From NCBI GenBank assembly GCA_040954595.2, contig CM082594.2, forward strand, positions 7,881,573 to 7,945,572: a stretch of DNA of 64,000 nucleotides, given 5' to 3'. The translations under genes were made by a program, and so were the position numbers. The DNA is from Balanoglossus misakiensis (Eukaryota > Animalia > Hemichordata). The first letter of the stretch is position 1. The number at the start of each line of letters is the position of its first letter. Below, in pieces: positions 1 through 64,000 of the stretch. The notes beneath the pieces are model-generated. The model saw only the letters and a list, made by a program, of their open reading frames with translations, did no database searches and was not told the origin of the DNA.

Positions 1-139
1 CAATAGCTTGAGTTGATGTCCCGTAAATGTCGTTAAGAATTCTAATAATATACTGTATTGACTAAAGAAGAGGGATATGCACTATCTGTGAAGCGCTATG
101 TGGATTATAAAACTGAGATCAGGGTGTGTTAATACTTAC

Positions 140-2569
140 CAGGAGCGTTTTGCAGAAAGAGCGCCATGGTTGCTAGGTCGTGACCGCTTGGTTCATCCTC
201 AAGAAGACTGGCTTTGAAATCGCCAGAAGGTACGGTCAGATGGTCGGCGGTCTTTTCAGCGCCGGATGTTCCCGGTTTCTCGTCCATCTGTCCTAATAAC
301 ATGTCCTGCAAGTGTGAATATGATGGTAAAGTGCATACATCAAACCTAGAAGAGATTCTTGGAAATCGTGGTTGCAGACCCCCCCCCCCCAGGATATCAT
401 ATGGTCCACCCCTTAACTGAATTATCGAATGCTGATATACTCACCTCGTCCACATTATGGTCTGCGTGCCTCAGCACAATTTTCTGCAAGAAGTCTATTC
501 TCTGCTGGCGGTTTGTTTGTCGTCTGTATTCTGTCTGCAGGCGTTCCAGTCTATGTCACAATAAAGGCATAACATCATTTTTGCGTATCTGCCGGCTATC
601 ATAACCTGGACATGTACGCATGGAATTTACCAAAGTCGATGGAAAAACCATGGATCCGGCCCGAATAGATATGTTGAACAGAGAGGTTTTGGTGGAAATT
701 GTCGATGATTATTAAAATTACTTACCTTCGTGACATAATTTTACCAATCATGACTGGTTTCACGACAGGTACTTTAGCAAAAGGATCCAACGACGTATTA
801 ACACCACCTTAAATGTAAAAAAAGACCGAATTTGTCAATCTTCTTTACATGTGTAATACATGTAATTCGCTGTGACTTTTCTAAGGTAGTTTTTGCACAG
901 TTAGTATATACACCAACCAATTTCAACAAATACGTTGAAATGCCAACTTTGTTCGTACCTAACTCTCGTGACACATTTCCAACCTCCACTTCTTCTTCAA
1001 ACCCCACAAAGTCTGGGTGACCAACTGGTAACGCTGATATCACCGGTCTAGAAACAAAATATCCAAGTGTAGCTGATTATAGAATCCGAAATAGGACAGG
1101 ACACTGATAATCTACTGTGACGGTGGCGAAAAAGAAAACACTTCAAAAAGACAATAATGGCCCTAGATCTGCACTTACAAGTTACCCTGTCTGCGATCTT
1201 CAGGTGGTTCGACGCGATAGAGCAGAGAGTGACCGACCGTGTCACTGACTTCCTTTTTCCGGTTCTCTAACTGGTGGGAATATCCATAGCCCAATATGCC
1301 ATAGGTGAAACATAACTCCAGTTCTAGTCTGGCCACAAGCTGTAAGGATAAAATACAAGAAACAGTTACGTATTACCAAGTACACTGCAACCCAATGTTA
1401 CATTTAGACAGTTCGTCACATTTTGTGGTATCGGCTCGCAGTTAAGTTTTCTAACATTTTTCATACAGACAGCAAGTTTCTGTCGTGAGATATAAACCAG
1501 GTCATGATAACTATCAGTATAATGAAAACTTACATTAGATCGAATCTTCAAATCATATGTGCCAGCCATGAACTGACTCTGTGGTATAAATGAAGAAACG
1601 TTACATGTATCAATGTTAGATTTGTTAGAGCCCATTAAAAATGTGCGAACTTCAACATGAAGTCAAGAGAAACAATGACTACCATTACCTTGATGACGTC
1701 ATACAGGTGCATTTCTTTACGACCTATGACCTGGCGGTGACCAGACCCCTCGAAGGCAACAATATCAATTTTTATTATGTTAGACGGGTCGGTTCGTTTC
1801 CTAGATATCTGGAAAAAAGGAGAAGGTAATATTGAAATGGCCTGAGTAAATTTGTAATAAACACGATGGAGTGAATTATTTCGTGATGAGATGTGCATCG
1901 ATGATATTCGACGTGCTACACTGGTTTATTTAGTTGCGATGGGAGATCTGGTTCATTTTGCTAGACTAGAGGATTGTAACGATCTGCTTACCATGAGCGA
2001 CAGGTGTTTCAGATCGTCGAAGACAATCTTCGTCTTCTCCTGGACGTCGACCGTCTTGGAGCACTTGGTGACGTCACCGACTTTGATACGAATGTATATC
2101 TGTACATCTGGTGTTGTGAATACTACTAAGTATGAGAAAGCCACTATGTAAGGTAAATTTGGTTATACGTTTCTAATAACTGATTAGTTTCTTACTTACT
2201 GATTCCGAGCTATAAATACTAACTGACGATGGTGTAACATCTACTGGTAAATTATGAAGACTGTTTTGGCTTTGTGATTTTGTTTGGCATACATTTCCTT
2301 GAAAGGATACGCTCTTCATCAATGTGAAGGTCCTGGATTTTCTTGATGTGAAAACTCAAAACGCCAGCCTAGTAAACAAAAAGACAGACAGGGACCAGGT
2401 GAAATGTGGCGAACTCTGGCTCTATTTGTACTTGACTACACGCAGATAACAACGGATTTTGTCTCAAAACCATCCATATTTTGGGATGCGCCCTTACCGG
2501 CAAGGTTGACGTGTAAGACTCGCTCTCCACGTCGTAGCCTTCGTTCACAACTGCTTCATTTTCGGACAT
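140..2569 (-). CDS. C2CD6: C2 domain-containing protein, C2CD6/ALS2CR11 (CatSper-tau)-like; multi-exon, 3' end probably beyond the left edge
   Basis: Spliced by hand through about 10 GT-AG exons from ATG 2569: MSENEAVVNEG...GVLSFHIKK...QIYIRIKVGDVTKCSK...IKIDIVAFE...IGRKEMHLYDVIK...LELELCFTYGILGYGYSHQLEN...SLLYRVEPPEDR. It has a C2-like beta-strand pattern, and the FxYGxxGYGxSHQL motif matches ALS2CR11/C2CD6 as I recall it. Confidence 0.72.
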
Positions 2570-3530
2570 CGTCCAGAGATGCGATGTGTTCGTGCAAAGA
2601 AATCGAGACAAAAACGCTGAAGTTACGTATGTCTGAGAGTCAGAATATTTTTCCGGCTGGACAAAAAATACTTGAGAGAATTTTAGAACACGCGCATTGC
2701 GCATGTGGTTCTAAAACTGGAATTCGAATAATTTGATGGAATCTGAGACGAATATACCTTACACGTGGATGTCTGTCCTTTTCCGTTTTCAGATCATGCC
2801 AACATAAAGTTGGGAAAAATAAAATACTAGAATGTATGAAGGTTGACTTCATCAATTGTTCTAACTTTTGGCGTATGTCTGTCCCTGCGTTAATAGACTG
2901 TGTGCACACCCTGTGGCCCAACTAAAAATTCTTCAACCATTACCTCGAAAATGTTTGCGATATTCGTTCTGCTATTTCAGTCAAAGGTTTCAGGATCTAT
3001 GCTGCTCTGGTTGGATTTTTGAGTATGACGAAGGTACAGTGTACATGATACTTGCAAAGATATTCTGCGTTTCCATAACAACCAGGATGTGGGTCGATAT
3101 TAAAGCGTGCTGAGGGCGCTGTTAGATGAGCATATGAACACTACAGTCTACATTGTACACAAATCAATAATCATGTTAAAATATAGTAATGTTATGGTGT
3201 AGCCTCGCCAATTTAGGGAATACCAGGGAAACCCTCGATATACGGTACTGTTCTTTTATAATAGTCACTGGATGACCTTGAGCGGGCGGTACAAATTGGC
3301 CAAGGTCACTCCATAGTTACCACAAATGTACGTGCATGCCCGTCCGTCTGTGGCACATAGTACGCGGTGCACAACCCTCACCCCCAGCCGCGGACTTTGT
3401 CCTTTGTATTTGCTGTGCAAAGTTCGATGAACTTGTCGTTGATTAGATGATTGTTTTTGTTTTCCGATTGTCTTCTTTAACATAATAGACTATGGCCGCA
3501 GTGCAGCTGTAACGCCGGACGGACGAAGAC

Positions 3531-3823
3531 ATGGTGACTAGCGTGATTGGTCAAGTTCTTCAAGCCGCCTCCTTGGCGGGAGCAGGACATCCATATTTTG
3601 ATGTTTTGTGGGTTGCGCTTTTTGTGCTTATCGCCACAAGTGCAGTGCTGCAGTTCATCAAATTTCTGAAGATGAGATGGGCGTCCGAAAAAGCATTCAC
3701 TCATATCCCTGTGGAAAACAGACACCCTTTGTTTGGACACCTTCATTTGGTAATTCTATGTTCACCTGTCTGTCTCTGTATGTGTCCGCATATAACCTGC
3801 ATTTTTGACCTACTAGTACCTGC

Positions 3824-3870
<47 letters not shown>

Positions 3871-3921
3871 TCTATCTGTCTGTCTGTCTGTCTGTCCATG
3901 CGTCCGCCCGTCCATCCTTCC

Positions 3922-3997
<76 letters not shown>

Positions 3998-4009
3998 ATG
4001 CGTCCGCCC

Positions 4010-4044
<35 letters not shown>

Positions 4045-6703
4045 GATCTATCTATCTATCTGTCAGTTTCTCTGGCACAGGGTATGGTCACACATTTAAC
4101 CTAGTGCCTCATGGTTACATATTTGGTATTTTATTTCCTCTTTATTAGATGGAGATGAATACAGAGGAGACACTGCAGTTGGCATGTGAACAGACAGAAA
4201 ACTATGGCTACTGTGGTCAGCTGTGGTTGGGACCATTCCACAGCTTTCTGGTTGTCCATCACCCTACGACTGTACAACCCATTGTAGCAACCATGGGTAA
4301 GACTTTCGTTTTGTGTGGACAGTATTTTTTTATTTTGGGTGAAATAAGCCATGCAAACCTCACAAGGTACCTTAAAGTGGAACATTTTATAAATTTTATT
4401 TTGTTGCAGAACCAAAGGATGAGTTTACCTATGGCTTGGTCAAACCCTGGCTGGGTGATGGATTGCTGTTAAGTAAAGGAGACAAATGGTACAGAAACAG
4501 GCGACTTTTGACCCCAGGATTCCACTTTGATATCTTAAAACCTTATGTTGAAGTGTTCAATGAATGTGCTAATACCATGGTGGTGAGTACTCACATCACA
4601 GTTTAATAATACACAGTAAACATCAATTAGCCTTAGCTATTTACATGTACCGGTATATATCTCAATGTCAAATAACCAGTTTCCAACACAGTACAATTTA
4701 CCTTATCGTTTCCCATTTCAGGACAAATGGATGAGCATACACCAGAAGGGAATGATAGAAATGTTTGAACACATAAGTTTGATGACATTGGATAGTCTCT
4801 TCAAGTGCATCTTCAGCATTGAAAGCAACTGTCAAACAGAAAAGTAAGTGTTTGTGGTGTAGAAATACTGAAAGAATACATTATTTTATGAAATTGCTTC
4901 CATTATTACATATCCGGCTACTGCAATTCCTTGCATTATTTTCCCACATCCAGGTCCCGAAATCCCTACATCAGCGCTGTCTACCAACTATCCGACATGG
5001 TCCTACAGCGAGTCAACTTCCCGCCGTATTTCAGCGACTTGGTCTATCACATGACGTACAGCGGACACAAGTGGAGGAAATGTCTGAGATTAGTTCACCA
5101 GCATTCCAGAAGAGTCATCAACCAGCGGAGAGAAGCGATGAAGCAAGATAAGAACGGAACCAAGAACAACAGGAAATACATTGATTTTCTGGATATTCTC
5201 CTAGCTGCTAGGGTGAGCATGGAAATAGGAAAGGAATACACCCTTTTCATAAATATAGCGCCCTCGTGCAGCCATCATGAATTTGAACTCAAAGCGAGGC
5301 CAATTTGAAATCCCCTTGATGTGATAGGTCAACTTTCAATTTCAGGATGAAGATGGCAAAGGTCTGACCGATCAAGAAATCCGGGATGAGGTTGACACAT
5401 TCTTGTTCGAAGGTCACGACACCACGGCCAGTGGACTTTCCTGGATCATGTACAACCTAGCCAGACACCCGGAATATCAGAAGAAATGCCAGGAAGAGAT
5501 TGATGAAGTGCTGGATGCCAAGGGAGAAGACAAGCTGAAATGGTGAGTATGGAAAACTTCTGTCGTGATGACAAATTTAGCTCCTGTGTTCACACACCAT
5601 GGTTTAATGTCTGTGGATTTCTGTCTGTCTGTCTGTCTGTCTGTCTGCGTCAGTGCTATCTTAAGAGACCTTGCTGTATGACTGCATGGATGCCTAAATG
5701 ATCCTGCAGAGGCCTGGCCAATTTCGTATTAAAATCCTCTCAGCTAGCTAATTTACATTCAATTCTGTCTTCCAGGGAAGATCTTGGCCAACTACCATAC
5801 CTCACAATGTGCATCAAGGAAAGCCTTCGTCTGCACCCACCAGTGCCTGCCATTGGTCGCAAACTGAACAAACCGATCACCATTCCGTTTGAAGGACAGA
5901 AAATCACCATGCCAGCCGGTTAGCACATATCTTTGTTTCGAGAGAATCGTCATTGCAGAAATTCATCAATTATCACTCAATCTAAGTTTCAGATTGCAGT
6001 ATAGTTGTTATAACATCAGACAGTTATTTTGTAAATAATGTTTGTTGTTGTTGTTGTTTTTCAGGGCAGCGTGTTCTCATTAGCATATTGAGTCTACATC
6101 ACAATGCAAAGGTTTGGAAAGATCCTGAAATATTCGACCCACTGAGGTTTTCACCTGAGAACACCAAAGACAGATCACCACATGCCTACCTGCCGTTCTC
6201 AGCTGGACCAAGGTAACATCATGATGTAACATGTACATTTATATTTCCAAAACTCTAACCCTATCATGCCCAGTTCCCTCTACATAGGGCCAACTTTGCC
6301 ATAGAAAAACAATGTATTTGGATTCATATGCTATTGCACAATGGAAGTTGTTGGGACTGGAATATGCATAGCCAAGCAGTTCATAATCTTTTTGGCAAAA
6401 TCTGGCACTATGAAGACTGATATGCAACAATTATGAGCCAGCTTGATGTTTCTGCAATTATTTTAAACTATAATCCAACACCAAAAACGAAAGCAAGTTA
6501 TATTTATATATGTGTCTGCTTTTTTTCTCAGGAACTGCATCGGTCAGAACTTTGCAATGAGTGAGATGAAGGTAATTACAGCCCTGGTGCTGAGAAATTT
6601 CGACTTGGCCGTTGATGACTTTAAGTTGATACGCCGAAACAACACCATTGTCTTGAGATCAGAGGGCGGGCTGCCTCTTCATGTCAAACCACGCAGGAAT
6701 TAG
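3531..6703 (+). CDS. Cytochrome P450 family 4 (CYP4F-like), copy A, 9 exons, intact
   Basis: Exons join in frame. N-terminal TM anchor, [14 protein letters not shown] (C-helix), [16 protein letters not shown] (CYP4 I-helix), [11 protein letters not shown] (ExxR), FDPLRF and heme motif [14 protein letters not shown]. Stop TAG at 6701-6703. Confidence 0.95.
3822..4063. repeat. Compound (TCTG)n/(TCTA)n microsatellite in intron 1 of CYP4 copy A
   Basis: Directly visible tetranucleotide runs. Confidence 0.95.
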
Positions 6704-7922
6704 TCAAAAACCAGACAGATGAAGAATTGATCAACCTGATAATTTCATTCACATTTTGCTATAAATACCTGATCAAAACACAGGACATCTTCAGCAAAAA
6801 CTGTTGTGACATTGATATTCATGTCTGCATGGAATTACCTATCAATTATAAATTATTGATTATATTAATATACAAATTCTTATTTAAATTCTCACTCTCC
6901 TATGAGAGTCAGAATTGATAGGCATGCATATACATGTATATGTCTTTAACTTGAATCAGACAAAGCAAGATTTTTCTTATTATTTATACAATGCGTGCTG
7001 TTAACAAAATTGGCTATTAGTAGGCAGCTTAGGGATTATCTTAACTTTATTATGGTTGAATTGTTTGGAATTTGTACACTTTGGCATTTGATGACTCGAC
7101 ATCACATTTCATGTATACTTTAACCTTTTGAACCCAACCCTCTGGTGACCTTTGTTGTCAGTTGAATGCAATAATGTTGACTTTCAAGAAAGTGAAAAAT
7201 AAACAAGATTTATGTTAAACCAAGTATTATTTGTCGTGTATGACTCCTGTATATGTCCTTCAAAAATGTAGAACATCGACTTTCATATTCAATGTCACAT
7301 AGCCTATTTCTATGATAACAGAATCACATGAATGGTCTATAATTGGAAATCCGTGCATTGTAGTAAACTAGGACAGTTCGACGGGTCAAAGTATAAGGTA
7401 AACAAACTTTATCTGGTAAGGGCAAACTTTGTACATGTTATTCCATCATAATATGTCTCGGTTGAGAGGAGAGCCCCCAACGTTAACTTTTAGCTTTTCT
7501 TTCTCCCATAGCTGTTAACAGCGAGTGCACTGCTGTCAGTTGTGATCTGTGCTTATGGGGCGCCGTCCAAATTTACCTTACCACACCCACTGAGCTACCA
7601 AGTTTGGTGTTGTTCAATAAAGTAAAGATAGCTTGAATTTCCCCCAAACCTTAAAATCACTAAATAAGTGTAAAGCCGATCGTCTAAGACAAAAAGTGTA
7701 TTGAAGACCGATAAAATTTCCTCAGTATCGGAAAATCATATTAACATTTTAATATGATTCAATCAGCGTTTAATAACTTATTTCCCGGAGATGCACCGAA
7801 GAGATAGCTGATGTAGGACATTGAACCGGAAGCAAGAATAAGCATGCATTCGTTTGTTATAATGAAATACGACCTTTGTTCTTGGTCTGTAGTACAACTT
7901 CGCGGTTGTCGAAGATTTTAAA

Positions 7923-10900
7923 ATGGGCGACAACATGGACGTGGATATTTCGTTGTTCAAGCCTTTCGCGCAGGCCGTGCTGGCCAGCGGTACAGGTCGG
8001 TCATATTTCGATCTTTTGGTCGTGGTCTTGATCACCCTGACGACGTTCTACTTGGCGAAAACATTTACAAGACTCTTGAAGATGCGCTGGGCCAGCGAAA
8101 AAGCCTTGGCTCCGTTCGAGTCGATGGACAGACATCCGATATTTGGACATTTGAACAAGGTAAACAAAAACTACATATACTAGCATAACAAATTATCTCG
8201 TCAGGGAAAATCAGTTTCTATAAGCTTATAAACTCCTTCGGTTGACAATTTTTGCAACACTCGTATTTAAATTCATGATCGCTTACCTTCGCAACCAATG
8301 TTCATGAGTGCGATTTCGCAAACAAGAGCGAATTTCCTGACCAGCCTCCATGTCTTCCAGTTGAATTTAAATGCAGAAGAAACTGTGCATATAGCCGGCG
8401 AGACCACCTGGGTGCGACCGTTCGGTAACCAATTGTGGTTCGGCCCGTTTCACGCCATGCTAATATGCCACCACCCGTCTACTGTGCAACCAATCATGGC
8501 AACAGCAGGTATGAACCTTTACTTTATTATATCACATAGTGTATCTCTCCATTGTCATCCCTCCAAATTCATCCTCCTATCACCATCAACCTCCACACTA
8601 GTAATTTCTCTCCACGACCAATTTGATAGTAAATGCGACACCAAGCATTGTACAACTGGTTAGCTGTTTGGTGCGAACTGTACACGAACAACAGCAAGTC
8701 GATTTCAAAGTTTAAATTGCGTCCTTTGGAGTCAACGAACTTTTGGCGCTCCTACGTAACAACAGAGAAAGACAACAAATCAATGAATAATAACTGTTGT
8801 CTAGTCGCATAGTTTAATATGGTGATTTTGAAGATAGAACAACAGCCGGGGACGTTGAAAACCCTTCTAACAAGGAACTCGTCGATTGAACTTGTATTTC
8901 AGAGCCAAAGGATGAGTTTATGTACGGAATGATCAAACCCTGGTTGGGTGACGGTTTGCTGATAAGTAAAGGGGATAAATGGTACAGAAACAGGCGACTT
9001 TTGACCCCCGGATTCCACTTTGATATCTTAAAACCTTACGTTGAAGTGTTTAATGAATGTGCTAAAACAATGGTGGTAAGTATTCAAATCACGTTTTTAA
9101 AAAAAAGCAGTAACCGCCTCTATTGGCCAAAGTTGCTGTATATCTGAACGTCAAATAACCAGTTTCCAACGCAGTACAATTTATGTACACACAAGTAGAA
9201 AGCTCTTATGGTTTATCCAAATGTGAAGAGACTGCATTTTCCATTTCAGGACAAATGGATGAGCATACACCAGAAGGGAATGATAGAAATGTTTGAACAC
9301 ATAAGTTTGATGACATTGGATAGTCTTTTCAAGTGCATCTTCAGCATTGACAGTAACTGTCAGCGAGACCTGTAAGTATTATCACATGAAACGGAGAATT
9401 TTTCATTTTTGTCTACCATTCGTGGATTGTTTTCTTAGCAAAGACTATCTTTTTCGTCCATCCTGTAATCACACTCATTTCATTCGGTTGTCTTTCTTTT
9501 TCTAGGGCAGAGAATTCCTACATAGCGGCAGTCCACAAGTTATCCACTTTGATCATCGAGAGGATGAATTTCCCGCCATACTTCAGCGATCTGATCTACC
9601 ACCTGACCTACAGCGGCTACACCTGGCGAAAGGCTTTGCGAACTGTTCATGAAGATTCCACGAGCGTCATTAAAAAACGCAGACAGGCGTTGGAGGATGA
9701 CAAGAAACGGGGGACAAAGAGTAACCGAAAGTACATCGATTTTATGGATATCTTGCTCGCTGCGAGGGTATGTGATTTAAGACAGAGAGGTTTTGTACAC
9801 AGATTGAAAGGTTTAGTTGCCTGTGTTTGGGTCGGGTAGTGTAGTGCCGGCATATCTGTGTAGGCCAACAAAGCTCGGGAAGTCAATACGAGTGGGAATG
9901 AAGAATGTTCGCACAAAGCATAACAATTGGTGAATGACTGAGTTGTTCGCTCAAGAGGGCTGGTCGTGTATATCGCGTTCTTATGCGACCCATCATATAC
10001 TGTAGAAAAGGCAGTACATGTACATGCATGGTCCTGTCTGTTTGTTTGTTTGTTTACTGAAACCTTTACCCGTGCTTCTTCAGGATGAAGATGGCAAAGG
10101 TCTTACCGATCAAGAAATCCGTGATGAGGTCGACACGTTCTTGTTCGAAGGTCACGACACCACGGCCAGTGGGCTTTCCTGGATCATGTACAACCTGGCC
10201 AGACACCCGGAATATCAGAAGAAATGCCAAGAAGAGATTGATGAAGTTCTGGATAATAAGGATAATGACATGATCGAATGGTAAGCATGATTTATTAAAA
10301 ATCGAAACGTAAACAAGATTGCAATGGACCAGAGGTTTTACTAGAATACGGATGATTATTAGTATCATAATTCAAACGTGAACTCTTTACCTTTAACATT
10401 GGTAAAATTTTCAAACAAACTCTGCATCTCTCTGCCCCCTTCTCTGTCCCCCTCTCCCCCCCCCCACACACACACCGTGACACACTCTGTGCAGGGACGA
10501 TCTCGGCAAACTGCCCTATCTCACAATGTGCATCAAAGAAAGTCTCCGGCTGCATCCCCCAGTCCCGTTCATCGGTCGCAAACTCGGCAGACCGATCACC
10601 ATGGCCTCGTCAAAGGGCAAGGTGGAAATCCCAGCGGGTAAGTAAGAATTATGGTGTTTTATACGCAATGCTTCAAAGTATACATTTATATGTGTCCGTT
10701 ACACACTCAGTTACACGTGGGCTCCAAAATCAGTTCAGAGCTGACTCGGAATTGGAGCCCAAATGAGACTTTGGTCCGTTAAATGTATACGGCCACCAAA
10801 CCAATGTAAGTTTATCGACAGTTCATGGAAAATCGAGACTTAGCCAATCACCCTATCCAATACGCGTCAATATGCATACATGTATTATCCCGGCTACGTT

Positions 10901-11563
10901 AAATTTTGTCTATATTTCCAGGTGAGAGAATTGGAATAAGCATCATGAGTTTGCATCATCACAGTTTAGTGTGGGAAGACCCAGAGGTATACGACCCGCT
11001 GAGGTTTTCACCCGAGAACACCAAAGACAGATCACCACACGCCTACCTGCCGTTCGCAGCTGGACCAAGGTAATGCAGAAAAGATCTACCTATGTTTCAT
11101 TTATTTGTATATGTATATCCATTCAGGCCAAGCAAAAAAACAGCGTTGTTCCTATAACTTGCGTGGTAGCCAGGTAGATCAGAAACAAATAATTTCCTAT
11201 ATTTTTTTGCACGATTTGAAAACATCCTACACACGAAGCTCAAGATCGGTTCCTTCACAACACATGTGAAATTGTATGAATTTTGCGATTCATCGGTTCG
11301 TCTTTTTCATCCTTGATGGTCTGTATCAACCACGTTCAAGTAATAAATACACACCTTTTATTCCCATTACTTCCAGGAATTGCATTGGACAGAACTTTGC
11401 TATGTACGAGATGAAAGTCATCACGGCGCTGGTGCTGCGAAACTTCAATTTGAGCGTCGATGATTTCCGGAGGGTTCGTCGCTACAACGCCGTTGTGATG
11501 AGAAGTGAGGGCGGCCTTCCACTGTACGTGAAACCGCGAATGCGCGACAACCCGAAAAAGTGA
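7923..11563 (+). CDS. Cytochrome P450 family 4 (CYP4F-like), copy B, tandem paralogue with the same 9-exon structure
   Basis: Same motifs ([41 protein letters not shown]) and matching intron positions to copy A. The start could be ATG 7923 or 7935. Stop TGA at 11561-11563. Confidence 0.95.
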
Positions 11564-12123
11564 AGATTGTTGAACAGTTTTTTGCCACTTTCGCAATCAC
11601 AGTCCGTCTGCAGTTGATTTTATCTTTAATTATACTTTACAAATGAGCGGAACATGTAATATTTGATTCAACTGATAAACCAAAAACTGGACGTTTAAGA
11701 TGTTCAGTCGACTGCATGCTAATTTGTCATTTCCTTTAACTAGACCAGACACGCCCAGTTTTAGTGGGCAGACACCCCCTTTCGATACAGCATTATTGGA
11801 TTAGTTTGCGGATTAAAGATGATCCTGTAATATCTAGTCTATACAGCACATATAAGCTGGAATTGAAGGACCAAATGCCTTGTTATATAAACTCTTGTTT
11901 TATTATATAATAAGTTGGTGCGCACGATTTCTATGGCGGGCTCTATTGAAGTAAAGGTCATGTTATTTTCAGTCTTATTAATTATTTTATTTTGCATGTT
12001 TAATTGAATTATATTAAAATTAAGTGTCCTTTCGGACAATATTCATCAAAATCGACTGCTTGAAAAACGAAGGCTATGTTAGCGACCAATCATTAAAACA
12101 CGTCATTATACCCACTTGAAAAT

Positions 12124-14031
12124 TTAGGGAAGCGAGGCAGTTTCAGTCGATTTTTTCGGTTTCATTTTTGCCGTCGGTCGGAGAGCAGTAATGGCAGAAA
12201 ACAAGGGCAATACCACAACTGTCAGCAACATTGATAATATCCAAAAATCTTTGCGAAATATGAGTAGATTCACCATGGTGACGATGGCGCTGAAGAGAGA
12301 GTAACACCAGAGGTATTTGAAACTGGAGATAAACACGTTACTTTTCATAAATTCCTCTTCCACGGCTCGCTGTGGTATCCATGTACAGGTGCTTGACACG
12401 TTCGCTCTGATGGCAGACACCAGCCGCACCGTCCCGACAATCGACTCGGGTGTGAACTGCAACACCGCGCATATGGTCTCCACAAAGATCAGGTGTGCGT
12501 TCCTGAACTTCAGAATGGCTAACTTGGGAACCACGATTACTAGCAACATGACGGTTGTCAAGGGAAGAGTGGAGTGTCTCAAATACACGTTGTATTGCAG
12601 GGTCGCGTACAGTAGAAGAAGGGGCTTCATGAACATCACACGGAGCGCCGAATGCGATACGTAGGCACTGACGAGATCAAAATTGCACGCCGTTCTCAAC
12701 TTGGTGTCCACAAACTTGTCTTTTTGAAGTTTCCTTTTGATCCACCGCATCGGTTTTCCCACCAGGGTTCTCCAGAAGTATCCCGCCAGCAGGATTTCTC
12801 CTTTGTTCCAGCGCCGTTCCCGAATATGCCAAGTGACGTAGTTGAAGCAAGGGCTTTCCAAGAGAAAGACGTTGCCGGCGTAGAGCGGTTTCAGGATCGC
12901 TGCCTCGAATGTGTCGTGGCTGAGAATATCCACGGGTACCATCTCAATCGGCTTGTCGCGGTACCCAATGACCTTCTCGATGTAGATCTTGTTTTTGATG
13001 AGCGCCTTGCCGAAGAAACCACACTGTCCCAGAACATCCGACATGGCGTGGGCGATGTCGGCGTTCACCTGTTGGCGGATTTTTTCCAGGTGCATGAAGA
13101 GTGTATCGCCGTCGCACACCTCCATGGCTATAGCCGGTTGGATGATAGCCCTGTCTGGATTGGCCGCCGCTATAGCTAGAAGCTCGTGAGCCACTCCGGG
13201 GAGGACGGTCGTATCCCCGTCCAAGACGAGTGTGTAATCGAAGCGTCTATCGCGGATGTTGAGAACATCGACGGAGCTGTAAAATAAAGGTTCGCCGTAA
13301 GGTCGGGCCATTGTGCCGTAGAGGTAACTGTCGGTGTAGGTGTACGCTTTGTCATCACCGGCGCTGAGCAGCATCAAATCTTGGTACTGTCCACACTTGC
13401 GGAGGACCCGGCTCACCCGATGGACGACCATGAACTCCTTTGCCGCATCACTGCAAATCTCCTCTGCATTAGTCAACACGTATCTTTTAGAGAATCTCTT
13501 CCAGAACGTCTTCAGTCTTCCCTGGTCGACCAAGGACTCGCTGCCAAAGGCGTAGGAGAAGCTTTCCTCTAGGAGAACTTGGTAAATCATGAGCCTGTAG
13601 AACTGACACATCTCTAGTTCGCGCTGGTAAAAATCACCATCATTGGTGGCGCTTATCAGAACAGCCGAAACATTCACGCTAAGATTTCCGAGAAAAGCCT
13701 GGTACATCCTGAAGAAAGTTTCGTCGATCTCAGATTGGCTGCCGGCCAACAAATTGTAGGCCATGATGAGACTTAAATGGGAGTTGTCGGACGTTCTTGT
13801 AATTGGCTGTCCACGCTTCAAGCGGTACAAAACAGTGACAATGGCAGTGACGAGAATTTCGGCCACGCTGCTGTGGAGAAGTCCGACCACGATACACAGA
13901 CAGATTCCCTGCACGGTGGATGACAGCTCCCAGTCGATGTTCAAGACGCAGAGGACGACAGCAGTTGAAGTAAAAAATCCCCAGGCCCCAAAGAACAACA
14001 AAACCCCACTGGACGTCGAAACTTCTCTCAT
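12124..14031 (-). CDS. Intronless membrane-bound GT2 processive glucosyltransferase, OpgH/MdoH- and cyclic beta-1,2-glucan synthase (Cgs/NdvB GT domain)-like
   Basis: 635-aa single ORF with two N-terminal TM segments, HRVSRVLRKCG (cf. OpgH RKxGN, Cgs RKRGK), DYTLVLDGDT (DxD), AIIQP, GFFGKALI (cf. Cgs GxFxGKGI), ILSHDTFEA (cf. OpgH ILSHDFVEA), RERRWNKG (cf. RDRRWCxG) and several C-terminal TM segments. An AATAAA lies on the minus strand at 11986-11991. Confidence 0.85.
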   Translation of the reverse strand: MREVSTSSGVLLFFGAWGFFTSTAVVLCVLNIDWELSSTVQGICLCIVVGLLHSSVAEILVTAIVTVLYRLKRGQPITRTSDNSHLSLIMAYNLLAGSQSEIDETFFRMYQAFLGNLSVNVSAVLISATNDGDFYQRELEMCQFYRLMIYQVLLEESFSYAFGSESLVDQGRLKTFWKRFSKRYVLTNAEEICSDAAKEFMVVHRVSRVLRKCGQYQDLMLLSAGDDKAYTYTDSYLYGTMARPYGEPLFYSSVDVLNIRDRRFDYTLVLDGDTTVLPGVAHELLAIAAANPDRAIIQPAIAMEVCDGDTLFMHLEKIRQQVNADIAHAMSDVLGQCGFFGKALIKNKIYIEKVIGYRDKPIEMVPVDILSHDTFEAAILKPLYAGNVFLLESPCFNYVTWHIRERRWNKGEILLAGYFWRTLVGKPMRWIKRKLQKDKFVDTKLRTACNFDLVSAYVSHSALRVMFMKPLLLLYATLQYNVYLRHSTLPLTTVMLLVIVVPKLAILKFRNAHLIFVETICAVLQFTPESIVGTVRLVSAIRANVSSTCTWIPQRAVEEEFMKSNVFISSFKYLWCYSLFSAIVTMVNLLIFRKDFWILSMLLTVVVLPLFSAITALRPTAKMKPKKSTETASLP

Positions 14032-15209
14032 AATTGCCCATCGTGAAGACTACAGTCGAGACACTATAGCATTTACGTTATCGCAAGTGCGTGAAAAGTT
14101 GGCGTCGTCAAATTGGCCGAATCTGAAGATGGCCGCCTCACCGACGCTGATCATCCTTTTTTTTACACTGACACTCACAGCTGTGAACGCACGTTTCATG
14201 GCTACTTGAATTGAAAATAAATGGTACCTTTACCAGATCCAATAATGCAGCGAACAATATTAGCTATCATGATTAGGCTATTATTCTGAAAATACGTCTG
14301 AAAACAATTTGCAAACATATGGTGCACAGTTCACTAATGAAGCTTTCAACGGATGCCTCATCAACATTATCCCCCCCCCCCCTCCCCCCGAAAAGCACAT
14401 CTGGTCAAGAATGAGAGCAGGTAATTATCTTTATAAATGCATCCCTAAATGTGAAAAGGTCACTCTACAGCTGTGCTGCAACCTGGTCACATAATACGCA
14501 AATTATTTGGCAGTGTGAATTTTAATATATCGCGTCATGATTTGGAAGTTGATTAACAGTACACTACTTGTTTAACGCTAAAAGCGTTGCCAGTTCGCGA
14601 GCCAGCAAGGCTGGGTACAATCACGTGGGTGAGAAATAGGGGGAGGGGGATTCAGAATGAGTATAAACATTCAAAAGCACACACACACACACACTGGAAT
14701 AACAAGTTCGCGCGTGATGGTGACAGGTACAAAATAATATTTTACCACTTGCATATGAAAAGTAAGATATACAAAAATGTCCAAGCCAAAATATTTTACA
14801 AAATAAAGCAATATCAAGTGAATGGTGTTCCAAACGAATGTTGATGAGAGCAGAGAGTTTGTTGTCTGGAAAAAATTCTGCATTAGACCAAGACGTAATA
14901 GATGAAGTCTTCTTTCCATACAATTACAAAGTGTTTCAAAGATGACTGCATAAATATTTAGTATCGCGAAAGAACACTGTCTACCTTCAAGAGAATTAAT
15001 GTAAGATGGCCCATATTTTTTTTTTTTGGTGCGGGGTCAAGTGCAATTTTTGCTTGCATTTCAAAAATGCAGTACAGATATTAAGAGTATTGGTAGTTGA
15101 AACATTTGCTTCAAATGCAGTCCATATTTCGGAGAGACTGCAGCAATATTTTAGTCACATTTCATAAGACACGGAGACCATTTGCATTACATGACTGTAA
15201 TTTGACTAT

Positions 15210-15292
15210 TACAGAGTGAAACCAGCGTAAACCGAACCCTGTCTAATCCGGAAACCTATCTATACTGGATGTTTTTCCGGTCTGTTCCGGTT
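15210..15292. mobile_element. Possible degenerate pogo/Tigger-type MITE terminus
   Basis: TA-CAGAGTGAAACC followed by repeated (T)AAACCG/TAATCCGGAAACC sub-repeats, as seen in Tc1/pogo-derived MITE ends. No partner TIR was found. Confidence 0.3.
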
Positions 15293-15543
15293 CAGAGACC
15301 ACTGAGGCACCTCTGTGACCCGAACAATATTTTCAGTCTCTGGTATCCAAGGTAACATACGGTATGTATATTATCTTGTAAACAGATGGAATGACATGTT
15401 TGTCTGCAGCTGAGCTTTGAGACAATTTGACGCAATCTCAAAGACATGCCACTTTTTTTCACCTCACAGTTATCGCTTGCTATGGGACAGACAAGAATCT
15501 ACAAATAACTACACAAAACCGCACATTTACAATTGGGAAGCAT

Positions 15544-19042
<3,499 letters not shown>

Positions 19043-19512
19043 GCTTTATTATTTCCGTGCCGGTGGTACCGAGATTAAATTAAAAATGTACAAGATGAAC
19101 GCTGATTTCTAACAAGTATTCAGCAGAACTCCTGCACAGTCATGCGGAGTTTTTCCAAGATGGCGGAATTTACCTCTTTCGGCTGTAAATTATTATGTGT
19201 GAAAATAAACTTGCCAAATCCAAAGCTTATGTGATAAGACCTTCCAAACATATATATTTACCTATAACTATCCCAATCTTATAAAAGTGGAAAACAAATA
19301 CTATGTATTTTCGGCCTAAATTGCTATAGAAACGTTCCGTCTGTACGAGGCTGAAAAGAGGTTGATGTCACGAGATCAAAGGTCGTTACTATGAAACGGG
19401 GAAGCTAACAACAATCGAACCCCGGAAGTGAAGTGGCTATATCTGGAACTCAAGAGATCAACGCAGCATTTTAATGTTTGTACCCCGCCATTGCAGGGCA
19501 TAGAGCAGCGAC
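19043..19512. promoter_or_regulatory. Bidirectional promoter region between CCT5 and TEX49-like
   Basis: Head-to-head starts 470 bp apart. YY1-like CAAGATGGCGG at about 19156 and ETS-like CCGGAAGTG at about 19422. Confidence 0.55.
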
Positions 19513-20924
19513 ATGTCATTTTTCAATTTAACCTGCCTTGGCTATCAAGACCCGATCCGAGAGCGAGTTGTCGTTCCCAACAGAGAACAATCGTACTCGT
19601 TGATACACGGTATTCCACAGGGCAGCCATGTCTCGTTCCGACCGGCCACTTCAAAGTTACCACCCATCGACATGTCCAAGTACAACAGGGTTGTTGAACC
19701 AGCCCCGCCAACTGCACAACCACACCAGGGTTCATACGTTAGATACACAACGCAACTTAGAAAGCATAACAGGAATGCCAGCGGTGAGTGGAGTGGTTGT
19801 ACTTTGTAGTAAACACAAATTTTGAAACTTAAAAATACCAACCAACCAACTGAAGAGATGATCACTGCTTGTGTAACAATTAAAACAATAGAAAATAAAA
19901 TCATTATATACGCGTTAATCGATCACATTCATCTCATACCGTTAAATTATAATAAGCAAAGGACATCTATTATTAAACTTACTATTCAATACAGAAAGAT
20001 ACAGATATGGCAACATTTATTTTATAGACTCGATTGTCAAAATGAACTATTCAAAGATTAAAATACTTGGGGTAGTTCAAATACTACTGAACATTGGTTA
20101 ATAAAGATAACATGCCTCTGGAGTCACTTAAAAGGTATTGTAAAATGCAAAGTAAATTAGTTTAGGTCAAAGTATGGCAAGTGTAACCAGGTGCACTGAA
20201 GCTGTATCTGGTATGTACACATGTATCTTGACTTTATATAGTATTTATGTGACTTCAAGTTGGTATGTTTTAATACCTTATTTTCATAATAAGTTTCATA
20301 AAGGGGGCACACTCAAGCTTGTTTGCCAACACATTGTTCAGTGTGTCGTCAGTTCTGTAGAAAGTCTAGTGAAAGTTTCTGAGATTGTCTGATTTCATAG
20401 GTTGCTGATATGCATCTTGTTACTTCGTAGCTCCCAACAGAATCTATCGTGTTCCGCTAACAACGGCACAGACAACAGGATGGTGGGACAGAGGAGACCA
20501 GTTGTCTGCAAGAGAACCTTGGACCCATGTGAAAAGACATGTGCATAGAAACAGTGAGATGACAAGGTGAGTTAGAATATTGAGCGTGAGCTTGTTTGTT
20601 TTCTGAATGACTCCATAGGATGAGTCTGTCAAGGATGAACCAGTGCTTATCAAAGCATTCCGTTTTCCTTGAATGTTCTTCTTACCCTGTGAACAACAAA
20701 GTCCCCTACCTCACATCCGTTTCATCTTCTTTGATTTGGTTTCCAAGGAGTTGTCGAAGGTGCTCAAAAATATGCCAGTTGGGAATTTCCATTCAACTCT
20801 GTTGTCATTCAAGCCCCCTCGCTCGTGTTTTCAAAACTGTTTTTAATAACTACTATAAAATCTTCTTTCTTCCAGGTTCGTCAATGAAATGAGTCTGACC
20901 AACAAAGAATTCAGTTTATTCTAA
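19513..20924 (+). CDS. TEX49: TEX49/SPMIP11-like sperm or ciliary microtubule inner protein, 3 coding exons
   Basis: MSFFNLTCLGYQD...KLPPI...HQGSYVRY | APNRIYRVPLTTAQTTGWW...PWTHVKRHVHRNSEMTR | FVNEMSLTNKEFSLF*. This is collinear with vertebrate TEX49 as I recall it (MAFFNLYLLGYQ...RLPPI...PNQVFRIPLT...MTRF...FSLY). Exons are about 19513-19783, 20431-20566 and 20876-20924. Confidence 0.8.
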
Positions 20925-22509
20925 AGTATTTTGCCACAAACCCAAAGGGAGTGGGAATTACATTGGGCTTTTTTCAATCTCTTAAAATATTGACAATAGA
21001 GGGGTTGACTTACACATTAAAGTTGGTTTTACTATTGACACTTGTGTTATAGGTGTGCTATGCAGAAACTTGTCAGTATTCAAATTGTGTTTCTATCACT
21101 AAATCATGGTCTGATTTCATCTTTGTAAATAATATTGGATTGAGACAGTGTCAGATATTTGAAGATCACGTGCTTTTCAATTTCTTTTGCATCTTATCAG
21201 TATTAAAGGTCCTGTACTTGAGTCTGATGTGAATTAAAGTTTTTGTTATTTCTACTGTATTTTTCACACGCACAAGCCTTGATTGCATCTGTATAGGCAT
21301 GCGTATTGAGTTTAAAGAATGGGTGCATATAGTTCAAGTACAGCTTTGTGTCATACCACATGACATTTGGCTTGCTGAGGCAGTCGGCCATTTTGTACGA
21401 CACCCATCATGCATCATGTCAATAAATCGTGTGACTGGCGAACAGAAATGTCATTATGGAAGTTTTACAAAGTTTCACACAAGGCAAATCTTGTAAAATA
21501 TTTAGCATTATACTGGAATGGAGTACATACATGTAGCAGATTGATTTCAAATGTCTATTTTTTTCTGAAACAATAAAAAAATAATCTAATGTGAGTTTGT
21601 GATAATGGTGGTCAATGCAACCTTACTGAGGATGAGATTTAAGAAAGTATGAATGTTATATTGATATAGAAAAAAAATACATGAAATTACTGAAACTATT
21701 CAGGTATGTTAGAGCATTATTTATTTCCAGAATAGAAATGGAATGAGTAGACAACATCATGAATGACAAATAAAAACATCTCTTTACATTAGTAAAAGGT
21801 AAACTAAATTCTAAAACGTTATTGCACGAAAGAGTATCTGACACAAACTTGGTTGTCTTCAAAAGTTGTCCATAAAAGAAAAATTACAAGCATATCTTCT
21901 TTTAATCCAGAACTATTATACCATATAAACAAAGAATTTTCAGTCTATACTGACCTTGGGATCCCAGCCTGTGGTGGTCACACAATTGTTCGGAACATCA
22001 TTATTTACTTTTGTCGCATGCAAGTACTATAATAAACCATTTGAATTCCTCTCGGTTTTAACTATAATATTTATGTCTATTAAATATCCTTAAGTTACTT
22101 AACATTATGAGATGAATTCATACATATCCTCACATACCAATGTCACATCAAAAGACGTATACACATATTTGTGTCATGACATTCGATGGGTGCCAATCAA
22201 CACAACCCTTTAGAAGTATTTACAAACTGTCACGATGAAAGAATGCTGTTATTGATACAAACAGGTTATCTTATACATGTGTATCATATTGCAGTTGGCA
22301 GTCTCATCGTTTGAAGAAAAGATAGGCAATGTAACAATTGTGGGCACAATTTCATTGGCCAACATTTGCATAAATGCCTCCCTAGATGAGTGAAAAAATC
22401 TCTCGTGTGGAATGTCCGTCAGAAATCGGACAGGCAAATATACTTATACTTCTGTATCTTCAAAATCATAACAGGCTCATTTCGGGATTGCAAGTGAACA
22501 TTATTTTTC

Positions 22510-28179
<5,670 letters not shown>

Positions 28180-29039
28180 ATTGTCAAGATGAGGGATTAC
28201 CATTACGTCATTGTAACCAGAACGAGGCTGCAGGGATCCCCGTCTTTCGTTTGTTATGAAAGTGACATCCCGCCCCCAAACCAATTTCTACGGATACTTT
28301 GGAGTAAATAAAAAAGGGTAGCATCAAAAAAATCTGGGGGAAATCATTTGTTTGTAAACGTGGTTAAATGAAATCATCAGATTAATGAAATATGTTCATG
28401 GTATTTATCATGGGCACATACCATGTGAATATGTCGATGATGAAATAAAACATAGATACGTGTAGATCAAGCATTTTAGCACACTCTGGAAACATACACT
28501 CAAAATAAGGAGACACTCACAACAATAAGTTTGAATATCACATCATCAAACAAATTTTATTTTGAAGTGACAGAAAAAAATGCCTTATTTATGCATTAAA
28601 CTTGTGTACTAAATATAGCATAGTCTTGCAAAGTACCATTTAAGCTGTATGAATTCATTCCTTTTCAAAAAAAAATATTTTTATTCTCATCAGAGCTAAA
28701 GATAGGCTTTGCCAACTGACATGTGCAATGCACCTCTACAATAAGTTATCCTTAGTATGAGTATCAGCATACATGGCTATAATAAAGTTGATTATTCCTT
28801 ACAAAACTCACTGTATAAAATGTCTATATGTACATCTTGAAAAATGTCAAATTTTTCTCAAAGTGGCACAAAACAAAGATTGAAAGTGACATTTCCATGA
28901 TTGACAGCACATGCTGGAAAGAAGGATTTCAGTCCATCACGTAAAGATGTTCTAATCCGGACAGGTGTACTGGTAACTCCTTCTGAAGGTCTACGGTACA
29001 TGTCTTTCACACAGTTTGTTTCCAAGTACCAGTCTGCCT

Positions 29040-31160
<2,121 letters not shown>

Positions 31161-31595
31161 TTTGAATGACCAAGCTATCGTAGAGGGCGTCCTACTTTGC
31201 GCCTGCGCATTTTGAAGCACATAGTATGCGTTTCTTACATGTTCCTAGAGTATTGTCTTTTTAACTTTAGAATAAATATTGGGGGTTACTATGCAACATT
31301 TTGAATAACAGCTAAAAGCTTTCAAATTGCCTGGAAAAGTGGTGATGCAGAAAACATCAAGGATAAACCATAATCATAAATGAAAGTAGCTTAAATGACT
31401 ACTTGATTTGTCATCAGATGTGACAAAATACCCAAATACAACATTAATATTTTCACAATGATTTTAATATGTCACTAACTATGAAGGAATACAATGACAA
31501 AAATATTCATTAAAATATGAAAATGCCTGATATCAGCACAGATGAACAAAGCTAGATGAGGTTCATCTATTTTAAGTTCATTCAGATGTGCGTAT

Positions 31596-34500
31596 CTATT
31601 CATCATCACTGTCAGATTCAATTTTTCTTCTCACAATTCTCTTCAAAGGCATATTTTCTATGTCAGAATCCGAGTCACTTGGAACAGCGGTGCGCGGTCG
31701 TTTTCCTGGTTTCTTCTTACCGGTCTCACCTGGAGAAAAAAGACATAGACAGTCAAGCTATGCTCACCTACAATGAAAGTTGTATATCTTTCATGGTACC
31801 TAAAGTATTTCCTAATTCAACTCCTAGCTTTGCATTGAAATTTAATACAAAGATCTATGTTCTTCAAAAGCAGGTAAACAACAATATATCTTATTTGGAA
31901 TGTCATTCACAGACAAATTATGATATCTAATCATCTTAAATGAGAAATCTTACTACTTTTCAGATCGTCTTCTTCATCACTGGAATCCATTCGTTTCTTA
32001 GCAGCGGTAAATTCCACACTTTTCTCCTCCATAGTATCTTCATCAGTGTCAAGGCTAGATAGTCTCAGATTCATATGCTGGGTGTCTTCAGGCACTGGTG
32101 TCTGTTCTGCTAGGGCACCTTGTTTACTCAAAACTTTCTGTATTAGGGGCTCATCTTCACTGTCGCTGCTAAGTATTTTGGAAGTTGACTTTCTCGAAAT
32201 CTCTAAGTTGTCGTCATCACTTGTGTCATCTCTGTTTTGTCTAGCAGTTTCCATAGCACCATCCTCCTCCTCCTCCTCCTCATCATCAATTGCTCTCCTT
32301 ATGTCCTCTGCTGCTACAAGTTTTGACTTCTGTTTTTTGGATGATTTTTTCTGTGTCCCGGAACTGGCTGCCTGGCGACCATCACCATCACCACCATCAT
32401 CATCATCATCATCATCACTGTCACTGGAAACCATTTTTGAGACTTTCCTGGTGAAACTCTTCTTCCCTGTACCCTCATTATCCATCGGTTCTGTTTCACC
32501 CTCAGAAGAATTGTTCAGTTGATCATCCCTGTCCTCATCAGATGAATCTGCCAGGTTTCTTTGAATTCTTCCCTTTTTCTTCTTTTGGCCAGACGATGAT
32601 TCATTTCCTGATTTCTCTCTGTTTTCACTCATCACAGCCGCCATTGCCATCTTCTCCGACAATCTCTTCCGTCTTTTTTCCTTTTCCTCGGATTTCCTTT
32701 CCTGCTTCCTTGCCTTGGCCAGTTCTTTCAGCTTCTGGTGTCTGGCGTTTGGTTTCTTCTTAACTTGCTGCCCCTCCATCTCACCCTCACCCCCTTCTGC
32801 CATTCCTTCAATGGAATCTGCCAGGTCTCTCAGATCATCAGGTGATAGTTCTCCCGGAATGCGCCAGAAGATCTCCTGTAGAGGTTGACATGACATTAGC
32901 AGTTTCTTCAAAACCTTCCGACACTTTTATCAGAAATTCTAATTATTTGAGAACACAAGTATCATTGTACAAAATGGCCGCCACTAGAGAGACGTTATTT
33001 ACCTGGTGATCTGCAGGGGGTGCCATTCCTATTTTCTTCAGAAATGACGTAAACACTTTACTTTGCATAGCTTCTTCATTCTCTTCAGTCAGTGGTACAA
33101 TTGGGACAGCAGAATTATCATCTGAAGTATATCAAAAAGTAAGAAGACATTGTTAGAAAATATTTTGTCGTCGGCACAATTTTTTTGATCAATAGTTCTG
33201 ACTAAAACGAGACAAAATATACAAACGACAAAAATGTGCCAAATTACCTTCCTCTTCCCTGTCATCAGCTGTTCTTCGCAGCCCATTCAGAATCCATTTA
33301 ATTTGATCTTTAAAACCTGCAATTTAACAAATGAGTTGTCTTATGAATCATCATCGTTATCAACATCACCACCACCACCACCACCACCGTCATTATCATT
33401 CCTCACTACACAATGCAAAATATCATACAAGAAGTTCTGATCACACTACCTTGCTCATTAGCTCTGGATGACAACTGTGCGACAGACAATCCTCCCAGAT
33501 CATCACCATCATCATCTTCACTGTTGCTATCACTACTGGATTTCTCATATCTATTATCTTCATCTTCATCATCTGACGGAGGAACCTCTGGAGATGCAAA
33601 CAAAATTATTCATTATCAAGAGAGTGTACAGGTATACTTCTAAAGAAATTGTATTTTTTTAGAGTTCGACATACATGGCAAGACTACACATGTGATATCA
33701 GTATAGGCTTGAAATAAACTTTGATTGATTACCTTCTAATTCATCATCATCATCATCTATAAAGCCCTCCTGAAATTAGAAAAAAATATGAAGTAATCTA
33801 AGTCAGAAGATTCTCTTCATAACTTTGCAAAAATGCACACATTACTGAATATTACCAACAATGAGAATACCACTACTTTTTATGCAGCTATCTATCCAGA
33901 CGCGACAAAGGTACATACTAAACATACCCTTGCAGTTCCTTTCTGAGCATTGTCTGACTTCTTCTTTCGTTTCTTGTACAATTCTTTCTTGTCGTTCACC
34001 AATCCCATTTCCATCAGTTTGTTTGTTATCACTTGTCTCGATCGCTTCTCTGTCATGTCGTCAATAATGGAACCCAGAATGTCTATGCAAGAAGATCAGA
34101 ATAAACGTACTATGTAATTTCTTGCAAAAAGTCCCTTCAAAACAGTCAAAATTTGTGGAATTTGTCGCACTGGATGTAGATATTTCATCTACGATGGAGA
34201 AGTATCTTACCATTAGAACTTCTGTGTTGTTCAAACAGAGTCTGCAGTTCTAGTTCCTGTTCTTCTCTCCACACTCTTCTTTTTGATCTGTGAGGGGGAA
34301 AAACACAACTTACAGTGTATGTGGACAGGTGAACACAATCCCTTGCATTGGTCAGAATGTTGAAATGGCAGACAACATTTGAGAATATATTCCCTCAAAA
34401 CATCTGCACTTCTGGGCTCCTTCATGCTATCACAAGATTCCACATGAAATGAACCAAGATGTCTATTCTCTCTCTGATCCCTCTCCACGTGTCTCTAAAT

Positions 34501-37500
34501 CTGACTGATTGCGTTCACTAACCCAGTCTTCCTCTTCAGGTCAGCAGCACTCTGAAGTATTCCTTGTCTTACTAACTGTCGTATGATCTGAAACAGAAAC
34601 AATAATTTTGAAAGAAATCAAACAAAACTACATGATATTATGTAGAAAATAAGATGTTTTGAAAAGCGTGATCTTTTACTGCTCCACTGGTAACATCCCC
34701 AGACTTAATATTGTTAAGATTTTGAAATATCAGGGCTATTTTACCTGGCGTCTTGTTCTAGTATCATCTATGATATGTTCCATGATATGATCAACCACAT
34801 CTTTACCTGCAGGGCAGAATAGCAAAAAAAAGTTATTCCTAAGTTGTATGGTTCAAGTAATATAAAACATGTAAAGAAAGAAGCCATTTAGACTCACCAC
34901 CGCCACCACCACCATCATCTTCATCAAATCTATCTTTATACTCTTCATATAATTGTCTGAGTTCCTCTTCTTCTTCCTCCTTCCATTCAATTCCTCGTTT
35001 GGTGGATTGCCTGAATTAACAATATTCAGAATGCGATCATACATGTAGTTATGTTTATAAACTTGCGGCCATTTTGAATGTCAATAAATTTTTATGACTT
35101 CATTGGTATGATGTCAGGCTGATGACTCAAAATGAATTGCAATGGTTGTAGACAACAGCACAGTCAATGCCCATTGAAAATTGGCAGGAAGAGATATCTA
35201 ACCTTTCCGGAGCAGTTCCGTAACCTTCGTTCAACTCAAACACTTCTTTGTGATCTTTCCAGAACAAAATCTCCACAAATAACTTGTTGTTGGTTTGAAC
35301 CATGGAGAAGAAATTACTGACGACGAACTTGGCAAATTTGGCCGCTTCCTGAAAGAGATTTGAGAAATGCTGACATTAAACAGTTATTTAAACATACATA
35401 GGTCATACAAATGTATCATTCTCATACAGCAATTCCTGACTTTGCCTCTCCATGTATTAACAATATATTCAGTTAGAGTGCCCTCACCTTGAGGTTGGAA
35501 GATTCCACAGCTGGATCTGAGAGAATTTTCTGGAAAACCCGGAAGAGAGAGATCTGGAAGAGCAGAGGAACCATCTTGCAGTCCCAAGCAATCCGATGCA
35601 ACATTTTGACGGCACAGTGGTTGGTGAAGAGGGAATTCTTTCTGTAGTTTGCAAGCAGCAGGATGTAAGCCTTCAAGACACCCGGATGTGCAAACCTTGA
35701 AGAGGAAGATGTTTTTTATGTAAAAAAAAATATTTAAAAAAAAGATACATTGCATTAAAAATTGTCATGCACTACAGTAGACCATAGTGGACTTGTCGGA
35801 CATCTTTGCTACAAAATTTCACATTGTACTTACCTTTTCAAGTAGCCTTCAAAATTAAACTCCTCTTCAGAATAGTTGGTCTCTAGTATTTCCTCTTCTT
35901 CTGTTAAGAATATAGGAAGAATTATTTTTTTGTGATACCAATTATTATTGTAACAAGAGAATTATCATTCAGAGCCACAGATCAACCAATCAAAATCTCC
36001 TACACATCAATGCTTGATTGTGATGTCAATAGTTACCATCATCTATTTCTTCCTCTTCATTCAATTCGTCATCATTTTCTGTGGGTTGGTTGGGTCCTGA
36101 AATAGAGTGTAATGTATTAAAATTGGCAAATGAATTCTGGCAAAAATACAATTGAAATAATGTGCAAGAAAACAGTACTATTTAAGCTTGATGTTGGATT
36201 CATGTGAAAACTTGGTGGAACACAGACTGAAGAAACTTTTGTTGTGTAATGGTGGCATGCCACCCACTTACTTGGTAAATTAGCATAATTGATTTCTCTG
36301 ATTGCCATGAATTCATCTTCTGCTGTGATGTCACTGGCACCAAAGACATCATTTTCGGGCCAAACCTCTCTGAAAAAAACACACCAAAAAGAAACTCAAT
36401 GGAATGACTATTGTGTTATCCATCTGTCTGTGTACTATGGGTGTCTGTTTCTTTTTTCCTTTATCTGTCATTTCTCTTCCTTGCAGATATGCACTGGAAT
36501 ATATTCTTGTGCTGTGACTGGATTTACAAAAGTGATAAACCAAGAGATAACATTTGTGCTTACCTAGCAGCTCTGAACAATGCAATAGCTTCACCTCCTT
36601 GTCCGTTGTGCAATGCTTGCTGGATTTGAATCATAGCATTAACTCTGCAAAACAGAAAATATTAGTTCATTGAGGCTATCTCAGTTAGATGCCTCTATTT
36701 CCTTTCTCCCTAAAATCCTATCATTTATTTCAAGCCGAGAAGGAAGGAAAGATGTGGGAAGGGCCATCATACCTTTGCTCTTCCACCGGTATATCAGCAG
36801 CAGCGTCAAATGGAATAGCGTTGTCCGGAATGTCTTCTCTGCCCTGCAACATGGCCGACATTTCACTGCTCACTCTATCCCACAATTCATCCAACTCCCC
36901 TTCAGTTTGACCACTTCCTGTGAAAACAACACAAAACCTTCGATGCTGCATTTTCTCTTGATCGAGTTGTACATTGACTGCAAAGACAGCACTTTTAGTC
37001 ACAAATAAACAGTAAAATATATGTACAGGAAAGATGTCATCTTGAAGACCAGTTTCACGCAAATGTGTCGAATCCCCCCCTTTTTACCTTCAGCATTTCT
37101 TTGTCGCTGTTGCTTCTTCCTCCTCTTCTTTTTTTTCTTTCTCTAAATTTTCGCAAAAATAAGACAAAATCAAGAGGGTGATGAAATGCAGGATTTTATT
37201 TGAAACCATTTCTGGTGCTGTGAATTTTCTTTAGAGCATTGTTCAACAAGCAGGCCACCAAGTAAACTTGTTTTACTCTGTCAATAACATCTCACCTGCA
37301 CCAAGACATGGTTCCTTCCTTTGGCGAACTTCTCAAGCATCTTCACAAAGACATGGGTGGTCTCAATAAGATCTTTCAAGAAGTTCCTGTAAAGAAATGA
37401 ATGTAATTCATTGATTTTCATATATTTAGTTAGGGCTATGACACAAAATCCGTTATGACCACATACATAGACCAAATCATTGTCAAGATGTGACATCTTA

Positions 37501-40404
37501 CTAAAGAAATATGATTTACAGGCCATAATTTTCTTATCAAATGTTTAAGTGGTTAATGACAGAGACAACTTACTTGGATAGTTTAACAGGATCATATTTC
37601 CGAAGCAGTGTCACAAAGATTTCCCTATACTCCATGACATAGAAGATATTACTCTTGATGACTTTTGCGCTGTCTACCAACACTGGATCATTCAAGTGAC
37701 TCATGGTGTCCAGTGACAGCAGTAATTCCTTGTACGCTCTCATGGCGAGGTGCATTCTGGGTAAAAGAGATAAATAGCCACATCACATACAGAAGCTTAG
37801 CTTGACAAGGCATCGTGTTTTGCTCACTAAACGACCGGGTGTCTGATGATTGAGAGTTTGTAAATACAGCTGAGATAAACTATATTTACCTTCTTGACCA
37901 TTGCATGATTTCTTTCTTGTCCGTCAACATCATCTCGTAGTAATTCTGTAAGTTGGTCTCGATGTAGTGAAAACTCTGCACAGAGAAAGTCTCACTGAAA
38001 ACAAACACGACAAAATATATTATGTATCTGGCAATAATCTGACATCAATCCAATCCAATTTAGTTACAAAACTAAGAGCAAATCACAACGAATAAACAGC
38101 AATACGTGCAGCCTGGATGATATACTAATATTTCCATATTGCATGTTATAAAATTTTGAACAAACACCGTTGTATGACTTACCTTACAACATCAACTTTA
38201 AAGTGATGGTGTCGACTAAATTCCATGAAGAATCTCATTGCCCACAGATAGTAGGATTCGTCGTTCTTCTGAGCTCTGTCATGCAAAAGATTGTCCTGAA
38301 AAAATCCAACATTGGAACACACAGTGGATGAAAACCAAGTTGAAATGGATACCAAAATTGACAGTGAGTGGTCACAGAGTTTGACATCATTGGAGGAGAG
38401 AAGAAATGTTAACAGAGAATATTCGAACTCACCCTAACAGCATGCATCAGAGGATTGTAACAGTTCTCGATGAACACGACACAAAATTCTTTCAAGAAGA
38501 GACAAATACTGAGGGTTGACCTCCGGGTCACGTCAGAGTCTTTCAGCGGGCGCCTGTGGCGCGGTTTTCGTCGAGGGGCCTTGTTGCGATCGAACGTGAG
38601 GGAATCCGTGGTGACCGGGGAGCAATGGTAGATGAGATCATTCTCGCTGATCGACTTGACGTTTTTGATGCAGAATGTTCCACCAAACCTGGGATGCCTA
38701 ATACATGTATGGAGAAATCAAAAATGATGAGATCAAGAGGGCCATATTGGATCGCATCACAAAAGTAACTGACATGTACAAATGAACACCACCCTCACAC
38801 CAAATTTGGGGTTCTCCCCAGGGACTCCTGACAGAGTATCAGACAATTTGCATAACAATATTTACCTTGTGCTGTACTGTTTTAGACGAGATTTCTTCTC
38901 AGCCTGTTCCTGTTGTCTCATCATTTCTAGTTCACTCTCGTCTTTCTTTTTCTGTACACTCGATCGACCAATACCGGCCCTGGCAATCTGTTCTGGGTCC
39001 TGAGTGGTACAAAATTGATATGGATTCTGTGATTTGGCCAAGATGGTGACTTCATAAGGTGGGGATTCACTCTATGCACAGATGTAGATCACACCAATAT
39101 GCAAATGATTCTCATCCTGAAGGAGTAAAGATGTCAGCCTGAAATCTTACCTGCTCTCTTAGCATCAATGACAGAATTTCAACTGCATGCATACACCACT
39201 GTTGCTCTCCCTCAGAACTGGCGATGTACAGCAACAGTTTGTCCATCCCACTTGTATTCAACACCCACAACACTTGGTCATGAATGCTGGCGTCGTCATC
39301 TGTTCTCTATCAAAAATCAGAGAGAAGATTTTCATCAGGCATCAACAACACATAATGGTACTTCTTTGGGTTTATCAGTGGAGCTGAGATGAAGGCACGA
39401 TGACATTATTTGTAATTCTAGTCCAAACCTTTTCCTCATTAGGGTCTGCAGGAACATGAAGAATATTCCTGATAAGCAACAGAATTCTCTCCATCAGTAA
39501 TGTGTGGTCTTCTCTTCTATCTTCCCATTCCTAATTGGAAAAACAAAATTAAATATCTGGTTGAAAAAGATATGAATTCCTACAGAAATAGAGATTAATG
39601 GAAGTGAGGAAAGTCCTCCCTGACTCCCCAAGTCTAAAGATCACATACCATATCCAGTAATGTCTTGAGTTGCCTTGACAACACAGCCATGAAGTCTTCA
39701 TCAGCAAAGTGTTCTTTACATGATTGTAAATGATTCTGTATTTCCAGGAAGTAGTGTCGGAATGTCTTGTCTTCCGGGACCTTGTTGCCAAAACACAACT
39801 CCGCTGGCTGAGTCAAGTTCACAAGTAACCTGGCAATTGGAATTAAATGAACTAAGTATTTGTCTGAAAAAAATCATATCCACTCTTCATTTGGTCCGAA
39901 ACTACAAAAAAGTTGCTTTCTTTTTTCATGGAAATGATATGTGAATTTTCTGGCACTTACAGTAAATGACTTACCTGATAACAGTTTCAAAAAGTTCTTC
40001 ATCTTCATAATATCTGATAATAATGGGTATCAAGTCATTTTGCACAATCTGGGCGTTACCAAGCTGTCGACGGATTTCTCGAGTATCATCTTCTCTGCGC
40101 AAGAACCTTATCAAGTCTCTCACAGTTTCTAGAAGATGGGGAAAAGATGACGAATGAAGAAACTATGTCCACTCCCTTTTGCTGTTAGACAGATTATACC
40201 AAACAACAAATCCTTTTCCAATGCATTTTTAGTTATCATTTCCGATAAAAACTATGGGAATCAAAACAAATCAGTATGACAGTCTAACATACCAATACCA
40301 GTTTACCTACCTAAGCAATCTGGTTCTTTGTGATATGTACTCCCTTCAGCACAGCCCAGTGCATTGCAAGTGGCTAACAGTTCACAATTCATAAGCTCTG
40401 GCAT
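31596..40404 (-). CDS. TIMELESS: Timeless homolog (TIMELESS/Timeout, replication fork protection complex)
   Basis: [17 protein letters not shown]...[13 protein letters not shown]-free exon chain with [81 protein letters not shown], and a long acidic C-terminal exon (31955-32875). Confidence 0.95.
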
Positions 40405-40729
40405 TTTTAATATAATTGCTGGTCGTAGAGATCTTCACCAAGGATCTCCACTTAATTTCTATATAACACAAGGAGAAAACATTATTAAATGCAAGAGAAT
40501 CACCGAAAGGTACATCATTGATTACACCCATTGCCATTAGCAACGCGGAAGCGAAAGCGCTAGGCGTACCGTTCTAAGGCCGAATTATAGCAATCTAGTG
40601 GAACTTATTATATGTAGATGATATAAATATCGTTTACCTTACTAACGACAAACACCTGACGATGTGAGTTCGTCTAAATACTCGCAGTTCTCTTTATTTT
40701 CACTCCATGTATTCAATGCGATACGCGAA

Positions 40730-40740
40730 TTTGGCGCGCC
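40730..40740. promoter_or_regulatory. E2F-type site (TTTGGCGCGCC) at the likely TIMELESS promoter or non-coding first exon
   Basis: Exact TTTSSCGC consensus about 330 bp upstream of the TIMELESS ATG, with a minus-strand donor-like site near 40636. Fits an S-phase gene. Confidence 0.5.
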
Positions 40741-41005
40741 GCTTGATTTGACCTATGAACTCTTTTTAATCCCATCCTCGTTCGCACTGATTACTCTTTG
40801 TGCCACCTGGCGCGGAGTGTGACATAAAAAAAGTTTGTGTCATGATACATACGCTTGGGAATGTGGTGGTTTCCACGGCAAAAGTGAAAAAGTTTTCAAT
40901 TCAGGACTCGAATTAGAAATCCTGTCAGGTATATTAAAGTGCGACATAAAAAACCAGGACAAATATTTTCGGACATTTACCACACGTGGCTTTGAGTAAC
41001 CCATA

Positions 41006-41078
41006 GCCTCAGTGGCCAAGTGGCTAAGGCGTCGGTCTCGTAAACCGAAGATCATGGGTTCGACTCCCATCTGAGGCT
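41006..41078 (+). tRNA. tRNA-Thr (anticodon CGT)
   Basis: GCCTCAG/CTGAGGC acceptor stem, D-arm with A box (TGGCCAAGTGG), TCGGT-CTCGTAA-ACCGA anticodon arm, T-arm GGTTCGACTCC, and an oligo-T Pol III terminator at about 41093-41103. Confidence 0.97.
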
Positions 41079-41816
41079 GTAGCGTGTCTCATCTTTTTTT
41101 TTTACTGAAATGTGTTATTGTCTGGGCAGTTCCATTTAATTATTATCTTTTTGACAAACAATAACTCGTCAACTTGAAAACTTCTCTTTGCAGATCCGAA
41201 GTTTTCATTTGAGAAGTTACTTTGTGATACTGTACGATAACTTTTAACATCTTTGCAGACTTTGATGAGATGCGGGTGTGTTTTCTAACTTTTGGTGAAA
41301 TGCAAACTGTAGGATTTTGCAGACGTAGACATTCTTGCTACTGTCTGTGGATATTTACTGTGAAAATGGCCATTAGGTATTTTCATTTCGAATCTGGACG
41401 AGGTGACAATCATTGGGGATCAGATATTACAAACAAATGAAAATAAAAGATGGCTGCGTACAGTTGGAAATCGTGACAAGAGTGTACACTAACATTTCAC
41501 GAGATCTTTTGAGAATAGAGAGGTGATTACTGCGCACTCCAATTACAAACCTGTATCGAGTGTTTAAATGGAGTGTCTCGAAACAGAAAGCCCTGTCCCT
41601 AGTGTCAGTGCAGTGTTTTTTGAACTCTAAACTACAGTCATGACAGTGTGTGCATCACATTGCTTTCTTGGTCTTATATGCTGTACATGCACACTGTGAA
41701 CAAGAACCCTGTACTGACATACATGTAGTTTAATCTAATGAGAACATGATTTAGATCAAATCTGATACGAAGTGTCTCAAAATCTCTTTTTCTTTATCTT
41801 CCAGGCACTGTCAGAA

Positions 41817-44454
41817 ATGAAGTGGAATTTAACATTTAAAAACATCAATTGTAGGATGTGCCAAACAATGAAAAATATGTGTCTTGCAAAAAAATATAAC
41901 CAGGCTTATTTGGTTTGCAAATTGGACCCTGCCAAAGTTAAAGAGGTGAAAGGAAGGCCACATTGGAATACCGAAACACCTTTTCATAACAGATATAGAT
42001 TGCAGTTTAACATCAATACACATGATAGTTGCAGAACAATCAAAAGACACTTTCATTCTGGGAAACAACTAACAACTGATAATGTGTATACACCAGTTGA
42101 TGAACATCAAAGTGACGACAGAAGGGCGTCACCATGGAGAATCATGTTCTTTGGAACGGATGAATTTGCATTGGAATCACTGAAGGCTTTGAACCATAAC
42201 AGGTAACTCAAAGTTGGTAAACTACCTTATCACTGATCTTATAAGGGAGTGATGTGTTCAATAGGTCCATGTGATGGAAAACAAGGAAATGATCATGACA
42301 TCTAAAGCTTAAAATATCACCTGCTGCAGTAGTGACTGCAGTGAGACTGCACCATGACTGTAAGTGCCTAAGGCCATCACTGACTGTAGTAAGCACTGAG
42401 GCAATGTATTACCAGGTATTGTTATTTCTTCTCTCATTTATACAGGATAAATGGTTCTTCAGTGTCGGAATTGCGAGTGGTATACTCCAAAAGTAAGGTA
42501 TGAATTCTAAGTATTGATAAACCAGAGATTTTCACTGATCATTACATCATGCTATGCCATCCTGTCAGTATTTGTTTTCTGTATGATGATTGCAACTTAT
42601 GACGACTCGTTATACTTTTTTCAAGTTGTAAATGTCTGTACTGTGTTTCTTATCATACAGGGCATGAGGAGAGGGAAGGTCCTAGACATTATATCTCCAG
42701 TCCAGAAATATGCATCAGATCACAGCTTGCCACTGTCTGAGTGGACAGATATAGATTGGAGTTGTGGATATGATGTGGGTGTTGTGGTTTCATTTGGTCA
42801 TCTTATCCCAGCTAGAGTCATCAATAAATTTCCTTAGTAAGTCAGGTTATAATTGCAACACAGATTTGAGATCGATGAAGTTTGCTAACACTGAATCACA
42901 ACGGCATCAACAACTTTTGTGATTGTATACTTCTCTGTTGATTGTCTATATACAGCGGGATACTCAACATCCATCCCAGTTTACTGCCAAGATGGCGAGG
43001 TGCATCTCCAATCTACCACACAATACTCAGTGGTGACCAGCTGACAGGGGTCACCATCATACAAATATCAACTAAGTGAGTACTTGGTAGTTATAAGTCC
43101 TTATTCAATGGTGAAGAGATATGAAATTGTAGATAAACTAAGCCCTTTATAGGGATGATTACAGAGATGCTGTTGTAAACATACCAAAATCTTTGTCATA
43201 TTGTCTTGTAGGTTTGATGTTGGCCCTATCGTCGCGCAGAAGTCTTGTTCTGTTCCCGACAGGTGTACAACTCCACAGCTTTCAAATGTCCTATCAAAAC
43301 AAGGAGCAGATATGGTGAGTAATTGACTGGTACTGATGACATAATCAAGTATTTTACTATCCTTTTCTCTCCTTTATTTGATAACTAAACATAAGCCAAA
43401 TTGTTTCTACCACAACAGTTGTGCGAGACTTTAGAGAATTTACCTGAGAGAATTGCCAAGGCAAAGCCACAAGACAAAAAAGGAGCTACACTTGGTAGGT
43501 GGTCAGTTTCTATGATTGTTTGATATTCAGTATACCATAGCCAGCAACTTGTTTGTACATGTAGAGAAAGTCAAATTTGAATACATGTATAATTATGTGG
43601 TTTTATTTCTATTTTTCAGCCAAGAAGATTACTACATCAATGAGTTGGATTGACTGGTGTGGTTATTCTTGTGATGACGTTGATAGATTGTACAGAGCAA
43701 TATCGGACCATGTAAGAATTTGGTCTTCATTTGCATGAATTTATACTATAGTGGTCTTGAATTTAGTATGTCTTCTCCTGAATGTCTTTGAGTGCTATCA
43801 TGGCAACTATTGGTTGAAGTTTATTCGACACGGATTGATTGTACTTTAAACTGTGTGTCACATACAGGTTACACTCAGAACAGAATGGGAAGGAAGACAA
43901 GTGAAACTGTACAAAATGGCGGAACCAAAAACTGTACAAGGTGGGTGCACAAGGGATGTTGACACAGATATAAGATGCTTGAATTTATTTGACTGATCGA
44001 ATGATGTGTACATCATGAATGCAGGTCTCACCCATTTTATCTCTGGCTGTCTTTCAGATCTGCATTTACAAGTTTCTGATCCAGTGCCGGGCCAGATTGT
44101 GTTCCACAAGAAAAGCAAATTGCTGTGTGTTAGGTGTAAGGTGGGTGTCAATTCGTGTTGCCTTGGTTACCTGGGTTCCATGTTGGTTACAAGATTTATT
44201 TGACATGTCAAACGAGGAAAGGATAGATATATGTATGTGTATGTTTTCTTGATCATTCTTAAATCTGTTTTTGATTTTCCCCCTAGGATGGTTGGGTGGC
44301 GTTTGAAGGTGTTACTCTACAGATGCGGAAAAAAATGTCATCGCAAGACTTCTACAATGGCTTTCTTTCGAGACATAAATCATCCCAGAGAAATATTTTC
44401 AAGAGTTTGCCCATGAATAAAAAAATACAGTCAAAGATAATGACAAGTTTATGA
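41817..44454 (+). CDS. MTFMT: Mitochondrial methionyl-tRNA formyltransferase
   Basis: Basic presequence-like N-terminus, [74 protein letters not shown], and C-terminal DFYNGFL. The start codon is tentative. Confidence 0.92.
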
Positions 44455-45302
44455 TGCAGTCCTTCGTCCTGCATCAGACTTCCCCCGCAGGCATTGCAGT
44501 GTTGTGTGTGCTTTGTAAATGACCTTATTGATCAAAATAAATTTATGTGTTATAAACAGTAACAGAACTGTTTTGCTTTATTACCAGAGAGGGCGCTCTT
44601 CTGATGCATTTTGTCTTGGACTGCCAGAATCGAATATGCGACGTTATGCACAGCTGATCTTTTGTTTCCCAATAAACAGTTCTGTTTACATACAAAATTT
44701 CTATTGTTTGTATTAATAGAAATGCCCAGATCAACGCATCCTGATCTTACACTGTCATATGCCTGCATATTGTCTCCCTGAGAGAAACATTGAATAACAA
44801 CCAGAAAATATTTTCCAGTTGAACATGGACAGTATAATATTAATACATGTGCTAGTGGTAGTCAATAAGTAGATATACAATTCGGATTCATGTTATACCA
44901 GTACATGTATTAAAAATATAAATAGCCCGTCATGTTCAAATCCGGCAGTGACATGACAGTGGTGATCTTCTGGCCTTAATTATGCGTTAGATAACGCCCA
45001 CTCACAGTGATGGTGATTATATATAGTGATTGTTTAAATGCGGGCTTTGATATTATGTGGGTACATATCTATATATATTAAAGGGACCATCCCGCGTTCA
45101 CCATTTGGAGGGTACATAATTTACCAGAAACATTTCGAGGCAATTTTAATACGCGCTACAATCACATCTGATTATAAAAACTGCCCGCCCCCGTAAAGGA
45201 CAAATGAAAACTACCTTACGAGTATACAGGACAGCTTTATTGACACCATTTCTCATATAATTTCGTGTCGTATTGGACGCGCATGTTATTCAAAGTGTCA
45301 AA

Positions 45303-47634
45303 ATGGTGGAGAAGAAATTGGACGGTGGGTGGGGATGGGTGGTCACTTTTGGCAGTTCCATCGTCATTATGTTTGTGGTAGGCATCGACTTCACCCTGGG
45401 ACCATTCTTCGTTGAATTGCAGCGCTATTATCAAGCATCATCCGCCGACATCTCTTGGATTATGTCGTTAGGGTCTGCTCTCAAGCTCTGCGTTGGTGAG
45501 TGGTTTTATTATATAAGCTGGTTTCTCCATATTCCACCATTACTCTCCTCAGCCCACAGAAGTCTAGAGTAAAATGCCAACCCTCGACTTTTATCTTACT
45601 CAGGAGACATGGTGTTTTATTCATCATCGGAGCACTGCCCATGACATAGAATAAATCGACTTCTTTGTATAATCAGTCACGTCATCATATAATATTTCAC
45701 GTGTCATACTTGGAAACCAAACGTCATTATGACAAAGTTTTGTATCATGAAAACCATTGGCTCAACCATCGTTCGGCTATGCTTCTTTTGCAGGACCTCT
45801 GGCAGGCTGCCTTTCAAGACGATTCGGTGTGAGGCCAGTGGTCATTACTGTCGGCATCCTTTCTACTATCGGTTACATCTTGTGTTCCTTCTCCACTAGT
45901 GTCGTGTACTTATACTTCGTCTATGGAGTATTTACAGGTGTGTTTGTGGGTGTGGAGGGGGGGGGGGGGGTCGAACGCAACGTATCAGAACGATAACGTA
46001 TAAATATCCGGTGATAATGTATTACATGTACAATGTATACCGTATTTTGCGTTGTGTCTGAAGTGTTGGTCATGTACTGAGTGAGGATGAACCTAGATAG
46101 AAACTACCTCGCTGTATCTAACTTATTTTTCTTTTCTGCAGCATCTTCACTGGGTATTGCGTTTGCACCAACGGTGTCACTGATTGGCGAATACTTCCAT
46201 GAAAAATACGCACTGGCCAATGGATTGGCCTTTATCGGCACCGGTATCGGCGGGTTCGCGTTAACGCTCGTCTTCCAGGCAACGATCAACCAATACGGCT
46301 GGCGAGGGTCGTACATCATTTTAGCTGGACTTAATGCGCACATAATCGTGTGCGCTGCGTTGTTTCAACCACCGCCGCAACGCGAGCCGCAACCGCAAGA
46401 AAGGCCAATAAGTAACGTTCCTGCTGGAAGCAAAACAGAATTTCTGAAGTGCATTGATTTTGCCCTTTTCCGAGAGTTCCCAACCTACACATTGATTGTA
46501 GTTTCAGAATGGCTTCTCTCGGTTGGCCTCTACTCCACATCGGTGCACCTGGCGCCACGTGCTGTGTTCCTGGGGATGACGGCCAATCAGGCAGCACTAA
46601 TCGTCTCGGTCTTCGGTATAGCTGGCACCGTAGGTCGGTTGCACGGTTTCATAGTTGATAAGAATTACGTGTCGGCCATCAACCTGTATCGAATGGCCAC
46701 TTTTCTGGCAGGCGCGGCATCGCTCTGCAGTCCCTTACTGGAGAACTTTTCCGGATCCGTCGTGCAGAGCGCTGTTCTTGGATTTTGTTGTGGCATTTAC
46801 CTGCCGTTGTTCAGCGTCATCTTCAGAGAAATTGTCGGTCAAGAGAGACTTGCGACTGCTTTCGGAATCGGCACATTTGTCATGGCAACGGGAGTCCTCA
46901 TAGCGCCACCCATGGCAGGTATGGATTGATGTATGGATGTATGGATGAATGAATGAATGAATGAATGAATGAATGAATGAATGAATGAATGAATGAATGA
47001 ATGAATGAATGAATGAATGAATGAATGTCACCAACAATGGCGTCATCAACACAGTCCTTCTGTAATAGAGAGACTTTGCTCAAACCAACGACATCACGCC
47101 AATCACGGTGTTCCTAGTTACATGCATGTACATTGTTGTTTCGTTAATTTTACTACATGGCAAATAACCATAACATTTTGTGATCTACAATGTTTTTTAC
47201 AATTAAAGTATTTCTGCATTTTTTCTTGCAACTGAGATAGTGTGGCCAGAATTGTGAAATTTCGCTTTCCTTTTTTTGTCTTGCGTCTAGGTTGGATCTT
47301 TGACACCTCAGGAAACTACCACATCTCGTTCTATACGGGCGGAGCTTTCTTTCTCACCAGTGTTTCTGTCACCATGGTGAAGAACATCGAACTAAACTGT
47401 CGAACCGCACACGGGAAGACGAATGGACATGTAGACGAAACACGAGAAAAGCAGGTACCGCAGAAACAAGGCGATGACACGTATCCAGTCGCGGAAGACA
47501 GCAACACTGTACCCATGGCGCCAACGGTGCATATTGCCATGGCTACTGGCGAATCGAACTGCGGTGGCATAAGGAGACCCATGGCGTCTAACCCACCAGA
47601 CAACAGTGCATACCATTATGAAAGCCATGTCTAG
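45303..47634 (+). CDS. SLC16/monocarboxylate transporter family MFS protein (MCT12/13/14-like), 4 exons
   Basis: DGGWGWVV signature, GPLAGCLSRRFGVRPV, YFHEKYALANGLAFIGTGIG, YGWRGS, PPMAGWIFDTSGNY. Confidence 0.9.
46945..47027. repeat. (GAAT)n microsatellite just after the SLC16 exon 3 donor
   Basis: About 20 perfect units are visible. Confidence 0.95.
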
Positions 47635-47811
47635 CAAAGAAGTTCAAATGTGAAGCTAAACATTACGTTCCCAAGGCAACACGCGGAGGACTCACCTGTT
47701 GTAGTTGGTCCATCTACGATGTAGTGGAGTCCAAACTGGTCAGTTTAGCAGCCCCTTTTCGGAATTGGTGATTTTTGGTACATGTAATTGGTTTCATGGC
47801 CAATCGGGGGA

Positions 47812-47965
47812 ATGGGGACGAGCACAAGCCCGCGTGCTTCAAGTTCTTGAATAAATTAAGAAAGCGTGCTCCGAGTTGAAATCGGCGAACATCTGTTCAT
47901 TTGATTAACAATCAGCAGTAGTTTTTAACATTCAAATTAACAAAGGTGCTTGGGCTCGTCACCAC
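47812..47965. mobile_element. Small foldback/MITE-like element with imperfect terminal inverted repeats
   Basis: GGGGACGAGCACAAGC at the left versus GCTTGGGCTCGTCACC at the right (14/16 complementary), with weaker inner complementarity. Confidence 0.4.
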
Positions 47966-49092
47966 TTATTGTACTTTCACGTTTGTAACGACTACACCAT
48001 TACATGTATATACATAAAGAGTCGCTTCAACAAGCCATGTTAAATACAATGTTGTCAAAATGTCTGTGTCTGATTACAAGCAACCGTGTTCTCGAAACAG
48101 TCGTCTTAGTATTCAGGTGTACCATGCAGGTATCTTATAGAACGCGATTCTGTGACCATGCAAACTCGGTCATCGACAGGTCACCGACTGCAGGTATGGG
48201 TCTCCTGACAAGGCAACGAACTCTGTCCTATGATTGACCTGTCAACTTCTAGAATTCTGTCGGAGCGGTCATAATATAATAGTGCGACGGCCAATCTCAT
48301 AGCTCAGGTCAATATAAATATATTGACGGACACATAGTTTTATCAGATGAAAATATAACGGAAATATTACGAAATAAAACGACCCTTTGCAAAGCTGGTA
48401 GAAGTTAGAACAGATCACTGGTCTTTGGCGTGGCTTGATTTCAAACACATTGTCTTTTACTATGTAAACTTTATTGATTTAATTCAGGTGCTTAGATTTA
48501 CAAACTTCTACCAAATTTTCAAAGGTCAGACTGTGACTCCATCAATCAGGGACTTATAAATGCGCGGATTTCTCTTTAATTACCGAAAATAGCATTGCGA
48601 ATTTCGACAGGGGACGCAGATCAGACCGATTACGAGCGGTGAAAACAGGTGCCAAACTTAAGGCCAAAAGTTAGCGATACCACAATCTGTTCTAGTAACA
48701 TTGTTGTCAGTCCTAACAAGCAGAAATAGATCAGACAAAGTGGGTTTCATCCAATTACAAATCTGCACAAATATAAGTCTTCCTTGTATGCAAATTACAT
48801 TATGATAATTTGATTGGCTTACGTATGGTAAAATGTTCGCTATGCAGTACATTTATTGCGGTGGAAAGGGATTGTCCACATTTTCAGCAAATTCTCTTCT
48901 GTCCATCTCAGGTGAAATTCTGACAAAGCCACTCGAACTGGTATACGTCTCTGACCAGAAGGGCTGTGAATTATACACCCTTCTACCACGATATTCCGCT
49001 TGCAATACATTTAGTTTTCAGTTTCCCAGTGCCCACGTCTACGAGTTCGCCTGCTCCATACAATCCAACTGAACAGATTACATGTAATTAGA

Positions 49093-50372
49093 ATGGATTC
49101 TTCGCCATCATCAGGGAAAGATGTTTCCACTTCCAGAAAAGTGGCGACTGTTAGCCAGAACAGTGACAGCAGGGACTTTACTAACTACAGCATTGCGAAT
49201 ATACTTTCTACGAAACCAGGTACGTATACCCGAGTTCTTTTGAGATAGACGTTCATCAATTCAAATACCAACTTGAGACAACGTGTGTTTAATATTTCTC
49301 CGTTGCGTGATGACCTAAAAGTTGAGAAAGTCCTCACTCATAGTGCGTGGTAAGGACATTGTCCACGCGAAAATGTCATGATTAAGAGTTCAATTGCATT
49401 TATTCGCACAGAAAATAACGTTTCGATGGCCCCAGCTACAAAGAGTGATTCGAAGTCAAACATCACCACTGACAAAGTGGCAATGGATGTCGTACCACGG
49501 AATCGGCGTCGCCGTTGCCGAACCGTCTACACCCAAGGCCAACTGGATACCCTCGAGGGCGTCTTCAGGTACCAACAGTATCCCGATATTGCGTCCAGGG
49601 AGGCGTTGGCAAAATCCATCGATTTACCTGAAGCTAGGGTGCAGGTAGGCAATATGAAGGCAACTAAATTGTTCGCGTACTATTGGTTTGCATGGGGACA
49701 ATGAAGTCTCCATGAAATTAGATTTGCCTTATTTTTTTCATTGAGCAAGTCATGAAAGTAGACAAAATTCATTCAGCGATTTTGATGACAAACCTTTCTA
49801 CACAGGTGTGGTTCCAAAACAAGCGAGCGCGGATAAGAAAATTCGGTCGACAGGCAAGGACATGTCAACCATGCCATCTCCAACCGCCAACTCTGCCATC
49901 TTCTAGCTTCTCATCGGGATTTGAGACAGAAAAAGTCACCGATTGCGCCAACGACTCGTCCGCCGTCGGTTCGGTCAACTTCGCACTCCGAGGGCCCAGA
50001 GAACCACGACAAAGTGCCACAGCCATTCCTCCCGCTGTTGCTCCGCCTCCCCAAGAAAATTCACTCGGAATCCCGTGCACATATCCTCTATGCGTTAACC
50101 CGTATCGAAAATCCACATACAGAGTGCCAAATGTCACCAACACACCTGTGACTTTCACCACTATTGGTGCGCGTCCAATCGCCGCAACCTGCCATCAATA
50201 CACGCACGAGGAAACAGCTTTCTGCGGCAGTGCTGCCCGCTTCCAACCGTCTCCGATTTGTCAACCCTATACTCCGAGGGCAAGAAAATTCGATCACTCC
50301 CAGTTTCCTGCGAGAAAGTTCTCGCCTTCGAAATCGAAGCTCTCGTCAGACCCTTATCTCTGGTGGTCGTAG
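49093..50372 (+). CDS. Divergent PRD-class (Q50) homeobox protein with N-terminal eh1 motif, 3 exons
   Basis: Exons 49093-49219, 49412-49644 and 49806-50372 join in frame. YSIANIL (eh1). Homeodomain RRRCRTVYTQGQLDTLEGVFRYQQYPDIASREALAKSIDLPEARVQ|VWFQNKRARIRK, with the PRD-typical intron between codons 46 and 47. Confidence 0.9.
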
Positions 50373-51428
50373 CGCCCTCAGTGTCGAACTAAGTGATTGA
50401 TGTTGTTTATCGACATGGAGCTAGGACGAAAGAATCACAAGCCGATTTTTCGGGGCTGATGAGTGTGGATTGTTTTGCAAGGGACTACCTGTTTTGGCCA
50501 ATTTCACTTATTTTACTATCTACGAAGATTTTCCTAGTTACTTTTCAAGTATATGCCAATATTCAGTACATATATTCATTTGACAATTCTTCAAGACAAG
50601 GGCATGAAGAATATCAGGCACAAAGAAATGTTGTTATAGCAACTACATTTTTTATTACAATTGGCTCTACATGTACATACAACAAAAACAAACACTCAAA
50701 TCATGGTCTTGAAATAAACAGCATTTAAAAGGAAAGAGAAATTTCATGTACATGGTAACTATACACAATTAAAAAATATCGTGACATTAGACAGCAAGTT
50801 TAGCATTATCAAGTAAAATAATTGATCACAGATATCAAACATGAAGGTAGTATGTGTATTTTTCTTTTACTAGCTATCAAGATCAAATCTATACAAAACC
50901 ATTTCATTGAGAGTTTCATCATTTAAAATATCAAAAACTAAACCACCGACAATATATATCTATTTTTCTCCCCTAATCAAAGAGGGTCTTTTCTGAAAAA
51001 AATCCAAGTTGCTAGAATTTGTGTTGGTTCACTGTCCAGCCAATCGGTCAAAACACTTGAGGCTTCTTCGCTTCAAACTTGGCAATATACAGCTAGTTAT
51101 ATGTAAATCTACACCTTGGGGGAGCACAGCCCATGTAATAAATGCTACCAGCCAGTTGTCCAGTCTGTCCCCTTGTAAAAAGTATCTGGATGTCGAAATG
51201 ACGCTCCCTCACGAAAAATCAAGTCTATTCCAGTTGTAAAATTGTAGCAGTGGTCATTTTCCCCCCTTGATCTGTAAAAGCCTGCAAACCAGAAACATGA
51301 AATGATCAGCTATCTACCCTTTTTGGGGGGTCCAACATTACCATAGAAAACAATGGGTTTGGACTGAACCATGGTGGTGATAGGGTTAAGACACTGGATG
51401 TAATTACCATGCGATCTACTTACCAAGT

Positions 51429-54300
51429 CTAGTCATTTGGGTGTTCTGGGCACGACCGATTGACCTCAAACCAGGAATCAATACAGCTGTAGGATGAACA
51501 GAGCGAGTTGCGTTCAGTTACACTTTTCAGGAATCCTTACTTTTTTTAAATAAATTTACAAAACCAATGTGTGCCCCCAAAAAATCCAATCATTCGACAC
51601 ATACCTTTTATGGTAAATACAAAGGCATTGTAGACGTGCAATAGTGTCCCCCTGTTGCAAATCTTCCAAACAGATCACACATTCTCCTGAATCACATGTT
51701 AGAACATCCTCTGGAAAAAAGATGAAGAAAAGACGTATACAATTGGTACAATTGATGGATGGACAATCAGGAAGTATATGGCAAAATCTACATCCCTCAG
51801 TAAGTTGTAACACATCGAATTACACCCTGCTGATAATTAGTTCACTCTACATCACCTGAATTTCTCAAGTAAATTTTTGAATACACGTCCCGATCACCAC
51901 AACACTTTTGGGGTTAATTACACTTCTTTGTTACACCTCATGCATGACGGTTTATCACATTTATTCATCATACGGTACTCTTCTCATGAACACCTCCTTT
52001 CATCAAGAAAAGGTTGACATTTATCATCCAATTAATTTGATGATGACGAGATGATTAAACCACTCTTTCTATTCCTGTGCATTGCACACTAGACAAAGAG
52101 GTACACGGCCAGTGACAATAGGAATTGACATTCTCTGTTATGTAAACATGCCACTATGACGAGAAGAATTTTCAGGGGACACAGTAATGAACAAAAAATG
52201 AGAGTGTAAATTATGACTGTGGAACAGAGACAAACATCATTTGTATTTCATCTGTGTATATGGTTTTTACATGTAATACACCAATAAGCCTTTCAATAAA
52301 TTTCCATATCATTTAAATGGCATAAAAGCCATCACAGCTAGAACTGAATTTCACATTATGTCTGGAGTAATAGAATTATAAGCCAAACTGTCAGTCTTCG
52401 CTGTAACTGACAGAATCAGTGATTGACAATGGGTGCGACCTTGGCATGTCTGGTATTGGGAGGTTGAATAATGTACTCAAGTGATAAAAGGTTGAATTTT
52501 ATATATATTATAATGTTAGGGTAACGCTGTGATGAATAGACTCTGTCTCTGTGCGTGAGGTATACACAATGTTAAGCCTGATTATGGCTTCAAAATTGTA
52601 GAAAAATCACAAGTGAGCGCTTCTGGAAGTAAAACAAAGATACTTACGATTGTAACTAATTCTTGGCTTGGTTAGACAGACAACCAGATGACATTCAATA
52701 TCATCGGGGGGCACAAACTTGGAACAAACTGGACATTTTATACCTGAAATTAAAAAAAAATCATTAAAAATGTTTAAAGACCTCCAAATTTATCATGTGT
52801 GCAGATTTCCGGTCTTATAAATATTTACATGACATGGGTAAGTATAGAGTGAAAGGTACATGTACACTTTATGGCTGTGGCTTTGAAACAACATTAGGGC
52901 TGCATAGTTTCTTACTTCATAAACATGGCATACAGAACATGTCATAAATCAAATCACAACCACCCTTGTTCATGTAAACAGATCCTGCTCTGTTTTGAAT
53001 CTACATGTATTATTTCACAGCCGGTATTGCCATTTTATTTCATTTGATTATGTCAATTTAAAACAATCAATTGAACATGATTTAAATGCATTCCAACTAT
53101 TTCGTGTTATCAAACCAATATTCGGTACAGATTATAGAAGTAGAACAAAGGTGAGTGACCTTGAGAGAAATCATGTGACGTGCTCCTGTTTATGTTGTCG
53201 TGTCCTACTTTGCATGTGGCAGTTTCACATCATTGGGATGTCTCACATTGATTTCTACCTAGAAGCCTATGTTATTTCTCTCTATATATACATGTACTCT
53301 CACTATAGATTCACACATGACAAAGACCTTTCCAAGCTAGCGTTTTCCAGTCTAACTCTATTTCATAAAACAGCTGTTCGTAACATACATGTATAAGAAC
53401 CAAACAACCAATACATGAATCAGCAATTTACGAAATGAACACATTTGCTCTGCATTCAAATTGTAAAAGCAATGTCAACTAAGTACATGAATAGACAGCA
53501 CACATAAAACAGTGTGCATCAGCATCACTAGAACACTGCACTGATACAAGGGAGGAGTGCAGGCCAAAAGAGACACACGTCCTTATGGAGGCATCACTGT
53601 GTTACTGCCATGGTTGTTGCCTCCATGGTCTTACCATGGACGTGCCAATGGTCCTGCGAAAATATGTTTACACTAAATTGATCACACGGCAGCACAGGTT
53701 AGAATACCGCTTATAAAATAAAGATTGATATTACGTGTGACATATTGATTGTTCTGTGTTTGCTCATGTCTGCAGTCTATGATAGTGGAGTGGGCTCATA
53801 AGACTGCAAACAAAAGGTGAATATTCCACTACATGTACCAGCATCTGATGAACAATGAATCAACCTTTGCATAATAAATAAAGCTAAACCATCCAAACAA
53901 TGATAAACGAAAAAAAAAATGAACTCAAATGAGAATTACCAGTCAAAAACGACGGTGAAAGTAGGTGTGCTGGTAATGATTGGGCTTGCAACGCAAAAAC
54001 GTTTGGATTTATGGAATCTTGATCTGGCGAACTGCTCTCCGAATCCGGACTCAAGCCACTATTCCCGGCTATGTTCAAGCTCTGGAATCCATTTTGTACA
54101 CTTCCCAGAGATCTCGCTCTTCCGCGAGCATTCGATGAGTTCGACCCAAAGAAAGGGTGATTTGTTCCGGGCTGGCCGTGTCCAAATGCCAAGCTGTAGG
54201 CTCCGCTGGCCGTACCAGCTGAACTTCCGCCAACCCCAGGCCCACCACCTGAATATGTCCTCATGCGTGGGTTACTGGTGGTGCTTGCTTTGGCACCCAT
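51429..54300 (-). CDS. E3 ubiquitin ligase ZNRF1/ZNRF2 homolog
   Basis: Myristoylation-type MGAKAS start, AQSLPAHL, GIKCPVCSKFVPPDDIECHLVVCLTKPRISYN (UBZ), and ECVICLEDLQQGDTIARLQCLCIYHKSCIDSWFEVNRSCPEHPND* (RING-H2). 4 coding exons. Confidence 0.95.
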
Positions 54301-56818
54301 GGCTACCTGTTCTCCGCTACAATCCAAAACAAACGGTGGCAAATCCCTCTATTCACAAACACGTACAAACTCTCCCAATATGTACAGGTGGTGCAAATGC
54401 ACTACGGCGAAAATAACACGAAAGTAGTAACGCAATCACTCTGGGCCGCCATCTTGCTTTTCTTCTCTGTTGTGACCAAAATATACTGTGACGTATTCAA
54501 CTAGCGACCAATAGGAACACAGAACCGCAATGAACATTCAGGCGCCGTTTGCGCCCTCTAGCATCGTGAAAGTGGTGTGTGCAAATTTCAGAAATTTGTC
54601 GATTTCGTACAGTCATTGAATAAAGAAAGTTGGTACTGAAACATATCCATTCATATCTAGTTCCAGTAGCAAAAACTATACCATTCCCCTGTATTTTTTT
54701 CTCATTTCAGCAACAAAAATGTGACGAGTGTAACCATGGTCGCTCCACAGGAGTGGCCGTGATATAACCTTGGCAACGCATAACTTAATTCATAGTCGAA
54801 TATGTACGTCTTTCATTTTTAAAATTTACTTGCTACTCCCAAAGGAACAATCTCACTAATTAACCGGTATAATGAATATTGCTATTAACATTATGTAACA
54901 CTCTCTTTTACTCAATTTCAAAACGCGACTGTTATTCAACATCGACGCCAAGTTGGAATCAGTCTGTTGTTCTGCCTACCCGCATCAGTAAGTTTGTATG
55001 TAGACCTATATACATGTACACTTCATTGAAACAGAGAACCAATGGTTTCAGGCAAAGAATTCAGCCACAGACGGAGATTATCCGCCAACGTGGTTCATTA
55101 ATATTGCATTATAGTTTGTAGTATAAAGCCTAATAAGTAGTCCTATATTGAGTTCTTTGAGGAGCATGCTTTTTGGCGAGGAATCTGTAAATAAACGGAT
55201 TTCCACGGAACATCTGCGTCAATGCTGTAATTTACTATGCAAATACGACATAATATTACCCCTCTGAGCGTACAAGAGGTAAAACACGCCAACTGCACAA
55301 ATCAGGGATTGCAGTGATGCAGGTAAAACTCTTGAAACGTAGCCCTCAGGCGACAGGGCGAGTAATGTACGTCAGACGTACAGGTTACAAGACAGGTCCG
55401 TAAATCCCAAATGTCGGCTTTAAAGTTCTGGAAATTCCGCATCTCATATGTCGTAGATTAATCTAATAAAGCTGAAAATTGCACCTGTTCAACAAAACTA
55501 AACTGTAAGGTCAGTAATCATCATCATCCAAGGTTTGAAATGTTTGATCATAGAGAAGATCTTTTTCAACTGTCTGGGGGTTTGATAAAAACAGATCTTT
55601 GCTAATCACAAAAAAATGAATGATACATAGCCAGCGGGTCACTGCAAACATATACAGAACAGATAAAAACAGTCAAGTACAGGAAGAGGTGTTATGAAAT
55701 TATTTATTTTACATCTTGGCCAGTTAACTGTGATGTGGATAATTACATTCATATGCATTTATGTGCTTCACATTATTAAATCAAATGTTTATGAGTAAAA
55801 AAAAATCTTCCAATTTCTCTAAAAATTGTTTACAACTCTGTTGGAAAGGTATAATAATCTTGTTGCTTTCGAGTATCAACCTTGTTGTCGTAAGTAACCC
55901 GAGATACAAAAAATCCCCACATAAAATATACATATAAGCACCCATGATCATTTTAGTTTTGACTTCCAAATAATATCAGAATGAACTTGGAAATGGTAAT
56001 ATACAGAATGTATGAACTGAGTATTTTCAATAACTATAGCAACTTTGACTAACTTTGCCACTGGCTGACATTTCAGAAGAGTCAAACAACTTGAAACGAA
56101 ACTTGAACACATTATTGAAAGTAATCATGTATATGCAAAATAACATCGCAATCAATGTCTTTATTTTGAATTGGAGAAAACACATTATAAATAAAAAATC
56201 TAGCATTCAAAGAATAATTTGATGTTCTGGAGTATACTTACCGACTACAAACCTAGTAGGTTTATGATATCATGTTCTCTACGAGTATGATATGTAGGTA
56301 CTGGTGTATACCAAATGTCAGGCCTTTGCTCTCACACGTGGAGATAGTAAGTCTATGTGGGCATGAAGTGTCATGTTCTAGAAACGGCAGTCGTGGGTGA
56401 ATATAAGCCTCACACAATTTTATATTGAACTATTTCAAGGCACATCAGCCAATGATTTCTATGTATTTTGAATGTGTCAATGAATATATACGTTCCACAC
56501 ATGAAATCACAATTTTTTATACGTAAAAAAGTAATATTTCCACTGGATTATACTTAATCTGTTTCAGCCTCCCATGTCTCTACACTACAGTACTTGTGTG
56601 ATATTTTCCTATCAATTATTGTTAGTCATAAAGCAATATTACAGTGAAAAGGTAAAGCATGTTTGACCCACAAGCAGGTGCGGAATATTCAGATTAAAAA
56701 TTACAGGTAAATAACCTTGTGAAAGTCTCAGAGTGTTTTTTTGTAAGAATAGACACGAAATTGTTAAGAAAATGTAAATGCTTGAATGTGGTGAAAGAAA
56801 TTATAGTACTGATACCGC

Positions 56819-59800
56819 TCAACAGTTGCTTTCATTGTCTTGTGATGGAATTAGACAGGCTGTGTCGCTGTCACTTTGACAAGAAGTCTGTGAAGTGTTG
56901 TCTTCTGCTTCTCTGTGAGTGATTTCTTCTGTTTGGTGGTCATCATTGTCATTTGTTTCCACCACTGTGGACGACTGTGCGTCTGTCAGCGTAGGTGCTG
57001 GCGTTATCTCCTGCAACTGTTGTATTGAGGCAACGGCGCGGGCAATTTCACTTTCCTGGACGATCTCCTCCGCCGCCTGACGGTCGGTCTCCGTGTCGGT
57101 GTCCGTGTCCTGCCGCGCCTCGTTCTCCTCGTTGCTAGGCGACTCCGCCCCCTCGGCGGCCTCTGCCTCCTCGCCGCACTCGATGAGGGACGTTGGACGC
57201 AGCGTCGTCAAGCGGCTCCGCTGGCAACGTCTGGCGCGCCGGGCGTGGGCCAGCGCGTGCACCTGTTCCATGAACGCCGACTGGGCCTGCTCTGAGGGAT
57301 CCGACGCTTCTATCGACGCCGCGTACGTTGGGGGCGCTTCTCGGCGCATGAATTCTCTCTCCACGCGCGACATTGGAGACGAGTCAAACGAGGAATGTTG
57401 TTCGTTCAACCGCAGTGCGTAGAGTTTGCACGTACATCCAAGGGCTATGACCAGCAGTAAACCACATATCAATGAACCAATCACAGCGGCCGTTATCACA
57501 CGTGTTGAAACAAATTCTGAAATGAAAATATTACACTCAATAATTCAGCAAACTAACAACATAACCTTCTTTTCTACACAACAGTGCAACAAAATAAGAA
57601 TGGTGGCTTTGTCCCTTTAAACCTGATGGTGGCTTTGTCCCTTTAAAGTCGACGAGTATGTGAATTTACAACAAAAGACTGCAAGAAACTTACTTGGACA
57701 GTACACTTCATCTGAGCCATCACCACAGTCATCAGTTTCATCACACTGCCACGATTCAAAGATACACTTTTTATTTTTACAGAGGAACAGACCTCTGTTG
57801 CTGTTACAGACTTCAGCGTTGCAGTTGTACTCATCAGATCCATCTGTACACCTGGCTTTTCCACTGCAGTGATCTGATTGGCTGAAGCAGGCTTGCCCTG
57901 TCCAGCATGAAAACTCATCGTCTTTACAACCATCTAACAGAAAGAAAGATGTTGTCATACATTTAGCTGACGCCGTAACAGAGAAAATGTGTTTTTAGAA
58001 TTTTAAACCCATGGTACATGATTGTACCAGTGACAGTGTAATTATGCAAAATTCCCAATTTTCATCAAAGACACGACATTCACATTAAGATCAAACACTT
58101 ACGGCATCCCATTTCATCTTGGCCATTTTCACATTCAAAAATATTATTACAATGTTCACTTTCAAAATCATAACAGTTGCTTTCGTCCTCGCATGGCGTC
58201 TGGTTATTGAGACATGCCCCTGAAAAAATAAAAACAAAATCAATGGCATTCACAGTATTGTGTATTACATAACAAGGGAGAACACTACAGTGAGAAGTCT
58301 GAACAAATCTGTATAATGTTAGCACATTGGCCTTAATTGTCACCTTTGCGTTGATAGGTAGCGTTGAAACCTCTATTCGTGAAGTGTTCATCAGCTTGGA
58401 ATACGACCATCAGTCGGCTGTGACTGGATTCAATAAGCTTGGGTGCACTCTGACCATCATTGACACGACAAAGCTCTTGCTGCAAGGACAGAAGAGAAAT
58501 ATAACTATTACAATGTTGCCATTTTATCAAGAAGAATAAAACAGTGGCTTTATACCAGAACTGATTACAGCAATTACTGCCATACTATTGCAGGATGAGA
58601 CCTTCCCCCAGCCTCCTTGACCTTTGACACGAATCCTACAACCCTTCAGTGGTGTTCATCAGTACACTAATACATGCAAATGCTGCATTTACCTCATACA
58701 TGTTATCACCATCATACACAATGACCGTGTCCGAGCTATCGATCTGGAAATCAACAAATCGCAGCTGTATGGTGTTCCCCGCTGGCACTTCAATAATCCA
58801 GGTGCATTCCATGTGGTTGGAGTACTGCTGGGGGTAATGGGGAGTGGTGAAATAGCCGGTGTCTCCGTCCAGGTAGTGATTGCACGTGGAACTACAGCGC
58901 AGTTCGTCTATGGAGTCCAGACAGTCCGGGATGCCGTCGCACTTACGGAATTCCGGTAAGCAGATCTCTTCCTTGGAGTCTATGCTGTTGCAGCTGAAAT
59001 AATGCTGTCCACATTTGGTAATGTTGGGTCGGTGAATCCCTATCAGGAGAAATTAAACTGACGTATTACTGCATTTAGTGGCACGACACATGTATTCATA
59101 TCACAGTGGTGGTTGTATGCACGGCATTATTAGTGTACAGTATGTGTGTCATAGTCCACTTCTGCCATTAGCCAGCCACTTACAAACCACAGACCAAGAT
59201 GAGTGGCTGTGCACTTACCACCAGTACAGTGCTGGGCGCTCTCATCAGATCCGTCCCCACATTCATTCATTCCGTTGCATGTCCAGTTCTCCGGAATGCA
59301 TTTTCCGTTGTTGCACCGAAACTGATGGAATGTGCAGCGTGGAGCAGGCACATAACCTGAAATAGAACCATTGACATTATAAGTATTGATCACTTCATCG
59401 AAATTGTTGAGCTTGTCATACACACACATTCCATTCAGTTACAAATCACAACCAACACTACCGGTATTACCAGTAAGTGACCAGAAAGTGTCCACAGAAG
59501 TAACCATCTTTCAGGTACATGTAATTTAAACTCCAGAAGTTCAAATCAGTGGATAAGACTTTACCTGTGATGTACATCAGTGAAAACCCTCTTCCAGAGT
59601 CCTGCTGATCTGTGTGGAATTTCAACCAGACATGACCCCGTGATGATATGAATGGTGGAGGTAGTTCGCTGCCACAGTACCTCTGTCCCCCAATCATTCC
59701 GATGACAGGACCGATTTCGAGGTAATCATACTCACAGTGGATTTTATCTTCCAGATCAAATTCTCTAAAGCTGAGATACAGGGGGAAATTGAGGTAAAAC

Positions 59801-60483
59801 ACTAGATAGGCTCTAAGCACATATTTTGCCTTTGAAGGCAAATAACCAAGTTGCAAACTGTGGAGTACTGTATAAACTTTAGAAGTGTAATACCTGATTG
59901 TAATAGTCATATTATCATGTTCAGCATTAATGAACCATGAACAGTCCTGATTGGATAAATACGGTTGTGGATAGTTCTGATTGGCTATGTTTCCTTCTGG
60001 TCCAAAACGTTGCGTATTAGGACATTCGTGTCCTGTAACAAGAAAACATAATTATCAAAACAACAGTCTTAGGTGATGTTTTGTATAAAGGAACAATCTC
60101 TAAGCTCTGCTAGAGAAATTATTTGACTCTACGTTTATAAATTAACTTGTCTTTTATACCTTCATCATCCTGTCCAGAATTCAACGTCCCCGCTCCTACA
60201 AAAACAAACAAGTGTAACAATGACATACGTCGGAAGGTCACGAAACATACATGTATCACCGGTAGAAACTCAAGGCCAGGTTAACACCTCGGGTGACCGA
60301 GTTTTATCAGATACGACCCACTTTATCTCAAAATATTGGAGAAGGTTTAAATACGGTATTCATCGCGTACAACGTACAATCATTGTACATACCTGTACCC
60401 GGAAGGCAAAGCGAAATCCCGTGACACACGATCAAGGAAGTCATCAAAATGTTCACGTTTCCATGTCCAAACGTCCACGCCAT
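56819..60483 (-). CDS. LRP12: LRP12/LRP3/LRP10-family receptor (CUB-LDLa-LDLa-CUB-LDLa repeats-TM)
   Basis: Signal-like first exon, two CUB domains (CEYDYLEIG...[13 protein letters not shown]; [12 protein letters not shown]), LDLa repeats ([13 protein letters not shown]; [13 protein letters not shown]), [29 protein letters not shown] and REAPPTY. The start codon is tentative. Confidence 0.88.
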
Positions 60484-60723
60484 TTCAAACTTTGTCCAGG
60501 ATATAATAGATAAATAAGTAATTTGATATACGTTATGGCGTGACGGATGATATCAGCATATGTTGCGGGTGCTATCTGAAAACATAGGGTGGTGCGCGTT
60601 GACACATTTCATCTCCCGACGGCCATTTTGTTTTGACGTTCAACTTTGTTGGACTGAAGATAGCATCGGATTCAGATTGAAATTTATTCCAAAACTTCAT
60701 CCGAATACCTGGCCGAATACGCC

Positions 60724-60796
60724 TCTGTCTGTCTGTCTGTCTGTCTGTGTCTCTCTCTGTACTGTGTGTCTCTCTCTCTTTGTCTGTCTATCTCTG
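60724..60796. repeat. (TCTG)/(TC) simple repeat upstream of LRP12-like
   Basis: Visible simple repeat. Confidence 0.85.
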
Positions 60797-62070
60797 TGTA
60801 TTGTGTATATGATCTTATGTTATGAAGTCTCCTCTTTGTTCCACCGACACCCATAAAGCTCGACAAGATTTTTTGTGAATAATGTTTCCTTTATTGTGTC
60901 CACGATGCTATAATTCTGTCATTCAAACTGAAGTCATGAGATAAAGGGACCTTTCGCCGGGGTATGGATCAGAGGAATTGGAGAGATTCGCATTTCCAAA
61001 ACCTGTCCTAGGGGATGGGCTTATTTTAGAATTGGAAATGCGACTAAATGTCAAATTCTATCTTCTCAGTTGTTCAGCGATCCCACACACTCCCGTATTA
61101 CACGCGATGGTGAAATCTTCTTAGGGGAGAATCACTTAAGCTCTCGGGAGAGGGGGTGGTGGGTGGGTGGAGAGAGTGAACGTTGGACGCCACAAGTATC
61201 CAAGTAATGTGAACCATTGTCAATAATGTATTACCCCCAGTATCCCCATGTACTTTAGAAATACACAACAGGCTGAGTTGCATGTACAAATATTTATTTA
61301 TTTTACAATGACAGTAAAAAGCGGAATTAACCACTGATACATGTTGACGAGTATTTGTACATTCCGTATATCGTTACTATAGCAACAGCTTCTTCAAGTA
61401 CCAATCTCAAAAAATACTGATTCAGAAAGCATGAAAGTTTAATTTCAGCGGAAGACTTGGGAGGAGTTCAAAATTGTGACACGGTATCACTCAACGGGGA
61501 AGGACACAGTTGTTAACGGGGGATTCTCAGTATAAAATTGGGCCGATTTTCTGTCAAAGTATATTTTTCTTCAGAACTTCTCTGAACCTTAGATAAAATT
61601 ATGAATGATTGATTTCCAGGAGCGTGGTGTGATGTTTAAACATACAAATGTCAGCGTTCATCTATGAAAAGGTATGGAACAAGGGATACAGCAACGGAGA
61701 TTGAAAGTTGCCATTAAAGCAGATTAACATGGGCAGTCGTATGCCACACGTCAGTGATATCGGATATGGTCAAAAATAATTACGAAAGATGACCAGTATG
61801 TCCCAATTTCTCCATCCCCTTCATCCCTTAATAATGAACGGTGGCCGAATTACCCGAACCAAAAGATGTGATACATAAAGAAAGAAAGTGTGGGTGTCAG
61901 TACGAAGCTTGGCTGAATACAAGATGGTATATAAAATGTCGTTGTACAGCATCTCCCGTATATTGCCCAAAGAGAATACTGATTTATATCGAAAATGCTA
62001 AAAATGCGTAAGAATGAATATGTACAGCGCAGAACAAAACGTATTTACAAGAGTGAAAGATAGTGTCCGG

Positions 62071-64000
62071 TTATAGAATTTCTAAATTATGACAAGACTT
62101 TGAACGTGACCTATAGCTAGGTGCCGGGTCACTGTCTCGTTTGCCGAAGAAACGGCCGAAAAGTCCCCTCGCCCGTTTGAATACTGAGCTTCGCCTTCTC
62201 TTGCTGTTTCTCCTCTTTGGACTGTCCTTGGTCTTGTCCTGCGTTTCATCCGACTTGTGCGCCCTCAGGCGGATCTGTCGTACAACGCCCTCGAACAGCG
62301 TGTCGATGTTGTGACCCAGTGAGGCTGATGTTTCGATGAATTTGCAGTTAAACGATGCGGCGAAATGTCTGCCTTCTGTAAAATACAGACAATGGGATGG
62401 TTGGGGTAAGACGCAAGAAAGTGCCATGTGGAGTCATTCATACAAGATGACCTAGACGATAATGTCAGTGAAATAAGCAAAAGAGTCACGAAAATCAGGA
62501 GATGGTCTTAATGAGACTTTAATATACCCCTCCAGATAAAATGATAGGTTTTTCCTCCAATAAATGCATTAACAGGTTTTTCCCCTCAAGTCCCCCAAAG
62601 AGTCGAGATTCCAAGGCCTATAGGAAACTGAACATTCCCTTGGATGAAATTGGAGTCGTGAGCAGTTAATTGGCCATCCTCGCTTGCCAAGCCTGATGCG
62701 TCGTTGTAATCGAGCTTACGACACGAGCGGACGATTTTAATTGGCTAAAATTGTCGTCTGCCGCGGAAGACGACAATTTGCATGACGTCGGAGGAGCTCA
62801 AAACTTTCTTTATACCTATGGTATTTTATTTGTAAGAAGGAGGTAAGTATATTGTAAGCCTTTATCCTCTAAAGAAAAATCTGTACTCCCACATGGCGAA
62901 AACGACGTACAACCAAAGCCAGATCACGTGGGTTTCACTGTCGTCAGAATCCGATGACGCGAACATCCATGTGACATTTGAGATTGAAAAAATCAATTAT
63001 AAATATTTGCTGCATCTTTCATAATCTTTGACAGTGTCTTGTGGCTTTCGCCGTTTCTCAACGTTTTCAATCCGCATTTTCGAGTTATGTACAAAATCTG
63101 AAAGCTTTGCCTCAAAACAATTGTGAATGTACTTTTTCGTGCATTTAAAAAGTCAATTGATGATCTGACGTCTTTTAATGACGAAACTGACAAAAATAAA
63201 TATTTTCTGACGTAATAATCTGCTTTGGTGCCTAAGTGATCTTCCTTCGCGCATCGCATGGCATGTAGTTGTCTCTTTTCAATTATTTAATATGGTTCAT
63301 TTGATCTGACGTTTTTCAACGATAAAACGATAAAAATAAAATAAAATGAGGTTTTGAAGGAATAATAATATACTCTCTGACGCACTGTAAGGGCGTCTTA
63401 ATAAAGACTAAGTGATGCTCCGCCACGCATGAGATGAAAATGTACAAGTCACGTGACGCTATTGAAAGAAGTCGACTCTTTAGAAACCTAACCTCGGAGA
63501 GACTGATCCGTTTTCAGAAGATGAAAACTTCGAAATATTTATTTCCGTGGAGCTTGTGTGACGTTCTTTTGAAATTGATGGTGTTTCGCGGAGTTAAAAA
63601 TTTCCGACTGAGTTGGCATGGTGGCCATTTTGGAGACGCGACGTCTATACATTTGTGATAATTCTAAGCACGTGTAAAATCAACACAGAGAATGAAGGGA
63701 AGATGGATAATTTGGTGATTCGGTCGTTAGGTCTAGACCAAGTTCACTTTCATAGATCGGCGAGTCTGGGTATAGTTTCAACAACATTAAAGGCCAACAA
63801 ACGTCACTGAAGGCCAAACAAAGTTCATCGACCTGCCCCCTTTTCTGGATATCCAAAAAAATGCAACTTGCCTTCATATGTGACTTCCCGAGATCTTTCC
63901 AGGTCTGTCTTGTTCCCTACTATGATAATTGGCACAGTTTCACTGTCCTTGGTCCGCCTCAATCGAAACCGCAACTCTTTGGCTCGCTGAAAGCTCTGTC
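62071..64000 (-). CDS. RGK-family small GTPase (Rem/Rad/Gem/Kir), last two exons; 5' part is outside the window
   Basis: PIIIVGNKTDLERSREVTYE|EGRHFAASFNCKFIETSASLGHNIDTLFEGVVRQIRLR, a basic calmodulin-binding-type tail, and the C-7 motif RSKSCHNLEIL*. Confidence 0.93.

Follow-up and report, generated by a model that had tools for sequence, protein, structure and literature searches.

An intronless acorn-worm gene encodes a predicted membrane glycosyltransferase of a putative third lineage beside OpgH and Cgs, with beta-1,2-glucan as a possible product

We analyzed a 64-kb window of the acorn worm Balanoglossus misakiensis (the whole stretch of 64,000 nucleotides presented above) and found in it a stop-free, intronless ORF of 635 codons at positions 12124-14031 of the minus strand. 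From sequence comparison and structural modelling, its product is very probably a functional member of the clan of Cgs and OpgH, and the sequences indicate that its family is a third lineage beside these two enzymes, a member of neither. We propose, with a probability of roughly 0.45, that this family is a third branch of beta-1,2-glucan synthases, present in molluscs, acorn worms, ribbon worms, dinoflagellates and giant viruses, that it provides animals with such a glucan, and that its fusions with ABCC-type transporters are single-chain synthesise-and-export machines, which dinoflagellates would have built by placing up to five or more synthase modules in NBD1 of an ABCC pump, as a eukaryotic counterpart of the bacterial pair Cgs and Cgt. 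The gene and its surroundings are as follows.

4376-6700, plus strand: P450 gene 1 (Pfam, 6 exon pieces)
8890-11560, plus strand: P450 gene 2 (Pfam, 6 exon pieces)
11986..11991, minus strand: candidate poly(A) signal AATAAA, 133 nt 3' of the stop (motif position)
12124..14031, minus strand: intronless CDS, 635 aa, predicted standalone membrane glycosyltransferase of the Cgs/OpgH clan (ORF scan, homologs, AlphaFold model, Cgs alignment)
13733..14041, minus strand: overlapping out-of-frame uORF of 103 codons, ATG at 14041, 10 nt 5' of the main ATG
14112-14116, minus strand: CCAAT box, candidate host-type promoter (motif position)
14126-14136, minus strand: YY1-like 11-mer, 95 nt before the start, candidate promoter (motif scan)
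15547-18460, minus strand: TCP-1/cpn60 (CCT) gene (Pfam, 8 pieces)

The ORF is the longest with an ATG start in the window, the runner-up being 321 aa long (n = 17 ORFs of at least 120 aa). Its 3' end faces that of the second multi-exon P450 gene, and the CCT gene is on its upstream side, as described in the first-pass annotation, whose labels CYP4 and CCT5 are supported to the Pfam family level (P450 and TCP-1/cpn60). The same annotation presented it as the only intronless gene among split ones, which holds in comparison with the flanking P450 and CCT genes, to which this comparison is limited. The AATAAA it placed about 130 nt after the stop begins at 11991, and its upstream CCAAT and YY1-like motifs were both located. 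The YY1-like 11-mer matched 5 times in the window versus 0.35 expected, and a second motif of this type lies about 115 nt 5' of the CCT start codon. Since these motifs are enriched in the window and one is found similarly far upstream of the CCT gene, the promoter of the glycosyltransferase (GT) ORF looks native-type. The ATG of the uORF is in a strong start context, stronger than that of the main ATG. The P450 neighbours are a tandem pair and not one gene, the first exon of the CCT gene resembles what we take to be subunit epsilon, and an SPMIP11-family gene (19504-20567, plus strand) stands head to head with the CCT gene, the two having a short promoter region in common.

Three public sequencing runs (X1, X2 and X3) came from one sample, possibly the source sample. 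The depth of the X1 contig over the ORF was about 56, the same as over the flanks, and the stop codon was bridged by an X2 contig spanning 11960-12490; among the contigs listed, none bridged the start codon. The small run X3, labelled 'DNA?', gave spliced contigs over the CCT gene and no cover of 11870-14817, and says nothing on GT expression. Compared with the window, two allelic contigs had no gap and no stop in the ORF and differed at 7 of 399 synonymous and 7 of 1359 non-synonymous sites, a pN/pS of about 0.29 from small counts. In addition, homologs sit on contigs of 19-140 Mb. The ORF is genuine and intact, and it belongs to the host genome; depth, the contig over the stop, pN/pS and the hemichordate clade described below all agree with the earlier view of a retained gene and not a contaminant.

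The predicted protein is organized as follows.

13819..14028, minus strand: N-terminal membrane helices, residues 2-71 (predicted helices H2-31 and H39-71; hydropathy)
13645..13659, minus strand: LISAT motif at the first GT2 Asp position (Cgs D527), here Ala128 (profile alignment, strand motif in common)
12787..13782, minus strand: predicted cytosolic GT-A catalytic domain, about residues 84-415 (model, structural and profile alignments)
13213..13221, minus strand: DxD motif, D271/D273 (Cgs D624/D626; profile alignment, conservation)
12913..12921, minus strand: SHD motif with predicted catalytic base D373 (Cgs D739; profile alignment, conservation)
12808..12822, minus strand: RERRW motif, R407/W408 (RW motif at Cgs R773; profile alignment, conservation)
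12187..12651, minus strand: C-terminal membrane helices and interface helix, residues 461-615 (model, hydropathy)

A hydropathy scan gave membrane segments at residues 10-61 and 489-617, which corresponds to the TM helices first noted at the two ends, and every motif quoted from the uninterrupted ORF was located: FLGNL (113-117), RKCG (211-214), LDGDT (270-274), IIQP (296-299), GFFGKA (338-343), ILSHDTFEA (369-377) and RERRWNKG (404-411). The AlphaFold model, built from 59 sequences (pLDDT 92), predicts a compact bundle of membrane helices resembling TM1-6 of Cgs, with a GT-A domain docked beneath it. With Foldseek, three Cgs entries ranked first (TMq 0.61-0.66, E ~1e-14), followed by cellulose and hyaluronan synthases at a TMq of at most 0.49. 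The overlay on Cgs proposed at first pass was obtained with VIA-align, which placed residues 1-623 of the query onto residues 398-987 of Cgs with an rmsd of 3.5-3.7 over 505-511 residues (Z 20.6-23.4); BcsA reached a Z of 18.6, HAS 16.4 and PcManGT (6yv7) 18.1. Cgs was again at the top among 48,161 representative structures, in which chitin synthase had a Z of 12.4, and was the sole PDB match of the family profile under an E of 0.01 (E 0.006). The single-sequence PDB search had one match, to a proteasome beta subunit (E 3.6e-4, 92 residues), which we rejected as chance. In the viral structure set BFVD, a 609-aa GT2 of Yasminevirus (A0A5K0U8N8) matched the model with a TMq of 0.61 over its full length at 12% identity and is perhaps a further clan member.

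There was no OpgH structure among the PDB matches (Foldseek, VIA-align and the 48,161 representatives), and OpgH was compared by sequence only. In profile-profile alignments, the family scored 159 over 542 columns with 33 Cgs modules and 134 over 375 columns with 9 OpgH, at about 18-21% identity, whereas OpgH and Cgs scored 192 with each other, above the score of either with the new family. Atlas neighbours having a Pfam family were OpgH clusters (0.93), and the query obtained 20.3 bits with the NCBIfam MdoH equivalog (NF003958), below its cut-off of 419. The whole query superposes, as a predicted model, on the TM bundle and GT domain of Cgs, and it has equivalents of D624/D626, D739 and R773 and shares with Cgs the GK motif and an Asn that follows helix 3. 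It differs from Cgs by its low identity (14-18%), a GT domain longer by about 50 residues and Ala at the D527 position, and it is without the N-terminal domain, the cyclase, the phosphorylase and the GxDPY motif of Tyr694. In common with OpgH/MdoH, it is a membrane GT that stands alone, is about as large and carries DxD, QxxP, SHD and RxxRW; unlike them, it has GK in place of GH at the acceptor motif, has lost the first Asp and has no opgG/opgD context. Chitin, hyaluronan and cellulose synthases also carry a GT-A domain below a membrane bundle, but they have ED/QRRRW where the query has SHD/RERRW and they score lower than Cgs (Z 12-19, rmsd 4-5.5). The initial placement in the OpgH/Cgs clan, and not with these synthases, thus stands on the SHD and RERRW motifs and on Cgs as the best structural match.

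Residues aligned to the catalytic set of Cgs, in the numbering of PMC10901819, were conserved in 58-59 of the 59 family rows (D271 in 59/59, D273 and D373 each in 58/59), and the YN motif at residues 92-93 was kept. PMC11389396 reports that the DxD of Caulobacter OpgH (D245-D247) is needed for activity, and D271/D273 supply these residues in the query. At the column of the UDP-binding Cgs D527, whose register was taken from sequence profiles and not from coordinates, the family had Ala in 57/59 rows and Val in 2/59; the first Asp motif was kept in at least 29/33 Cgs and 8/9 OpgH. The GxDPY priming-Tyr loop (Cgs Tyr694), found in 29/33 Cgs, was absent from the query, and the nearest column held Tyr in 27/59 family rows and Asn in the query. 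A Pfam search of the 635-aa ORF gave no match, and the cyclase (GH144-like) and GH94 phosphorylase domains are thus absent; PF10091 and PF17167 were likewise listed for none of 22 long close homologs.

Both characterized branches of the clan, OpgH and Cgs, are described as making beta-1,2-glucan (PMC10901819, PMC11842490). On sequence and model, a linear beta-1,2-glucan made from UDP-glucose at the cytosolic face of the membrane is the likeliest product, at about even odds, and so the best guess of the first-pass annotation is maintained. D271/D273 would bind metal and UDP, and D373 would act as the base in an inverting transfer. Because there is no cyclase, the chain would be linear, and it would start on some primer other than the enzyme's own Tyr: a free glucoside, a lipid or another protein. 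The glucan would then leave through a separate ABC exporter, as with Cgs, and dinoflagellates would have fused this exporter to the enzyme. By analogy, and as speculation, the glucan might serve as an osmolyte, as a component of mucus or matrix, or as a microbe-directed signal. At 14-21% identity, the linkage made by a GT2 is not safely readable. Section 4 of PMC11842490 lists beta-1,2-glucans from bacteria and Chlorella only, which counts against an animal product.

With family and fold unchanged, the enzyme could make a different polysaccharide, with another linkage, sugar or nucleotide donor, which we hold to be unlikely while giving it real weight. Since OpgH and Cgs resemble each other (192) more than either resembles the new family, the latter may have split off before beta-1,2 specificity arose or may have moved away from it, and its branch from both is long. 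The nucleotide-sugar donor may differ because the first UDP-binding Asp is replaced family-wide (Ala or Val in 59/59 rows); the lack of the primer Tyr and a cellulose synthase just ~2-5 Z units behind Cgs point the same way. Against this, the query agrees with the beta-1,2 clan, and not with other processive GT2s, in its SHD, GK and RxxRW variants and in its six-helix layout over the whole length, and both YN and DxD are retained.

Fusions with ABC exporters count in favour of the preferred reading, a beta-1,2-glucan synthase. Among the relatives, 22 long protist-type homologs (1,694-3,337 residues) combined 1-3 GT modules, 39-48% identical to the query, with ABC transporter domains; one of them came from Polykrikos and several came from eukaryotic transcriptome sets.

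P0122-P0143, dinoflagellate-type transcripts: ABCC-type exporters with 1-3 GT modules in NBD1

In 20 of these 22 proteins, the modules are flanked by Walker A and Walker B of NBD1; of the other two, one is truncated at its N-terminus and the other did not match the Walker B pattern. Most of the fused modules had intact motifs, with one in P0123 and one in P0131 lacking several catalytic motifs, and a metagenome ORF (L014:198-11159) carried at least five modules inside an ABCC-type exporter. Cgs matches in the search for long relatives were not counted as evidence, since the query alignment contained a Cgs fragment and they are not independent. A GT inside NBD1 is a striking architecture regardless of the product, and it suggests cytosolic synthesis coupled to export. 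According to PMC10901819, the membrane part of Cgs is not a channel for export, a task that falls to a separate transporter of the glucan; a fusion of synthase and exporter therefore fits synthesis in the cytosol followed by pumping. In the 8 fusions scanned, the transporter scored best as MRP/ABCC and not as the bacterial glucan exporter ChvA/NdvA, which counts against a beta-1,2-glucan product. Other Pfam domains fused to family modules were an MFS transporter (P0187), a formin FH2 (P0190) and, in Batillaria, a glycosyl hydrolase PF11790 (P0093), the last of which may be a merged gene model.

Small conjugates are the typical cargo of ABCC pumps, and the fusions fit glucosylation and export of small molecules equally well. 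The enzyme could then be non-processive or short-chain, placing 1-3 glucoses on a small molecule or lipid in the manner of sophorosides, and the conjugate would be pumped out by an ABCC transporter. The missing primer Tyr and chain-processing domains are in keeping with this, as is the Z of 18.1 with PcManGT, a non-processive membrane GT, and section 4 of PMC11842490 mentions eukaryotic sophorosides. We nevertheless rate it as rather improbable: RxxRW, typical of processive synthases, is retained, PcManGT aligns over 329 residues compared with 508 for Cgs, and tandem arrays of up to at least five modules per protein fit a high-flux polymer output.

The distribution of the family bears on its origin. 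A homolog search found 134 among 7,996 candidates scored, and the best 120 listed bore at least 39 mollusc names (gastropods, bivalves and cephalopods) and at least 5 hemichordate names, the other entries being listed without a species. The best of the matches listed was a Ptychodera flava protein with 75% identity, on a 40 Mb contig; other acorn worms contributed three homologs in Glandiceps (59-63%) and one in Saccoglossus (53%). A phmmer scan of 1.84 billion representatives gave 173 homologs at E <=0.001, and 30 proteins looked up included a nemertean (Tubulanus), an ichthyosporean (Chromosphaera) and dinoflagellates (Biecheleria, Polykrikos, Noctiluca), whereas the majority of the 30 bore no species name. 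Among 87 matches (about 8,000 candidates scored), no animal phylum was named beyond molluscs, hemichordates and the nemertean; absences in these searches are weak because only about 8,000 candidates were scored in each. The patchy animal distribution expected at first pass was thus found. Closest outside the animals were genes of dinoflagellates and other protists (37-48%), then giant-virus genes (30-33%).

The viral homologs were full-length and sat on three contigs, two of them from giant-virus MAGs, at 30-33% identity; rescans of viral contigs returned the same three loci and none for the divergent clade. No glucan-pathway gene was present among 22 neighbouring ORFs scanned, and PF10091 had no match in one giant-virus bin. 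Several of 25 metagenome loci were of low GC with the family gene beside the same topoisomerase II. In the giant-virus-type loci (L002-L004, L024, L029-L031, L033 and L036), the family gene often directly follows DNA topoisomerase II, and in L033 it is seemingly split into two ORFs. Two low-GC contigs of 6-7 kb, bivalve-like, carried intronless ORFs about 70-72% identical to Mya proteins; between these two loci pN was 0.077 and pS saturated. The intronless state is therefore not peculiar to the window.

Trees were built from rows hand-picked from 194 modules, with FastTree (107 rows) and an IQ-TREE mixture model (45 rows). In both trees, the query was sister to Ptychodera (support 100) within a hemichordate clade (99), Cgs and OpgH fell outside the family on long branches, and the viral genes and a divergent protist/bacteria-like group branched before the animal genes. 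In the FastTree tree, which carries a long-branch warning, the 7 OpgH rows formed their own clade apart from the 92 family rows. The distinct clade suggested by the mixed motifs is upheld; the predicted nesting among OpgH or Cgs sequences is contradicted, both being remote (~18-21% identity) and outside. A dinoflagellate/protist clade (100) was placed within the molluscs in both trees. We did not accept this nesting, since animal monophyly was not rejected (p-AU 0.263) in an AU test of 17 named molluscs and hemichordates versus 20 protist, viral and outgroup rows, with Tubulanus and 7 unnamed rows free. Very large proteins with a divergent module (P0144, P0217, P0226 and P0244), some with a second, ordinary GT2 domain, grouped with Noctiluca and Chromosphaera proteins; they are probably bacterial and resemble what we take to be giant proteins of Elusimicrobiota-type MAGs.

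The trees indicate an old gene, vertically inherited in acorn worms and molluscs: either it is a bilaterian gene that most lineages have lost, or it was acquired repeatedly. It has moved between animals, protists and viruses, and the AU value of 0.263 fixes neither donor nor direction; a transfer from animals to dinoflagellates is allowed by the tree, not proven by it. The connection to bacteria goes far back. If there was an immediate donor, it could have been viral or protist, and no result suggests that the gene was recently captured from bacteria with OpgH or Cgs. Tunicate CesA has a similarly patchy animal distribution, but the query family occurs in at least three animal phyla, and the initial idea of a species-specific bacterial acquisition like tunicate CesA gives way to vertical descent with protists and viruses as nearest non-animals. 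A recent lineage-specific transfer from bacterium to animal, a contaminant or a decaying copy might be read from the intronless state, from a composition (GC 50%, GC3 65%) above that of the flanks (~40%) and from possible dampening of translation by the overlapping uORF, but it is barely credible and largely refuted, given that a GTDB pattern scan confirmed a single relative among 29 candidate stretches, a Cgs with 29% identity over 147 residues, that at least 44 of the 120 homologs listed bear mollusc or hemichordate names, that the hemichordate genes form one clade, that a GC3 of 0.65 also occurs in another host ORF and that the bivalve-like loci lack introns as well.

Among the top-ranked papers of full-text searches, mostly in open-access literature, none described the family, and exact names gave no paper; the supplements of an HGT compendium (PMC13342648) might list the gene. 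Some mollusc database records are auto-named 'glucosyltransferase H-like', and the family is without a Pfam model, its names coming from automatic transfer only; the likeness to OpgH is thus present in databases, yet the family appears unstudied. Since its closest studied relatives are bacterial beta-1,2-glucan synthases, animals may make a polymer so far mainly bacterial. In PMC11842490, beta-1,2-glucans are described as molecules that protect bacteria from osmotic stress and take part in their interaction with hosts, alongside a single report from an alga, and the GH162 beta-1,2-glucanases are described as almost all eukaryotic (PMC12102758). If the beta-1,2-glucan reading is true, it would reveal a new animal polysaccharide pathway, with a gene conserved across oysters, scallops, abalone, octopus and acorn worms, and a candidate eukaryotic source of the GH162 substrate. 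The small single-domain enzyme would be simpler to assay than the 2,800-residue Cgs. Within the homologs listed, freshwater bivalves accounted for at least 6 (Sinanodonta), 5 (Dreissena) and 3 (Potamilus) clusters and the marine Glandiceps for at least 3, these figures being cluster counts among the matches listed and not copy numbers; a link between the richness in freshwater bivalves and hypo-osmotic life is possible.
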